This document shows positions 1 to 64,000 of a DNA stretch of 64,000 nt, one piece after another. Each line of letters starts with the position of its first letter. Position 1 is the first letter of the stretch. The notes beneath the pieces are model-generated. The model searched no databases. It saw only the letters and a list, made by a program, of their open reading frames with translations, and was not told the DNA's origin. This DNA is from Alphaproteobacteria bacterium (lineage in GTDB: Bacteria > Pseudomonadota > Alphaproteobacteria > UBA828): assembly GCA_965237415.1 (NCBI GenBank), contig CBDEFM010000002.1, forward strand, positions 3,840,001-3,904,000, given 5' to 3'. The position numbers were made by a program, and so were the translations under genes.

Positions 1-319
1 CTCTAAATTGATCGCTGATCGTACCCTCGTTCGAGGACCTTGATCCGGAAATCCTCCATTACGAAAATACCTCAGCCTGTCCCATAGGCGTTGACGTAGA
101 CACTCTGTAGGCGACCGGCCGGCCATCCGGGATTTGGCGGCGTATGTCTCCCGATACAAGATCGACAACTCCGAGCTTTGTCACAATGTCGAAGCCCTTC
201 TGACCCGGGTCTTAACCAACCAGACGCACAACGGAAACATGGGCAAGTTCAAGCCCGCCTAGAGGCCGCCGATACCCTTCGGGCCTCCGTCCCTGTCAAG
301 GTTTTCGAGGGAGTAACCC

Positions 320-1105
320 ATGTCTGACAGCCGAACCGCGCTCCGCATCGGCACCTGGAACACGTATTGGGCAAAACCGGGAACGGCGCGGGGCCGCCGT
401 GTCGTCGACGCCCTGGCCGCGCCCGGCTGCGACATCCTGTGCGTGACCGAGGGATACGCCGGCATCCCCCCGGTCGGCGGCCATGTCATCGACGCCGGCC
501 CCGACTGGGGCTACCGCGCCCAGGAAGGGCGCCGGAAGGTGCTGCTGTGGAGCAAACGGCCCTGGTCCGATGTCGATCCGGCCGGCTCCGACGCGCTTCC
601 CGGCGGGCGGTTCGTGGCCGGAACCACGGAGACCGTGCTGGGTCCCCTGTCGGTCGTCGGCGTCTGCATTTCTTGGCGCGACGCGCATGTCCGCACCGGC
701 CACAAGGACCGGGGAGCATGGCAGGATCACGAGTCTTGGCTCACCGGGTTCGCGGCGCTGCCCTATCGGCGCGCCGGGGAAAGGACCGTGGTCCTCGGCG
801 ACTTCAATCAACCAATCCCGCGAAGGCGGCAGCCCAAGCGCACCTACGCGGCGTTAAGAGACGCGTTCGCGGAGCTCGCGTTCGCGACCGCCGGAGAGCT
901 CGCGGGGACGCCTGAGCTGGCAATCGATCACATCGCTCATACCCCGGATCTGGCGCTCGCCAACGATATCCGGATTTGGCCGAAGCTGAGCGCCGGAACC
1001 AGACTTTCGGACCATATCGGCGTCCGGGGGGAGTTCGTGCTTTCGCCGCCGCCGCGCCGACTGTCGGACGCCGACGCCGCGAGACGACCGGCCGGCAATG
1101 CCTGA
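320..1105 (+). CDS. Endonuclease/exonuclease/phosphatase (EEP) family protein
   Basis: Motifs IGTWNT, DILCVTE, LGDFNQ, IDHI, LSDH; RBS GAGGGAG. Confidence 0.88.
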   Translation: MSDSRTALRIGTWNTYWAKPGTARGRRVVDALAAPGCDILCVTEGYAGIPPVGGHVIDAGPDWGYRAQEGRRKVLLWSKRPWSDVDPAGSDALPGGRFVAGTTETVLGPLSVVGVCISWRDAHVRTGHKDRGAWQDHESWLTGFAALPYRRAGERTVVLGDFNQPIPRRRQPKRTYAALRDAFAELAFATAGELAGTPELAIDHIAHTPDLALANDIRIWPKLSAGTRLSDHIGVRGEFVLSPPPRRLSDADAARRPAGNA

Positions 1106-1123
1106 GGCGGGAGGCCGCCCCGG

Positions 1124-1279
1124 TCAGGCTCCATTCGCGCGATTGAGGTAGAGCTCGGTAACGGCGCGGGCGGATTCGTCGACACTCGGCAGGAGGACCT
1201 CGCTGGTGACGTTCAGCAACCTGAGTGTCAAGGCGGGGTTCTGGTCGAGAGTCGAGACCCTAGCGTAGCCGATCAACAT
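1124..1279 (-). pseudogene. Truncated serine recombinase (resolvase) N-terminus
   Basis: MLIGYARVSTLDQN is the resolvase catalytic N-terminus; similarity is lost after ~17 codons and the ORF stops at 51 aa. Confidence 0.8.
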
Positions 1280-1293
1280 GCTGCTGCTTCCGC

Positions 1294-1426
1294 TTCTCGA
1301 AAACGGGGACATGGTAGGTTTTGCGACGATGGAGTTTCAACAACGTTTTTGGGAAATGAATCGCGTGGGGTGGGCGGCGCGGCGGAGGTGGCCGGTGCGG
1401 GGCCCTGAAAAAGTTCGTTTTCGGGA
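1294..1426. promoter_or_regulatory. Putative res site (three imperfect inverted-repeat subsites) upstream of the resolvase stub
   Basis: TCTCGAAAAC..GTTTTGCGA, TTTCAACAACGTTTTTGGGAAA, CCCTGAAAAAGTTCGTTTTCGGGA; typical position for res sites. Confidence 0.5.
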
Positions 1427-1517
1427 ATCGGTACGAATGTCGGCGCAACTCTGGCGCGCGGAGTCGAAAGGGTTGAGGTTCGTGGCCTGGCGGCATGGTC
1501 TCGATTTGTCGCGCTTA

Positions 1518-2045
1518 TCAGAGGTTGAGTAGGCGTCGCAGATTTGTTGTTTCATTGGAGGGTTGGCCTGGAGGACTCCTGAATAAACCGGGTATCATGA
1601 CTTCTGTGGAGAAGGCGGTTCCACTTATATTGAGTAGATTTTTGTTGGCGTCTAAACAGTGGCGAATCAGCAGGTTTTCCACCCAGTCTGCCTCTTTCTG
1701 CCCTAATTTTTTCACGAATCTCTGCCCTCCCGGCGTCATCCGTGCGACAAGGAACATGATCGGCGTTCCTTGCCATTTGAGGACCGCTGTGTTGTAGTGG
1801 AGCAGTTTATGGGGTGTGAAACATTCGTTTTTGAATGACTTCTTGGCTTGGCCGACGTACCAGGGCCTTGCTCCCTTTCCTGCCCGGATGCCGAAGATGT
1901 AGCAGCCGGTCGCGGTTGCCAGCTCGCTGGCCGCGTCGTTCGCGTTCTTCCAAAAACCGCTAAGTCTTTTTCGGTCGACCTGTCGAAGGTCATCGGTGCG
2001 AGGGATGTCGAGCGGCCCGTATACGCGGTAATTCCTTGGTGGCAC
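1518..2045 (-). CDS. GIY-YIG-like nuclease domain protein
   Basis: GCYIF...WYVGQA pair, later WVENLLI and LLN; lower GC than core. Confidence 0.7.
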   Translation of the reverse strand: MPPRNYRVYGPLDIPRTDDLRQVDRKRLSGFWKNANDAASELATATGCYIFGIRAGKGARPWYVGQAKKSFKNECFTPHKLLHYNTAVLKWQGTPIMFLVARMTPGGQRFVKKLGQKEADWVENLLIRHCLDANKNLLNISGTAFSTEVMIPGLFRSPPGQPSNETTNLRRLLNL

Positions 2046-2748
2046 TGCGGTGTCCTCCGGTTCGTAGTCTACTTTCAGCCGGCTGTTTGGGCACGCGAGT
2101 CACTGTCGATCCGGGGATTGTACCAACAAAACGGGCGTTTTCGGAAACGAGGGGAGGGGCTGTCGCGGGGCGTCGGGTCGAGTTGGTGGGCGGGGCGGCG
2201 GTAGGGTACCAGACGAGGGCATTGCCTGATGGCAACCGGCCCCTGGCTCACCTGGCTGCCGCTCGCCTTCGACCGCCTGCGATACCGGTCCGGCTTCATC
2301 GCCCGGCAGTCCGCCGACGGTCTGGCGCCGTTCCGGCTGCTGGAAAAGACCGCGCGAGGAACCGCCCTGGAGCGGAGCGGCCGATCCCCCTACCAAGGCG
2401 TCCGGTGAGCCTGCTCACCTGCCTGTTGGGGAACCGCATGGGTTCCCTGCCGAATGTAAACCCGCGTGTATCGTCGGCGCCGATTGCGGGGTCCAGAATA
2501 CCCTCGCGCCTTGAGGCACGGAGGCCCCGGACGACAACCTCACCCTTGTCAGCCATACCCTTGATGACGGCAGATCATCATGGGCAGGGGTGTTGCCTTC
2601 TCTATCGTCTTGAAATCCAACGACGATTGCATCCGCCACCGGGGAGCTCGATCACCATTTTGTGCCCAGCATGGGCGGCGTTTATTCGATCTGGTTTTCC
2701 CAAATGCGCCGGCTGTGACGCCGCGCGGGCTCAGGCGCCAAAAGTTTT

Positions 2749-2932
2749 CCTGCTTATCCAAGAAAGTCCGCTCACCGATGCCTTGTTCCTGCTCGTGTCT
2801 AAGTCCGACGAGGTCACAACGACGTAGCCGGGAGTTGCACGGTGCGGACTCGGATATGGCACAGCGACTGGAAACCGCGATGGCTCATACGTTGCGTCTC
2901 GGCAGCCTTGCTGAGCTTCATGGATAAGCAGG
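2749..2932. mobile_element. 184-bp MITE (non-autonomous IS derivative), family unassigned
   Basis: Perfect 12-bp TIR CCTGCTTATCCA / TGGATAAGCAGG; 8-bp direct repeat AAAGTTTT at 2741-2748 and 2933-2940. Confidence 0.8.
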
Positions 2933-2967
2933 AAAGTTTTTTTCGCGGCACTAACTCAAAATCTAAT

Positions 2968-3645
2968 TCATGGCGGCACAACATAGGTTTTTATCCTGGT
3001 CTCTTCGCTATATTTTGGATTTACATAAGATAGTGTAATCGTATTACTGTTACTGTTCGTCCAGCCAGTTTCTGCACCGACTGTAACAACTTTCGCTCTG
3101 ATACCAGTTGTCGTGGACCCTTCGGTAACGAAAACGAAATGGAGTTCCAATTTTATCGATTTCGCTTCAAGTACTGGTTTACTATTCAACGAGTCTTGTA
3201 GCGTCTCGCGAATTGATACCAACAACTTGGCAAACTGTATTACTGACCGTTGCGCGGCGCCGAGAGTCTGACTTCCCACAGGTGGGGCGAGAAGTATCGT
3301 CAACCTTGATCCAGTTTTTGTGAACCGTGCGGCCCGGGAATTGACGTTACCACTGCGGAAAATTGGTACCTTCAGTTCTAGATCCACATTGTTCATTACC
3401 TCTTGCTGGACTACTAGTTCGAGTGCAATATCTCTCAGATCGAGGCCCAGCGATGATCCCGCTGTTTGACTAAAGATCTTCAGCTCCCGCTTGATTTCCG
3501 TTAACGTTTTTTTAAGAGAAAGTCCCATCGAAACAGATTCAATTGAACTTTCCATACCCGACAAATAGCTCGCCAATTTCCCCACTCCATCTGCCGCTAA
3601 CAACGCCGCAACAATCGCAAAAAACAACTTGATCGCTTGCATCAT
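2968..3645 (-). CDS. Secreted/anchored protein with two tandem Trypco2-like domains
   Basis: N-terminal hydrophobic segment; two units of helix + LxxIxLEL + beta hairpin (LKKTLTEIKREL..LRDIALEL..SRLTILL; FAKLLVSIRETL..SIKLELHFV..NTITLSY). Confidence 0.65.
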   Translation of the reverse strand: MMQAIKLFFAIVAALLAADGVGKLASYLSGMESSIESVSMGLSLKKTLTEIKRELKIFSQTAGSSLGLDLRDIALELVVQQEVMNNVDLELKVPIFRSGNVNSRAARFTKTGSRLTILLAPPVGSQTLGAAQRSVIQFAKLLVSIRETLQDSLNSKPVLEAKSIKLELHFVFVTEGSTTTGIRAKVVTVGAETGWTNSNSNTITLSYVNPKYSEETRIKTYVVPP

Positions 3646-3646
3646 T

Positions 3647-4849
3647 CTATTTCCGTAGTACTTTCGACGGGAGAACTTTTGGATTAGCGATACCGAACCT
3701 CCCGAACTGCCTATTTATGTATTGACGGTCAACTAGGCCGGCACCCACTACATGAGCAGGCTCGCTCGGCAGAGGTATGGCGGTGTCCAAAAGCAATTGT
3801 TTAACCATCTTCCAGGGGTAATCCGGTAAGTACTCATAGACGACGGAGCCATTAGCATCCTCTATTGCTGTTCCAGTTAATCGATGTTTGGCACGATCGT
3901 AATGGGTGATCCTGTCGTGAGTTGCTGTGAGAGAAAAGAGAGGTTGACCTGTCTGTGTTCCAGCGTTGGTTTGTGCCAATTTTATGAGAAAGTGTAGAAT
4001 CTGTGCGGCGGCGCCTGAAGTGGCGGCCGCCGCTTGACTAGTGCCAGATTCAATTGTGTAAATGTCCCACTTATCTCGTGGCACGACTCTTTGAAATTGC
4101 GCATTTGATTCATCCCGCTGACGGCGCTCTGGCGACTTCTTCAGGTGCCTCGGATAGGGACCGATAACATCGACACCATGAGCAACGACATCCGGCCAGG
4201 ATTCCCGATCATTCGGATCGCCGCGCGACGAAAACGCCGCTACCTTGCCTTTGCTTGCGTCATAGGCACCCGCACAGATAACCCATACTGGATAACACCA
4301 AGGGTTGATCCAACCATTAGGTCTGCCACCAGCACCGCCAGAGTTACCAATGGCGATAATGGGTATTAGACCAGCGTTTGCCGACGCTCTAGTAGCGGCA
4401 TGAATAGGAGCGTCCATGTCCGGAGAGTTACGCCAGAAGCGGGTCTGAGGACCGATGCTTAGGTTCACCAGATTGGGTAACGCTAGCGTCCTAATATTGT
4501 AGTCAAGGGCCGCTATCGTATTAACGTAAAGATCGGCAAGATCAGGATGCAAATACCAAACCTGAAGTACGTGAGGTTCAGTTGCGATCTTGAAGGCATG
4601 CTTGACTAGTAGCTTGGTAGCCAATCCGTTAATCAACTTTAAGAACTTAACTGGCTCTAAAACTTCCCCAATTCCCAAACCCTTTAGTGTAGGTTCGACA
4701 TTATCGGCAAATCGTACGACAAATGTGTAGCGTTGTGATAACTGCAGGCGCAGGGCGTCTAATTTATCCGCCGGTCCGATACTCCCTGCGTGACCGATTT
4801 GCACTACTGCGGTGCACATTCCGAAGAGCAGTAGTAGTTTATGAAACAT
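3647..4849 (-). CDS. Secreted S8 subtilase-like protein, atypical (catalytic Asp/His segments not found)
   Basis: Signal peptide, I9-like prodomain, NLSIG, AIGNSG, AFSSRG, PDVVAHG, SGTSQAA. Confidence 0.8.
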   Translation of the reverse strand: MFHKLLLLFGMCTAVVQIGHAGSIGPADKLDALRLQLSQRYTFVVRFADNVEPTLKGLGIGEVLEPVKFLKLINGLATKLLVKHAFKIATEPHVLQVWYLHPDLADLYVNTIAALDYNIRTLALPNLVNLSIGPQTRFWRNSPDMDAPIHAATRASANAGLIPIIAIGNSGGAGGRPNGWINPWCYPVWVICAGAYDASKGKVAAFSSRGDPNDRESWPDVVAHGVDVIGPYPRHLKKSPERRQRDESNAQFQRVVPRDKWDIYTIESGTSQAAAATSGAAAQILHFLIKLAQTNAGTQTGQPLFSLTATHDRITHYDRAKHRLTGTAIEDANGSVVYEYLPDYPWKMVKQLLLDTAIPLPSEPAHVVGAGLVDRQYINRQFGRFGIANPKVLPSKVLRK

Positions 4850-5279
4850 GGCTTGAAGCTCAGTTTCTAGCTATTTCCAAGGGATCGATACATCGAAGGT
4901 CGCAATGGATAAAGCATGACAGTCATGCAAAAAAACTCATGTATTAAAATGCCATAAGAAGCACATTGCGAGGACATCTGGGGAGTAGCTCTGCATGTCG
5001 AAGTCCAGAACAGTGCTCCGCTTGTGGCCATACCAATTTCTGAACGATCAGGCGTAGGCTTTCCGCGAAAGCCAGAGGCCATGCGGCTATACTCGATGAA
5101 CCGGTAATTGGACTTCCATTCAAATACCGCGCGAGTCTCCGGACCGTGCCTTCAAGCCTCGATGTGTACCACCCGTACGTATCAGGTGACCGGATCGGCC
5201 CCCAGCGACGGACCCAAACTGAACAATAGCACATTTGGAGGCTTCCCGACAAGCACGGTTGCCGGAAGAGCAGTGCCAA

Positions 5280-5369
5280 GCAGTGTTCGTGTTAGACACA
5301 CTCGATTGGGAGATCATTGCGTGCGAGACTGCCGCAAACGCTGGCATTTTCGGCTCCGTTAACCGACAT
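5280..5369 (+). pseudogene. IS3-family (IS2-like OrfB) transposase remnant
   Basis: AVFVLDTLDWEIIACETAANAGIFGS resembles the FxLDxxDRExI..GISG segment of IS2-type DDE domains. Confidence 0.5.
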
Positions 5370-5640
5370 CGTAGCGAAGCGACACGATCGTATCCTTCTG
5401 GCGCCGCGCTGCCTCCAGGGCCTTGTGCAGCCAACCGACCTTCATGCGCAGCGACGCGGTCGGGCTGCGTCTCCGCCGCCTTGACACAGGCTTCCGAACA
5501 GAGATTCTTTAGCCGCGCCACCTCGGGCTCAAACGAAAGCGCATCCTTCGCCACACCGTGGACTTCCTTCGTCTCCTCGATGGTCGCCTTCAGCTTGTTC
5601 CGACGATCCAGCATCGCAGGCAAGTCAAAGTCAAACATCA
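5370..5640 (-). pseudogene. Frameshifted coiled-coil remnant, possibly IS66-like transposase N-terminus
   Basis: RNKLKATIEETKEV..EVARLKNL, then in a second frame LHKALEAARRQKDTIVSLR; family resemblance from memory only. Confidence 0.3.
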
Positions 5641-5704
5641 ACCGACATTCCAGCCGGCCCATCCAATGGTGTCGGTTAAGCCACACTTGCAATAGTTTGA
5701 CTGA

Positions 5705-6931
5705 GTGGCCAAGCTAAAGTCGAGTCCAAAGGAGCAGGTAGGCATGTCGCTGATCCGGTTGTCTGTACTGAAAGACAAAGCTTATGCGCCCGAGGCCTAT
5801 GGCGGTATTGCGCTGCATGACTACAGCCGTGCCCAGCGCCGGCCACTGGGCCTGGGCGGCATGGAAACACTCACACCGCCCGAACTTGCTGCGCCGAACA
5901 GCGATTTTCGCCATTATATCGACCGCGCGGTCAAACAAGCGATCGATGTCCCGGACTTTCGCGGGCCAATTGTCGTAATGATCCACGGGTTCCTGTTCGA
6001 CCCCAGGACGGCGGTCAGCGAAGATCCGAAGGACACGGATAATCCTCATGGCCGTGTCTACCATTTCACGAAGAAGCCGGAGCCACAGGAGCAACGCCAT
6101 CATACCGCGAGCTGGCCTCTCGGCCTCGGCTTCGATACCCAGCTGGATGGCGGCAGACAGGGCCTCGCCGTCGCCTTCGGCTGGCAAAGTCAACCCGGAT
6201 TCGCCTCGTCGCTACTCGATTACTCGCAGAATTTCTACGCGCGCGCCTACGACAACGCTGGCAGGACAGCCTGGGTACTGGTCAATTTGATCACTGCGTT
6301 GGCGGAATCGATTCCAGACCGACCGATCGACCTGTTCTGTCACAGTCTCGGTTCTCGGGTCGTCCTGCGCGCACTTGCCCTGATCGCCAAACACGCCGAC
6401 GAAGGTGGCCCGGGTGTGATTCTCGACACAGAGGTGTCGAAGAGGCTCTTGCAGCGTGTCGGCCGCGTGATCATTCTTGGCGGCGCGGAGTATGTCGTGG
6501 AGGCGCAACTCATGTGCCGGCGATTGTCGTCCCGGGATCTCGCTTCCATGCCCCATTTCTACAACATCGTCTCGCGAGAGAACGATGTCCTTGACAAGCT
6601 GGCGGAGAACTTCGGCCCGCGCACCTTCGGCAACAGTCAAGTCATCGGACACAACGGTCTCAACACAGAATACAAGGAGAGCTATTGGATCGATTTGCAA
6701 ATCGACAGCGGCGCTCTCCGTGAGTGGATGCGCGATCCACCCCGCAATATCGACATTTCCGGCGACAATCCCGGCAATGTCTGGGATCATTGGTACTATT
6801 ATACCTACCGCGGAAACATGGAACTTTACAAAAACATTCTGCGTGAGCGCGATTCTTGGTCGATCGTCAACTTGCGCGATGCAGGCGTGCCCGACGGCGT
6901 CCCGCTGCGATGGTGGCGCTTGGGCGATTGA
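5705..6931 (+). CDS. Alpha/beta hydrolase (DUF900/DUF726-like)
   Basis: IHGF, nucleophile elbow CHSLGSRV, ENDVLD, WDHWYY. Confidence 0.78.
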   Translation: MAKLKSSPKEQVGMSLIRLSVLKDKAYAPEAYGGIALHDYSRAQRRPLGLGGMETLTPPELAAPNSDFRHYIDRAVKQAIDVPDFRGPIVVMIHGFLFDPRTAVSEDPKDTDNPHGRVYHFTKKPEPQEQRHHTASWPLGLGFDTQLDGGRQGLAVAFGWQSQPGFASSLLDYSQNFYARAYDNAGRTAWVLVNLITALAESIPDRPIDLFCHSLGSRVVLRALALIAKHADEGGPGVILDTEVSKRLLQRVGRVIILGGAEYVVEAQLMCRRLSSRDLASMPHFYNIVSRENDVLDKLAENFGPRTFGNSQVIGHNGLNTEYKESYWIDLQIDSGALREWMRDPPRNIDISGDNPGNVWDHWYYYTYRGNMELYKNILRERDSWSIVNLRDAGVPDGVPLRWWRLGD

Positions 6932-7097
6932 TTGGCAATGCATGGAACTGTCGGAAATCATTTTCGTCATTTCCACAGCACCGAATCTTCCCAGGGAAAA
7001 AACAGGCCTCGGTTCCGGTGCGGAGCGGCAGGTCAAGGCCTTTGCACTCGTTGTTCGGTGCCGGCGCGTGACACACTCGATTCAAATTTAATCGATA

Positions 7098-7295
7098 CGT
7101 CATCATGCCGATCAGGCACGACCATCGCGCCGAACGACAGTGCAGGTCCTCGAGACCGCGGCGCGCGGTGGCCGTCCTGTCCACCGGCCGTATTTCCTTT
7201 GCCGCAAGGTCCATCGCCTCCCAACGCAACGACGGGATCTCGTTCTTCCGACAAACGGTGACCAACATCAAGCGGACTGCCGCGACCGCGTGCAC
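7098..7295 (-). pseudogene. Degenerate tyrosine integrase remnant
   Basis: AVAAVRLMLVTVCRKNEIPSLRWEAMDL matches box I of the neighbouring integrases (AIRLLMLTGCRKxEILTLRW), followed by scrambled box II pieces. Confidence 0.75.
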
Positions 7296-7333
7296 ACCAA
7301 CCAATCCTATATTCGCAGTACCAGCGCCTGTAC

Positions 7334-8488
7334 TCACCCCGCGATATTGGCAATTCGGCTCGCGATCCGGTTGGCAGCGGCCTTCAGCGGATCGTTCGCC
7401 AGATGCGCGTAGCGGGCAGTTGTCTCCACCTTGTTATGACCGAGCAATTTCCCGATCATTGTCAGGCCCTCCCCGACCAGCAGACCGCCGCTGGCGTAGC
7501 TGTGCCTGAGGTCATGAAGGCGAACGTCCTTGATTCCGGCACGGCAGCGAATGCGGTGCCACTGGTCGTAGACGTCGCTCAACGGCTCGCCAGGCTTCGG
7601 GCTCGTGATCACCCACGGATTGCCGTCTTCGCGCGCCAGGCCTCGCAGCACTTCAATCGCAGGATCGCCCAGATGGACGATCTTGGCGCCGGTCTTGGAA
7701 TCCGGCAGGCGCAGCTCGCCCCGGTCCAGATCGACGTATTCCCATCGCAGCGTCAGGATCTCCGCCTTCCGGCATCCCGTCAGCATCAGCAGGCGGATCG
7801 CGGCGATGGCCGACGGCCGCTCCGATCCCTCCCTCTCGACTTCCCGCAGGACCTCGCCCAGACGGCGGTATTCCTCGTCCGAGAGAAACCGCTCCCGCCG
7901 CTCTTCCCGAAAGTGCTTGATGTTCCGGCACGGGTTGGAGCCGTCGGGACGCATCTGCCAGAGCTCGGCTACCGAGAACATGCGCGACAGCGTCGCCAGC
8001 ATCCGGTTGGCGTTCGTCGGGGTCGCACGCATGTCGTGGTGCAGGGACGCGACATCGATGCGCTGGACATCCGGTACCCGGCGCGCCCCCAGACGGGGCA
8101 GGATGTAGCCCTCGACCATCTTGCGGTATTGCCGCTTCGTATTAGGCTTGCAGTGGTCGGTCACGTATTCGTCGAGAAAGCGTCGCCCCAGTTCGGCGAC
8201 CGTCGGCGCCTTGGCGTCCCGCAGGTCGCGCCCCGACAGGTCCTTGCCGGTCCTGGCCGCGGTGACGATCTCGGCGGCCCTGGCCCTGGCCGCGGCCGGA
8301 GAGATCGCCCCGTGCGGCCCGATGGTGACTTTCACGGCCCGCCCGCGGTCGCGGTACTTGACGATATAGGTCTTGCGTCCCGAGGGACGGACGCGGACAC
8401 CGAAGCCCTTTATCTCGTCATCCCAGAGGACATGCTCACGGTCCCGGGGTTCGAGGGCGTCGACGGTTCGCTTGGTGATCTTGACCAT
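7334..8488 (-). CDS. Tyrosine integrase with arm-DNA-binding N-terminus (int1), intact
   Basis: WDDEIKGFGVRV; TGCR, K(TG), HDLRH, LLGH, TTARYAH. Confidence 0.95.
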   Translation of the reverse strand: MVKITKRTVDALEPRDREHVLWDDEIKGFGVRVRPSGRKTYIVKYRDRGRAVKVTIGPHGAISPAAARARAAEIVTAARTGKDLSGRDLRDAKAPTVAELGRRFLDEYVTDHCKPNTKRQYRKMVEGYILPRLGARRVPDVQRIDVASLHHDMRATPTNANRMLATLSRMFSVAELWQMRPDGSNPCRNIKHFREERRERFLSDEEYRRLGEVLREVEREGSERPSAIAAIRLLMLTGCRKAEILTLRWEYVDLDRGELRLPDSKTGAKIVHLGDPAIEVLRGLAREDGNPWVITSPKPGEPLSDVYDQWHRIRCRAGIKDVRLHDLRHSYASGGLLVGEGLTMIGKLLGHNKVETTARYAHLANDPLKAAANRIASRIANIAG

Positions 8489-8635
8489 TGCACACTCCGT
8501 TTCTCTTTGCCTGCCGGGAACCGAATGGGTACCCACAGGATGCAAATCGGAGTGTATTATAGTCGGTAACTGTCAGATCGAAAAGACCCTAACTCCATGA
8601 AATATAGAAACTATCGTATGACATGTGCCGACATG

Positions 8636-9718
8636 TCACGACATCCAATGATGATTGCCGATCACCGGCAGGGTCTCGCCGAGCGCCAGCGCACGGGACG
8701 CAAAGCTATGTCTGAGGTCGTGCATCCGGACGTCTTCGAGCCCGGCCGCGGCCCGCACGGTCCGCCAGGCATGGTCGAGACCGCCGCCGCTGTAGCGCCC
8801 GTCCCGGTCGTTGCCCGGAAACACCCAGGGGCTGTCCTTGCGTCGCGGCAGTTCTTCCAATAGCGCCACCGCCGTCGGCGGGAGCTGCACCGCGCGGGGA
8901 CCGGTCTTGGCATCGCCGAGATGGAGCTCGGCGGCGTCGAGATCGACGTCCGACCAGCGCAGGGTCAGGATTTCGCTCTTGCGGCAGCCGGTCAGCATCA
9001 GCAGGCGGATCGCCGTCACGGCCGTCAGCGGAGCGGCGCCGCTGTCGACGGCCTCGTCCAGCGCCCGCCCGAGCCGGGTGAACTCGGCATCCGTGAGGAA
9101 CCGCTCGCGGGAACGCTCGGGGTATTTCTCGACCGACCGGCAGGGATTGAAGCCCTCCGGCACAAGTCCCCATCCCGCGCCCAGCCGGTACATGTGCGAC
9201 AGTATCTTGACGCACTTGTTCGCGGTGACAGGCCGATCGGAGAGCTTCTGGTGGAACTCGACAATATCGCTCCGCTCGACCGCTTCGAGGGGCAGCTTGC
9301 CGAGGGCCGGCAGGATATGATTGTTCAGCATGCCGCGAACGCGCAGCTGTGTCCTCGGCTTGATCCGCACCGCTGCATGCTCTTCGAGATAGCGTTCGGC
9401 AAGGTGGGCCACGGTCGGACCGCCGTTGAGCCTGGCGGCAAGCGGCAGGGGCACCGGATCCTCGCCCGCCCTGATGCGCGTGATGATGAACGCCGCCCGC
9501 TGGCGGGCCTGGTCGGCATTGAGCACGTCGTGCCGGCCGACCGTGATCCGACGGGTTGTCCTGTCGGGCTCTCGCGCCTGGGCGATGTAGACCTTGCCGC
9601 CGCCGGGATAGACCCGGATGCCGAAGCCGGGGAGTTCGCGGTCCCAGTAGACCGTGTCGCGCTCGACCCTGAGCGCCGCCACGGCGCGGTTGGTGAGCGT
9701 CGTCTTGTGCACTGCCAC
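8636..9718 (-). pseudogene. Tyrosine integrase (int2), C-terminally truncated
   Basis: Ends ...HDLRHSFASRALALGETLPVIG|NHHWMS*; lacks LLGH and the catalytic Tyr. Confidence 0.9.
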
Positions 9719-9730
9719 CGCGCGGTCTCC

Positions 9731-10915
9731 TTACGCCGCCTCGGCGCGGCCCGGAACGATCTGGGCGCCAATGCTGTCTCCGGTGCGGGCGGCGGCGGTC
9801 TTCTCGGCGTCTCGCACTAAGTGGGCGTATCTTGCGGTGGTGCCGACCCGGACATGGCCGAGCAGCCGGCCAATCGCGGGCAGGCCCTCGCCCAGGGCCA
9901 GGGCGCGGGAGGCATACGAGTGTCTGAGATCGTGGACCCGCACGTCGCGCAGCCCGGTCTCCTGCTTGATCCGCCGCCAGTGGTAAGAGAGGCAGGCCAG
10001 CCGGGAGCCCGGTTTGGCGCCCCGGAGGACCCAGGGAACGTCCTCGGCCCGCTCGATGCCGTCGAGCACCTTCAGCACCGGCCCGGTCAGCGGCACCATG
10101 CGCGGACCCGTTTTCGAGTCGCGCAACCGCAGCACCCGCGCCGTGCGGTCGACGTCGTCCCATTTCAGGGTGAGGACCTCGTCCGACCGGCAGCCGGTCA
10201 GCATCAGCAGGCGGATTGCCGCGACCGCGGAGGGCATCATCGAACCCTCGGTCTCCAGCCTGGTCAGCGTCGCGCCGAGATGCCGGTACTCCTCGGGGGT
10301 CAGGAAGCGCTCGCGTGACGTATCGCGGTACTGGCGGACATGGCGGGTCGGCCTGCGGCCGGGCGGCACCATCCCCCAGTTCTCGGCGAGTGCAAACATC
10401 TTGGAGAGCACCCACACCACCTGGTTCGCCGCCGCAGGAGTGTCCCGCAGCTTGTGGTGCAGCGCCGTCACGTCCTCCGGCCCGACATCCTTCAGGGCCT
10501 TCGTTCCCAGGGTGGGGAGGATGTGGTGCTGGATGGCCAGCCGGTAGTTCTTGGCCGTGCTCGGCTTGCACCGCACATCCACGTATTTCTCAAGGCAGCG
10601 CTCGGCCAGATCGGCGACGGTGGGCTCCGGGGCCGGTTCCGGCGGGATCGGATCCTCGCCCCGCTTGATCCGGTCGATGACGGCGGCGGCCTCGCGCCGA
10701 TGCTTGTCGATCGGGTCCTTGCCGACCCGCCCCAGGGTGACCCGCTTCAGGCCGGCCGGCCCGCGGGACTGGACGATGTAGAGCTTGCGCCCGGTGGTGT
10801 GGACCCGGACGCCGAAGCCGGCGAGGTCGCGGTCCCAGAAGATCGCGTCCTTGCCCTCGGCCTTCAGCCGTTCCACAATCCGCTTGGTCAGCCTGAGGGT
10901 GCTTCTCTTGGGCAT
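9731..10915 (-). CDS. Tyrosine integrase with arm-DNA-binding N-terminus (int3), intact
   Basis: WDRDLAGFGVRV; TGCR, HDLRH, LLGH, TTARYAH. Confidence 0.95.
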   Translation of the reverse strand: MPKRSTLRLTKRIVERLKAEGKDAIFWDRDLAGFGVRVHTTGRKLYIVQSRGPAGLKRVTLGRVGKDPIDKHRREAAAVIDRIKRGEDPIPPEPAPEPTVADLAERCLEKYVDVRCKPSTAKNYRLAIQHHILPTLGTKALKDVGPEDVTALHHKLRDTPAAANQVVWVLSKMFALAENWGMVPPGRRPTRHVRQYRDTSRERFLTPEEYRHLGATLTRLETEGSMMPSAVAAIRLLMLTGCRSDEVLTLKWDDVDRTARVLRLRDSKTGPRMVPLTGPVLKVLDGIERAEDVPWVLRGAKPGSRLACLSYHWRRIKQETGLRDVRVHDLRHSYASRALALGEGLPAIGRLLGHVRVGTTARYAHLVRDAEKTAAARTGDSIGAQIVPGRAEAA

Positions 10916-11114
10916 CGCCGTTCTCCCGGCCCCGGAAACCAGTCATCAAATCGTGGTTTCTGAACCTCAACTCAGCGGCGAATCTAAGGTCACCCGTGTC
11001 GGAATGCAAGGGGCGAAAAGCTGATGCGGAGCAAAAACATCTATGTATGACAGGAGGTTGGTAGAAGCGCAGTCGTTACACGTCGGAGCTCGTCGTTGCC
11101 AGTCGAGGGTTCAT

Positions 11115-11144
11115 TGTGTCCCCGGAACAAGTCCGGGCATGACG
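11115..11144. repeat. Alphaproteobacterial REP-like palindrome
   Basis: Reverse complement CGTCATGCCCGGACTTGTTCCGGGGACACA, of the GTCATGCCCGGxxTTGxxCCGGG type. Confidence 0.6.
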
Positions 11145-11271
11145 AAGTGGTGGGGTGAGGTCGAAGAGAACACGCACCGGATCAACGGTAAGGAGATGTC
11201 TCGAACAGGACGCTTGCACCCCGCACCATGGTGCGGTGGAGGGCGGCTGCTCGGCGCGCCAGCATCGCCTC

Positions 11272-12021
11272 ATGCAAAATGAAACCCGACAGACCACGAC
11301 AGCCGCGGCGTTCGGACGCTCCTCCGTCGCGCGGCTGCCGCCCACCCTGCGCGAGGCCGTCGATACGGCCATCGCAGACGGCGCCACCATCGACGAGATC
11401 ACGGCCCGCATCCGGGCGGAGGGCGGCGCGTGCTCGCGCTCCGCCGTCGGCCGCTACGTCAAGAACATGCGCGGCCTGATCCGCCAACAGCAGGAGGCCG
11501 ACCGCGCCAGCGAGGCGTGGATGCGTGCGCTCGGCGCGCGTGCGCAAGGCCAGGCGGGGCTCATCCTGATCGAGACCCTGCGGACGCTGGTGCTCTCCGC
11601 CCTGGCCGATCTCAGCCGGCGCGAGGAGCCCGTGTCGACGGAAGAGCTCGCCCGCATGGCGCTGGTTCTCAGGCGCATCGAAGGCACCGACAAGCTCCGC
11701 CTCGAGCGGGAGCGGGCGGCGGCGAAGGCGGCCAGGGCCGCGCCCGGCGCGGGCCAGTTGCCGGTCAGGAAGGGCCTCTCGCCCGAGGCCGTGGCCGCCA
11801 TCCGCGAGGTCGTCGAGGGAAGGCCCCGTCGGCCTGCGCGCGCCGTCACATCGGCGCCGGTCGACCCTTGGAATCCTGCGGAATCCCACTTAATCCCACT
11901 TAATCCCGGCGAATCCCGCTCAGAAAATGTGTCGGGCGTGTCCCGGCCCGGCCCCACACCATACGAATCCCTCGGGCCGGCGCTTGCAGCCCAGCCCACC
12001 TCCCGCTCGCCCCCTCCCTAG
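11272..12021 (+). CDS. Mu-like phage Gp27 / DUF3486 family protein
   Basis: GRSSVARLP..LREAV..GATIDEI..SRSAVGRY; C-terminal KGLSPEAVAAIRE. Confidence 0.8.
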   Translation: MQNETRQTTTAAAFGRSSVARLPPTLREAVDTAIADGATIDEITARIRAEGGACSRSAVGRYVKNMRGLIRQQQEADRASEAWMRALGARAQGQAGLILIETLRTLVLSALADLSRREEPVSTEELARMALVLRRIEGTDKLRLERERAAAKAARAAPGAGQLPVRKGLSPEAVAAIREVVEGRPRRPARAVTSAPVDPWNPAESHLIPLNPGESRSENVSGVSRPGPTPYESLGPALAAQPTSRSPPP

Positions 12022-12030
12022 TCTTTCAAA

Positions 12031-12126
12031 TCCCTCAACGGCGGGCGCTCGCTCCGCTCGCTTGCCTACGCGCCATTCGGCGCGGCGCGCGGTCGCGCGC
12101 TCCGGACCTGCGGTCCGGCACTCCCC
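12031..12126. repeat. Dispersed GC-rich hairpin repeat, copy A
   Basis: CCTCAnnnnCGGGCGCTCGCTCCGC also at 29822 and 56552; CTACGCGCCATTCGGCGCG shared with the 56.6-kb copy. Confidence 0.75.
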
Positions 12127-12277
12127 ATGGCAACCTCCTGATCGGATGCCGCGCCCGCGACCTTTCAGGCGCGGGCGACTCAGGCCCGCGCGACTAGGCG
12201 CTTCCTTGCCGCGCCGCCGGGGGCGCGTATAGTCTGGCCGCTGCCGGAAGGGGGCGGACGAGGACGGAGAGCGCGGC

Positions 12278-13693
12278 TTGCGCTACATCAGCACGCGGCA
12301 GAGCGATGGCCGGGGGGTCTCGTTCGAACACGCCCTGCTCCAGGGCCTCGCCCGCGACGGCGGCCTCTACCTGCCGGCGGCGTGGCCGGCGCTCGACGCC
12401 GCCACCCTCGAAGGCCTGCGCGGCCGCGCTTACGCGCAAGTGGCGGCGGCCGTCGTGGCGTGCTTCACCGGCCGGGCCTTCTCGCGCGCGAGCCTCGAAG
12501 CCATCGCGGCGGAGAGCTACGCCGGCTTCGACCACCCCGCCACCGCGCCGCTGATCCAGCTCGGCCCGAACCTCTGGCTGCAAGAGCTCTTCCACGGCCC
12601 CACCCTGGCCTTCAAGGATTTCGCGCTGCAGATGGTGGCGCGCCTGCTGGACGCGGTGCTGGCCAAGCGCGGGCGGACGGCGACGATCCTCGCCGCCACC
12701 TCGGGCGACACGGGCGCTGCCGCGATCGAGGCGTTCCGGGGCCGGGACGCGCTCTCGGTCGTCGTGCTTCACCCGGCGGGGCGGGTCTCCGAAATGCAGC
12801 GGCGCCAGATGACGACCGCGGCGGAGCCCAACGTCCACAACGTCGCCATCGCCGGCACCTTCGACGACTGCCAGGCGCTGGTGAAGGCGCTCTTCGCCGA
12901 CCTGGCGCTCCGCGACGAGATCGGGCTCGCCGCGGTCAACTCGATCAACTGGGCGCGCGTCGCCGCGCAGACGGCCTATTACGTCTACGCGGCGCTGGCC
13001 CTCGGCGCGCCGGGCCGCGCGGTCTCCTTCGTCGTGCCGACGGGCAACTTCGGCAACGTCTATGCCGGCTACGCCGCGCGGCAGATGGGCGTGCCCATCG
13101 AGCGCCTCGTCGTGGCGACGAACCGCAACGACATCCTCGCCCGCTTCTTCGAGACCGGCCGCTACCGCAAGGGCACGGTGCACCGGACGCTGAGCCCCAG
13201 CATGGACATTCAGGTCGCGAGCAACTTCGAGCGCCTGCTCGCCGATCTGTGCGCCCGCGACGGCGCCGCCGTGCGCGCGTTGATGGCCGCGCTTGCCGAG
13301 CACGGCGAGTTCACGCTGGAGGGCGACCGGCTCGCGCGAGCGCAGGCCGTCTTCGCCGCCGCGCGCGCCGACGACGAGGCTTGCCTCGCGACCATCTCAG
13401 ACGTGTGGCGGGAGAGCGGGCGCATGATCGATCCGCACAGCGCGGCCGGAGTCCACGCGGCCCGGCGGCTCGGTTCAGGGGCGGCGCCGGTGGTGAGCCT
13501 CGCCACCGCGCACGCGGCGAAGTTCCCCGATGCCATCGAGCGCGCCATCGGCATCCGCCCGGCGCTGCCGCCGAGGCTCGCGGCGCTTGCGTCCAAACCT
13601 GAGCGGGTGACGGAGCTGCCCGCCGATACGGCCCTGCTCACGCGCTTCATCCGCGACCGGGTCCACGCGCCGCAGCGGGAGCGTGTGGCGTGA
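12278..13693 (+). CDS. thrC: Threonine synthase
   Basis: RYISTR, DGGLYLP, ELFHGPTLAFKDFALQ, ATSGDTG, NSINWAR, PTGNFGN. Confidence 0.97.
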   Translation: MRYISTRQSDGRGVSFEHALLQGLARDGGLYLPAAWPALDAATLEGLRGRAYAQVAAAVVACFTGRAFSRASLEAIAAESYAGFDHPATAPLIQLGPNLWLQELFHGPTLAFKDFALQMVARLLDAVLAKRGRTATILAATSGDTGAAAIEAFRGRDALSVVVLHPAGRVSEMQRRQMTTAAEPNVHNVAIAGTFDDCQALVKALFADLALRDEIGLAAVNSINWARVAAQTAYYVYAALALGAPGRAVSFVVPTGNFGNVYAGYAARQMGVPIERLVVATNRNDILARFFETGRYRKGTVHRTLSPSMDIQVASNFERLLADLCARDGAAVRALMAALAEHGEFTLEGDRLARAQAVFAAARADDEACLATISDVWRESGRMIDPHSAAGVHAARRLGSGAAPVVSLATAHAAKFPDAIERAIGIRPALPPRLAALASKPERVTELPADTALLTRFIRDRVHAPQRERVA

Positions 13694-14949
13694 GCGTGCA
13701 GACCTCGCGCCTCGCCAACGGGCTCAGGGTGGTCAGCGATCCCGTGGATCATGTCGAGACGGCCTCGATCGGCCTCTGGGTCGATGTCGGCGCGCGCTGC
13801 GAGTCGGAAGAAACCAACGGCATGTCGCACCTGCTGGAGCACATGGCCTTCAAGGGCACCGAGCGGCGCAGCGCCCGCGACATCGCCGAGGAGATCGAAG
13901 CGGTCGGCGGCCATCTCAACGCCTACACCTCGCGCGAGACCACCGCCTACTACGCCAAGGTGATGAAGGAGGACGTGCCGCTCGCGCTCGACCTGCTCGC
14001 CGACATCCTGCAGCACTCGACCTTCGATCCGGAGGAGCTGGAGCGCGAGCGCGCGGTCGTCATTCAGGAGATCGCGCAGGTCAACGACACGCCGGACGAC
14101 CTCGTGTTCGACCGCTTTCAGGAGACGGCCTACCCCGACCAGCCCCTCGGCCGCAGCATCCTTGGCCCGCCCGAGCGGGTCGGCAGCTATTCGCGGGACG
14201 CGCTCGCGGCCTACATGGCGGCGCAGTACCGGGCGGCGCGCATGGTGCTCGTGGGTTCGGGCCGGATCGATCACGACGGACTCGCCGCGGCTGCGGAAGA
14301 GGCCTTCACCGCGCTGCCCGAGGGGCCGACGGCGGCGGCGGCGGCGGCGGTCTATGGCGGCGGCGATTGCCGCATCGTCCGCGATCTGGAGCAGGCGCAC
14401 CTGGTCGTGGGCTTCGACGGCGTCGCCTACGACGACGACGACTTCTACGCGCTGCAGGTGCTCTCCACCCTGCTCGGCGGCGGCATGTCGTCGCGGCTCT
14501 TCCAGGAGATCCGGGAGCGGCGAGGGCTGGCTTATTCGGTCTTCACCTTCTCCTCGAGCTACGCCGATGGCGGCATCTTCGGCGTCTATGCCGGCACCGG
14601 GGAGGATCAGCTCGCCGAGCTGGTCCCGGTGATGGCGGACGAGCTGATGGGCGCGTGCGCCACGGTGAGCGACGAGGAGGTCGCGCGCGCCCGCGCCCAG
14701 CTCAAGGCCGGCCTGCTGATGTCGCTGGAGAGCACCCAGGCACGGGCGGAGCGGCTGGGCCGCCACATCCTGCTGTTCGGCCGGCCGCTCCCGATCGCGG
14801 AGATGATCGAACGCGTCGATGCCATCGACCGCGAGGCGGTGCGCCGCACCGCAAGCCGCATCCTGCAGGGATGCCGGCCGACGGTCGCAGCCCTCGGGCC
14901 CATCGACACGCTGGAGAGCCATGACTCCATCGCCGCCCGCTTCGCCTGA
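13690..14949 (+). CDS. M16 (pitrilysin) family peptidase
   Basis: HLLEHMAFKGT, NAYTSRE, GGGMSSRLFQEIRE; usual position after thrC. Confidence 0.96.
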   Translation: MSVQTSRLANGLRVVSDPVDHVETASIGLWVDVGARCESEETNGMSHLLEHMAFKGTERRSARDIAEEIEAVGGHLNAYTSRETTAYYAKVMKEDVPLALDLLADILQHSTFDPEELERERAVVIQEIAQVNDTPDDLVFDRFQETAYPDQPLGRSILGPPERVGSYSRDALAAYMAAQYRAARMVLVGSGRIDHDGLAAAAEEAFTALPEGPTAAAAAAVYGGGDCRIVRDLEQAHLVVGFDGVAYDDDDFYALQVLSTLLGGGMSSRLFQEIRERRGLAYSVFTFSSSYADGGIFGVYAGTGEDQLAELVPVMADELMGACATVSDEEVARARAQLKAGLLMSLESTQARAERLGRHILLFGRPLPIAEMIERVDAIDREAVRRTASRILQGCRPTVAALGPIDTLESHDSIAARFA

Positions 14950-15223
14950 AGATCGCGCCGGGCGGCCGCCGGACGCCCTCACCGATGTCCCGCCGGACGC
15001 GGACGAGACGCTCGACGTGCAGGGCCTGATGTGTCCGCTGCCGGTGCTGAAGGCGCGCAAGGCGCTGAAGCGCCTCGCCCCCGGCACGACGCTCAAGGTG
15101 CTCGCGACCGATCCCGCCTCGGTCATCGACTTCAAGCATTTCTGCGAGACCGCGCCCTTCGAGCTGCTCGGCTGGCAGGAGGAGGCCGGGGTTTACGCGT
15201 TCAGGATCAGGACGCCCGGCTGA
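14921..15223 (+). CDS. tusA: Sulfur carrier protein, TusA family
   Basis: LDVQGLMCPLPVLKARKAL..VLATDP; ATG 14921 preceded by GGAGAG. Confidence 0.88.
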   Translation: MTPSPPASPEDRAGRPPDALTDVPPDADETLDVQGLMCPLPVLKARKALKRLAPGTTLKVLATDPASVIDFKHFCETAPFELLGWQEEAGVYAFRIRTPG

Positions 15224-15807
15224 TGGCCTTCCTCCGCCCGGCCAGCGATTCCGCGCGCGAGGCGACGCTGGAGACGCGCGCGCGCTACCTCAGGCCGCCG
15301 CAGATGCGCGACTGGCGGGCCTGGGCCGAGCTCAGGGCGCTCTCGCGCGCGTTCCTCAGCCCGTGGGAGCCGACCTGGACGAGCGACGCGCTGACCCGCA
15401 GCGCCTACCGCCGGCGTATCCGCCGCCAGCTCAGGGACGGGCAGGACGATATCGGCTACGCCTTCTTCCTGTTCCGCCGGGACGACGACGCGCTGCTCGG
15501 CGGGATGACGCTGAGCAACGTGCAGCGCGGCGCGATGCAGTCGTGCAGCGTCGGCTACTGGATCGGCCGGCCTCACGCCAGGCGCGGCCACATGAGCGAG
15601 GCGCTGACCGGGCTGCTCGGCCATTGCTTCGGCCCCCTCGGCCTGCACCGTGTCGAGGCCGCGTGCATGCCGAACAACATCGCGAGCCGGAAGCTGCTGG
15701 AGAAGGCGGGGTTCCGCTGCGAAGGGCACGCCCGCGCCTACCTCAAGATCGCCGGCGAGTGGCGCGACCATCTGCTCTACGCGACGATCGCGCCGCGCAA
15801 ACCATGA
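15223..15807 (+). CDS. rimJ: RimJ-like GNAT N-acetyltransferase
   Basis: SRAFLSPWEP, GYWIG, LHRVEAAC..NIAS..LLEKAGF..YLKIAGEWRDH. Confidence 0.9.
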   Translation: MAFLRPASDSAREATLETRARYLRPPQMRDWRAWAELRALSRAFLSPWEPTWTSDALTRSAYRRRIRRQLRDGQDDIGYAFFLFRRDDDALLGGMTLSNVQRGAMQSCSVGYWIGRPHARRGHMSEALTGLLGHCFGPLGLHRVEAACMPNNIASRKLLEKAGFRCEGHARAYLKIAGEWRDHLLYATIAPRKP

Positions 15808-15830
15808 CCTTTGTGAGAATTCCGGGCTAG

Positions 15831-17476
15831 GAGCGTGCGCCGTAGAAGTTTTGATGCTGGGCGATTGGCGCGGGGCCGCCGGAGAGGTGGGATTTTGGCC
15901 CGAGTGTGGACATCTGGCCCGCCCGGTCTGGGATGGAAATCCCTGACCGGAAGGCCGGAACGGAAGAGATTCGCGTTTCATACGCGGTCGATGGGCACTG
16001 CGCGCCCCGGAGCAAGTGCGTTGGCAGGCCAGCACCTGCCTCAGCACGTTGCCACCGTCCCCATCCGCTCGATGTTCAACGCCAAGCACACGAGGTCCCA
16101 CTCGCCGCGCACCTTCGCCAAGCCTCGCAGGCTGAATCGTCGGAACCCGAGCACCTTCTCGATCCACCCGTTCGGCGCCTCCGAGAGCCACTTGCGTTGC
16201 GCGTACCGGGCTTTGCCCGCGGGGCTCGCCAGTTTCTCACCCATGCGGTGCGTGGCAGGGAGCCGGGCCGGGTCGACCGCCACCTGGGACTTGCCTTCAC
16301 GCCCCAGCGCTACGTGCGCGTCGATGCCGCGATCTTCCAGCTCCAACAGATCCGGCTCGTTGCAGTAGCCCGCATCGGCCAGTACCACCGCAGGCTCGAC
16401 CCCAAACGTCTCGTTGATCTCGTCGAGCATCCCCACCAGCTGACCCTGGTCGCTGGCCTGTGGCCCCACCCGAGCCGCGACGATGATCCGGTGCTCCCCA
16501 TCGACCGCCATCTGCGCGTTGTAGCACTGCTGGAATCCCTCGCTGCTGGTCTTCACGATCCGGCTCTCGGGATCGGTGAAATTGCTCTGCGCCTTCGGCT
16601 CGGGCTCGCCGTAGGCCCGCTTGTAGGGCCGCCCGCCCCGGGGATTGCGGTCCTGCCCAGGCTCGCGCCCGCGCTCATCGTCGCGCCCGCGTTGCGCCGC
16701 CTCCAAACGCGCTTTGGCTGCCTGGATCGCCGCCAGGCGCTTCTCCCTGCGTTGCAACTCCTCGGGCAACTCGTCGCCCCGGAAATCCTCGCCCCAACGC
16801 TCGTCTTCTTCGGCGTCCACCATCCCCGCCCTCGTCAGCAGCGCCTCGATCTCCGCCTGCAAGCGAGCCGCCTCTTTGCCCATCCGCTCATAGCTCATCG
16901 CCTTGCGCTTGCTCGCGTTCGCTCGCACCTTCGTCCCGTCGACCGAGAGCTTGCCGAACCGCGCCAGTCCCATCTCGCGCGCCACCTGCACCACCCCCAC
17001 AAACAGCTCGCTGAACGCCGCCAGATGTCGGCGTCGGAACTCACATACCGTGCGATGTTGCGGGAAGTTGCCCGCCGCGAGCATCCGAAACGCTACATCC
17101 TCCTCCAGCTTCCTCGCCACCGCGCGCGAGGAGAATGTGCCCGTCGCGTAGGCATAGATCAGCACCTTGACCATCATCGACGGCTCGTAGGGGGCGTTGC
17201 GTCGACCGTCCCCCTCGTAGGGCGCATAGAACGCCGTCAAGTCCAGTGCATCGACCACATCGCTGACGTGATGAGCCAGGTGCCCTGGGGGAACCCACTC
17301 CTGCAAGTCCGGCGGCAAAAGCAAGGGTTGGGCCGGCTGGTAAGCACGAAACGTGGTCGGCATCGGGAGTTCCTACACGCAACTGGCGTATCGGATCATA
17401 CTTCCCCCTGCGCAAATCCACCCACAACCCGTCCGCTATCAACTTTGCCGCGCGGACCTTTCCGCGGCGCACGCTC
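15831..17476 (-). mobile_element. IS1182-family element A
   Basis: TIR GAGCGTGCGCCG / CGGCGCACGCTC; CTAG on both sides (15827-30, 17477-80). Confidence 0.92.
16041..17363 (-). CDS. IS1182-family transposase
   Basis: LLPPDLQEW, YAYATGTFSSR, VDGTKVRANASK, NFTDPESR, YNAQ, LADAGY. Confidence 0.95.
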   Translation of the reverse strand: MPTTFRAYQPAQPLLLPPDLQEWVPPGHLAHHVSDVVDALDLTAFYAPYEGDGRRNAPYEPSMMVKVLIYAYATGTFSSRAVARKLEEDVAFRMLAAGNFPQHRTVCEFRRRHLAAFSELFVGVVQVAREMGLARFGKLSVDGTKVRANASKRKAMSYERMGKEAARLQAEIEALLTRAGMVDAEEDERWGEDFRGDELPEELQRREKRLAAIQAAKARLEAAQRGRDDERGREPGQDRNPRGGRPYKRAYGEPEPKAQSNFTDPESRIVKTSSEGFQQCYNAQMAVDGEHRIIVAARVGPQASDQGQLVGMLDEINETFGVEPAVVLADAGYCNEPDLLELEDRGIDAHVALGREGKSQVAVDPARLPATHRMGEKLASPAGKARYAQRKWLSEAPNGWIEKVLGFRRFSLRGLAKVRGEWDLVCLALNIERMGTVATC

Positions 17477-17480
17477 CTAG

Positions 17481-19045
17481 CAGTCTGTCGGACTTTGGGT
17501 CATCGATTGAGTATGAATTTGTCGCCGGTGGTTTGGGCGTCGGGCCGAGTTGGCACTGGTTCCTTCCCGATAGAGGCGGTTTGCCGGTTCTGCGGCGGAT
17601 CGCGGCGTGGGGGCGCTTGCTCTGTCACGACCTGCTCCGCCGAGGCGCCTCATGTCGCCAGGCTCAGCTTGTGCAAGCGCTTGCAGTTGTAGGCGAGAGC
17701 CACCAGGGTCCACTCGCTCTCGACCTTCTCGAGGCCGCGCAGCGAGAACCCGGCGAAGCCGAGCACCGCCTTGATGACGCCGAAGACCGGTTCGACGGTC
17801 TGCCGGCGAAGCTTGTAGAGGGCACGGCCCTCTTCGCTCGCGAGCTTCTCCGCCATCGCCTTCAACCAGTCGGCCTTGGGCTCCCGTGCCGCCGGGAGAG
17901 CCTTCGCCGGGCGGAAGTCGTGTGTCCGCCGACGGCCTTCCGCCGAGGGCGACACCAACGCCTCGATGCCGCCCGCCTCGAGCGCCGCCACCTCCGCACC
18001 GTTGGCATAGCCGTTGTCCGCGAGCACCGTCTCCGGCCGGCCCAGCGCCGAAGGGATCGCCTCGATGTCCGCCACCAGCTCGTTGCGGTCGCTGGCGCAT
18101 TGGCTGACCCGCGCGCCCACGATCAACTGACTGCCGCCGGCATCCACCGCCGCCTGCGCGTTGTAGGCCTGGCGATACTCATGGTGCTTGCTCTTGCGCA
18201 TCAGCCGGCTGTCCGGGTCGCTCAGATTGCTCTGCGCGTCCGCAGCCGGCGTCTCGGCCGGCGGCTTCGGATGCTTGCCCTTGGCACGACCACGGCGCTT
18301 CTCCCGCGCCGCCACCTTGGCCTCGTAGGCCTCGCGCTCCGCTGCCGCCCGCGCTTGCGCCTGCGCCTCCAGACGGCGACGGGCCGCATCGAGCTTGTCG
18401 CGCAAGGCCTCGCGGCGGGCAATCTCCTTCGGCAAGGCCTGAGGATCGTCCTCGCCAGCCGCGTCTGCCGCCTCCGCCCGGCCCAGCAACGCCGCGATCT
18501 CTCCTTCCAGTTGGGCGATCAACGCGCCCGCGCGCTCGTACCTCACCGAGCGATGCTTGCTGGCGTTGGCCTTGAACTTGGAGCCGTCGACGCTCACCAG
18601 GCCCACGCGCAACAGCTTCAACTCCTTGGCCAGAAGCAGAACCTGCAAGAAGCTCTCCGACACCGCAGCGAAGTTCTCCCGCCGGAAGCGCGCGATCGTG
18701 TCGTGGTCGGGGTGACGGTTCGCCGCGACGAAGCGAACCCCGATATCGCGGTGCGTCGCCCGCTCGATCCGACGGCTGGAGAAGATCCCGTTGGCGTAGC
18801 AGTAGATCATCAGCGCCAGCATCATCCGTGGGTGATACTGCGCCGAGCCCGTGCCGCGATGGTTCACCTTGAAGGCGCCCAGATCGACACGCTCCACCGC
18901 CTCGATCACGAAGTGCCCCAAATCATCCGCCGGGAGCCAGTCCCGCAGATCGGGAGGAAGCAGAAACGCCTGCTCCCGATCACACTCGACAAAGTTGCTC
19001 ATCGCGCGATTATAAGAGAAATCCAGCCCAAAGTCGGACAGACTG
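17481..19045 (-). mobile_element. IS1182-family element B, copy 1
   Basis: TIR CAGTCTGTCGGACTTTGGG / CCCAAAGTCGGACAGACTG; CTAG flanks. Confidence 0.93.
17650..19002 (-). CDS. IS1182-family transposase
   Basis: LLPPDLRDWL, YANGIFSSRRIE, VDGSKFKANASK, DPDSRLM, LADNGY, VEPVFG. Confidence 0.95.
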   Translation of the reverse strand: MSNFVECDREQAFLLPPDLRDWLPADDLGHFVIEAVERVDLGAFKVNHRGTGSAQYHPRMMLALMIYCYANGIFSSRRIERATHRDIGVRFVAANRHPDHDTIARFRRENFAAVSESFLQVLLLAKELKLLRVGLVSVDGSKFKANASKHRSVRYERAGALIAQLEGEIAALLGRAEAADAAGEDDPQALPKEIARREALRDKLDAARRRLEAQAQARAAAEREAYEAKVAAREKRRGRAKGKHPKPPAETPAADAQSNLSDPDSRLMRKSKHHEYRQAYNAQAAVDAGGSQLIVGARVSQCASDRNELVADIEAIPSALGRPETVLADNGYANGAEVAALEAGGIEALVSPSAEGRRRTHDFRPAKALPAAREPKADWLKAMAEKLASEEGRALYKLRRQTVEPVFGVIKAVLGFAGFSLRGLEKVESEWTLVALAYNCKRLHKLSLAT

Positions 19046-19246
19046 CTAGCCCAGTCAGTGGGATGGGTCACGATTTGAACGAACTATGAAATGCGATATT
19101 TCTGATTTGGGACGAGTGCCTGCGTTGCACGGGTGCGTCGCAGACCGTCCGGGCGGTCGTGGCGGCCGGCGACGAGACCTTCCGGGCTTTTGCGCGATCG
19201 CCCGAGGCAGGCGCAACCTGATGGACACCCGGATGGCGCCGAACGC

Positions 19247-21529
19247 ATGACGGTCGATCGTTTCAGCGAGCTGGTGGTGGCCCGTCGATGGTTGGTCATC
19301 CTGGCGGCCGTCGTCGCGGTTCTCGCCTTGGCGTACGGTGGCCGATTTCTGTCATTCCACGCCGACACCCGAGAATTTTTCTCGCAAGACAATCCACTGG
19401 TGGTGGCCCTGGAGGCCTACGAAAACACTTACGTGAAGGACGACCATCTGATGTTCGTGCTCGCGCCGAAGGACGGCAACGTCTTTACGCGCGAAGTGCT
19501 GGCAGCGGTCGAGGAACTGACCGAGGCATCCTGGCAAATCCCCTATTCCAGCCGCATCAATTCGCTGACCAATTTCCAACAAATCGAGGCCGAAGGCGAC
19601 GATCTACGGGTTTTCCCCCTGGTGGAGGACGCTTCATCGCTGAGCGAAGGCGACATTGAGCGCATTCGGCAAATAGCGCTCGCCTCTCCACAACTGTCCG
19701 GCCGCCTGCTGAGCAAAGACGGTGCGGTGACCGCCGTTTTTGTCGCATTGCCCGGCAAACCGAGCGGCGACGTAGAGACTGCGTTACAGATTGCGGCCTA
19801 TGCACGCGAACTGGCGGCTACTCTCGAGCAACGACACCCTCTTATCGACCTGCATGTCACCGGCTCCGTCATGTTCGACGCGGCCTTCGTGGAGGTGCCT
19901 CAGCGGGAAATGCAATACATGGTCCCGCTGATGCTCCTCTTGCTCTTGCTGGCCGTCGGACTGGGATTACGCACCCTGTGGGGGGCGATTGGCACGCTCC
20001 TGGTCATTCTGATGTCGGTTGTCGCCGCTCTCGGCGCCATCGGCTGGGCCGGCGTCGTGCTCAAGGCCGGTAACATTAGCGCGATAATCGTCATCATGAC
20101 CCTGTCGGTTGCGCACTGCGTTCACGTCATTTCTACCATGCAGCTGGTCCGGCGGGACGGCGCCAGCCGGCACCGATCGATCACCGACTCGCTGCGGATT
20201 AACATGTCGCCGATGTTCATCACCAGTGCGACTACGGCAATCGGCTTCCTATCGTTGAACTTTTCCGACAGTCCGCCGTTCAGAATGCTCGGCAATATAA
20301 CCGCTACTGGCGTCATGATTGCGCTTGTCTTGTCGCTGACCTTTCTGCCGGCATACCTGGCCCTTACGCCAAGCCGCATCCTCCCCGGGCAGGCGCGCAG
20401 CCGCTTGGTCATGGAAGCATTCGCGGAGTTTCTGCTCGCCCACAGGCGCCGTGTATTCTTGATAACCGCCTCGGTCATCGCCGTGCTCGTCATCGGTATA
20501 GAACGGATCACTCTCGACGATAATTTCAACACCTATTTTGGTGAGAGATTCGAGGTTCGCAAGGCCGGAGACTTCGCGGAGAGCAACCTGATTGGATCCA
20601 ATTACCTGGCGTATTCTCTACCGGCCGGCAGCAGCAGCGCCATCGCCGAACCTGGCTACCTCGCTGGTTTGGAAAAACTCGCTATATGGTTCCGCCGCCA
20701 GCCGGAAGTTAAGCATGTCTCGACATTCAGCGATATCATGAAGATGCTGAATCGAAAGTTGAATGGCGACACTACCGAGCAGTACCGGCTACCCGAAAAC
20801 CGGGAAGTCGCGGCACAGTACATGTTGCTGTACGAGCTCTCCCTGCCGCAGGGATTCGACCTGAACGATCGCGTCGATATTGCAAAATCGTCGACCCGGT
20901 TTACAGTTTCTGTTAAGAACATTTCTTCGGTTGAGTTGCAGAAGTTGGCTGGGCGTGCCCAAGCCTGGATGTCGGCCAACACACCCTCGTTGCGCAGCCC
21001 CGCCACCGGCATCACCATCGTTTACGCCAATTTGGCGGAACGCAATATCCGCGCAATGTTGCTCGGAAATATTATCGCTTTGACCCTGATATCGTTCGTT
21101 CTCATTTTCGCGCTCAGAAGCCTGAAAATGGGTCTGATCAGTCTCGTCCCGAACTTGATTCCCGCCGCCATCGCCTTCGGGATGTGGGGCTATATCAACG
21201 GCGAGGTCGGCTTGGCAATCTCCGTCGTGATGACGATGACGCTCGGAATTGTTGTTGACGATACGGTGCATTTCCTGAGCAAGTATCTGCGCGCGCGCCG
21301 TGAGCACCATATGTCTTCATCCATGGCGTGCCTGTTCGCTTTCGGCACAGTCGGCCCGGCACTCTGGATCACGTCGTTGGCGTTGTTTGCCGGCTTCTGT
21401 GTGCTGGGATTGTCCGGGTTCAAGCTCAATTCGGAGATGGGGCTGTTGAACGCCGCCGTGATCGCCGTTGCGCTCCTGGCCGATTTTCTCTTTCTGCCGC
21501 CGCTCCTGATGTGGCTGGACCGAAAGTGA
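19247..21529 (+). CDS. MMPL/RND-superfamily transporter
   Basis: Two TM-loop-5TM halves; TSATTAIGFLSL, LGIVVDDTVHF, ADFLFLPPLL. Confidence 0.92.
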   Translation: MTVDRFSELVVARRWLVILAAVVAVLALAYGGRFLSFHADTREFFSQDNPLVVALEAYENTYVKDDHLMFVLAPKDGNVFTREVLAAVEELTEASWQIPYSSRINSLTNFQQIEAEGDDLRVFPLVEDASSLSEGDIERIRQIALASPQLSGRLLSKDGAVTAVFVALPGKPSGDVETALQIAAYARELAATLEQRHPLIDLHVTGSVMFDAAFVEVPQREMQYMVPLMLLLLLLAVGLGLRTLWGAIGTLLVILMSVVAALGAIGWAGVVLKAGNISAIIVIMTLSVAHCVHVISTMQLVRRDGASRHRSITDSLRINMSPMFITSATTAIGFLSLNFSDSPPFRMLGNITATGVMIALVLSLTFLPAYLALTPSRILPGQARSRLVMEAFAEFLLAHRRRVFLITASVIAVLVIGIERITLDDNFNTYFGERFEVRKAGDFAESNLIGSNYLAYSLPAGSSSAIAEPGYLAGLEKLAIWFRRQPEVKHVSTFSDIMKMLNRKLNGDTTEQYRLPENREVAAQYMLLYELSLPQGFDLNDRVDIAKSSTRFTVSVKNISSVELQKLAGRAQAWMSANTPSLRSPATGITIVYANLAERNIRAMLLGNIIALTLISFVLIFALRSLKMGLISLVPNLIPAAIAFGMWGYINGEVGLAISVVMTMTLGIVVDDTVHFLSKYLRARREHHMSSSMACLFAFGTVGPALWITSLALFAGFCVLGLSGFKLNSEMGLLNAAVIAVALLADFLFLPPLLMWLDRK

Positions 21530-21599
21530 TCCGGCGTGGCAGCTGTACCTGCGTGTCAAACGGTGTTCCGCGGAGATCCTCAATGTAAGGACACAAGCC

Positions 21600-22247
21600 A
21601 TGCTGCCATTGGCTGAACAAATGCTTGTACTGTTGCTCGACGAAGAACGTGAGGAATTTCTATCCATAGGAAAATATTCCCTGGCGCGCGCCTTGATCGG
21701 TGCCGTTCTGATGGATTTGGCATTTGCCAATCGTATCGACACGGATACCGAGAGCTTGATGGTTTTGGATCGTACACCGACCGGCAATCCCCTGATGGAT
21801 AGTGTGCTGGAGCGGATCGTAGGCAGCGAAACGACAGAGTCCGCCAGCGCCTGGATCGAGATCCTGTCCGAGGAGGAGGCCGACAGGATTCGCGAGCGCG
21901 CGTTGAACGGTCTGGTGGAGAGCGGAATTCTGGAAGTCCGGGAAAAGACGAAGCTGTTGGTTTTTCCGTCTCGGCGCTACGTGATGATAGATAGAACGAG
22001 CGGCCGCGACGCAAAATTGCGCATCATGAACGTCCTGTTTTCCGACCTGATTCCCGACCCACGGGACGTTGCGCTGGTCTGTCTCGTCGATGCTTGCGGC
22101 ATCCTGCGCACTGTCTTCGAAGCCCGGGAAATCGAGCGGGTCATGCCCCGCATCGAGCTAATCCGGAAGATGGATTTGATCGGGCGGGAGATGAACGCAC
22201 AACTCGCCGTGTGGAAACTGGGATACAAGAGACCGGCCGATCCATAA
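21600..22247 (+). CDS. GPP34 (GOLPH3/Vps74-like) family protein
   Basis: LAEQMLVLLLD..GAVLMDLA..RID..TGNPLMD..LVESGIL..PDPRDVAL. Confidence 0.85.
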   Translation: MLPLAEQMLVLLLDEEREEFLSIGKYSLARALIGAVLMDLAFANRIDTDTESLMVLDRTPTGNPLMDSVLERIVGSETTESASAWIEILSEEEADRIRERALNGLVESGILEVREKTKLLVFPSRRYVMIDRTSGRDAKLRIMNVLFSDLIPDPRDVALVCLVDACGILRTVFEAREIERVMPRIELIRKMDLIGREMNAQLAVWKLGYKRPADP

Positions 22248-22346
22248 CCCGACGGCGTCAACGGCTTCCGAACGCTTCTGCCGATAGGAAAACTCCGTGG
22301 TGTCGTGGAGAACTAGCATCGGTCCATCGGTGGCCGGAGCCGGCAC
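22245..22346 (-). pseudogene. IS4/IS50(Tn5)-like transposase remnant
   Basis: GPMLVLHDTTEFSY matches the first catalytic Asp motif (LxxxDTT) of Tn5-like transposases. Confidence 0.7.
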
Positions 22347-22359
22347 GAGGTTTTCCTAG

Positions 22360-23924
22360 CAGTCTGTCGGGCTTTGGGTCATCGATTGAGTATGAATTTG
22401 TCGCCGGTGGTTTTGGCGTCGGGCTGAGTTGGCGCTGGTTCCTTCCCGATAGAGGCGGTTTGCCGGTTCTGCGGCGGATCGCGGCGTGGGGGCGCTTGCT
22501 CTGTCACGACCTGCTCCGCCGAGGCGCCTCATGTCGCCAGGCTCAGCTTGTGCAAGCGCTTGCAGTTGTAGGCGAGAGCCACCAGGGTCCACTCGCCCTC
22601 GACCTTCTCGAGGCCGCGCAGCGAGAACCCGGCGAAGCCGAGCACCGCCTTGATGACGCCGAAGACCGGTTCGACGGTCTGCCGGCGAAGCTTGTAGAGG
22701 GCACGGCCCTCTTCGCTCGCGAGCTTCTCCGCCATCGCCTTCAACCAGTCGGCCTTGGGCTCCCGTGCCGCCGGGAGAGCCTTCGCCGGGCGGAAGTCGT
22801 GTGTCCGCCGACGGCCTTCCGCCGAGGGCGACACCAACGCCTCGATGCCGCCCGCCTCGAGCGCCGCCACCTCCGCACCGTTGGCATAGCCGTTGTCCGC
22901 GAGCACCGTCTCCGGCCGGCCCAGCACCGAAGGGATCGCCTCGATGTCCGCCACCAGCTCGTTGCGGTCGCTGGCGCATTGGCTGACCCGCGCGCCCACG
23001 ATCAACTGACTGCCGCCGGCATCCACCGCCGCCTGCGCGTTGTAGGCCTGGCGATACTCATGGTGCTTGCTCTTGCGCATCAGCCGGCTGTCCGGGTCGC
23101 TCAGATTGCTCTGCGCGTCCGCAGCCGGCGTCTCGGCCGGCGGCTTCGGATGCTTGCCCTTGGCACGACCACGGCGCTTCTCCCGCGCCGCCACCTTGGC
23201 CTCGTAGGCCTCGCGCTCCGCTGCCGCCCGCGCTTGCGCCTGCGCCTCCAGACGGCGACGGGCCGCATCGAGCTTGTCGCGCAAGGCCTCGCGGCGGGCA
23301 ATCTCCTTCGGCAAGGCCTGAGGATCGTCCTCGCCAGCCGCGTCTGCCGCCTCCGCCCGGCCCAGCAACGCCGCGATCTCGCCTTCCAGTTGGGCGATCA
23401 ACGCGCCCGCGCGCTCGTACCTCACCGAGCGATGCTTGCTGGCGTTGGCCTTGAACTTGGAGCCGTCGACGCTCACCAGGCCCACGCGCAACAGCTTCAA
23501 CTCCTTGGCCAGAAGCAGAACCTGCAAGAAGCTCTCCGACACCGCAGCGAAGTTCTCCCGCCGGAAGCGCGCGATCGTGTCGTGGTCGGGGTGACGGTTC
23601 GCCGCGACGAAGCGAACCCCGATATCGCGGTGCGTCGCCCGCTCGATCCGACGGCTGGAGAAGATCCCGTTGGCGTAGCAGTAGATCATCAGCGCCAGCA
23701 TCATCCGGGGGTGATACTGCGCCGAGCCCGTGCCGCGATGGTTCACCTTGAAGGCGCCCAGATCGACACGCTCCACCGCCTCGATCACGAAGTGCCCCAA
23801 ATCATCCGCCGGGAGCCAGTCCCGCAGATCGGGAGGAAGCAGAAACGCCTGCTCCCGATCACACTCGACAAAGTTGCTCATCGCGCGATTATAAGAGAAA
23901 TCCAGCCCAAAGTCGGACAGACTG
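22360..23924 (-). mobile_element. IS1182-family element B, copy 2
   Basis: Near-identical to 17481-19045 with a few substitutions (e.g. VESEW vs VEGEW); CTAG flanks. Confidence 0.93.
22529..23881 (-). CDS. IS1182-family transposase
   Basis: Same protein as 17650-19002. Confidence 0.95.
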   Translation of the reverse strand: MSNFVECDREQAFLLPPDLRDWLPADDLGHFVIEAVERVDLGAFKVNHRGTGSAQYHPRMMLALMIYCYANGIFSSRRIERATHRDIGVRFVAANRHPDHDTIARFRRENFAAVSESFLQVLLLAKELKLLRVGLVSVDGSKFKANASKHRSVRYERAGALIAQLEGEIAALLGRAEAADAAGEDDPQALPKEIARREALRDKLDAARRRLEAQAQARAAAEREAYEAKVAAREKRRGRAKGKHPKPPAETPAADAQSNLSDPDSRLMRKSKHHEYRQAYNAQAAVDAGGSQLIVGARVSQCASDRNELVADIEAIPSVLGRPETVLADNGYANGAEVAALEAGGIEALVSPSAEGRRRTHDFRPAKALPAAREPKADWLKAMAEKLASEEGRALYKLRRQTVEPVFGVIKAVLGFAGFSLRGLEKVEGEWTLVALAYNCKRLHKLSLAT

Positions 23925-24506
23925 CTAGGCCCGGCCGGCTACGCCCGAGAGATTGCCGGGGTCGATCCCGAGCCGGCCGACGGCGAGCTCCCACTTGCCG
24001 TCCTGAGCCTCGTCGAAGACCAGCTCCTCGTCGGCGGGCACGGTGAGCCAGCCGTTCTCCTGAATCTCGCGGTCGAGCTGGCCCGCCGCCCAGCCTGCGT
24101 AGCCCAGCGCCAGCATGCTGAGGCGCGGGCCGCGGCCCTCGGCCATGGCCTTCAGCACGTCGATGGTGGCCGTGAGCGCGAAGCCGTCGTCGACCTGCAT
24201 CGTGGCCTCGTGGGTGTAGTCGGTGGAATGGAGGACGAAGCCCCGCGCGGCCTCGACGGGGCCGCCGAAATGCACCCGGATGCGCTCGTCCACGCTCGCA
24301 GCCTCGATGTCGAGCTGCTCGATAAGGTCGGAGAAACTGAGCGATTCGAGGAGCTTGTTGACGACGAGGCCCATCGCGCCGTCGTCGGAGTGGGCGCACA
24401 TGTAGATGACGCTCCGGGCAAAGCGCGGGTCCGCCATCGTCGGCATGGCGACGAGCAACTGCCCCTCCAGGTAGGGCCCCGATCCGTGTTCGCCGCCAGA
24501 GTCCAT
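23925..24506 (-). CDS. YqgE/AlgH family protein
   Basis: LLVAMP..DPRFARSVIY..GGPVE..RGFVLH..GYAGW..GQLDREI..WL; start approximate. Confidence 0.95.
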   Translation of the reverse strand: MDSGGEHGSGPYLEGQLLVAMPTMADPRFARSVIYMCAHSDDGAMGLVVNKLLESLSFSDLIEQLDIEAASVDERIRVHFGGPVEAARGFVLHSTDYTHEATMQVDDGFALTATIDVLKAMAEGRGPRLSMLALGYAGWAAGQLDREIQENGWLTVPADEELVFDEAQDGKWELAVGRLGIDPGNLSGVAGRA

Positions 24507-24719
24507 CGCGCCCAATCCGCCTTGCTCGCCCCGATCATCGCAAAGCGCCGCAGGGGTTACAACCGCGCGTCACTGCGGCACGGCATCGGCAAGGAAACGC
24601 CCCGCCCGGTTGCCCGGACGGGGCGTCGGTATCGACTTGGAGGAACGAGGCTGCGGCGCCTTAGCCGCAGTCCCGACCTACCGAGCGCCCGATCAGCGAG
24701 CGCTTTTCTCCACGCTCGA

Positions 24720-25937
24720 TCAGCGGGCGATGTACTCGTAGCGCTTGCCGAACAGCACATCCATCGGCACCGGCTCCGAGATGGTCCAGGAGTCGACGAC
24801 CGCCGGCTGGTTGTTGGTGGTCTCCACGATCAGATACGGCGCAAAGTTCTGATGGTGGAGCTGGTCCGTGAAGGTGCGGGTACCGACCAGCACCGGCTCC
24901 TCGCGGTAGCTCTCCAGCACCTCGACGACGGCGTCGGAGTCGAAGGTGCCGGCCTTCTCGACCGCCTTCGCCCACATCTCGAAGACCACGTAGCCGGGGA
25001 AGGCGTACTGGTTGTTCACCGGCTCGCCGAACTTGGCCTCGTACTTCTTGAGGAACTCCTGCACCGCCGGGCGCGGATCGTCGCCGTAGATCGACGCCTG
25101 CTCCGGCACGAAGTGGCCGGAGAGACCGGGCACCGATTTCTGCCAGTAGACGCCGGTCATCGAGCTGCCACCACCGATGGGCGAGTTAACGCCAGCGGCG
25201 CGGATCTGCTTGATCGCGCTCGCCCCGCCGGGGATGTAGCTGCAGTTCTCGATGATGTCGGGCTCCTCGGGCAGCGCCCTGATGCGGTCGACCTGTGCCT
25301 GGATGCTGGGATCCTCGTTCTGGTACACGTCGTGGCCGACGACCTCGCCGCCGAGCACTTCGCGCCACATCCAATCGAAGCCGTAGCAGATGCCCTTGTT
25401 GTACTCGAGCACGTCGTCGAGCAGGAGGTAGGCCGTCCGCCAGCCCTTCACCTTGTAGCCCCACTCGGCGATCGTGGCACCCTGCACCGCGGCGAGGATC
25501 GAGCTTGAGAAGGAGTACTTGCCGATCCCCTGGATGCCGGCGAGCACGCTCTCGGCACACAGGAAGATCGAGATGATTCCGGCGTTCTGCGCCTGCAGCG
25601 CAGCCGGCGCGCCGTAATCGTAGTCGCAGTCCACCGCGATGGCGACGGCGCCGTCGTTGATCACCGAAATCCCGGCCTTGGCACCCTCGGCTCGGTCGGT
25701 CTTGCCGTCCGCGAAGACCGGCCTGATCTGCTTGCCCAGGAGGCCCCCCTTGGCGTTCCAATCGTCGATTGCGATCAGCGCGGCGTTGGTCGACGGCCCG
25801 CTGTAGGCCTGCATCCAGCCGGAGTAGGACGCTGCGAACCCGAACACCACCTCGTGGTCGTCCGCCACCGCCGGCGCTGCCGATGCCATGCCCAGCGCCA
25901 GCGCGCCGGCCGCGGCTAGTGACACGAATCTCTTCAT
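24720..25937 (-). CDS. Branched-chain amino acid-type ABC transporter substrate-binding protein
   Basis: Signal peptide; NAKGGLLGKQI LivJ-like motif. Confidence 0.9.
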   Translation of the reverse strand: MKRFVSLAAAGALALGMASAAPAVADDHEVVFGFAASYSGWMQAYSGPSTNAALIAIDDWNAKGGLLGKQIRPVFADGKTDRAEGAKAGISVINDGAVAIAVDCDYDYGAPAALQAQNAGIISIFLCAESVLAGIQGIGKYSFSSSILAAVQGATIAEWGYKVKGWRTAYLLLDDVLEYNKGICYGFDWMWREVLGGEVVGHDVYQNEDPSIQAQVDRIRALPEEPDIIENCSYIPGGASAIKQIRAAGVNSPIGGGSSMTGVYWQKSVPGLSGHFVPEQASIYGDDPRPAVQEFLKKYEAKFGEPVNNQYAFPGYVVFEMWAKAVEKAGTFDSDAVVEVLESYREEPVLVGTRTFTDQLHHQNFAPYLIVETTNNQPAVVDSWTISEPVPMDVLFGKRYEYIAR

Positions 25938-26214
25938 TCGACTGATCTCCCCTTGCAGTCCCAATGGCGAATGCAGACGCCCGGTCAAACTGAGAGCGCC
26001 CTCCGATGACGCATTGTCGCCGCGGGGCCGTCATTTGCAAGCCCGATTGAACTGCGGACCGCAGGCATGATCGAGCAGACGCGACGAATTCCCCGTTGAT
26101 TCGCACTCCCGCGTTCGGTAGCTAACGGGGGTACTGCGGCTGTGCGGGTTCCCGCGCGGCCGTGTCGTCACTTCGGTGGCGAGCGAAACGGGGTCGAGCG
26201 GCGGAGGGTAGCAG

Positions 26215-26997
26215 GTGTCACAGGACGCCGGATCCGAGGCGAAGGGGCAGAATGGCGCGTCGTCTGAAGCGCGCCAGAACGGCGCGACGCTGGAGGCGCG
26301 CGCGGTAACCGTCCGCTTCGAGGGCTTGACGGCGGTGGACAGTGTCGACGAGACGCTGCACCAGGGCGAGATCCTGGGCCTGATCGGCCCCAACGGCGCC
26401 GGCAAGACAACCCTCGTCAACGCCATGACCGGCTTTCAGGTCCCGGCCGCAGGCGAAGTTCTGCTCGGCGGCAAGGTGATCTCGAGATTGACGCCCCACT
26501 GGATCAGGCGCCACGGCGTGGCGCGCACCTTCCAGGCCGGGCGTCTCTTCCGCGACATGCCGGTGAGCGAGAATGTCGAGGTTGCCGCGGTGAGCCTCGG
26601 TCTCTCGCGCCGCAAGGCGCACGTGCAGGCGATGGAGATCCTGGAGTGGATCGGGCTTGCCGATCAGGCGTCCGACCCTGCCGGCTTGCTGCCCTATACC
26701 GACGAGCGCCGGGTCGGGATTGCGCGGGCGCTAGCGATGAACCCGGCCTTCGTCCTATTGGACGAGCCGGCGGCCGGCATGTCCGACCTCGAATGCGACG
26801 ACGTGATGCACCTGGTGCGCGAGATTCCGGGGCGCTTCGGCTGCGGGGTGCTCCTGATCGAGCACAACATGCGCGTGATCATGGGCGTCTGCGAGCGAAT
26901 CCACGTGCTCGACAGCGGCCGCACCATCGCCCGCGGCACGCCCGCCGAAGTGCAGAGCAACGAGGCGGTCATTGCCGCCTATCTCGGCCACGAGTGA
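26215..26997 (+). CDS. ABC transporter ATP-binding protein (LivG-like)
   Basis: GPNGAGKTT, ARTFQ, LLDEPAAG, IEHNM, AYLG. Confidence 0.93.
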   Translation: MSQDAGSEAKGQNGASSEARQNGATLEARAVTVRFEGLTAVDSVDETLHQGEILGLIGPNGAGKTTLVNAMTGFQVPAAGEVLLGGKVISRLTPHWIRRHGVARTFQAGRLFRDMPVSENVEVAAVSLGLSRRKAHVQAMEILEWIGLADQASDPAGLLPYTDERRVGIARALAMNPAFVLLDEPAAGMSDLECDDVMHLVREIPGRFGCGVLLIEHNMRVIMGVCERIHVLDSGRTIARGTPAEVQSNEAVIAAYLGHE

Positions 26998-27002
26998 CGC
27001 GA

Positions 27003-27749
27003 ATGCTGCTCTCGGTCGAGGACATCCATGTGCACTACGGCAGAGTGCCTGCGGTGCGGGGCGTTTCCATCGGTGTTGGCGAGGGCGAGATCGTCTGCGT
27101 GGTCGGCCCCAACGGCGCCGGCAAGTCGACGACGTTGCTCACCATCTCCGGCGTGTTGCGGCCGACCAGAGGCACGATCGCCTTCGACGGCAGCTCGATC
27201 GCGGGCCTCACGCCCGAGGCGGTCGCACGCCGCGGCATCTCCCAGGTGCCGGAGGGACGGCACGTCTTCACCACGCTCAGCGTCGAGGAGAACCTGCGGC
27301 TCGGCACGCGGATGCGGCGCGACCGGGGCCAGATCGAGGCCGACTTCAAGCGGGTGCTGGATCTCTTCCCGGTGCTGGCGGAGCGCCGCAGGGGTGCGGC
27401 GGGCAAGCTTTCGGGCGGTGAGCAGCAAATGCTGGTGATCGGCCGGGCGCTGCTCACGAATCCGCGCATCATGACCATCGACGAACCCTCCCTCGGGCTC
27501 GCACCGAACCTGGTGGACCGGGTCTACGAGGTTCTGCTCGAGCTCAGGGAATCGCGGGGGCTGACGCTTCTCATCGTCGAGCAGAGCTCGGAGCGCGCGC
27601 TCAGGGCGGCGGACCGCATCTACGTGTTGCGCAGCGGCGAGATCCAACTCGAAGGCGATGCCGCGGACCTGCAGGACGGCGAGAAGGTCCGCCAAGCCTA
27701 CTTCGGTTTCACCGAGGGGGTGGAGCACATCGGCGAGGCGGCATTCTGA
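27003..27749 (+). CDS. ABC transporter ATP-binding protein (LivF-like)
   Basis: GPNGAGKST, VPEGR, LSGGEQQML, DEPSLGLAP. Confidence 0.93.
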   Translation: MLLSVEDIHVHYGRVPAVRGVSIGVGEGEIVCVVGPNGAGKSTTLLTISGVLRPTRGTIAFDGSSIAGLTPEAVARRGISQVPEGRHVFTTLSVEENLRLGTRMRRDRGQIEADFKRVLDLFPVLAERRRGAAGKLSGGEQQMLVIGRALLTNPRIMTIDEPSLGLAPNLVDRVYEVLLELRESRGLTLLIVEQSSERALRAADRIYVLRSGEIQLEGDAADLQDGEKVRQAYFGFTEGVEHIGEAAF

Positions 27750-28666
27750 TGGAAATCGTCGTCCAGACGATCATCTCCAGCCTGAGCCTGGGCAGTTTCT
27801 ACGCCCTCGGCGCGCTCGGCATCGGGCTGCTCTTCGGGGTTCTCAGGCTGATCAACTTCGCCCACGGCGACTTCATCGCCGTGGGCGGGTTCTCGCTCAT
27901 CGTGCCTGCGACGGCGGTGGTCGCGATCCCCCTGCTCCTGGACTTCCATCCGGTGCTGCTGATCATCTGCGTGGTCGGCGTGGTGATCGTGTGGGCGCTC
28001 GCCTCCTACTTCCTGCTCTTCAGGCACATCCAGACGGCACCTCCCGCCGTCCTCATGATCGCCTCGGTGGCGCTCAGCTTCTCGATCCAGAACCTGATCA
28101 TCATGATCTACAGCGGCCGGCCGAAGGCGGTGGGCCTCTGGCCGGAGCTTACCGGCGTGATCGAGCTTTCGGGCAAGCTTCAGGTGCCGATTCTTCAGCT
28201 GGTGATCGTGGCGGTAACCTGGATTCTCCTGATCCTGCTCACGCTCTTCCTGCGGCGGACGCCCATCGGGGTCGAGATGCGGGCGGCGGCGGAGGACTTC
28301 AGGATGGCGCGGATGCTCGGCGTCAACGCGACCCGGGTGATTGCGCTCGCCTTCGTCATCAGCGGCGCGCTCGCCGGCATCATGGCGCTCATGTACCACA
28401 CCCAGACCGGCATCCTGAACTTCCGCGGCGGTGTCTTCCTGATGCTCTACGCCTTCATCGCCACGGTAATCGGCGGCATGGGCAGCCTGATCGGTGCCGT
28501 GGTCGGCGGCTATGTGGTCGGCATCGTCTCGACGGTCCTGATCGCGGTCCTGCCCGAGGGCATGCGGGGCTTCCGCGACGCCTTCGTGTTCGGCCTCGTG
28601 GTGGTGATCCTGCTGGCTCGGCCTCAGGGGCTGGTGCCGACCAGGGCCTTCAAGGAGCGGGTGTGA
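27749..28666 (+). CDS. ABC transporter permease (LivH-like)
   Basis: INFAHG, IGGMGS, ARPQGL. Confidence 0.93.
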   Translation: MEIVVQTIISSLSLGSFYALGALGIGLLFGVLRLINFAHGDFIAVGGFSLIVPATAVVAIPLLLDFHPVLLIICVVGVVIVWALASYFLLFRHIQTAPPAVLMIASVALSFSIQNLIIMIYSGRPKAVGLWPELTGVIELSGKLQVPILQLVIVAVTWILLILLTLFLRRTPIGVEMRAAAEDFRMARMLGVNATRVIALAFVISGALAGIMALMYHTQTGILNFRGGVFLMLYAFIATVIGGMGSLIGAVVGGYVVGIVSTVLIAVLPEGMRGFRDAFVFGLVVVILLARPQGLVPTRAFKERV

Positions 28667-29730
28667 TGATCGGCGCCTCGACGCCGCTCATGAGGCGCAT
28701 CCGGGAATTCTGGCCGCTGGTCAATCTTTGCGTCGGTCTGCTCATCATCACCGCGATCGTCGTCGCGCTCGACGACAGGATCCTGGCCCGCACACTCACC
28801 GAGGGCATGATCCGCGTGGTCATCGTGGTGGCGCTCTACCTCTTCATCGGCAACTCCGGGATCATGTCCTTCGGCCATATCGGCTTCATGATGGTCGGCG
28901 CTTATGCCACGGGCTGGCAAACTTGCTGCCCGTACACCCGCGAAATGTTCATGCCGGGCTTGCCCGGATACCTGCTGAGCAACAGCCACCATTTCGTTCT
29001 GGCGATCTTCCTTGCCGGGCTGCTCAGCGCCTTCGTGGCCTTTGTCGCGGGAATTGCGCTGATGCGATTATCGGGCATCGCGGCGTCCATCGGCACCTTC
29101 GCCTTCCTGATGATCATCTACTCGGTCTACCTGCGCTGGAGCACCTGGACGTCGGGCGCGAGCTCCGTGATCGGCCTGCCGCAGACGACCACGCCCTGGG
29201 TCGCCTACGCCTATGCGGTCGTCACGATTCTTGGGGCTTTCCTCTATTCGCGCTCCAAATTCGGCCTCGCGCTCCGCGCGTCGCGGGACGACGAAGTTGC
29301 GGCGAAGGCCGCCGGAGTCAACGTCTTCAACCAGCGCCTGCTCGCCTTCGTCATCAGCGGCTTCTTCTGTGGCATGGCCGGCGGCCTCTTCGGCCACTTC
29401 CTCGGCATGCTCACGGTCGACACGTTCTTCCTCAACCTGACTCTCATCACGCTGGCCATGCTCGTGATCGGCGGGATGCAGAGCCTCTCCGGCGCGGTCG
29501 TCGGGGTCGTGGTGATGAGCGTGGTGATCGACTTCCTGAAAAATCTCGAGTCCGGCATGTTCGGCGACGACGGTTTCACGCTGCCGTCCAGCAGCACCTG
29601 GGTGGTGGTCGGTGTCGTCATGATGCTGATCATCATCTTCCGCCGCAGCGGAATCACCCGGAACGCCGAGCTCTACTGGCCCTTCAAGGGCGAAATCTCC
29701 GCCGAGGGCGCGCTGAAGCGCCAGTCCTGA
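28666..29730 (+). CDS. ABC transporter permease (LivM-like)
   Basis: SFGHIGF, RASRDDEVAA, IGGMQS. Confidence 0.92.
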   Translation: MIGASTPLMRRIREFWPLVNLCVGLLIITAIVVALDDRILARTLTEGMIRVVIVVALYLFIGNSGIMSFGHIGFMMVGAYATGWQTCCPYTREMFMPGLPGYLLSNSHHFVLAIFLAGLLSAFVAFVAGIALMRLSGIAASIGTFAFLMIIYSVYLRWSTWTSGASSVIGLPQTTTPWVAYAYAVVTILGAFLYSRSKFGLALRASRDDEVAAKAAGVNVFNQRLLAFVISGFFCGMAGGLFGHFLGMLTVDTFFLNLTLITLAMLVIGGMQSLSGAVVGVVVMSVVIDFLKNLESGMFGDDGFTLPSSSTWVVVGVVMMLIIIFRRSGITRNAELYWPFKGEISAEGALKRQS

Positions 29731-29780
29731 CCTCGCCCGCAGCCGGAATCGTTCCGGCGACGGGATAGAGCAGGAAAAGA

Positions 29781-29960
29781 CCCCCACCTCACCCCGGCCC
29801 TCTCCGCCACTCATTCATTTTCCTCAATCGCCGGGCGCTCGCTCCGCGAGCTTGGCTTTCGCGCCTCGCGGCGCTCCGGGGCGGAGAGGGAGAACGGGCG
29901 GCGCCGTCTGCGTTCCCCCTCCGCCTTTGGGGGAGGGGGACAGGGGGAGGTGGGTGGGTC
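29781..29960. repeat. Composite REP/BIME-like palindromic element containing dispersed repeat copy B
   Basis: CCCCCACCTCACCCCGGCCCTCTCC..GGAGAGGG..GGAGGTGGG shared with 53820-53933. Confidence 0.75.
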
Positions 29961-31281
29961 GGTACAGACCGGATAGATAGGTAACAGAATGGACCGGATA
30001 GATGGGTGACAGGTTATGGCAGGGCCAGGAGGTGGCCGATGCCGTGGAAGGAGACCTGTCGCATGGAGGAGAAGTTGGTTTTTGTCGCAGACTGTCTGCG
30101 TGGCGAGTTGCCGATGACAGCGCTTTGCGAGGACTACGGCATCAGCCGCAAGACGGGCTACAAATGGCTCGGTCGCTATCGCGAGCACGGCCCGGAGGGC
30201 CTGGTGGAGCGCTCTCGTGCGCCGCACCGTCATGGTCGGTCGATGGCGCCGGAGATGGCCGAAGCGATTGTTGCTCTGCGCAGGCAGCGTCCCCATTGGG
30301 GTCCGCGCAAGCTGCGCGCAGTGCTGATGGGAGAGCGCCCCGAGGCGGTGTGGCCTGCGGCCAGCACGATGGGCGATCTGCTGCGTGCGGAAGGGCTGGT
30401 GAGCGCCCGCCGCCGGCGTCGTCGGGTAGCTGCGCCTGGTCGGCCGTTCCGTGCCGTCACCGCACCCAACGATGTGTGGTGCATCGACTTCAAGGGTTGG
30501 TTCCGCACCCGCGACGGCGAACGCTGCGACCCGCTGACCGTCAGCGACGCTTACAGCCGTTTCCTTCTGGCCTGTGTCATCGTCCCGCCCCGGACCGACA
30601 CGGTCCGTGTGGCGGTCGAGCAGCTCTTCAAGCGCTACGGCCTGCCTCTGGCCATCCGCTCGGACAACGGGGCACCGTTCGCCGGAACGGGCGCGGGCGG
30701 ACTGTCTCGTCTGTCGGTCGGCTGGATCAAGGCCGGCATCGCGTTGGAGCGCATCGAGCCGGGCCAGCCCCAGCAGAACGGACGGCACGAGCGCATGCAT
30801 CGGACCTTGAAGGCCGAGACGGCCAAACCGCCGGCCGCGAGTGCGGGCCAGCAGCAGGTCCGCTTCGACCGCTTCCGCCAGGACTTCAACGACAACCGTC
30901 CCCACGAGGCGCTTGGCCAGCAGCCGCCTGCGGCGTTCTACCGGCCCTCGCTGCGGCCTTACCCCGAACGCCTGGACGAGCCCTGGTACGATGCCTGGCA
31001 CGCCATGCGCCGGGTGCGCACCGACGGGTCCATCAAGTGGGGCGGCGACCTGGTCTTCATCAGCGAGACGCTGAAGGGCGAACCCGTCGGCATCGCCGAG
31101 ACCGACAGCGGCGACTGGATCGTTCGCTTCGCCGACATCGACCTCGGCATCATCGATCGCCGGACGAAAAAACTTCATGGCTTCCGCGCGGCCCGGCCGG
31201 GCCGCGCGGAAGCCAAACAAACGACGAACACTGTTACCCATGTAACCGGTCCATAGCGTTACCTATGCTTCCGGTTGCACA
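29961..31281 (+). mobile_element. IS481-family element, copy 1
   Basis: ~50-bp imperfect IRs with duplicated ACCGG..AT(A/G)GGT(A/G)AC units; right end TGCACA. Confidence 0.92.
30039..31256 (+). CDS. IS481-family transposase
   Basis: MPWKE, GISRKTGYKW, WCIDFKG, IRSDNG, NGRHERMHRTLK, RPHEAL. Confidence 0.95.
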   Translation: MPWKETCRMEEKLVFVADCLRGELPMTALCEDYGISRKTGYKWLGRYREHGPEGLVERSRAPHRHGRSMAPEMAEAIVALRRQRPHWGPRKLRAVLMGERPEAVWPAASTMGDLLRAEGLVSARRRRRRVAAPGRPFRAVTAPNDVWCIDFKGWFRTRDGERCDPLTVSDAYSRFLLACVIVPPRTDTVRVAVEQLFKRYGLPLAIRSDNGAPFAGTGAGGLSRLSVGWIKAGIALERIEPGQPQQNGRHERMHRTLKAETAKPPAASAGQQQVRFDRFRQDFNDNRPHEALGQQPPAAFYRPSLRPYPERLDEPWYDAWHAMRRVRTDGSIKWGGDLVFISETLKGEPVGIAETDSGDWIVRFADIDLGIIDRRTKKLHGFRAARPGRAEAKQTTNTVTHVTGP

Positions 31282-31288
31282 GTCGAGC

Positions 31289-31747
31289 TTACTCCTCGAC
31301 CCAGCCGTCCTTGTGCGGGGTGAAGAACTTCAGGTCGATGCGCAGGTGCTTGTAGTACCAGGTGCCGTCGACCCGGACGTAGTCGTCGTCGTATTCCGCG
31401 AGCAGCCAGCGCGCTTCCTTCGGCCCGCCGCCGAGCTCGGTTGTGCACGGCATGATCAGCCACCACTTGCCGTTGGCGGTGTCGCCATCCACGGTGATGA
31501 TCGGATTGAGCACCAGGTGGGCGGCGAAGACGATGTCGCTGGAGACGCCTGAGAAGAAGCCGTGAATGGCCTCGCGCCCGACGTGGCAGCCGAACTGCTC
31601 GCCGCCGTCCCAAACCCCGTCTTCCACGAACATCGCCGCGATGCCGTCGGGATCGTAGCCGGCGTCGCAGAGCTGGCAGTACCGCGCCTTGAGCTGCTTG
31701 ATGTCCTCGATTGCGCTGAGCCGCTCGACCTTCTCCTCAAACGTCAT
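31289..31747 (-). CDS. SnoaL/NTF2-like protein (LinA/BaiE-like)
   Basis: IEDIKQLKARYC..D..F.EDG.W..GREAI..H..NPII..Y.D.Y...DGTW. Confidence 0.88.
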   Translation of the reverse strand: MTFEEKVERLSAIEDIKQLKARYCQLCDAGYDPDGIAAMFVEDGVWDGGEQFGCHVGREAIHGFFSGVSSDIVFAAHLVLNPIITVDGDTANGKWWLIMPCTTELGGGPKEARWLLAEYDDDYVRVDGTWYYKHLRIDLKFFTPHKDGWVEE

Positions 31748-31918
31748 CGCTTCCTCCTTTCACTCGCAGGCGCCCGACCCGGCCGCCGTTCCCCACGGTA
31801 GGTAGCACAGAGACGCCCGATTCGGGCAGAGACCGGCCAGCGCCGCGCAGACGATGACCATGGTGGGAATTCCGGGCTAATTCCCTATCATGGCCCCGGA
31901 GGACGGTTGGAGGGGACG

Positions 31919-34249
31919 ATGGCAAGGTTCGGCGTCGGCCAGTCAGCGCCACGCAAGGAAGACAACGCGCTTCTCAAGGGCGGCGGGCGGTTTCAGGACG
32001 ACATTTCGCTCGACGGCGAGGTGCACGCCTGCTTCGTGCGCTCGCCCCATGCCCATGCGGACATAACGGCGATCGACACATCGGCGGCAGCGGCCGCCGA
32101 AGGCGTGCTCGCCGTCTATACCGGCACGGACGTGGCGGCGGACGGACTCGGCACGCTGCCATGCATCGCCGATGCCTTCGTGGCCCTCACACGCCCGGAC
32201 GGCAGCCCCGCCTGCTACCCGCCCAATCCGATGCTGTCGAGCGACCGCGTGCACCACGTCGGCGAGGCGGTAGCCATGATCGTGGCCGAGACGCTCGCCG
32301 CCGCGCAGGATGCGGCAGAGCTCGTGAGTGTGGAGTACGCATCGTTGCCGGCGGTGGTCGACGCGGCGCAAGCACGCGAGCCGGGCGCGCCGGAGATTTG
32401 GCCGGAGGCGCCGGGCAACCTTTCCTGTACGTGGGCACAGGGCGACGCCGACGCCACCGACGCCGCCTTCAGGGCCGCTGCCCATGTCGTGGAGATCGAG
32501 CTGGTCAACAACCGCCTGGTCGTGAGTACCATCGAGCCGCGCGGTGCGCTCGGCGTCTACGATCCCGCGAGCGAGCGCTACACCCTCTACATCAACAGCC
32601 AGCACGTGCACGGCGCGCGCGCCATCGTCGCCGGCATTCTCGGGATCGAAGAGGACCGCCTGCGCATCCTCTCTTACGACCTCGGCGGCGGCTTCGGCAT
32701 GAAGTACTTCACCTATCCCGAGCAGGTCCTGGTGGCCTGGGCGGCGCGCAAGCTGGGGCGCCCTGTGCGCTGGCTGTGCGGCCGCACCGAGGGTTTTCTC
32801 AGCGACACCCAGGCGCGCGACCATCTGACCCGGGCGGCGCTGGCGCTGGATGCCGACGGGCTGTTCCTGGGTCTCCGCGTGCGCACGCTCGCCAATCTCG
32901 GCGCCTACGTCTCCAATCTGGGCCCCATCTCGCCCACCCTGCTCTACACGCGCATGCTCGCGAACGCCTACCGCACTCCCGCGATCCATGCCGAGGTGGA
33001 AGGCGTGCTCACCAACACCGTCTTCACGGATGCCTACCGTGGCGCCGGCATTCCGGAATCGAACTACGTGGTCGAGCGCCTGGTCGACAAGGCCGCGGCG
33101 AAACTCGGCCTCGCGCCCGACGAGATCCGCCGGCGCAACCTGATCCCGGCGGCGGAGATGCCGTATCAGGTGCCGCTCGACCTCACCTACGACTCGGGCG
33201 ACTACGCCCGCAACCTCGATGACAGTATGGCCCTTGCCGGCTGGTCGGGCTTCGCCGAGCGGCGTGCGGAGGCGGCGGCGCGGGGCAGGCTGCGCGGCAT
33301 CGGCATGGCGGTCTACGTCGAGTCGACCGTGGGCGACCCGGCTGAGCATATCTCCATCCGCTTCCGCGCCGACGGCGGCGTCACTCTCAGCTCCGGCACG
33401 GGCGCGTCCGGCCAGGGGCACGAAACCACCTATGCCCAGCTCCTCGGCGAGAGCTTGGGGATTCCCTTCGAGGCAGTCGACCTCGTCGAGGGAGACAGCG
33501 ACGACCTGCCGGCCGGCGGCGGCTCCGGCGGCTCGCGCTCCACCTACATGGTGGCGCTGGCGATCGAAGACGGTGCCGCCAAGGTGATCGACAAGGGCAC
33601 GAAGGTCGCCGCCAATCTGCTTGAAGTCGCGCCGGCGGACGTCCGCTTCGCCGACGGCAACTTCGCCATCGCCGGCACCGACCGCGCCATCGACATCATG
33701 GAACTCGCGGCGCAGGCGAGAGATCCCGCCAATCTGCCGGAGGGCATGGAGCCGGGGCTCGACGCCGACGGCAGGACGGAAACCTTGGACGGCACCTTCC
33801 CCAACGGCTGTCATATCTGCGAGGTCGAGGTCGATCCCGACACCGGGGCGGTGGATATCGTCAACTATGCCGCGGTCAACGACTTCGGCCGCATCGTCAA
33901 TCCCGTGCTGGTCGACGGGCAGGTTCACGGCGGCGTGGCGCAGGGGCTGGGCCAGGCCGTGTACGAGAACTGCGTCTACGACGAGCAGTCGGGGCAGCTG
34001 CTCTCGGGCTCCTTCATGGACTATTGCCTGCCGCGCGCCGACGACATGCCCCCCTTCTCGCTGGCCTCCAACGGCGTGCCGACCAACCAGAACCCGCTCG
34101 GCATCAAGGGCTGTGGGGAGGCGGGCGCAATTCCGGCACCCGCTGCCGTGGTGAACGCCGTCCTCGATGCGCTCAAGGAGCGCGGCGTCACCGATATCGA
34201 CATGCCGCTCACCCCGGAGCGCGTGTGGCGCGCGCTCGAAAATACTTGA
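31919..34249 (+). CDS. Xanthine dehydrogenase-family molybdopterin-binding subunit (CoxL form II-like)
   Basis: RSPHAHA, GGGFGMK, AYRGAG, GQGHET, GQVHGG, KGCGE. Confidence 0.93.
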
Positions 34250-34262
34250 GGATCAGACGCCC

Positions 34263-34802
34263 ATGGCTGCCGCGATCGACCCCGTCTTCACCGACCTGCC
34301 CAATAGCATTATCGGCCAGACCCGGCAGATCTGCATCGTCACCCGCGACCTCGACGCCTGCGTCCGCAACTATGCCGACCGCATGGGGATCGGCCCCTGG
34401 TGGGTCCAGGAGTACGCGCCGCCCGTCCTGACCGACAGGCACTATCGCGGCGGCCCCGGCCAGTTCTCCATGCGCCTCGCGCTCGCCTGGACGGGCGATC
34501 TCAATTGGGAGATCATCGAGCCGCTGGAGGGGCCCAGCATCTATCACGAGTTCCTCGAAGAACACGGCGAGGGACTGCAGCACGTGGGCTTCCTGCTTCA
34601 GGACACGGGCCTCGACTGGGACGCCTGCGTCGCCGACATGGAGGCACGCGGATTCGCACGGGTCATGAGCGGGGGCTGGCGCGGCGTACGCTTCTGCTAC
34701 TTCCAGACCGAGGACGCGCTCAAGACCACGCTGGAGCTGATCTACCGCCCGGAGGGCTATCAGCGCCCCGACCCGCTATACTGGTACCCGCCCCGCGACT
34801 AA
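34263..34802 (+). CDS. VOC/glyoxalase family protein (methylmalonyl-CoA epimerase-like)
   Basis: [37 protein letters not shown]. Confidence 0.88.
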
Positions 34803-34824
34803 AGCGACGTAGGGAAAGTCGAGA

Positions 34825-35640
34825 TCAGCTGTCCCGCCAGACCGGGTCCCGCTTCTCCAGGAAGGCCGTGATGCCCTCGCGCGCATCGTCGGCCTGGATG
34901 GTGCGGTAGATCACCTCGCCGGCGTAGTCGTAAGCCGCGCCGCGGTCCATCTCCAGCTGGCGGTAGAAGGACTGCTTGCCCTGGGCGATGGCGTAGGCTG
35001 ATTTTGCCGCGATATGCCGCGCCACTTCCTCCACCCTCTCGCCCAGCTTGTCCGGCGCCACGACCTCGCTGACCAACCCCATGCGGAACGCGGTCTCCGC
35101 GTCCACCATCTTGCCGGTGAGCAGCATCTGCATCGCGTGCTTGGGCGCGACGGCGCGGCTCACCGCGACCTGCGGGGAGTGGCACCAGAAGCCGATGTTC
35201 ACGCCAGGGGTGGCAAACCTGGCCTCCGACGAGGCGTAGACGAGATCGCAGCTCGCGACCAGCTCGCACCCTGCGGCGGTGGCGATGCTGTGGACCTTGG
35301 CGATCACCGGCTGAGGCAGGCTGATCAGGCTCTGCATCATGCGCGAGCACGTGGCGGTCGCCTCCCGCTTGGTCTCCGGCGCCTTCATGGCCTCGACCGA
35401 TTCGTTGAGATCGTGGCCGGTGCAGAAAAGCCGCCCCTGCGCCGCCAGGATCACCACCCGCACCGAGCGGTCGTCCCTGATCTCGTCGAGAGTGTCCTGC
35501 AGCTCGTGAACCAGCTGGTGGGACAGGCTGTTGCCCGACTTGGGCCGGTTCAGCGTGAGCGTCGTCACACCCTGATCGTCCTTGCGGCGCAGCGTGCGCG
35601 CCGTCCCCGCCGGCAGTTCCACAATCTCGGTCGCCATCAT
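34825..35640 (-). CDS. Enoyl-CoA hydratase/isomerase family protein
   Basis: LNRP..N.LS, FCTGHDL, ATAAGCELVASCD, EGITAFLEKR. Confidence 0.92.
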   Translation of the reverse strand: MMATEIVELPAGTARTLRRKDDQGVTTLTLNRPKSGNSLSHQLVHELQDTLDEIRDDRSVRVVILAAQGRLFCTGHDLNESVEAMKAPETKREATATCSRMMQSLISLPQPVIAKVHSIATAAGCELVASCDLVYASSEARFATPGVNIGFWCHSPQVAVSRAVAPKHAMQMLLTGKMVDAETAFRMGLVSEVVAPDKLGERVEEVARHIAAKSAYAIAQGKQSFYRQLEMDRGAAYDYAGEVIYRTIQADDAREGITAFLEKRDPVWRDS

Positions 35641-35815
35641 TCCCTCCGCTCTCGGGCTTGCGGGCGGCATTCTAGCACCATGCGACACGGAACGCGCAGG
35701 TGGTGGGCGCGGTCGGACGGCCGGCTTGCGGCGCCGCCGGTTGTGGCCTATGTCGTGGCCCGGCGGAGGTGGTGCCGTGCAGGCGCGCGTGCATCCGAGA
35801 GAAGCGGGAGACCCT

Positions 35816-36577
35816 ATGTCACAGCTTGAAGGGAAGGTCGCCATCGTCACCGGCGGCGGGCGGGGCTTGGGCCGCGCCTATTGCGAGGCGCTGGCGCGCG
35901 AAGGCGCGACGGTGGTTGCCGCCGATATCCGCGACACGGCCAAAACGGTCGAGGCCATCCGCGCCACCAACGGGCGCGTCACCGGCATCGCGCTCGACGC
36001 CGCCGACATGGCGAGCTGCGAGACCATGGCCAAGCACGCCGTCAACGAATTCGGGCGTATCGACGTGCTCGTGAACAACGCCGCGCTCTACGGCGACATC
36101 CAGGGCGGGCGTTTCGACAAGATTTCCGAGGACGAGTGGGACCGCACCATGGCCGTCAACGTGCGGGGCGTCTGGCAATGCTGCAAGGCGTGCGTGCCGG
36201 CCATGCGGGACGCAGGGGGCGGCTCGATCATCAACATCGCCTCCCTCGCCGCGGTCTATGGCATGCCCTTCGGGCTGCACTACGCGACGTCGAAGGCCGC
36301 GGTCATCGGCATGACCCGCGCGCTCGCCCGCGAGCTCGGGCGCGACTGGGTCAGGGTCAACGCGATTGCGCCGAGCGCGGTGCTGACCGAGGGCACCGAC
36401 GAGTTCTTCGGCGCCAAGAAGGACAAGTTGCTCCAGGCCGTCGCCACCGGCCAGAGCCTGCAGAAGAACCTTACCACCGACGATCTGGTCGGCACCGTGC
36501 TCTATCTCGCCTCCGACGCGAGCCGGATGGTCACGGGCCAGACCCTCATGGTGGACGGCGGCACGGTCTTTCTCTAG
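35816..36577 (+). CDS. SDR family oxidoreductase
   Basis: TGGGRGLG, NNA, YATSK. Confidence 0.93.
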   Translation: MSQLEGKVAIVTGGGRGLGRAYCEALAREGATVVAADIRDTAKTVEAIRATNGRVTGIALDAADMASCETMAKHAVNEFGRIDVLVNNAALYGDIQGGRFDKISEDEWDRTMAVNVRGVWQCCKACVPAMRDAGGGSIINIASLAAVYGMPFGLHYATSKAAVIGMTRALARELGRDWVRVNAIAPSAVLTEGTDEFFGAKKDKLLQAVATGQSLQKNLTTDDLVGTVLYLASDASRMVTGQTLMVDGGTVFL

Positions 36578-36630
36578 CCCGCACCGCCCGCGCGCGGCTT
36601 CTTGCGCCCAGCAGTATTCTTATTGGCGGG

Positions 36631-37419
36631 CTACCGGCCCGTGAACTTGGGGGCGCGCTTTTCCATGAACGCGGTGCGCCCCTCGGTGTAGTCGGCGCTG
36701 GTGAAGCAGGCCGTTACCAGCTCCTCGCAGAGGGCAGGGTCGACTCCCTCGGCGCCGCTGCGTGCGAGCTCGGCTATCATGCGCTTGCTCGCGCGCACGG
36801 AGAGCGGCGCGTTGGCGGCGATGCCGGTGCAGTAGCGCTCGATGGTCTCGTCCAGCGTGTCGTCGGGGACGGTCTGGTTGACGAGTCCGATGCGCTCGGC
36901 CTCCGAGGCGGAGAAGCGCCGCGCGGTGATGAGGATCTCCTTGGCGAAGGCGGGGCCCACGAGATCGGTCAGCAGCTTGAGCGAGCCGACGCGATAGCCG
37001 ACTCCGAGCCTCGCGGCCGGGATCGCGAAGGTCGCGCCAGTGCCGGCGATGCGCAGGTCGCAGGCGATGGCGAGGCCGAGGCCGCCCCCCATGCAATAGC
37101 CGCGGATCATGGCGATGGTCGGCCGGTCCGCATTACGGAGCCGCTGGGCGGCGCCTTCCGCGAGTTCGTCGTAGGCCGCGACCGCCTCCTCGCTCGCGCG
37201 CTCGGTCGCGAACTCGGAGATGTCCGCGCCCGAGACGAAGGCCTTGTCGCCGGCGCCCTTGAGCACGATCACGCGGATCGTGGGATCGGCTTCCAGCCGG
37301 TCGAGCGCCTCCGGCAGCGCGCGCCACATGGCGACGGAGAGCGCGTTGTGCTTCGCCGGGTTGTTGAAAGTGATCCAGCCGACGGCGCCGGCTGTCTCGA
37401 CAAGCAGTTGGTCAGTCAT
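36631..37419 (-). CDS. Enoyl-CoA hydratase family protein
   Basis: AFVSGADISEF, GGGLGLA..CDLRI, EGRTAFMEKR. Confidence 0.92.
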   Translation of the reverse strand: MTDQLLVETAGAVGWITFNNPAKHNALSVAMWRALPEALDRLEADPTIRVIVLKGAGDKAFVSGADISEFATERASEEAVAAYDELAEGAAQRLRNADRPTIAMIRGYCMGGGLGLAIACDLRIAGTGATFAIPAARLGVGYRVGSLKLLTDLVGPAFAKEILITARRFSASEAERIGLVNQTVPDDTLDETIERYCTGIAANAPLSVRASKRMIAELARSGAEGVDPALCEELVTACFTSADYTEGRTAFMEKRAPKFTGR

Positions 37420-37467
37420 GGGGCATTCCTGAAAGGCAAGCAGGGGAGGGGGGGGGCGCCGGGCTGG

Positions 37468-38788
37468 GGTACAGACCGGATAGATAGGTAACAGAATGGA
37501 CCGGATAGATGGGTGACAGGTTATGGCAGGGCCAGGAGGTGGCCGATGCCGTGGAAGGAGACCTGTCGCATGGAGGAGAAGTTGGTTTTTGTCGCAGACT
37601 GTCTGCGTGGCGAGTTGCCGATGACAGCGCTTTGCGAGGACTACGGCATCAGCCGCAAGACGGGCTACAAATGGCTCGGTCGCTATCGCGAGCACGGCCC
37701 GGAGGGCCTGGTGGAGCGCTCTCGTGCGCCGCACCGTCATGGTCGGTCGATGGCGCCGGAGATGGCCGAAGCGATTGTTGCTCTGCGCAGGCAGCGTCCC
37801 CATTGGGGTCCGCGCAAGCTGCGCGCAGTGCTGATGGGAGAGCGCCCCGAGGCGGTGTGGCCTGCGGCCAGCACGATGGGCGATCTGCTGCGTGCGGAAG
37901 GGCTGGTGAGCGCCCGCCGCCGGCGTCGTCGGGTAGCTGCGCCTGGTCGGCCGTTCCGTGCCGTCACCGCACCCAACGATGTGTGGTGCATCGACTTCAA
38001 GGGTTGGTTCCGCACCCGCGACGGCGAACGCTGCGACCCGCTGACCGTCAGCGACGCTTACAGCCGTTTCCTTCTGGCCTGTGTCATCGTCCCGCCCCGG
38101 ACCGACACGGTCCGTGTGGCGGTCGAGCAGCTCTTCAAGCGCTACGGCCTGCCTCTGGCCATCCGCTCGGACAACGGGGCACCGTTCGCCGGAACGGGCG
38201 CGGGCGGACTGTCTCGTCTGTCGGTCGGCTGGATCAAGGCCGGCATCGCGTTGGAGCGCATCGAGCCGGGCCAGCCCCAGCAGAACGGACGGCACGAGCG
38301 CATGCATCGGACCTTGAAGGCCGAGACGGCCAAACCGCCGGCCGCGAGTGCGGGCCAGCAGCAGGTCCGCTTCGACCGCTTCCGCCAGGACTTCAACGAC
38401 AACCGTCCCCACGAGGCGCTTGGCCAGCAGCCGCCTGCGGCGTTCTACCGGCCCTCGCTGCGGCCTTACCCCGAACGCCTGGACGAGCCCTGGTACGATG
38501 CCTGGCACGCCATGCGCCGGGTGCGCACCGACGGGTCCATCAAGTGGGGCGGCGACCTGGTCTTCATCAGCGAGACGCTGAAGGGCGAACCCGTCGGCAT
38601 CGCCGAGACCGACAGCGGCGACTGGATCGTTCGCTTCGCCGACATCGACCTCGGCATCATCGATCGCCGGACGAAAAAACTTCATGGCTTCCGCGCGGCC
38701 CGGCCGGGCCGCGCGGAAGCCAAACAAACGACGAACACTGTTACCCATGTAACCGGTCCATAGCGTTACCTATGCTTCCGGTTGCACA
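37468..38788 (+). mobile_element. IS481-family element, copy 2
   Basis: Appears identical to 29961-31281, same orientation. Confidence 0.92.
37546..38763 (+). CDS. IS481-family transposase
   Basis: Same translation as copy 1. Confidence 0.95.
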   Translation: MPWKETCRMEEKLVFVADCLRGELPMTALCEDYGISRKTGYKWLGRYREHGPEGLVERSRAPHRHGRSMAPEMAEAIVALRRQRPHWGPRKLRAVLMGERPEAVWPAASTMGDLLRAEGLVSARRRRRRVAAPGRPFRAVTAPNDVWCIDFKGWFRTRDGERCDPLTVSDAYSRFLLACVIVPPRTDTVRVAVEQLFKRYGLPLAIRSDNGAPFAGTGAGGLSRLSVGWIKAGIALERIEPGQPQQNGRHERMHRTLKAETAKPPAASAGQQQVRFDRFRQDFNDNRPHEALGQQPPAAFYRPSLRPYPERLDEPWYDAWHAMRRVRTDGSIKWGGDLVFISETLKGEPVGIAETDSGDWIVRFADIDLGIIDRRTKKLHGFRAARPGRAEAKQTTNTVTHVTGP

Positions 38789-38790
38789 GT

Positions 38791-39984
38791 CTACACGATA
38801 CCCCGGCCTCGAAAATCCTCGATCTGGGCGGCGCCGTAGCCGAGCGCGCCCAGAATCTCTTCGGTGTGGGCGCCGAGCTCTGGCGTCGCCCCGTGTACCG
38901 TGAATGGCGTGCGGCTGAGCCGCGCCGCCTGGGAGACGATGTGCGTTTGCCCGAGGGTCGGGTGCTCCACGGGCTCCGCCATTCCCAGGTGTTGCACCTG
39001 CGGGTCGGCGAACATCTCGTCGATGGCGTAGATCGGCCCGCAGGGCACGCCCGCCTGGTTGAGTGCCTCGACCCATGCGGTGCTCGGCTTCGTCCGCGTG
39101 CGCTCGTTGATGATGGCGTTGAGCGCCGCCCGGTTCTCGGAGCGGCCCTCGCCAGTCGCAAACTGCGGGTCGGTGATCAGCTCCGGCATGCCGAGCGCCT
39201 CGCACAGGCGTTCATAGATGGCGCCGCCGGATGTCGCGATGTTGATGTGGCCGTCGGCGGTCTCGAACACGCCGGTCGGGATGCTCGTCGGATGATCGTT
39301 GCCGGCCTGGCCGGGTGCCTCACCTTCGAACAGGTAGCGGGCGGCCTGGAAGTCGAGCTGCGCGATCATCGCTTGCAACAGCGAGGACTGCACCCACTGC
39401 CCTTCGCCCGAGCGCTCGCGCTCCAGCAGCGCGACGAGGATGCCGATTGCCGTATAGAGCCCGGCGCTCAGGTCCGCGATCGGGATCCCGACGCGCATCG
39501 GCCCCCGGCCGGGCTCGCCGGTGATCGACATGAGCCCGCCCATGCCCTGGGCGATCTGATCGAAACCCGGCCGCGTTGCGTAGGGGCCGTCCTGACCGAA
39601 GCCGGAGAGGCTGGCATAGACGAGGCGGGGGTTGAGCGCGCTGAGCGTCTCGTAGTCGATGCCGAGGCGGTGCTTCACGTCGGGCCGGTAGTTCTCCACC
39701 ACCACGTCGGCGCCCTCGGCCAGGCGCTTGAAGATGGCGACGCCGTCGGGCTCCTTGAGGTTGAGGGTGAGGCTCCGCTTGTTGCGGTGCAGGTTCTGGA
39801 AGTCGGGGCCGTGCCGGGCCTTGATGGGGTCGCTCGCCGTCCCCGGCGTCCCCGGCGCCTCGATCTTGATGACGTCGGCACCCCAGTCGGCGAGTTGGCG
39901 CGCGGCAGTCGGCCCCGCCCGGTAGCGGGTGAGGTCGAGCACGGTGAAGCGCGCGAGCGCGCCGTCTGCCGGGGGATGTGTCAT
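38791..39984 (-). CDS. CaiB/BaiF class III CoA-transferase
   Basis: VLDLT..AGP..LADWGADVIKIE, NKRS, VENYRP, GFGQDGP, GFDQIAQ. Confidence 0.94.
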   Translation of the reverse strand: MTHPPADGALARFTVLDLTRYRAGPTAARQLADWGADVIKIEAPGTPGTASDPIKARHGPDFQNLHRNKRSLTLNLKEPDGVAIFKRLAEGADVVVENYRPDVKHRLGIDYETLSALNPRLVYASLSGFGQDGPYATRPGFDQIAQGMGGLMSITGEPGRGPMRVGIPIADLSAGLYTAIGILVALLERERSGEGQWVQSSLLQAMIAQLDFQAARYLFEGEAPGQAGNDHPTSIPTGVFETADGHINIATSGGAIYERLCEALGMPELITDPQFATGEGRSENRAALNAIINERTRTKPSTAWVEALNQAGVPCGPIYAIDEMFADPQVQHLGMAEPVEHPTLGQTHIVSQAARLSRTPFTVHGATPELGAHTEEILGALGYGAAQIEDFRGRGIV

Positions 39985-40019
39985 CGGGGCTGTTCCACTG
40001 CCGCTATTGTAGAGCGCGC

Positions 40020-40907
40020 TCACTCCTCCGAGAAATCTCGGACCGCGCTGTCGAATCGTCCGTAGCCGGCGTAGTCCACGATGTCATAGAGGTGCGCCCT
40101 GGTCATCATGCGCGGCACGAGGCCCGGCTGATCGTCGCTCTCGTCGAGGTCCCGCAGCCCGTCCTCCACGGCCTTCATGGCGAGCCGGAAGGTCGTGACC
40201 GGGTAGATCACCAGATTGTAGCCGAGCCCCGCCAGCGCGTTGCGCGAGAGCAGGGGAGACTTGCCGAACTCGGTCATGTTGGCCATGAGCGGCACGTCGA
40301 GCGCCGCGCGAAAGGCCTCGAACTCGCGCTCGTCCTGCAGCGCCTCGGGGAAGATCATGGCGGCGCCCGCGTCGACATAGGCCTTGGCCCGGTCGATGGC
40401 CTTGGCCAGGCCCTCGGGCGCGCGCGCATCGGTGCGGGCGATGAGCAGGAAGTCCGCGTCAATCCGGGCCTCAGCCGCGGCGCGCACGCGGCGCACCATC
40501 TCAGGCGTCGGCACCAGGGTCTTGCGCTCGAGGTGACCGCAGCGCTTAGGCGCCTCCTGATCCTCGATGTGGCAGCCGGCGAGGCCGGCTTCTTCCAGCA
40601 GGGCTATGGTGCGGGCGGCGTTGAGCGGTGCGCCGAAGCCGGTGTCGACATCGACGATGACGGGCAGCGTGCAGGCGCGTGCGATCGCCTGCGCGCGGGC
40701 GACGACCTCGCTCTGGGTCACCAGCCCGATGTCGGGCAGGCCGAGGTCGGCGGCGAGCGCCGCGCCGGAGACGTAGACGCCGTCGAAGCCCTGGCGCTCG
40801 ATGAGCTTCGCCACGATCGGCGCGAACGCGCCGGGGAAGCCCAGCAGGGCGCCGCTTGCGAGCGCTGCGCGGAGCGCCCGGCGGCGTTCAGGCGCGGGCG
40901 CGATCAT
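40020..40907 (-). CDS. prpB: Methylisocitrate lyase / ICL-PEPM family protein
   Basis: DVDTGFG, HIEDQ..PKRCGH, ARTD, NMTEFGKS; exact substrate uncertain. Confidence 0.85.
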   Translation of the reverse strand: MIAPAPERRRALRAALASGALLGFPGAFAPIVAKLIERQGFDGVYVSGAALAADLGLPDIGLVTQSEVVARAQAIARACTLPVIVDVDTGFGAPLNAARTIALLEEAGLAGCHIEDQEAPKRCGHLERKTLVPTPEMVRRVRAAAEARIDADFLLIARTDARAPEGLAKAIDRAKAYVDAGAAMIFPEALQDEREFEAFRAALDVPLMANMTEFGKSPLLSRNALAGLGYNLVIYPVTTFRLAMKAVEDGLRDLDESDDQPGLVPRMMTRAHLYDIVDYAGYGRFDSAVRDFSEE

Positions 40908-41038
40908 GGGCGGCCTCCCGGCTTCCACGCCGGGGTGCGTTGGCGATGCATATGGTGGTATATGATGCGCCGGTCCGCCCCAGGGCGGGCAGGGCGCGGA
41001 CTCCCGCGCGCGGCGCCAGGGGGCAGAGGAGGAGATCG

Positions 41039-42142
41039 ATGAAGCTTGGCCTGTTCATGATGCCGATCCACAACCACAAGAGGGACTATCACACGACCCT
41101 CATGGAGGATATCGAGGCGATCGTCCATGCCGATAGCCTCGGCTTCAGCGAAGCCTGGGTCGGCGAGCACTACAGCTCCAAGTCGGAGCAGATCACCTCG
41201 CCCTTGCTCTTCCTCGCCCATCTGCTGCCGCAGACCAAGCAGATCGTCGCCGGCACCGGCGTGATCTGCCTGCCGCAGTATCACCCGGCGGTCACGGCCG
41301 GGCAGATCGCCATGTTCGACCACCTGGCGAAGGGCCGCTACATCGCGGGCCTCGGCCCCGGCGGGCTGCCGCCCGACTTCGAGGTCTTCGGCGTGATGGA
41401 CGCGGACCGCAACTCGATGATGATCGAGGCCATCGACATCATGATCGATATCTGGACCTCCGATCCGCCCTACGAATACAACGGCGAGCACTGGCAGATC
41501 TCCCTCAAGGACTGGGTCTACGAGGATATCGGGCTCGGCTATATGGCCAAGCCCTATCAGAAGCCCTATCCGCCGATCGCGATCTCGGCGATGAGCCCCT
41601 TCTCGGGCTCGATCAAGTTCGCGGGCTCGCGCGGCTATATCCCGATCTCGGCGAACTTCATCGGCACCTGGTCGGTCAAGTCCCACTGGCAGGTCTACGC
41701 CGAGGCGGCGGCCAAGGCGGGCCACGCGACCGACCCGGAGATCTGGCGCGTCGCGCGCAACATCCACGTGGACGAGACCGACGAGGCGGCCGAGGCCTTC
41801 GTCAAAAAGGGTGAGGACAGCACCGACTGGTACTTCAGCTACCTCTTCAGGATCTTCGAGCGCGCGGAGATGAAGGGGCCGTTCGTCGTCAACCAGGGCG
41901 ACGACCCGGCGGTGCTCACCCACGAGTCGATCCGCGACAACTACACGATCTACGGCAGTCCGAAGACGGTCGCCGAGAAGATCCTGGCGCTCAGAGACGA
42001 GATCGGGCACTTCGGCACGCTGATGCTGACCGCGCAGGACTGGACCGACAAGGAGCGGATGAAGCGCTCCATGTTGCTGCTGGCCGAAGAGGTCATGCCC
42101 AAGGTGAACGCCGCCATCGGCGCGCGGGCGGCGGCCGAGTAG
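41039..42142 (+). CDS. LLM-class flavin-dependent monooxygenase
   Basis: MKLGLFMMPIH, EAWVGEH, GVICLP..HP, DHLAKGR. Confidence 0.92.
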   Translation: MKLGLFMMPIHNHKRDYHTTLMEDIEAIVHADSLGFSEAWVGEHYSSKSEQITSPLLFLAHLLPQTKQIVAGTGVICLPQYHPAVTAGQIAMFDHLAKGRYIAGLGPGGLPPDFEVFGVMDADRNSMMIEAIDIMIDIWTSDPPYEYNGEHWQISLKDWVYEDIGLGYMAKPYQKPYPPIAISAMSPFSGSIKFAGSRGYIPISANFIGTWSVKSHWQVYAEAAAKAGHATDPEIWRVARNIHVDETDEAAEAFVKKGEDSTDWYFSYLFRIFERAEMKGPFVVNQGDDPAVLTHESIRDNYTIYGSPKTVAEKILALRDEIGHFGTLMLTAQDWTDKERMKRSMLLLAEEVMPKVNAAIGARAAAE

Positions 42143-42176
42143 GGCCGCCACGCCCGAACGCCGGGGAGGGCGGGCG

Positions 42177-42905
42177 ACGAGCGACTATGCGCTGATTACC
42201 GGCGGCGCTCGCGGGATCGGGCGGGCGACGGCGGCGCGGCTCCGTGCCGGCGGCTGTCGTGTCGTGGTCTTCGACCGCGTTGAGCCGGAAGACCCGGTGG
42301 ACGAATTCGTGGCCGTCGACCTCGCCGATACCGCGGCCACCGCAGAGGCGCTGGAGCGGGTGCTCGCGGACCGCGCCATCACGCGGCTCGTCAACAATGT
42401 CGGCGCCGTGAGGCCGGCGCTGCTCGAGGACGCGACCCTCGACGACTTCGACTATCTGATGGCGCTCAACGTGCGCTCGGCCATCCAGTGCACCAAGGCG
42501 CTGGCACCGGGGATGCGGGCCGCAGGCTTCGGGCGGATCGTGAACGTCTCCAGCCGCTCGGTGCGCGGCAAGGAACTCCGCACCAACTACGCCGCGACCA
42601 AGGCGGCGCTGATCGGGCTCACGCGCACCTGGGCGCTGGAGCTCGGCGGCGACGGCATCACGGTCAACTGCATCTGCCCCGGCCCGACGGCGACGGAGCT
42701 TTACGTCGAGGCAAACCCGCCGGATTCGCCCCGCACCAAGGCCGCGCTCGCCGCGATCCCTGTCGGCCGGATCGGCACGCCCGAGGACATGGCCCACGCC
42801 ATCGCTTTCTTCCTCGACCGCGAGAGCGGCTTCATCAGCGGGCAGGCGCTGATGGTCTGCGGCGGCTCAAGCCTCGGCAACCGCGAGAGCTACGCGCCGA
42901 GTTAG
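42177..42905 (+). CDS. SDR family oxidoreductase, apparent ACG start
   Basis: ALITGGARGIG lies upstream of the tracked ORF start; NNVG, YAATK; no in-frame ATG/GTG/TTG between the stop at 42105 and the Rossmann motif. Confidence 0.85.
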   Translation, partial: TSDYALITGGARGIGRATAARLRAGGCRVVVFDRVEPEDPVDEFVAVDLADTAATAEALERVLADRAITRLVNNVGAVRPALLEDATLDDFDYLMALNVRSAIQCTKALAPGMRAAGFGRIVNVSSRSVRGKELRTNYAATKAALIGLTRTWALELGGDGITVNCICPGPTATELYVEANPPDSPRTKAALAAIPVGRIGTPEDMAHAIAFFLDRESGFISGQALMVCGGSSLGNRESYAPS

Positions 42906-43001
42906 GTCTTTAGCCCGAGTCCGTCTTTGACGGACTCGCGACAAGCCGCGACCGCGGCCCGACGCCAAATTTCCGCAGCGTTCCAAGCCTACGGGAGCAG
43001 A

Positions 43002-43439
43002 TCAGGCTGCCTCGCCGACGGTGACGGTCACGCGCTTCCCCAGCCGGCGGAGGGCGCGGTCGATCGTTGCAGCCTTGGTGCTATGCTCCGGATTCAACAT
43101 ACGCCGCACCTCGCTCTCGGCGACGTCGAGATCGCGAGCAAGACGGCGTTGCGAAATCCCGGCTTGGCGCCAAGCCTCGTAAAGGGCCGCCTTCAGCGCG
43201 ATCTGCACCGGCGGGACGACCAGGGGCCTCCCCTTACCCGCGCGCGACGGCTCGGGCAGGTTCTCGCCCTCCCGAATCGTGGTTGCGATCAGCTCGCGAA
43301 GCAAATCCTTGGCTTCGAGGAGTGCCTCGTCGCGAGTGGCGCCGTCCGTCGCACCCCATCCGAAATCCGGGAACGCGACGATATACCGGCCGTCCTTGTC
43401 GCGTTCGATTTCGGCAGGATAGTTGTAGGTGTCAGGCAT
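43002..43439 (-). CDS. hicB: HicB antitoxin with C-terminal HTH
   Basis: YPA..D..G.YIVAFPD..ATDG.T.DEAL, then SQRRLARDLDV..VRRML. Confidence 0.9.
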   Translation of the reverse strand: MPDTYNYPAEIERDKDGRYIVAFPDFGWGATDGATRDEALLEAKDLLRELIATTIREGENLPEPSRAGKGRPLVVPPVQIALKAALYEAWRQAGISQRRLARDLDVAESEVRRMLNPEHSTKAATIDRALRRLGKRVTVTVGEAA

Positions 43440-43477
43440 GCGTTCGGTCTCCGGGGACACTTGCGTCGTTCCGTTAC

Positions 43478-43690
43478 CTAGAAATCGTCCCTGTCGATCC
43501 CAAGGTCGGTGAGCATCTTGGCGAGCAGTCCCTTGCCAATTTCCTTTTTCCGGTCCTTGACGGTCGTTCTGCGCTCGCCCGCATAGAGCGTTCCATGCGA
43601 ACCGGCGCCTTCGGACGCCACGAAGCGCACCTCCAGATTCCGGCTCCGCGCCCACTTGCGGACCCTCGCGTTGAACTGCCGCCCGTTCAT
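43478..43690 (-). CDS. hicA: HicA toxin
   Basis: GAGSH motif, EIGKGLL..M..DLG; directly upstream of hicB. Confidence 0.88.
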   Translation of the reverse strand: MNGRQFNARVRKWARSRNLEVRFVASEGAGSHGTLYAGERRTTVKDRKKEIGKGLLAKMLTDLGIDRDDF

Positions 43691-43806
43691 GCCGCCACAG
43701 TGTGAGCCGGCGCCCGCGTCGATCAAGGATACGTGCGCACATTTTTGCGCGCAACAGTCCGTTCCCGACGACTACTCGAGCCAAATTCGCTAAAGCGCTT
43801 TCTTTC

Positions 43807-45150
43807 TCAAACCGGGCGGATGAAGGTGCCGGTGCCTGGGGCGCCGGTGACCCTGCCGCCGGCATAGACGGGCGTACCCCTGACGTAGGTGCCCGTTACG
43901 CGCGCGCCGAAGGTCATGCCGTCGTAGGGGCTCCACTTGACCTTGGACGCCATGCCTGCGGCATCGAAGGTCCAGGGTCCGGGGGCGACGATGGCGAAGT
44001 CCGCATCGGCACCCGGCGTGAGCGCACCCTTGCGGGGATAGAGGCCGAAGTGACGCGCCGGACGCTCGGAGAGCAACGCCGCAACCCGGCTCGGCGCGAG
44101 GCCACGCTCCGTCACCATGCCGGTGTAGAGCGCGGCGAACAGGGTCTCCAGCCCCGGCACGCCCGAGCCGTTCTCCGAAAACGCGGGGTTCGACTTGCGC
44201 GAGAGCGGCCAGGCAACGTGATCCGACGAGACGAAATCCACCTCGTCCGCCACCACCTTCTCCCAAAGCGCCGCGCGCTCGTGGGCCGGGCGGATGGGCG
44301 GGTTCTGCTTGAGCTTGGCGCCCAGCGGCAGCACCTGACTCTCCTCGAAGACCAGATATTGCACGCAGGTCTCGGCGCTGGCCGCGACGCCTTCCTCCCG
44401 GTAGCGCTTGACCTGATCGAAGCCGCGCGCGAGCGAGCTGTGCACGATGTGGCAGCGCACGCCCGTCGCTCGCGCGATCTCGAAGACGGCGGCATTGGCC
44501 ACCACTTCGGCGACCGCCGGGCGGCCGGCGCCGTGGCTCTCCGGCGTGTTGCGGCGCTCGTCGAGGAAGCGCTGCGTGAGGCGGCGGACAATGGCGGCGT
44601 CCTCGTTGTGGAAGGCGACGGAAAGGCCGGTCTCGCGGATCGCGGGGAAGAGCTCGTAGAGCTCGCCCATGTCGTAGCCGGGGAAGCGCACCGGGTGATA
44701 CTCGTAGGTCGAGACCTTGAAGGCGCAGACCCCGGCGTCCGCGAGCTCCGCGATGCCCTCGGTGCCCGCACCCTTCTTCGGCGCGCCGTAGAGGGCGACG
44801 TCGACGACGGCGATCCGCTCCAGGGTCTCGACCTTGGCCTCAAGCAGGTTGACCGCGTTGACCGGCAGCGGGTCGTCGAAGGGCATGTCGACGATGGTGG
44901 TGACCCCGCCGGCGGCTGCCGCGACTGATGCATCGGCGAGCCCCGCGATCCCCTCGCAGCTCCCGGCATGGACCTGGCCGTCGATGACGCCGGGGAAGAT
45001 CAGGTGGCCTGCGGCATCGACGGCCTCCGCCGCCTCCGGCGCCTCGCCGGTGCCGAGCGCGCCGATCGTGCCGCCCCGGACCGCGAGGAAGCCCTCGGCA
45101 AGCACGCGGTCGGGGAGCACGAGGTCGCCGCGCACGACGAGGTCGAACAT
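43807..45150 (-). CDS. Allantoinase/dihydroorotase-like cyclic amidohydrolase
   Basis: [39 protein letters not shown]. Confidence 0.88.
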   Translation of the reverse strand: MFDLVVRGDLVLPDRVLAEGFLAVRGGTIGALGTGEAPEAAEAVDAAGHLIFPGVIDGQVHAGSCEGIAGLADASVAAAAGGVTTIVDMPFDDPLPVNAVNLLEAKVETLERIAVVDVALYGAPKKGAGTEGIAELADAGVCAFKVSTYEYHPVRFPGYDMGELYELFPAIRETGLSVAFHNEDAAIVRRLTQRFLDERRNTPESHGAGRPAVAEVVANAAVFEIARATGVRCHIVHSSLARGFDQVKRYREEGVAASAETCVQYLVFEESQVLPLGAKLKQNPPIRPAHERAALWEKVVADEVDFVSSDHVAWPLSRKSNPAFSENGSGVPGLETLFAALYTGMVTERGLAPSRVAALLSERPARHFGLYPRKGALTPGADADFAIVAPGPWTFDAAGMASKVKWSPYDGMTFGARVTGTYVRGTPVYAGGRVTGAPGTGTFIRPV

Positions 45151-45252
45151 CGTTCCTATACTCGCATTGGTACTTTGTCTCTACTCTGGCTCAGTCCTTC
45201 CAACTTCCATCTACACAACATGAGACATTTTCATAGCTTTCTTTTTGACCCT

Positions 45253-45810
45253 TCATGCGCATTTCCCTCGATCACTAGACGCAGCTTCGGCGAGCATAAC
45301 ATCAAGCTCAACGATAGCCTCCATCGCTGCATCTTTGGCTATATGTGGCTTTAGCTTCGCCAACATCAAAGCTCTGTTCTCAGCCGTTGTGTTTCCAGAA
45401 GTTTTCTGAGAAACAAATAGAGCCGTAGCCAAACGTTCGAGGTCTGCGACGTCTCTATTGCCTAGCCGCTCCGCTACGAAGTTTATATCACCTTCGTACT
45501 TGGATAAGGTTTTGGAGTAGACTGATTGTATGTATTTACCTCGCTCTGTCGAAGCAATCTTGGGACCGTAGGGATACTGAGGTTCGAGAGTGAGTATTCC
45601 GTCCGCTCGCAAACCGGTCAATTCGTCCCTAAGATCGAACGAAAAGGGACCATGCTTATATAATACGAACTCACACTTGAGCGGCACACTCAGGAGGTAC
45701 TGCAAGAAGTAAGCGGCCTTTTGCACATGTGTTTCGCCACACCAGCTGCCTGCCGACCGAAGTTGCTCAACCAGACGCGCAATTAGAGCAGCTCTCCTAA
45801 CTCGATCCAT
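45253..45810 (-). CDS. DUF4065 (Panacea/SocA)/YwgA-like protein
   Basis: HVQKAAYFLQ..FVLYKHGPFSFDL..LERLAT matches the QKxxY..F...xGP pattern; overlaps the HD gene by 14 bp. Confidence 0.65.
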   Translation of the reverse strand: MDRVRRAALIARLVEQLRSAGSWCGETHVQKAAYFLQYLLSVPLKCEFVLYKHGPFSFDLRDELTGLRADGILTLEPQYPYGPKIASTERGKYIQSVYSKTLSKYEGDINFVAERLGNRDVADLERLATALFVSQKTSGNTTAENRALMLAKLKPHIAKDAAMEAIVELDVMLAEAASSDRGKCA

Positions 45811-47125
45811 GTCCCGCCAGCTCCTCTTCGTTTGGCAATTTCACAATGTCAGTTCGATTTTTTTCGAGCCAACTCTTCACCTCATCGAATACGGAACGCT
45901 CTGCATACACATTATCGATTGCTACGACTGGTACGTTCTTTAAAGTCTCGGATTTCGCAAGTGATGAAATAACTTCTCCATCGCGCAACTTGACTGGGAA
46001 ATCCGGCGCACCACCGCGCTGAGAATATCTATCTACCCGAAAATCCTTCGCGTCATACTTATCGGCTAGAGCACCAAATACATAAGCTCCCGCTTCCGGA
46101 TTTACGTGCAGGTCACCGGGGTTCCGTTCATACAGCAACTTGTAGTGCTCGCGACCCACGATGCGTTGCGCATGCAATCTCCCGGAAGCGTTTGCAGAGC
46201 GGGATGATTCCATTATGGCGGAAGTAACTTCATTATCGGTCAACCTCAGGTGCTCCTCCAGATCCGTAGAGAATTTTCCGCCATCCAACCACTCTTCGAG
46301 AAAATTCATAAGGTGAATATCGTAGATTCTTCTAACCGGATGAAAGTATACTTGAGAGTACATAAAATAGCGCGCGAGCATCAGCGCCTCGGCTGAATGA
46401 AGGCCGCCTTCTTCGACACCAAGCGCAGGTTCTCCGGACGGACGGGCTGGAAGAATGCGGAGCGTATCGATGAGGCGATAATGGTCGAATCGGCCATAGC
46501 CCACGCCGGTGTGGTGAGAGTCGCGCAGAAGATAGTCCATACGGTCGACGCCAAATGCGTCTCCAACGATTATCTCTGATAGAATAGTTTCCCAGTAGGT
46601 AAAATTAAGATCGTTTGCCTTCTTCGGACCTAAGGCCAGCTTTACAACGTCCTCGGTTCGCAGTGGGGGTGTCATATCGTTCCAAATGTTTTGCATCTCG
46701 TCGCAACAAATAAGTTGTCTTGTAAGTCTCTCGTGATCCCAACCCTCAGGGAGCAAACGCTGCTCCGCTGCATGGGAAAACGGCAAGTGTCCTATATCGT
46801 GACAGAGCGCTGCCATGCGCAGAGCCAAGCGCCAATAGTTCAAAGGGGTTTCATGGCCGATCGGTTCCAAACGAGCTCGAATTTCGTCGGACACATTGTC
46901 GACATGGGTGACGATGTCGAAGACTCGCCCCGCTAGTTCCATTACTCCTAAGGAGTGTTCAAATCGCTTATGCGTTGCACCGGGATAGACAAGATAGGTC
47001 AAGGCAAGTTGGTGAATGTGACGTAATCTCTGAAATGGTCTTGAATTAAGTACCGCCCGTTCGTAGCTGTCCATCCGCACAAAGACGTGGATAGGATCGC
47101 GGACTTCATGGATGTATTTTGGCAT
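45797..47125 (-). CDS. SAMHD1/YwfO-like HD-domain phosphohydrolase (putative dNTPase)
   Basis: RDPIH, FQRLRHIHQL, YPGATHKRFEHSLG, HDIGHLPFSH, DRMDYLLRD, MYSQVYFH. Confidence 0.92.
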   Translation of the reverse strand: MPKYIHEVRDPIHVFVRMDSYERAVLNSRPFQRLRHIHQLALTYLVYPGATHKRFEHSLGVMELAGRVFDIVTHVDNVSDEIRARLEPIGHETPLNYWRLALRMAALCHDIGHLPFSHAAEQRLLPEGWDHERLTRQLICCDEMQNIWNDMTPPLRTEDVVKLALGPKKANDLNFTYWETILSEIIVGDAFGVDRMDYLLRDSHHTGVGYGRFDHYRLIDTLRILPARPSGEPALGVEEGGLHSAEALMLARYFMYSQVYFHPVRRIYDIHLMNFLEEWLDGGKFSTDLEEHLRLTDNEVTSAIMESSRSANASGRLHAQRIVGREHYKLLYERNPGDLHVNPEAGAYVFGALADKYDAKDFRVDRYSQRGGAPDFPVKLRDGEVISSLAKSETLKNVPVVAIDNVYAERSVFDEVKSWLEKNRTDIVKLPNEEELAGHGSS

Positions 47126-47439
47126 GATCAAATATCAGATCGAGAATAGGATAGCTCTTCATGTAGTGTATGCCCGAAGATCACACTGGAAGGAGGGGCA
47201 GTAACCAGTGGATTGCGGCGGACTGCGCAAAGCAGTGTCTCCAACATGAGCTCCTGCCACAGTATGTTCTCTCATTGTTCTGTTTGCAAGCCCCTAGATC
47301 TTGAGGTTTATGTAACAGTAGGCTCAAGATATAGCAATAGTGAGTCGGAAATTCGGGTAAGCATGCCTGCCGAGAGCTGCATGCTGTCTTCATCACCTTC
47401 TTACTTTGGACGTGCCGCGGAGTGATGTCCCGAGCGGCA

Positions 47440-47808
47440 CTAAACGGGCACGTCGTAGTAGTCGCCGGCGTCCTCGGTGTAGATGTGGCGCTCGATGGAA
47501 AGCCCCGTCGCGCCGTCGAGCGTGCCTGCCGTGATGGAGACGCGATCCTCGCCCACCGGCTCCCAGAACAGGTTGCCGCCGCAGCGGTTGCAGAACCCGC
47601 GCCGGGCGATCTCCGAGGAGTGGAACCAGACCAGGGTCTCGTCGGAGTCGAAGGCGAGACGGGCGCGGGGCACCGAGGTCATGGCCGCATGGTGGCCGGA
47701 GGTCTTGCGGCATTGCCCGCAATGGCAGGCGATGACCTGGCGGAGCGGGCCGGTCGCCCGGTATCTGACGCCGCCGCAGAGGCAGCTTCCGGTGTGTACG
47801 TCGGTCAC
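47440..47808 (-). CDS. GFA (CENP-V-like) family protein
   Basis: GSCLCG, CHCGQCRK, RGFCNRCG. Confidence 0.92.
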   Translation of the reverse strand: MTDVHTGSCLCGGVRYRATGPLRQVIACHCGQCRKTSGHHAAMTSVPRARLAFDSDETLVWFHSSEIARRGFCNRCGGNLFWEPVGEDRVSITAGTLDGATGLSIERHIYTEDAGDYYDVPV

Positions 47809-47834
47809 GTCTCCCTCCCGAAATGTGGCATTCG

Positions 47835-49121
47835 TCAACCGGCAAGCCGGGCGATCGCGGTCGCGAGCACCGCAGCGCCCGCGCCGAAATCGTCGAGCGT
47901 CATGGCCTCGTCCGGATTGTGGCTGCCGTGGGCGTTGCGTACGAGGACCATGGCGGCCGGAATGCCGGCGCGCTGGAAGACGGCGGCATCGTGGCCGACG
48001 GTAGCGAAGCTGCGCATGGGTATGTCCAGCGCCGCCGCCGACTCTTCCAGCACGGCGCGAAGATCGGCATCCAGCGGCGCCGGCGCCGCCTGCACGCACC
48101 GGCCGAGATCGAACGCGACCCGGCGGCGCGCGCCGATCTCCGCCGCGCGGGCCTCGACCTCGGCGCGGCACGCGTCGAGAAAGGCCTGGCTCGTGCCGCC
48201 GAAGTTGAGGGTGAAGTCGCAGCGTCCGGGAACCTTGGTCATCGCGTGATGGGCGCCGTCGGTGAAGAACTTGCCGACGGTGAACACCGTGTCGGGCACG
48301 CCGCTTTCCTCCTGCGCGATCCAGAACGCCTCCAGCGCTTGCACGAGCTCGGCCACGGCCAGCACGGTGTCCTGCCGGTGCGCGCGGGGAGTCGCGCCAG
48401 AATGATCGTAGCGGCCGAGGCAGCATGCGCCCGGCCAGCGCAGATTGCCGCGAATGGTGGTGGGAACCGCCACCTGCGCGCCCTCCGCCACCAGCACGGG
48501 CCCCTGCTCGATGTGAAGCTCCAGGAAGGCGCAGGCGTTGGCGGGGGAGAGGCGGGGGGCGCCCTCGCCGCGCAGCGCGTCCACATCGAGGCCGAGCGCC
48601 GCCATGTGCCAGGCGAGGGTGCGCCCTGTGTCGGCGCGCCGCAGCGTGTCCAGGTGATCGCGGGAGAGCGAGCCGAGGGCGAGGCGGGCGCCGATGAAGG
48701 GGATGCCGAACCAGACGCTCTCCTCGGCTCGGGTGGCGATGGCGCTCACGTCGCGGCCCGGCTCCCAGCCGACATCGCGGAACGCGGCGAGCACGACAAG
48801 GCCGGCGACGGCGCCGGCGAGCCCGTCGAAGTGCCCGCCCGTCGGCACGGAATCGACGTGCGAGCCGGTGAGGATGGCGGATGCGCTCCGGTCGCGTCCG
48901 GGGAGCGTGCAGTAGAGGTTGCCCGCGTGGTCGAAGGCGGTCTCGAGCCCGAGCGCGCGGGCGGCGTCGGCGATGCGCGCGGCGGCGATCTGGTCCTGTT
49001 CGCTCCAGGCGGGGCGGGTCACGCCGACCTCTGCGGCGCTGGCCGCGCGAATCTCGTCGAACAACGAGTCCGCGAGCGGCAGGCGGGCCTCCACCGCGGC
49101 GCGCAACGCCTGCGCGCTCAC
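47835..49121 (-). CDS. M20 N-carbamoyl-amino acid / allantoate amidohydrolase family
   Basis: GSHVDSVPTGG.FDG..G, AEE, ELHIEQGPVL, HSGATP, GHDA, SHNPDE. Confidence 0.92.
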   Translation of the reverse strand: MSAQALRAAVEARLPLADSLFDEIRAASAAEVGVTRPAWSEQDQIAAARIADAARALGLETAFDHAGNLYCTLPGRDRSASAILTGSHVDSVPTGGHFDGLAGAVAGLVVLAAFRDVGWEPGRDVSAIATRAEESVWFGIPFIGARLALGSLSRDHLDTLRRADTGRTLAWHMAALGLDVDALRGEGAPRLSPANACAFLELHIEQGPVLVAEGAQVAVPTTIRGNLRWPGACCLGRYDHSGATPRAHRQDTVLAVAELVQALEAFWIAQEESGVPDTVFTVGKFFTDGAHHAMTKVPGRCDFTLNFGGTSQAFLDACRAEVEARAAEIGARRRVAFDLGRCVQAAPAPLDADLRAVLEESAAALDIPMRSFATVGHDAAVFQRAGIPAAMVLVRNAHGSHNPDEAMTLDDFGAGAAVLATAIARLAG

Positions 49122-50140
49122 GGCGCGAAGACCTCCAGGATCTCGTCGTAGTTGCGGCTGAGCGGGATCAGGATGAGCCCATCGAGGCCGGTATCGAGCC
49201 AGCGTTGCGCATGCGCGCGGCACTCGTCGGGCGTGCCGTGGGCGATCAGCTCGTCCACCAGCGCATCGTCGACCAGCGCCATGGCCTCCTCGATCCCGCC
49301 GGGTTTCGGCGGCCAGCCGCCCATCACCTGCTTGATCTCGGCGAGGCGGTCCTCGGGGAACTCCCAAGCCTTGGCGAAGTGGGGCTGCTGGCCGAGATAC
49401 TGGGTCACGAGGCGCTTGGCGTCGTAGAGCGCCTTGCCGCGGTCGGCGTCCATCGAGATGTTGACGAGCTGCAGCTTCTCGACTTCGGCGAGCGTGCGGC
49501 CTGCGCGGGCGGCGCCTGCCGCGACGCGCTCCAGCGAGCGGCTCGTATAGGCGGGCGAGAGGATGCCGTTGATCAGCACCCCGTCCGCGACCTCGCCTGC
49601 AAGCTCCATCATGCGGGGCCCGGTCGGGCCGATGAAGATCCTGACGGCGGGCGGCACGCGCGCATCGCCGTGGCCGAGGTCGAGGGTGAGATCCCGCACC
49701 CTGACCAGCTCGCCCTCGTGAGTCACGCCGTCCTCCAACGCGAAGAGCCGGCGCAGGACTCCCACGTATTCGCGCATCTGGCTGAGCGGCTTGCGGCGCT
49801 CGATACCCTGCTTCCAGGCGAGCGGATCCCAATAGGCGCCGAGGCCGAGGTTCATGCGCCCCGGCGCCAGGTTGTCGAGGGTGGCGAAGGTCATGGCCAT
49901 GAGCGCAGGGCCGCGGGTCCAGCTGTTGACGATGCAACTGCCAAGCCGCACCCGCTCGGTGGTGGCGGCCATGGCGCCCAGCACCGAGACCGCGTCACGC
50001 GCGAGCCTGGTCTCGGTGACCCAGAGCGAATCGTAGCCGAGCGCCTCGGCCTTGGCTGCGAGCCTGAGCTGCTCGCGCACCCCCGGACGATCGAGGAAGC
50101 CGAAGCCGAGCGTGGTCATTGCGCGGTCACTGCGCTCCAC
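49118..50140 (-). CDS. LLM-class oxidoreductase (Mer-like, possibly F420-dependent)
   Basis: AEALGYDSLWVTE, TERVRLG, PGRMNLGLG, GPRMMELAGEVADG; start may be 50119. Confidence 0.88.
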   Translation of the reverse strand: MERSDRAMTTLGFGFLDRPGVREQLRLAAKAEALGYDSLWVTETRLARDAVSVLGAMAATTERVRLGSCIVNSWTRGPALMAMTFATLDNLAPGRMNLGLGAYWDPLAWKQGIERRKPLSQMREYVGVLRRLFALEDGVTHEGELVRVRDLTLDLGHGDARVPPAVRIFIGPTGPRMMELAGEVADGVLINGILSPAYTSRSLERVAAGAARAGRTLAEVEKLQLVNISMDADRGKALYDAKRLVTQYLGQQPHFAKAWEFPEDRLAEIKQVMGGWPPKPGGIEEAMALVDDALVDELIAHGTPDECRAHAQRWLDTGLDGLILIPLSRNYDEILEVFAP

Positions 50141-50152
50141 TCGCGGCGCCCA

Positions 50153-50404
50153 TCAGCTCCGGGCCTGGACCATGGTGCAGGCGATGACCTCCTCGCCGAG
50201 CGCCTTGCAGGCCTCCAGGCGGTGCAGCCCCTCCACGAGCACGTAGCGCGAGCCGTCCTCGCGCACCAGGATCGGAACCTTCAGCCCGTCCTCCATGATG
50301 CTCTCGGCGAGCGCATCGACCGTCGCCTGCTTGAGCGTCCGGCGGCGCTTGGCCGGCACGTAGATGTCGGCGATCGCGAGGTCCTTGTTCTCCAGTAGCG
50401 GCGT
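50153..50404 (-). CDS. Small stand-alone ParB/sulfiredoxin N-terminal domain protein, non-canonical start (ACG 50404 or CTG 50395)
   Basis: IYVP..LAESI..G..VPI.VR..YVLVEGLHRLEA; GGAGG RBS at 50414-50410. Confidence 0.82.
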   Translation of the reverse strand, partial: TPLLENKDLAIADIYVPAKRRRTLKQATVDALAESIMEDGLKVPILVREDGSRYVLVEGLHRLEACKALGEEVIACTMVQARS

Positions 50405-50544
50405 CGTGTCCTCCCTGCTCCGGCGGCGCGGGCCCAGCGTGACTCTCTCAAAGCCACCCTTTCCACGCAATGGACGGGTGACGGCCGGCGCGGCATGATG
50501 GCGGGCAGGGACAGAGGGGCCGGCGACGCCCCAGGGAGGCGAGG

Positions 50545-51957
50545 ATGAGTGCAACCGTTATTCGGAACGGGCGGATCGTGACCGCGGTGGACGACTACAA
50601 GGCCGACATCCTGATAGAGGACGGGCGGGTGCGCATGATCGGCACCGATCTCCCTGTCGGTGAGGGGGTTGCCGAGCACGATGCGTCGGGGCTGCTCGTG
50701 CTGCCCGGCGGCGTCGATGTGCACACGCACCTCGACTGGGACTTCGGGCCTACGCGCACGGCGGACACCTTCTACACCGGCTCCCAAGCGGGGGCCTTCG
50801 GCGGCACCACCACGATCGTGGACTTCGCTGCCCAGGTGAAGGGGACGAGCCCGCTCGAAGGCCTTGCTGACTGGCACGAGCGCGCCTCGATCGCCGCCGT
50901 CGATGTCGGTGCGCACATGATCATGACCGAGGTGAACGACCAGGCGCTCATCGACATGAAGAGCCTGATCCACGACGAGGGCGTCACCACCTTCAAGCTC
51001 TTCACCGCCTATCCCGACCTGCTGATGATCGACGACGGGTCGATCTTCAAGACGATGCGTCAGGTCGGCGCGAACGGCGGGATGGTGCAGATCCACGCCG
51101 AGAACGGCCACGTCATCGACGTGCTGGTGCAGGAGGCGCTCGCCGCCGGCAATACGAGCCCCAAGTGGCACATGCTGACCCGGCCCTCCCTGATGGAGGG
51201 CGAGGCGACCCACCGGGTCATCCGCATCGCCGAGCTTGCCGAGGCGCCGGTCTATATCGTGCACCTCTCGGCGAGCGAGGCGCTCGACGCGGTGACGGAA
51301 GCGCGGGACCGCGGGCTCCCCGTCCATGCCGAGACCTGCCCGCACTATCTCTTCCTCACCGAAGAGGAGTACGACCGGCCGGGCTTCGAGGCAGCGAAGT
51401 TCGTGATGACGCCGCCGCTCAGGAGCGCGGCGCATCAGCATGCGCTCTGGCGCGGGCTCAAGACCGACGACCTCCAGGTCATCGCCACCGATCACTGCCC
51501 GTTCTGCTTCAGCGAGAATGTGCTGGGGCTCAGGCTCTCCAAGGAGCTCGGCCGGGACGACTTCAGCAAGATCCCCAACGGCGCGCCGGGCCTCGAGACG
51601 CGCATGCCGCTGGTCTATGACGGCGGCGTGCGGCGCAACGGCATGTCGCTCAACCGCTATGTGGAGCTGACGGCGACGGCGCCGGCAAAACTCTTTGGCC
51701 TGTTCCCGCGCAAGGGCACGATCGCGGTGGGCTCCGACGCCGATATCGTGCTGTTCGACCCGGACGAGACCTGGACCATCCGCGCCGCCGAGCATCACAG
51801 CCGGGTCGAGTATTCGATGTTCGAGGGCCGCGAGGTGACGGGCCGGGTGAGCAAGGTGTACCTGCGCGGCGAGCTCATCGTCGACGGCCGGGAATGGCTC
51901 GGGCGCGAGGGCGGCGGCCAGTTCATCAAGCGCGGCCAGGCGGGGAAGCAGAAGTAG
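50545..51957 (+). CDS. hydA: Dihydropyrimidinase / D-hydantoinase
   Basis: PGGVDVHTH, GGTTT, FKLFTAYP, HAENG, ETCPHYL, TDHCPF, IPNG. Confidence 0.94.
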   Translation: MSATVIRNGRIVTAVDDYKADILIEDGRVRMIGTDLPVGEGVAEHDASGLLVLPGGVDVHTHLDWDFGPTRTADTFYTGSQAGAFGGTTTIVDFAAQVKGTSPLEGLADWHERASIAAVDVGAHMIMTEVNDQALIDMKSLIHDEGVTTFKLFTAYPDLLMIDDGSIFKTMRQVGANGGMVQIHAENGHVIDVLVQEALAAGNTSPKWHMLTRPSLMEGEATHRVIRIAELAEAPVYIVHLSASEALDAVTEARDRGLPVHAETCPHYLFLTEEEYDRPGFEAAKFVMTPPLRSAAHQHALWRGLKTDDLQVIATDHCPFCFSENVLGLRLSKELGRDDFSKIPNGAPGLETRMPLVYDGGVRRNGMSLNRYVELTATAPAKLFGLFPRKGTIAVGSDADIVLFDPDETWTIRAAEHHSRVEYSMFEGREVTGRVSKVYLRGELIVDGREWLGREGGGQFIKRGQAGKQK

Positions 51958-52003
51958 GGCGCGCGACACTTATTTTGGGGGCCTTCCGGCGCGACGCCCC
52001 GCT

Positions 52004-53032
52004 CTACGGCACCAGCACCATCTTGCCGAAGACGTCGCGGTCTGCGGTGCGCCGCGCGGCCGTCTGGACGTCGGCGAGCGGATAGACGGTATCGATCACC
52101 GGAGCGAGCCTGCCTTCCGCCATCAGTGCGAAGACTCGCGCAAGCTCGCGGCGGCCGCAGAAGTGGCTGCCGTGGATGGTCATGTGCTTGCGGAAGAGCT
52201 CGATCACGTTAAGCGGCACCTCCTCGCCGGCGTGGGCCCCGCAGGTGACGAGGCGACCGTTGAAGCAGACCGCGTCGATGCTCTGGCGCAGCACGTCGCC
52301 GCCCACGCTCTCGATCACCAGGTCGACGCCGCGCCCGTCGGTGAACCTGAGCGCTTCCTCCCGGATGCTCTGGCGCGTGTAGTCGATCGTCTCGGCGGCG
52401 CCGAGGTCGCGCGCCTTTTTCAGCTTCGCGGCCGAGCCCGCGCTCGCGATCACCCGTGCGCCATGCAGCAGCGCGACCTGGATTGCCGATGAGCCGACCA
52501 CGCTGCCGGCCGCGTTGACCAGCACCGTCTGCCCGGCCTGCACGCGGCCGAGGGCGACCGTCATGTGCCAGGCGGTGCCGAGGCCGATCATGCCGGCGGC
52601 GGCGGTCTCGAAGGGCAGATCGTCCGGCAGCGGGATGACCGATAACGCGTGCGAGACGGTGTATTCGGCGTGCGTCCCCCACTGGCCCGCGCCGATGCGG
52701 CCGTGGGTGAAGTCTACGCCGTCGAGGCCGCTCAGCCAGGGCTCCGACAGCGGGTCCCCCTGGGCGAAGTCGATGGCGACGCGGGTGCCGAGGGCGGGGC
52801 CCGACACGCCGGGGCCCAAGGCCGCCACTTCGCCCGCGCCTTCGCTGCCGGGCACGTGCGGGAGCGTCACCGAAATGCCGGAGACCCCCTCGCGCACGTC
52901 ATGGTCGAGGTGGTTGATGCCGCTCGCCCGGATGCGCACCAGCAGCTCGCCGGGCCCGGGCTCGGGCGTCTCGACCTCCTCGTAGAGCAGGTTCTCCACG
53001 CCGCCGTGGGCGCGGATGACGACCGCCTTCAC
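52004..53032 (-). CDS. MDR-family (quinone oxidoreductase-like) dehydrogenase
   Basis: PGPGELLVR, PHVPGSEGAG, GKMVL; Zn-ligand cysteines absent. Confidence 0.88.
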   Translation of the reverse strand: MKAVVIRAHGGVENLLYEEVETPEPGPGELLVRIRASGINHLDHDVREGVSGISVTLPHVPGSEGAGEVAALGPGVSGPALGTRVAIDFAQGDPLSEPWLSGLDGVDFTHGRIGAGQWGTHAEYTVSHALSVIPLPDDLPFETAAAGMIGLGTAWHMTVALGRVQAGQTVLVNAAGSVVGSSAIQVALLHGARVIASAGSAAKLKKARDLGAAETIDYTRQSIREEALRFTDGRGVDLVIESVGGDVLRQSIDAVCFNGRLVTCGAHAGEEVPLNVIELFRKHMTIHGSHFCGRRELARVFALMAEGRLAPVIDTVYPLADVQTAARRTADRDVFGKMVLVP

Positions 53033-53041
53033 GGCGGGCCG

Positions 53042-53686
53042 CTACTCGGCCGCGTGCGCCGCGACGGCGCCGGAGAGCGCGGCGATCGCGTCCGCGCTCG
53101 TGACGATGTCCGCGTACTTCTGGGCCATGTCGAAGAGGTTGGCCTCGTGGGGCCCGAGCGCCCGGTCGCCGACGCAGTCGCTGATCACCACCGGGCGGAA
53201 GCCGTGGCACATGGCGTCGAGCACGCTTGCGCGCACGCAGCCGCTGGTGGTGCAGCCCGCGACCATCACCGTGTCGATACGCATCCTGGCGAGGGCTGGC
53301 GCGAGGTCGGTGCCGAAGAAGGCCGACGGCACCCGCTTGCGGACGACGATCTCCCCCGGCTTGGGCTCAAGCGCGTCGACGATCTGGCTCTCCGGCGCAT
53401 CCTCGGTGAGCGTCGTGAGCGAGGGCACCTTCATGCACATGATGTTCGCGTCCGCCGCGTCGTCGGCGAAGATCACGCGGGTGTGCGCGACCGGCACGCC
53501 CCGCGCCCGGCAGAAGGCGAGGAGGCCCACGGTCGCGTCGATCGCCTCCTGGATATTGCCGCCGCCGAACTTCGCCGGATCGGTGAAGCCGTTGACGAAA
53601 TCGACGATGAGCAACGCCGCCTTCTCGCCGAAGCCGAGCCGGTTGCCGAAGTTCTGGGTCTTGTAGATGTCGATGTCCGAAGCCAT
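53042..53686 (-). CDS. Isochorismatase family (maleamate/N-carbamoylsarcosine amidase-like)
   Basis: ALLIVDF, K..PSAFFGT, GCTTSGCVRAS, KYAD. Confidence 0.92.
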   Translation of the reverse strand: MASDIDIYKTQNFGNRLGFGEKAALLIVDFVNGFTDPAKFGGGNIQEAIDATVGLLAFCRARGVPVAHTRVIFADDAADANIMCMKVPSLTTLTEDAPESQIVDALEPKPGEIVVRKRVPSAFFGTDLAPALARMRIDTVMVAGCTTSGCVRASVLDAMCHGFRPVVISDCVGDRALGPHEANLFDMAQKYADIVTSADAIAALSGAVAAHAAE

Positions 53687-53819
53687 GCCGCACCCCGCGT
53701 CTCCGGCCGGGCGCCTGTCGCCGCTGAGTTGCCCGCCGACGCCCGCCAAACGCATCTTGGACGCATCGGCGGCGGGAACGCAAACACGCCGTCGTTCCCC
53801 TGGGCAACCGCAGCGAATG

Positions 53820-53933
53820 CCCCCACCTCACCCCGGCCCTCTCCTCCCGAGGGAGGAGAGGGAGAGCAGGCCGTCGCCACCTACGTCCCCTCTCCGCCCT
53901 CGGGGGCGGAGAGGGTTAGGGAGAGGTGGGGGG
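53820..53933. repeat. REP/BIME-like double-hairpin element
   Basis: CCCTCTCC..GGAGAGGG twice, inside an outer CCCCCACCTC/GAGGTGGGGG stem. Confidence 0.8.
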
Positions 53934-53986
53934 AACCAGAAGGTGCAGCAGTTCGGTACGTGTCAGGCCTACGCTCGTGGTGGGGA

Positions 53987-54367
53987 TCAGATCGTGGCGT
54001 TGCCGCCGTCGCTCTCTACCGTGACCGCGGCCAGCTTGCCGTTCTCGAGGCGGAAGGCGGCCTGCCCGCTGGTCTCATGCGCGCGGCCCTCGGCGTCTTC
54101 CAGGCGGAGGGTGAAGCGGCAGGTGGACCGCTGCGCGGCCTCGTCCGCCTCATGGCTCAGCACCTCGTGGCGGATCGTGGGATAGTCCGCCAGCATCTGC
54201 GTGAGGTACTGCTTGATCTCGCCATCGCGGCCGCGGTGGGGCCGGCCGTCGACCGAGAGCACCGCATCGCGGGCGAAGCAGTCGAGCACCGTGCCGAGGC
54301 GCCGGAAGTCGATATTGCTGTAGTAGCTGTGCTCGACCAGATTGACGATCTGGGCGCGCCTGAGCAT
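53987..54367 (-). CDS. SnoaL/NTF2-like protein
   Basis: VLDCFARDA..HRGRD..I..H..F.LENGK. Confidence 0.75.
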   Translation of the reverse strand: MLRRAQIVNLVEHSYYSNIDFRRLGTVLDCFARDAVLSVDGRPHRGRDGEIKQYLTQMLADYPTIRHEVLSHEADEAAQRSTCRFTLRLEDAEGRAHETSGQAAFRLENGKLAAVTVESDGGNATI

Positions 54368-54508
54368 CACCACCGGCGCCTCCTCTCCTCGTGAGAGCGC
54401 ATCGTAGCCGCCGCCGGCGACCAGCCGAAAGCCCGGTATCCCCGTGACCATGGTCCTCTGGCAAAATCGGTGCGAAGGCCATAGTCTGGCCGGAGAGGAG
54501 CGCGCGCC

Positions 54509-55300
54509 ATGCATGCATTCAACTATCGTCGAGCGACATCGGTGGAAGACGCGGCCGCCGCGTTTCAGGGCGCGGAGGACGGCGCCTATATCTCGGGCGG
54601 GCACACGCTGCTGCCCACGATGAAGCAGCGCCTCGCGGCGCCTTCGGACCTGATCGACCTGGCGGGAATCGCGGAGCTTGCCGGCATTGCGGTCGATAGC
54701 GAGACGGTCGAGATCGGCGCGCTCACGCCGCATGCGACCGTTGCGGCGTCCGCCGAGGTGCAGGATGCGATTCCGGCGCTTGCCGTGCTCGCCGGCAAGA
54801 TCGGCGACCCGCAAGTGCGCAACAAGGGCACCATCGGCGGCTCCATCGCCAACAACGACCCGGCGGCGGACTATCCGGCCGCCCTTCTCGGGCTCGGCGC
54901 CACCGTCGTCACCGACCGGCGCACCATCGCGGCGGACGACTTCTTCACCGACTTGTTCGAGACGGCGCTTGAGAGCGGCGAAATCATCACGGCAGTGCGC
55001 TTCCCCCGGCCCAGGAAGGCCGGTTATGCGAAGTTCCCGAACCCGGCGTCGCGCTACGCCATCGTGGGTGTCATGGCGGCGGAGACGGCGTCAGGCGTGC
55101 GCATCGCCGTAACCGGCGCCGGACCCTGCGTGTTCCGTGCGACCGCCATGGAAGGTGCACTCGGCGGCGGGCTGGACCCCGATGCGGCGCTGCCGGCGCT
55201 CTCTCCAGACGACCTCAATTCCGACATCCACGCGAGCGCCGAGTACCGCGCGCATCTGGTGGGTGTCATGGCCCAGCGCGCGATGGCCGCCGCTTGCTGA
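54509..55300 (+). CDS. CoxM/CutM-like FAD-binding subunit
   Basis: GGHTLLP.MKQRLA, IGDPQVRNKGTIGGS, NPASRYA, YRAHL. Confidence 0.94.
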   Translation: MHAFNYRRATSVEDAAAAFQGAEDGAYISGGHTLLPTMKQRLAAPSDLIDLAGIAELAGIAVDSETVEIGALTPHATVAASAEVQDAIPALAVLAGKIGDPQVRNKGTIGGSIANNDPAADYPAALLGLGATVVTDRRTIAADDFFTDLFETALESGEIITAVRFPRPRKAGYAKFPNPASRYAIVGVMAAETASGVRIAVTGAGPCVFRATAMEGALGGGLDPDAALPALSPDDLNSDIHASAEYRAHLVGVMAQRAMAAAC

Positions 55301-55527
55301 CCCGGAATTCTCGCCCAGCGCACGGCCGGCGGAGAAAGGCGAAATTACAAAACGAAGCCAATTTCGCATAAGCCATTCTTTCACAATAGAAATAATGATT
55401 TCGGCTGGCACGCCGGAGGCTCTGCCGGTGCGGCGCGGGCCCCGTCACGACAAATTGAAGCATCGCGATTGGCGCCGCGCCCGCGCAGCCCCGACATTCC
55501 ACCCGTCACTGGACGGAGGATGACCCG

Positions 55528-56532
<1,005 letters not shown>

Positions 56533-56550
56533 TCGGCGACTTATTCGTAA

Positions 56551-56673
56551 CCCTCAGGCGCCGGGCGCTCGCTCCGCTCGATCGCGTGCTTATGCGCGCG
56601 TCTCCGCGCGACGCTACGCGCCATTCGGCGCGCGGCGCGGTCGCGCCGTCCGGGCCTGCGGCCCGGCCCTTCC
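56551..56673. repeat. Dispersed GC-rich hairpin repeat, copy C
   Basis: Shares blocks with 12031-12126; lies between convergent genes. Confidence 0.75.
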
Positions 56674-56720
56674 AGTATTCCAACATCCCGTTGGCCGCTG
56701 GGCGCTTCGGCTGGCGCCTG

Positions 56721-57506
56721 TCAGTGCTTCGCGAGGAACTCTTTCAGTGCGGCGGTGAAGGCCGGCGCCTGCTCGATGTTGGAGAGATGGGCGGCGTCGA
56801 GTTCGACATACCGGGAGCCCTTGATCCGCTCGTGCATCAGGCGCATGCCGGCGGGTGGCGTGGCGGCGTCCTGCGTGCCGGCGATCAGCAGCACGGGATG
56901 GTCGAGCGAGTCCAGATTTTCGAGATAGGCGAGCCCCTGGATGGCCCGCGCACAGCCGGTGTACCCCGCGACCGAGGTCGTGCGGATCATGGTCCGCACG
57001 TCTTCGAGCCGCTCGGCGCCGCTCGCCCGGTAGCTCTCGCTGAACCAGCGCTCGATGGTCGACTCGACGACCGCTTCCATGCCGCCGTCGGCGACCGCCG
57101 CCACGCGCTGATCGAAGGCGGCGCGGAAATCGTCGCTGCAAAACGCGGTGGTGTTTCCCATGACGGTCGCCGCGACCCGGTCGGCATGGCGGAGCGTCAA
57201 CCCCTGCGCCGTCATCCCACCGATCGAGAGACCCACGACATAGCTCTGCCGGATACCCAGGCGATCCCAGAGGCCGACGATGTCGTCGATCAGATCGTCC
57301 AACGAATAGGGTCCCTCGACGGGCGCCGACTTGCCGTGTCCGCGCTTGTCGTAGCGCAGGATACGGAAGTCTCCGGCGAGCGCGGCCTCCTGCTCGTCCC
57401 ACATGCGCAGGTTCGTGGCCAGCGAGTTGGAAAAGGTCAGCCAAGGCCCGTTCTCGTTTCCCGAAACCTCGTAGTTGATCGTCACGCCTCGAATATCGGC
57501 CAGCAT
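56721..57506 (-). CDS. pcaD: 3-oxoadipate enol-lactonase-like hydrolase
   Basis: SNSLAT..MWD.Q, RYDKRGHG, GLSIGG, ERWF, AHLSNIEQ. Confidence 0.88.
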   Translation of the reverse strand: MLADIRGVTINYEVSGNENGPWLTFSNSLATNLRMWDEQEAALAGDFRILRYDKRGHGKSAPVEGPYSLDDLIDDIVGLWDRLGIRQSYVVGLSIGGMTAQGLTLRHADRVAATVMGNTTAFCSDDFRAAFDQRVAAVADGGMEAVVESTIERWFSESYRASGAERLEDVRTMIRTTSVAGYTGCARAIQGLAYLENLDSLDHPVLLIAGTQDAATPPAGMRLMHERIKGSRYVELDAAHLSNIEQAPAFTAALKEFLAKH

Positions 57507-57722
57507 TCGCTCTCTCCCGGTCGGTAGGGCACGCTCTCGCTCCGGCGGGACTTTAGCCCGCATTTCTCGCCAGGGTCACGGACAGCGCCGCCTTTCGGGT
57601 CGCGCCCAGGCGCTCGCCCGCTGCGCCGCCGCTTGACCGCCCCCGCGAACGCTGCGAAAACCGCCGGGCGGCGCGGCCGGTCGCCGCCCGCCTCCGCAAC
57701 GTCATCGAAATCGGGGGAAGCC

Positions 57723-59041
57723 GTGGGGCGAGGGGAATACCTGTTCACCAGCGAATCGGTGTCGGAAGGGCACCCGGACAAGGTCTGCGACCGCATTTCC
57801 GACGCGGTGGTCGATGCCTACCTGGCGCTCGATTCCAATGCCCGTGTGGCTTGCGAGACCCTGGTCACGACCAACCGGATGGTGCTGGCCGGCGAGGTCC
57901 GCGGCCCCGAGTCGATCACCAGCGAGGCCCTCGAGTCCATCGCGCGGGCCTGCGTCCGCGAGATCGGGTACGAGCAGGAGGGCTTCCACTGGGCCAAGGC
58001 CGCGGTCGAGATCCATGTTCACGCTCAGTCGGCCGACATCGCGCTCGGCGTGGACCACCGCCGGGCGGCGCGGCCGGTCGAGGTCCGCGGGCCGGCAACA
58101 AGGACCAGGGCGCGGGCGACCAGGGCATCATGTTCGGCTATGCCTGCCGCGAGACCGATGCGCTCATGCCGGCGCCGATCCACTATGCCCACGCGATCCT
58201 GGACCAGGCCGGCAACAAGGACCAGGGCGCGGGCGACCAGGGCATCATGTTCGGCTATGCCTGCCGCGAGACCGATGCGCTCATGCCGGCGCCGATCCAC
58301 TATGCCCACGCGATCCTGGCCGCGCTGGCCCGCGCCAGGCACGCGGGCGATGCGCCCGGCCTCGGGCCCGACTCCAAGAGCCAGGTGACGCTCCGCTATG
58401 AGGACGGCGTGCCGGTGGGCGCCACCTCGGTCGTCGTCTCGACCCAGCATACGGCGGAACTCTCCCAGGACGACGTGCGCGCCATCGTGCGCCCCTACGT
58501 CGTGGCCGCGCTCCCCGACGGGTGGATGTGCGAGGAGGACTGGTTCTACGTCAATCCGACCGGCCGCTTCGTCATCGGCGGACCCGATGGCGATGCCGGG
58601 GTGACGGGACGCAAGATCATCGTCGATACCTATGGCGGGGCGGCACCGCACGGCGGCGGCGCCTTCTCGGGCAAGGACCCGAGCAAGGTCGACCGCTCGG
58701 CGGCCTACGCGGCACGCTATCTGGCGAAGAACGTCGTCGCCGCCGACCTCGCGTCGCGCTGCACCATCCAACTCGCCTATGCGATCGGCGTCGCCTATCC
58801 GCTGGCGGTCTATGTCGATACCCACGGTACTGGTGAGATCGATGAGGCAAGACTCGCCAAAGCGCTCGAGTCGGTGATGGACCTCTCGCCGCGCGGCATC
58901 GGCGAGCATCTCGACCTCGCCCGTCCGATCTTCGAGCGGACCGCGGCTTACGGCCACTTCGGCCGCGAGCCCGAGGCCGACGGCGGCTTCTCCTGGGAGC
59001 GGACGGACCTCGTCGACCGGCTTCTCTCTGCGGTGGGCTGA
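57723..59041 (+). pseudogene. metK: S-adenosylmethionine synthetase, frameshifted by a 149-bp insertion (possible assembly artefact)
   Basis: [13 protein letters not shown] in one frame; GAGDQG (twice), [20 protein letters not shown] in another. Confidence 0.92.
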
Positions 59042-59075
59042 GGGCGCGCCCGGCCGGCGCCCGACCTTCCGCGCG

Positions 59076-59774
59076 ATGGAGGATCGCCGGCGCCGCGTCC
59101 ATGGGCGCAGACTCGGCTACCGGCTCCGCCCCGGCCGCCAGGCGCTGCTTGAGCGTGCCCTGCCGGGGCTTCGGATCGCGCTTCCCGACGATGAGGGCGC
59201 GCGACTCCAGCCGAACGGCCTCTTCCCGGCGCCGGTCCGCGACCTCTGGCTCGAGATCGGCTTCGGCGCCGGAGAGCACCTCGCCCATCAGGTGCGCACC
59301 AATCCGGACGTGGGGTTTATCGGCTGCGAGCCGTTCGTCCAGGGCGTTGCGGGCCTTCTGCGCCATTTGGAGGCGGACGGCACGAGCAGGCGGGTCCGCG
59401 TCTTCCCCGACGACGCGCGGCTCCTGCTCGATCGTTTGCCGGACGCCTGCGTCGGCCGGCTGTTCGTGCTGTTCCCCGATCCCTGGCCCAAGAAGCGCCA
59501 TCACAAGCGCCGCCTGATCGATGCCGAGACCCTCGTCGACTTCGCCCGCATCCTGAAGGACGGCGCGGAGTTCCGATGGGCGTCGGACGATATGGACTAT
59601 GTGGAGTGGACGCTTGAGCGTGTCGCGGCGAGCGGGGCGTTTGCGGGGCCTGAGCAGAGTTCCGGCGATTGGCCTTCGCGGCCGGCCGACTGGCCCGAAA
59701 CCCGCTATGAGCAAAAGGCCCGCGCCGCCGGCCGGGCGCCGGTCTTCCTCCGCTACGTCCGCATCCCTCGATAG
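59076..59774 (+). CDS. trmB: tRNA (guanine-N7)-methyltransferase
   Basis: LEIGFGAGEH, GCEPF, FPDPWPKKRHHKRR, TRYEQK. Confidence 0.96.
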   Translation: MEDRRRRVHGRRLGYRLRPGRQALLERALPGLRIALPDDEGARLQPNGLFPAPVRDLWLEIGFGAGEHLAHQVRTNPDVGFIGCEPFVQGVAGLLRHLEADGTSRRVRVFPDDARLLLDRLPDACVGRLFVLFPDPWPKKRHHKRRLIDAETLVDFARILKDGAEFRWASDDMDYVEWTLERVAASGAFAGPEQSSGDWPSRPADWPETRYEQKARAAGRAPVFLRYVRIPR

Positions 59775-59952
59775 TCAGGGGCTCGGGGGCGATGGCGAGG
59801 TGCCCTTCCGTGCCTCGATTGCAACGGTTGGACGACGGCACCGGGGAGAAACTCCTTGAAGTAGGGGCAGTATGCGCGATAGGTTAGCGGCGCGGTGTTC
59901 CTCGGGAGCGAGGGGTGCCGCGTTGACTATGCCCAGGGTTTTTAGTGATCGT

Positions 59953-59979
59953 GGTGGGCAGTGCTGGCCCGCCTTTTTT
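59953..59979 (+). terminator. rimP leader hairpin + U-tract (attenuator-like)
   Basis: GGTGGGC..GCCCGCC followed by TTTTTT just upstream of rimP. Confidence 0.6.
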
Positions 59980-60009
59980 CTGTCCTGCGGTGTGACGAAG
60001 ACGCGAGAC

Positions 60010-60501
60010 GTGGACACGGAACGGCAGATCGAACGTGCGATTGCACCGGTGCTGGCGGCGATGGGGTATGAGGTCGTTCGAATCCGCCTCGGCGGGGGTA
60101 TGCAGACGGTGCTTCAAGTGATGATCGAGCGGGCCGACCGCGTGCCGCTGACCGTAGACGACTGTGCTGCGGCAAGCCGCGCTATCTCGGCACAATTCGA
60201 AAACGACAACCTGCCTGCTGCCGACTATGCGCTGGAGGTGAGCTCGCCGGGAATCGACCGGCCGCTGGTGCGGCTCGCCGACTTCGCGCGGTTCGCCGGA
60301 TTCGAGGCCAAGGTGGAGATGGGTGAGCCGCTGGACGGCCGCCGCCGCTTTCGCGGCCGGCTGCAGGGCGCCGGCGATGGGTGCGTGCGCATGACCGTGG
60401 ACGATCAAGACGTCTCGCTGCCCTATGACGGGATTCGCGCGGCGAAGCTCGTGCTGACCGACGAATTGTTGGCCGCGAGCCAGGCGGCGGAGCGGCTGTG
60501 A
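60010..60501 (+). CDS. rimP: Ribosome maturation factor RimP
   Basis: DDCA..SR, YALEVSSPGIDRPL, GRRRFRG, AKLVLTDEL; start approximate. Confidence 0.95.
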   Translation: MDTERQIERAIAPVLAAMGYEVVRIRLGGGMQTVLQVMIERADRVPLTVDDCAAASRAISAQFENDNLPAADYALEVSSPGIDRPLVRLADFARFAGFEAKVEMGEPLDGRRRFRGRLQGAGDGCVRMTVDDQDVSLPYDGIRAAKLVLTDELLAASQAAERL

Positions 60502-62087
60502 TGGCGGATCAGGACAGCGCGGGCCTCGCCCGCATAGAGCTCCTCCAGGTGGCCGATGCCGTCGCCCGGGAGAAGGGGATCGAGCGCGAGCTCGTGCTCG
60601 AGGCGATGGAGCAGGCGATCACCCACGCCGGCAAGCGAAAGTACGGTCAGGAGCACGATATCCGCACCGATATCGACCGCGAGACCGGCGAGATCAAGCT
60701 GATGCGTTACCTGGAGGTCGCCGAAGAGATCGAGAACGAGGCCACCCAGATCCCGATCAGCGAGGCTCAGGAGCGGAACCCCGCCGCGCAGGTCGGCGAC
60801 TATCTGGCGGATCCGCTGCCGCCCATCGACTTCGGCCGCATCGCGGCGCAGACGGCGAAGCAGGTGATCGTCCAAAAGGTGCGCGAGGCCGAGCGGGCGC
60901 GTCAGTACGAGGAATACAAGGATCGCGTGCAGGAGATTGCGGGCGGCCTCGTCAAGCGCACCGAATATGGCGGGCTGACCGTCGACCTGGGCCGGGCCGA
61001 GGCGGTGATCCGCCGCGAAGACCTGCTGCCGCGCGAATCCTTTCGCAACGGCGATCGCGTGCGGGCTTACATCTACGACGTCCGCCGCGAACCGCGCGGG
61101 CCGCAGATCTTCATGTCCCGCACCCACCCCAACTTCATGTCCAAGCTCTTCGCCCAGGAAGTGCCGGAGATCTACGACAGCATCATCGAGATCGACGCCG
61201 TGGCCCGCGACCCCGGCAGCCGCGCCAAGATCGCCGTTCATTCCAACGACAGCAGCATCGATCCCGTCGGCGCCTGCGTCGGCATGCGCGGCTCCCGCGT
61301 GCAGGCGGTCGTCGGCGAGCTCCAGGGCGAGAAGATCGACATCATTCAGTGGTCGCCCGATCCTGCGGCGTTCATCGTCAACGCGCTGGCGCCGGCCGAG
61401 GTGACCAAGGTCGTGCTCGACGAGGAATCGAAGCGTATCGAGGTGGTGGTGCCGGATGAGCAGCTCTCGCTTGCCATCGGCCGGCGCGGGCAGAACGTTC
61501 GGCTCGCGTCCAACCTCACCGGCTGGGACATCGATATCCTGACCGAGGCCGAGGAATCGGAACGCCGTCAGGAAGAGTTCCACTCGCGCTCCGAGATGTT
61601 CATGGAGGCGCTCGACGTCGACGACGTGATCGCCCACCTGCTGGTGACGGAAGGGTTCTCCACCGTCGACGAGGTGGCCTACGCGCCGGTCGAGGAGCTG
61701 GCTGCGATCGAGGGCTTCGAGGAAGAGCTGGCGAGCGAGCTGGCCAACCGCGCCGCGGCCCATGTCGAAGCAACCAACCGCGAACTGAACGAACGTCGGC
61801 TCGAGCTCGGCGTCAGCGACGAGGTGGCCGCTATCGAGGGCCTGGATCCGGCGATCCTCGTCGCCCTCGGCGAGAACGGGGTCAAGACGCTGGACGATCT
61901 CGGCGATCTCGCCGGCGATGAGCTCATCGAGATCCTGGGCGACCTCGCGCCCTCGATCGACGAGGCCAACGCCGTCATCATGCTGGCGAGGGCCCACTGG
62001 TTCGGCGACGAAGAGCCGGTCGATGGCGCGGAGGCCGACGAGGCCGCCGAGGCCGCGGCCGACGAGCACGAGAGAGCGAACGTTTGA
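60498..62087 (+). CDS. nusA: Transcription termination factor NusA
   Basis: [48 protein letters not shown]. Confidence 0.98.
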
Positions 62088-62101
62088 CCGCGCGGGCACA
62101 C

Positions 62102-62710
62102 ATGCACGAGCGTCCGGCCTCGTCGGATGCCGGCTTCCGGCGCTGTATCGCGAGCGGCGTCAGCAGGCCCCGCGACGCCATGCTGCGCTTCGTGGTCGAC
62201 CCGGGCGGGGCGTTGGTGCTGGACCTCGGCGAATCGTTGCCTGGGCGGGGCCTTTGGGTCTCGGCCGAGCGCGCCGCGCTGGAAAAGGCCTGCGAGCGCG
62301 GGCTGTTCGCGCGCGCCGCACGCCGGCCGATTGCCGTGGCGCCCGCTCTGATCGACGAGGTGGAGCGGCAGTTGACCGCACGGGGGCTGGATATTCTGGG
62401 TTTGGCGCGGCGCGCAGGCGCTCTCGTCACGGGCTTCGACAAGGTGCAACGCGCGCTCGTAGAGCGGCGGGTGGCTGTCCTGGTCGAGGCGAGCGACGGC
62501 GCGCGGCACGGCCGGGCGCGCCTCGGCGCGCTCGCGCGGGACATTCCCGTGATCGCGCAATTCGACGGTGCCGCGTTGAGCCGCAGCCTGGGCCGTGAGA
62601 ATGTGGTGCACGCCGCGTTGGCGCCTGGCGGGCTCGCCGATCGTTTCCTTCGGGAATCAGCGCGGCTCGGTGGCGTGCGTGCAGAGTCCGGCGACCGGGA
62701 TAAGGCATAA
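62102..62710 (+). CDS. YlxR/DUF448 RNA-binding protein with L7Ae-like domain
   Basis: [17 protein letters not shown]; between nusA and infB. Confidence 0.92.
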
Positions 62711-64000
62711 TGAGTGACGAAACCGAAGCCGGTGATCAGGAGCGACGCAAGCCCTTGTCGTTGAAGCGACCGGGGCGACTCGAGCTCAAGGAGACGGTCG
62801 ACGCCGGCCAGGTGCGGCAAAGTTTTTCCCACGGCCGCAGCCGCGCTGTCGCCGTCGAGGTGCGCAAGAGCCGTACGCTGAAGCGTGGCCCTGCGGCCGA
62901 TGGGGCAGTGGCGCCCAAGCCGAAGGCAGCGCCCAGGGCAGCGCCGCCCGAGCCCGTGGCCGAGGCGCCGCCCCTGCCTCAGGATGACGTGTACCAAACT
63001 TCCAGGGCGCCACGCTCCCGGGTCGTTCTGCGCACGCTGACGAGCGACGAGAAGGCCGCCCGCGCGCGCGCCGTCGAGGACGCGGTGCGCTCTGAGCGTC
63101 AAGAGCGGGAGCGGGCGGTAGAGGAAGCCCGCCGGCGCGCTGTGGAGGAAGAACGACATGCCGCCGAGCACGCCCAGGCCGAGCGGCGGAAGAGCGAAGA
63201 GGACACCCGCCGCAAGGCCGAGGAAGATGCGCGCAAGAGGGCGGAGGAGGATGCCGCACGGAGGCTTCCACAGCCAGGGGAGCCCAAGGCGGAAGAAGCC
63301 GCCGCTCCGGGGGCGGCGGGCGCGGTACGACCCGCCCGGCCCGGCGCAGCCCCGGCGGAAGAGGAGCGCGGGAGACCCCGCCGTCGCGGCGAGCAGCGTC
63401 GCCCCGCCAGCCCTTCGCGGCGTGACCAGCCCCGCCGGCGCGGTGGCAAGATCAGGCTCTCGGAGGCCCTCGACGGCACCGTCGGCGAGCAGCGCGGCCG
63501 CAGCCTTGCGTCTCTGCGCCGCCAGCGCGAGCGCGAGAAGCGCCTTGCGCGAGAGGCGATGCGCGCCGACGGGCTCAAGCCCGTTGTGCGCGAGGTCGTG
63601 GTACCCGAGGCGATCACGGTGCAAGAGCTTGCGAGCCGCATGGCCGTGCGCGGCGCCGAGGTCGTAAAGCGCCTGATGGAGATGGGTACGATCGTGACCA
63701 TCACGCAATCGATCGATGCCGACACGGCGCAGCTCGCGGTCGAAGAGTTCGGCCACAAGGTCAGGCGCGTCAGCGAGGCCGATGTCGAGATCGGGCTCAA
63801 GGGCGAGGACGATACTATCGACGCTCTGCTCATCCGCTCGCCCGTGGTCACGGTCATGGGCCATGTCGATCACGGCAAGACGTCGCTGCTCGACGCCATT
63901 CGCTCCAGCGACGTTGTCTCCGGCGAGGCGGGCGGAATTACGCAGCACATCGGCGCCTACCAGGTGGAGACCCCCAGGGGCGCCCGCATCACCTTCATCG
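62710..64000 (+). CDS. infB: Translation initiation factor IF-2, 3' end outside the window
   Basis: [52 protein letters not shown]. Confidence 0.97.

What the first reader, a model, noticed from the sequence alone, without database searches (positions are those of the whole stretch)
2968..4849. Secreted subtilase missing its catalytic Asp/His half, coupled to a secreted double-Trypco2 protein: candidate undescribed conflict module
Seen: two AT-richer genes 1 bp apart, both with N-terminal hydrophobic leaders. The S8-like protein runs from an I9-like prodomain to NLSIG within ~30 residues, with no DTG/DSG or HGT motif. It keeps the oxyanion Asn (GNSG) and the Ser motif (GTSQAA), and the 400-aa frame is open. 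The partner has two Trypco2-like units. Known: subtilisins have ~120 residues carrying Asp32/His64 before the NxSxG strand, and Trypco1/2 domains were defined as partners of trypsin-like peptidases in predicted conflict systems. Inference: Trypco2 paired with an S8 fold, exported, and with a broken triad suggests a pseudoprotease/decoy or partner-activated enzyme acting at the envelope.
Basis: partly seen in the sequence, partly recalled or inferred. Interest (0 to 1): 0.75.

Follow-up and report, generated by a model that had tools for sequence, protein, structure and literature searches.

The report
Half-subtilase paired with tandem Pepco pore protein
A mobile two-gene cassette pairs a subtilisin-like protein that lacks the whole Asp/His part of its catalytic domain with a membrane-anchored double copy of a known protease-triggered pore-forming defence protein, which makes it an undescribed variant of a recently characterised bacterial suicide module.

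Summary
Window 3647-4849(-) encodes a 400-aa S8-like protein. It matches Pfam PF00082 only over profile positions 109-255 of 288. An AF2 model (pLDDT 90.5) superposes on subtilisins only from BPN' residue ~99 onward, and its N-domain lies where a propeptide sits. The Asp32/His64 subdomain is missing in all 62 full-length relatives examined. Ser271 (61/62) and the oxyanion Asn169 (60/62) are kept. One base downstream, 2968-3645(-) encodes a 225-aa protein with an N-terminal membrane segment, two Trypco2 (PF19631) units and a charged, Pro-rich tail ending in PP. The pair is adjacent in 15 of 15 loci from several phyla, with no third conserved gene. It lies on a low-GC island and was not found in 60 relatives. 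Trypco1/2, now called Pepco, was shown in 2025 to be a pre-assembled beta-barrel pore toxin that an adjacent protease activates by removing its C-terminal tail (bioRxiv 10.1101/2025.11.14.688446). I read the cassette as a sensor-less variant of that module built on a half-subtilase. Whether the half-subtilase cleaves the tail or only binds it is unresolved. I rate it a new variant of a known kind, interest about 0.6.

The parts
3647..4849 (-). Gene 1: 400-aa S8-derived 'half-subtilase'
   Evidence: ORF. PF00082 E 1.4e-18 over residues 123-286, profile positions 109-255 of 288. 37 homologues. AF2 pLDDT 90.5.
4784..4849 (-). Sec-type leader, residues 1-22 (MFHK, hydrophobic core, HAG|S)
   Evidence: Read from the sequence. 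A comparable leader occurs in at least 18 of 25 members of A1 and in 11 of 15 loci; 1 locus is ambiguous and 3 have none.
4550..4741 (-). N-domain, residues ~37-100: a beta-alpha-beta unit resembling a subtilase propeptide (I9-like by structure only)
   Evidence: VIA-align: pro-subtilisins align 237-274 residues starting at model residue 18-39 (3afg_A Z 23.4, 3whi_B Z 20.1). Mature subtilisins align 173-180 residues starting at model residue 103. No member of A1 matches Pfam Inhibitor_I9 (0 of 25).
3698..4543 (-). Truncated subtilase core, residues 103-384, equivalent to BPN' ~99-275, with two family-specific insertions (about 234-262 and 296-344)
   Evidence: model 103..380 against chain 99..275 (1svn, 5arb), rmsd 2.3-2.4 over 173 residues; profile position 113 aligns to BPN' 107 and position 112 to mature Tk-SP 112. 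Secondary structure.
4037..4039 (-). Ser271 codon (GTSQAA), equivalent to subtilisin Ser221
   Evidence: Alignment to BPN'. Ser in 61 of 62 family members.
4343..4345 (-). Asn169 codon (GNSG), equivalent to the oxyanion-hole Asn155
   Evidence: Alignment to BPN'. Asn in 60 of 62, Asp in 2.
4136..4138 (-). Lys238 codon, a family-specific near-invariant base at the start of the first insertion; an acidic residue at 246 follows
   Evidence: Lys in 60 and Arg in 2 of 62. Position 246 is Asp in 50 and Glu in 12 of 62. Its role is inferred, not shown.
2968..3645 (-). Gene 2: 225-aa membrane-anchored tandem Trypco2/Pepco protein
   Evidence: ORF. PF19631 E 1e-11 with two stretches. It is the only Trypco2 in the genome. 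An orthologue lies directly downstream of the S8-like gene in 15 of 15 loci.
3580..3636 (-). N-terminal hydrophobic membrane segment, residues ~4-22
   Evidence: Kyte-Doolittle scan. Helix 2-29 in the low-confidence model.
3286..3528 (-). Trypco2 unit 1, about residues 40-120 (helix, then beta hairpin)
   Evidence: Second Pfam stretch. In orthologues the first unit spans e.g. 42-120 (L002) and 38-113 (L009). Alignment A2. The boundaries are approximate.
3028..3231 (-). Trypco2 unit 2, residues 139-206
   Evidence: Best Pfam stretch, 139-206 against profile 4-75 of 78. The genome search places it at window 3028-3234.
2971..3027 (-). C-terminal tail, residues 207-225: charged, Pro-rich, ending in PP
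   Evidence: Alignment A2: the terminal Pro is invariant, and PP (with or without one more residue) occurs in 13 of 15. Of the last 24 residues, 4-9 are charged and 1-4 are Pro.

Best explanation
The cassette is a self-contained, horizontally mobile membrane-attack module of the protease-Pepco class. Gene 2 makes a pore-former: two Pepco/Trypco2 units in one chain, tethered to the inner membrane by an N-terminal helix. As in characterised Pepco, it would assemble into a closed beta-barrel that its charged, proline-rich C-terminal tail holds inactive. Gene 1 makes the licensing partner, a subtilase that has lost the entire Asp32/His64 subdomain. It has kept the substrate-binding strand (Ser131, Gly133), the nucleophile Ser271 and the oxyanion-hole Asn169. 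It has gained two insertions carrying near-invariant Lys238, Asp/Glu246 and Arg323. I commit to this reading: the protein docks the partner's tail in the retained S8 cleft and removes it by slow, limited, His-independent hydrolysis, with Ser271 and the oxyanion hole assisted by a non-canonical base, Lys238 being the best candidate. That opens the pore and kills or arrests the cell, for example on phage attack or envelope damage. Shown here: the domain anatomy, the family-wide loss of the Asp/His half, the conservation of Ser and Asn, the strict gene pairing and the mobility. Taken from the literature: Pepco is a pore toxin licensed by tail cleavage. Inferred: binding, cleavage, the identity of the base, the trigger and the compartment.
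For: Pfam and structure: searches show the half-subtilase anatomy. Conservation: across 62 members with 24-95% identity to the window protein, only 23 of 400 positions are identical in at least 60. These include Ser271 (61), Gly269 (61), Asn169 (60), Gly168 (62) and Ser131 (61), together with the family-specific Lys238 (60, plus 2 Arg) and Arg323 (61). The single member that lost Ser271 (P0070, Tyr) also lost Asn169 (Asp), as expected if the two residues work together. Pairing: both genes are adjacent in 15 of 15 loci from Alpha- and Gammaproteobacteria, Verrucomicrobiota and Desulfobacterota, with no third conserved gene. 13 of 13 partner ORFs tested pass the Trypco2 cut-off, 11 of them with two units. 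Tail: its length (~19 aa) and composition resemble the 20-aa charged, Pro-rich tail that is cleaved from SsPepco (paper section 8). Co-localisation appears to co-vary. In L012 both proteins lack hydrophobic N-termini. In L003 and L008 the S8-like protein has no leader and the partner's anchor has three Lys/Arg on its C-terminal flank. Mobility: a low-GC island beside three integrase genes, no match in 60 related genomes including 20 of the same genus, and a single copy in the genome.
Against: No general base is demonstrated. No His is conserved: His101 occurs in 41 of 62 and His366 in 27 of 62, and 8 of 62 have neither. Lys238 lies in an insertion whose position relative to Ser271 I could not measure, because no coordinates are returned. 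hhalign places a sister group's invariant His-Gly on window residues 245-246, where this family has a variable residue (Arg 30, Tyr 11, Ala 11 of 62) followed by an acid. That pattern looks like a lost His rather than a replaced one. P0070 shows that at least one lineage persists without Ser and Asn. No sensor domain exists to explain triggering. The conserved P1 isoleucine described for Pepco next to serine proteases could not be identified in these tails. The charge bias around the partner's membrane segment (Lys/Arg on the C-flank equal to or greater than on the N-flank in all 14 anchored partners) suggests a cytoplasmic Pepco domain in many members, while the S8-like protein carries a leader. 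That arrangement would put the two proteins on opposite sides of the membrane. No defence phenotype is known for this cassette, and PADLOC gives only noise-level hits.
Confidence: 0.4

Rival explanations
1. The half-subtilase is a true pseudoprotease. It keeps the peptide-binding cleft only to hold the partner's PP-terminated tail, or the barrel itself. It would then act as an antitoxin-like clamp or chaperone, or as an adaptor that presents the tail to a housekeeping envelope protease. The pore opens when the clamp is lost, titrated or degraded.
For: The whole Asp/His subdomain is absent in 62 of 62 members, and no conserved His exists. The sister-group His-Gly aligns to a non-conserved position here. 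P0070 has lost Ser271 and Asn169 yet is still a full-length ORF. The upstream, tightly coupled gene order resembles antitoxin-toxin pairs. There is precedent for subtilase pseudoproteases (CspC/CspA; abstracts, NCBIfam names) and for PCSK9-type binding roles among the top structural matches. The invariant C-terminal Pro and the near-invariant Lys238 and Arg323 would suit recognition of a C-terminus.
Against: Ser271, Gly269, Asn169 and Gly168 are among the 23 most conserved of 400 positions down to 24% identity. Known pseudo-subtilases do not show this conservation. Ser and Asn were lost together in the one exception, which suggests they work as one functional unit. No binding evidence was obtained.
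Confidence: 0.33
2. The cassette is not a suicide or defence module. It could be an exported antagonistic or envelope-remodelling pair, such as a pore-forming toxin aimed at competitors with its maturation factor, or a membrane-stress device, that happens to reuse a Pepco-type barrel.
For: Most members carry export signals (11 of 15 loci for the S8-like protein; 14 of 15 anchors for the partner). There is no sensor and no NTPase. Flanking genes in the 14 loci are unrelated housekeeping-type genes. No hit was found in phage or plasmid collections. PADLOC finds nothing for the partner.
Against: No immunity gene or secretion-system gene is conserved next to the pair. The partner keeps a membrane anchor, so it is unlikely to be released. 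Characterised Pepco acts on the producer's own membrane. The sporadic distribution on islands fits defence cargo.
Confidence: 0.17
3. The S8-like gene is a decaying remnant of a normal subtilase, and the pairing is accidental.
For: None beyond the missing catalytic half.
Against: The frames are open, and the same architecture is seen in 62 of 62 relatives down to 24% identity. Synteny holds in 15 of 15 loci across phyla. The fold is predicted confidently.
Confidence: 0.02

Closest known systems
Protease-Pepco (Trypco1/Trypco2) defence modules (Kaur et al. 2020, PMC7159879, passages read; Evans et al. 2025, bioRxiv 10.1101/2025.11.14.688446, abstract, introduction passages and section 8 read)
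   Same: A Pepco-family protein is encoded next to a peptidase-fold protein. The Pepco unit consists of an amphipathic helix followed by beta strands and a ~20-residue charged, Pro-rich C-terminal tail. The genes are tightly linked, move together, and have a sporadic distribution.
   Different: The described partners are trypsin-like serine or caspase-like cysteine proteases with intact active sites, fused to sensors (STAND/Avs, FGE, peptidoglycan-binding domains). Here the partner is an S8 derivative without Asp/His and without any sensor domain. Pepco is duplicated in tandem and carries an N-terminal membrane anchor, and most members carry export signals. In the text I read, S8 proteases are mentioned only next to MBL effectors, not next to Pepco.
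Canonical subtilases (MEROPS S8, Pfam PF00082), including pro-subtilisins with I9 propeptides
   Same: They are homologous by sequence (67.7 bits) and by fold from helix D onward. The Ser221 and Asn155 equivalents and the Ser125/Gly127 strand are retained. An N-domain sits where the propeptide docks.
   Different: Residues equivalent to BPN' 1-98 are absent (strands 1-3 and helix C, which carry Asp32 and His64). The propeptide-like domain is fused within about 3 residues to helix D, so it cannot be released. There are two family-specific insertions. No sequence match to I9 was found.
Subtilase pseudoproteases CspC and CspA of Clostridioides difficile, and PCSK9
   Same: These are S8-fold proteins that function without normal turnover. 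Structures combining prodomain and catalytic domain are among the best structural matches (9pr8_D Z 19.2, 5vla_A Z 19.3).
   Different: Those proteins keep the complete fold and have point changes in the triad (Csp) or an intact triad (PCSK9). Here a whole subdomain is missing while Ser is kept. NCBIfam scores are far below the cut-offs (16.5 against 675 for CspC). The biology is unrelated.
Wider 'N-truncated S8' superfamily seen here (A3/A4; unnamed metagenomic proteins)
   Same: The same junction of a beta-alpha-beta N-unit to helix D, with Pfam matches starting at profile position ~90-140 (24 of 26 sampled). The GN and GTS motifs are kept.
   Different: Most lack leaders. They lack the Lys238 insertion and have their own invariant Glu (EPMN) and His (HxxGxG). 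One subgroup has an invariant His-Gly in the insertion. No Trypco2 neighbour was found among 10 flanking ORFs in 6 loci.

Membership tests
Peptidase S8 (subtilase) | Sequence match to the family profile above the curated cut-off | tested here: met
   PF00082 at 67.7 bits against a cut-off of 21.8, but only profile positions 109-255 of 288. 25 of 25 members of A1 match.
Peptidase S8 (subtilase) | Catalytic triad Asp-His-Ser in that order | tested here: not met
   Ser271 is present. The segment that would carry Asp and His is absent. No conserved acid or His occurs in residues 23-102 across 62 members, apart from His101 in 41 of 62.
Peptidase S8 (subtilase) | Oxyanion-hole Asn and substrate-binding strand (Ser125-Leu126-Gly127) | tested here: met
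   Asn169 in 60 of 62, Ser131 in 61 of 62, Gly133 in 51 of 62. Alignment to BPN'.
Peptidase S8 (subtilase) | Complete seven-stranded alpha/beta subtilase fold | tested here: not met
   Mature subtilisins superpose only from chain residue ~99 (173-180 aligned residues).
Inhibitor I9 / subtilase propeptide | Sequence match to PF05922 | tested here: not met
   0 of 25 members match at E <= 1.
Inhibitor I9 / subtilase propeptide | Propeptide-like fold docked on helices D/E of the catalytic domain | tested here: inconclusive
   Pro-forms add about 65-100 aligned residues and raise Z from ~15.6 to 19-23. This rests on one AF2 model, and the domain was not folded on its own.
Pepco / Trypco2 (PF19631) | Profile match above the curated cut-off | tested here: met
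   45.3 bits against a cut-off of 24.2, two stretches. 13 of 13 orthologues match.
Pepco / Trypco2 (PF19631) | Encoded next to a peptidase-fold gene | tested here: met
   15 of 15 loci. The neighbour is S8-like rather than trypsin- or caspase-like.
Pepco / Trypco2 (PF19631) | Stable 9-10-mer beta-barrel that is toxic after C-terminal tail removal | not testable with these tools
   The monomer model has low confidence (pLDDT 48.7). No oligomer prediction or assay was available.
Pepco / Trypco2 (PF19631) | Conserved Ile at the cleavage site about 20 residues from the C-terminus (serine-protease-linked Pepco) | tested here: inconclusive
   The last strand has N-x-[IVL]-x-L followed by a ~19-aa tail. 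No alignment to SsPepco was possible because its sequence was not held.
Protease-Pepco defence system as described (Evans et al. 2025) | Protease with an intact active site fused to, or acting under, a sensor domain | tested here: not met
   No Asp/His. All 400 residues are accounted for by leader, N-domain and core. Family members with E < 1e-60 are 320-518 aa with no added Pfam domain in the two long ones sampled.
Known anti-phage systems in PADLOC-DB 2.0 | Match to a system protein model | tested here: not met
   Only PDLC03014 'subtilase' at E 4.8e-4 (17.7 bits) and IetS at E 0.021. The partner has no hit.
Csp-type subtilase pseudoproteases | NCBIfam CspC/CspBA model score | tested here: not met
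   16.5 and 23.6 bits against cut-offs of 675 and 1250.

The most novel reading that the evidence does not exclude
A new catalytic type within the subtilisin clan. The enzyme has discarded the whole Asp/His-bearing subdomain but still hydrolyses one bond, using Ser271 and the oxyanion hole with a recruited Lys238 (or working as a near single-turnover enzyme). It serves as the built-in fuse of a sensor-less tandem-Pepco pore. The trigger would be physical rather than molecular recognition, for example a breach of the inner membrane that brings the exported half-subtilase and the pore's tail together.
Probability: 0.18. Interest if true: 0.8.

Novelty: new variant of a known kind. Interest (0 to 1): 0.6.

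Why it matters
Protease-licensed death effectors have just emerged as a dominant logic of prokaryotic immunity. All characterised cases use an intact trypsin- or caspase-type protease under a sensor. This cassette keeps the effector (Pepco). It replaces the protease with a subtilase lacking a third of its catalytic domain, adds membrane and export signals, and has no sensor. If the half-subtilase is active, it defines a new way to build a serine hydrolase on the subtilisin scaffold. If it is dead, it is a pseudoprotease regulator of a pore toxin. Either outcome can be tested with a two-gene construct. The session also exposed a much larger unnamed superfamily of N-truncated S8 proteins: 495 representative clusters at E <= 1e-10, of which 24 of 26 sampled from the best 150 hits lack the N-terminal profile third. 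Its biochemistry is unknown.

Tried and rejected
1. My first alternative was that the N-terminal 100 residues are a diverged but complete S8 N-half, with Asp49 and His84 as the triad; the spacing fits BPN' Asp32/His64. I rejected it. Neither position is conserved (position 49 is Pro 17, Asp 14 and position 84 is Asp 17, Thr 8 of 62). Mature subtilisins do not superpose before model residue ~100; alignments that start at model 66-77 add only about 7 residues at a worse rmsd.

2. I tested an 'either His101 or His366' migration idea. I rejected it because 8 of 62 members have neither.

3. Circular permutation of the Asp/His half into the C-terminal insertion: no conserved Asp or His occurs there (Asp312 in 26 of 62).

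4. Complex prediction of the S8-like protein (residues 23-400) with the partner (residues 36-225) scored 0.36, and one control scored 0.41. The tool gave no verdict, so this is not used as evidence either way.

5. The partner monomer fold has pLDDT 48.7 and is too poor for a fold search.

6. A pairwise test of the partner's internal repeat scored 35 against shuffles of 29 +/- 5.8, which is not significant. The two-unit claim rests on Pfam alone.

7. tblastn against the plasmid and phage collections found no match at E <= 1e-10.

8. Sequencing runs: no RNA holder is listed, and read laying was not run.

9. The ESM Atlas returned only generic S8 clusters at 0.88.

10. The held supplements of Kaur et al. 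2020 (2 files) contain no occurrence of Trypco2, Subtilisin or Peptidase_S8. bioRxiv supplements are closed, so S8-Pepco pairs could be listed there unseen.

12. The wider N-truncated S8 group shows no Trypco2 among 10 neighbouring ORFs in 6 loci, so the pairing cannot be generalised to it.
Full report
OBSERVATION

The minus strand carries two ORFs, 3647-4849 (400 aa) and 2968-3645 (225 aa). The TAG stop of the first and the ATG of the second are separated by one base. GC falls to 0.45-0.55 between 2751 and 5000, against 0.61-0.73 further into the window. Pfam assigns the first protein to Peptidase_S8 (E 1.4e-18, 67.7 bits), but only residues 123-286 match, and they cover profile positions 109-255 of 288. 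Pfam assigns the second protein to Trypco2 (PF19631, E 1e-11, 45.3 bits, two stretches, the best at residues 139-206). A phmmer alignment to subtilisin BPN' places GNSG on the oxyanion Asn155 and GTSQAA on Ser221.

IS THE ASP/HIS HALF REALLY MISSING?

I first considered that the N-terminal 100 residues might be a diverged S8 N-half, because Asp49 and His84 are spaced like Asp32 and His64. That idea fails.
- In an alignment of 25 homologues neither residue is conserved.
- In 62 full-length members (24-95% identity to the window protein, median 40%) no position in residues 23-102 holds a conserved acid or His, apart from His101 in 41 of 62.
- An AF2 model built on the 25-sequence alignment is confident (mean pLDDT 90.5, pTM 0.88). 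VIA-align superposes mature subtilisins only from model residue ~103 onto chain residue ~99 (1svn, 5arb: 173 residues, rmsd 2.3-2.4, Z ~15.6).
- Pro-forms that include the propeptide align 237-274 residues starting at model residue 18-39 with Z 19-23 (3afg_A Z 23.4, 3whi_B Z 20.1).
- A profile search of the PDB agrees: profile position 113 aligns to BPN' 107, and position 112 aligns to residue 112 of mature Tk-SP and residue 224 of its pro-form.

So the protein consists of four parts:
- a Sec-type leader (residues 1-22);
- a propeptide-like beta-alpha-beta domain (~37-100);
- the subtilase fold from helix D onward, joined to that domain by about three residues;
- two family-specific insertions (~234-262 and ~296-344; secondary structure).

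The propeptide likeness is structural only. None of the 25 members matches Pfam Inhibitor_I9, and the domain was not folded on its own.

WHAT IS CONSERVED

Only 23 of 400 positions are identical in at least 60 of 62 members.
- Canonical S8 functional positions among them: Ser131 (61), Gly168 (62), Asn169 (60), Gly269 (61) and Ser271 (61).
- Family-specific residues among them: Trp98, Lys238 (60, plus 2 Arg), Arg323 (61), Tyr340, Gln351 and Asp355.
- Position 246 is always acidic (Asp 50, Glu 12).
- No His is conserved. His101 occurs in 41 of 62 and His366 in 27 of 62, and 8 of 62 have neither.
- One member, P0070, has Tyr for Ser271 and also Asp for Asn169. P0064 has Asp for Asn169 only.

THE PARTNER AND THE PAIRING

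A word-based search finds only 4 relatives of the partner, because it evolves fast. Genomic context finds the rest. A scan of one genome per species returned 14 loci encoding the S8-like protein, from Alpha- and Gammaproteobacteria, Verrucomicrobiota and a Desulfobacteraceae MAG. All-against-all clustering of ORFs from these loci and the window gives two clusters present in 15 of 15 loci: the S8-like gene and the gene directly downstream of it. No third conserved gene appears. The remaining clusters are antisense shadows or synteny between the closely related L003 and L008. Of 13 downstream ORFs tested, 13 exceed the Trypco2 cut-off, 11 of them with two stretches.

The alignment of 15 partners shows these features in order:
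- an N-terminal hydrophobic segment, present in 14 of 15;
- a first unit of helix plus hairpin;
- a poorly conserved linker containing a GSK-T-hydrophobic-PP motif;
- a second unit of helix plus strands;
- a ~19-residue tail with 4-9 charged and 1-4 Pro residues among the last 24, ending in PP with or without one more residue in 13 of 15 partners; the terminal Pro column is invariant.

The monomer model has low confidence (pLDDT 48.7). That is not surprising for a subunit of an oligomeric barrel, but it gives no independent support.

MOBILITY

The genome holds a single Trypco2 match. The S8-like protein was not found at E <= 1e-30 in 60 related genomes: 0 of 20 in the same genus and 0 of 36 in the same family. 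The cassette lies in a low-GC stretch 2.5 kb from three tandem P4-type integrase genes. No match was found in the plasmid or phage collections.

WHAT IS KNOWN

Kaur et al. 2020 (PMC7159879, passages read) defined Trypco1 and Trypco2 as mutually exclusive neighbours of trypsin-like peptidases in vWA-MoxR conflict systems. Evans et al. 2025 (bioRxiv 10.1101/2025.11.14.688446; abstract, introduction passages and section 8 read) treat Trypco1/2 as Pepco. Their findings on a 117-aa Streptomyces Pepco are:
- it forms heat- and SDS-resistant nonameric and decameric beta-barrels;
- the adjacent Avs4 trypsin-like protease removes a 2-kDa tail that is 40% charged and 20% Pro, cutting after Ile97;
- a construct ending exactly at Ile97 kills E. 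coli;
- mutation of the catalytic Ser abolishes toxicity.

In that paper S8 proteases are mentioned only beside MBL effectors. Full-text searches for Trypco2 (8 papers, 4 listed) and for Pepco with peptidase (3 papers) returned no description of an S8-Pepco pair. The held supplements of Kaur et al. contain none of the terms, and bioRxiv supplements are closed. The statement 'not in print' is limited to these searches.

MECHANISM

The best-supported reading is that the cassette is a protease-Pepco module in which a half-subtilase takes the protease's place. The tandem Pepco, tethered to the membrane, would build the barrel. Five chains would give the ten units seen for single-unit Pepco; this is my inference. 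Its tail would keep the barrel closed.

The half-subtilase retains exactly the parts of an S8 enzyme that bind a peptide and stabilise a tetrahedral intermediate: the 131-133 strand, Asn169 and Ser271. Selection holds these down to 24% identity, and Ser and Asn were lost together in the one exception. On that basis I favour limited, His-independent cleavage of the tail (confidence 0.4), with Lys238 as the most plausible base.

The main rival (0.33) is a dead pseudoprotease that only clamps or presents the tail. Four points support it:
- no conserved base is evident;
- P0070 persists without Ser and Asn;
- the gene order resembles antitoxin-toxin pairs;
- a sister group's invariant His-Gly, which sits in an insertion at the same site and resembles the canonical His64 helix, aligns to window residues 245-246, where this family has a variable residue followed by an acid.

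A non-defence role as an exported antagonistic or envelope device gets 0.17. Gene decay is excluded.

COMPARTMENT

A leader on the S8-like protein is evident in 11 of 15 loci, ambiguous in L011 and absent in L003, L008 and L012. In L011 a leader-like stretch lies upstream of the called ATG, with no ATG, GTG or TTG codon to start it.

The partner's hydrophobic segment is long (19-24 residues). In 9 of the 14 anchored partners no Lys or Arg precedes it, and in all 14 the C-terminal flank has at least as many Lys/Arg as the N-terminal flank. By the positive-inside rule, this hints at a cytoplasmic Pepco domain in many members. In the window's own protein the charges (Lys6 before the segment, Asp and Lys after it) fit an exported orientation.

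The signals seem to co-vary. In L012 both proteins lack hydrophobic N-termini. In L003 and L008 a leaderless S8-like protein goes with an anchor that has three Lys/Arg on its C-flank. These are few cases, and they come from MAGs. Topology must be measured. If the two proteins really sit on opposite sides of the membrane in most members, the most novel reading gains weight: membrane breach as the trigger.

WIDER FAMILY (NOTICED IN PASSING)

A profile search of 1.84 billion representatives gave 5571 hits at E <= 1e-3, 495 at E <= 1e-10 and 69 at E <= 1e-30. I sampled 26 of the best 150 hits. Of these, 24 match PF00082 only from profile position 87-142 onward, one (P0144) is a full canonical S8, and one (P0070) has no Pfam match. 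Three of the 24 (P0115, P0116, P0130) have 140-290 residues before the match and might still hold a diverged N-half; I did not check this. Many of these proteins have no leader, and they carry their own invariant Glu and His. Ten flanking ORFs in 6 metagenomic loci showed no Trypco2. The half-subtilase scaffold is therefore much more widespread than the Trypco2-linked clade.

VERDICT

The feature is real, conserved and mobile. It belongs functionally with protease-Pepco death modules. It fails two of their defining features (an intact protease active site and a sensor) and two defining features of S8 peptidases (the triad and the complete fold). I rate it a new variant of a known kind, with interest 0.6. 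What remains open is whether the half-subtilase is catalytic, where the two proteins meet, and what triggers the pore. A two-gene construct can address all three.

Noticed in passing
proteins P0098-P0186; alignments A3/A4: There is a large unnamed superfamily of S8-like proteins whose Pfam match starts at profile position ~87-142 (24 of 26 sampled). Many have no leader, and they carry their own invariant Glu (EPMN) and His (HxxGxG). Six of them have an invariant His-Gly, resembling the canonical His64 helix, in an insertion between the PGxDV hairpin and the GTS serine. This may be a relocated catalytic His.
   Followed up: partly
L012:459-2279; L003 and L008 (S8-like ORF starts 4908 and 4914); L011:4890-4977: In L012 both proteins lack hydrophobic N-termini. 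In L003 and L008 the S8-like protein has no leader, while the partner's anchor has three Lys/Arg on its C-flank. In L011 a leader-like hydrophobic stretch lies in frame upstream of the called ATG, with no ATG, GTG or TTG to start it.
   Followed up: partly
protein P0070 (428 aa): This family member (E 5.7e-66 to the profile) has Tyr in place of Ser271 and Asp in place of Asn169, and no Pfam S8 match. It may be a fully dead lineage. Its gene neighbourhood could not be examined.
   Followed up: no
window 7334-10915 (-): Three tandem, same-strand P4-type integrase genes (Arm-DNA-bind_3 plus Phage_integrase). The middle one (8636-9718) ends at profile position 140 of 172 and may be truncated. No tRNA or tmRNA gene was found anywhere in the 64-kb window.
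   Followed up: partly
window 5705-6931 (+): A 408-aa alpha/beta-hydrolase (DUF900 E 6e-5; weak Tle3 phospholipase-effector hit at E 0.05), transcribed divergently from the cassette. It is not conserved next to the pair in the other 14 loci.
   Followed up: partly
window 320-1105 (+) and 1518-2045 (-): An endonuclease/exonuclease/phosphatase-family ORF (PF03372, E 4e-12) and a 175-aa ORF of lower GC (~0.53) with no family match in Pfam, NCBIfam or PADLOC. Both are probably further island cargo.
   Followed up: no
partner alignment A2, columns ~115-130 (window residues ~110-124): The linker after Trypco2 unit 1 carries a conserved GSK-T-hydrophobic-PP motif with invariant Ser113 and Pro122. It echoes the strand-plus-PP ending of unit 2, as if each unit once had its own tail.
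   Followed up: no
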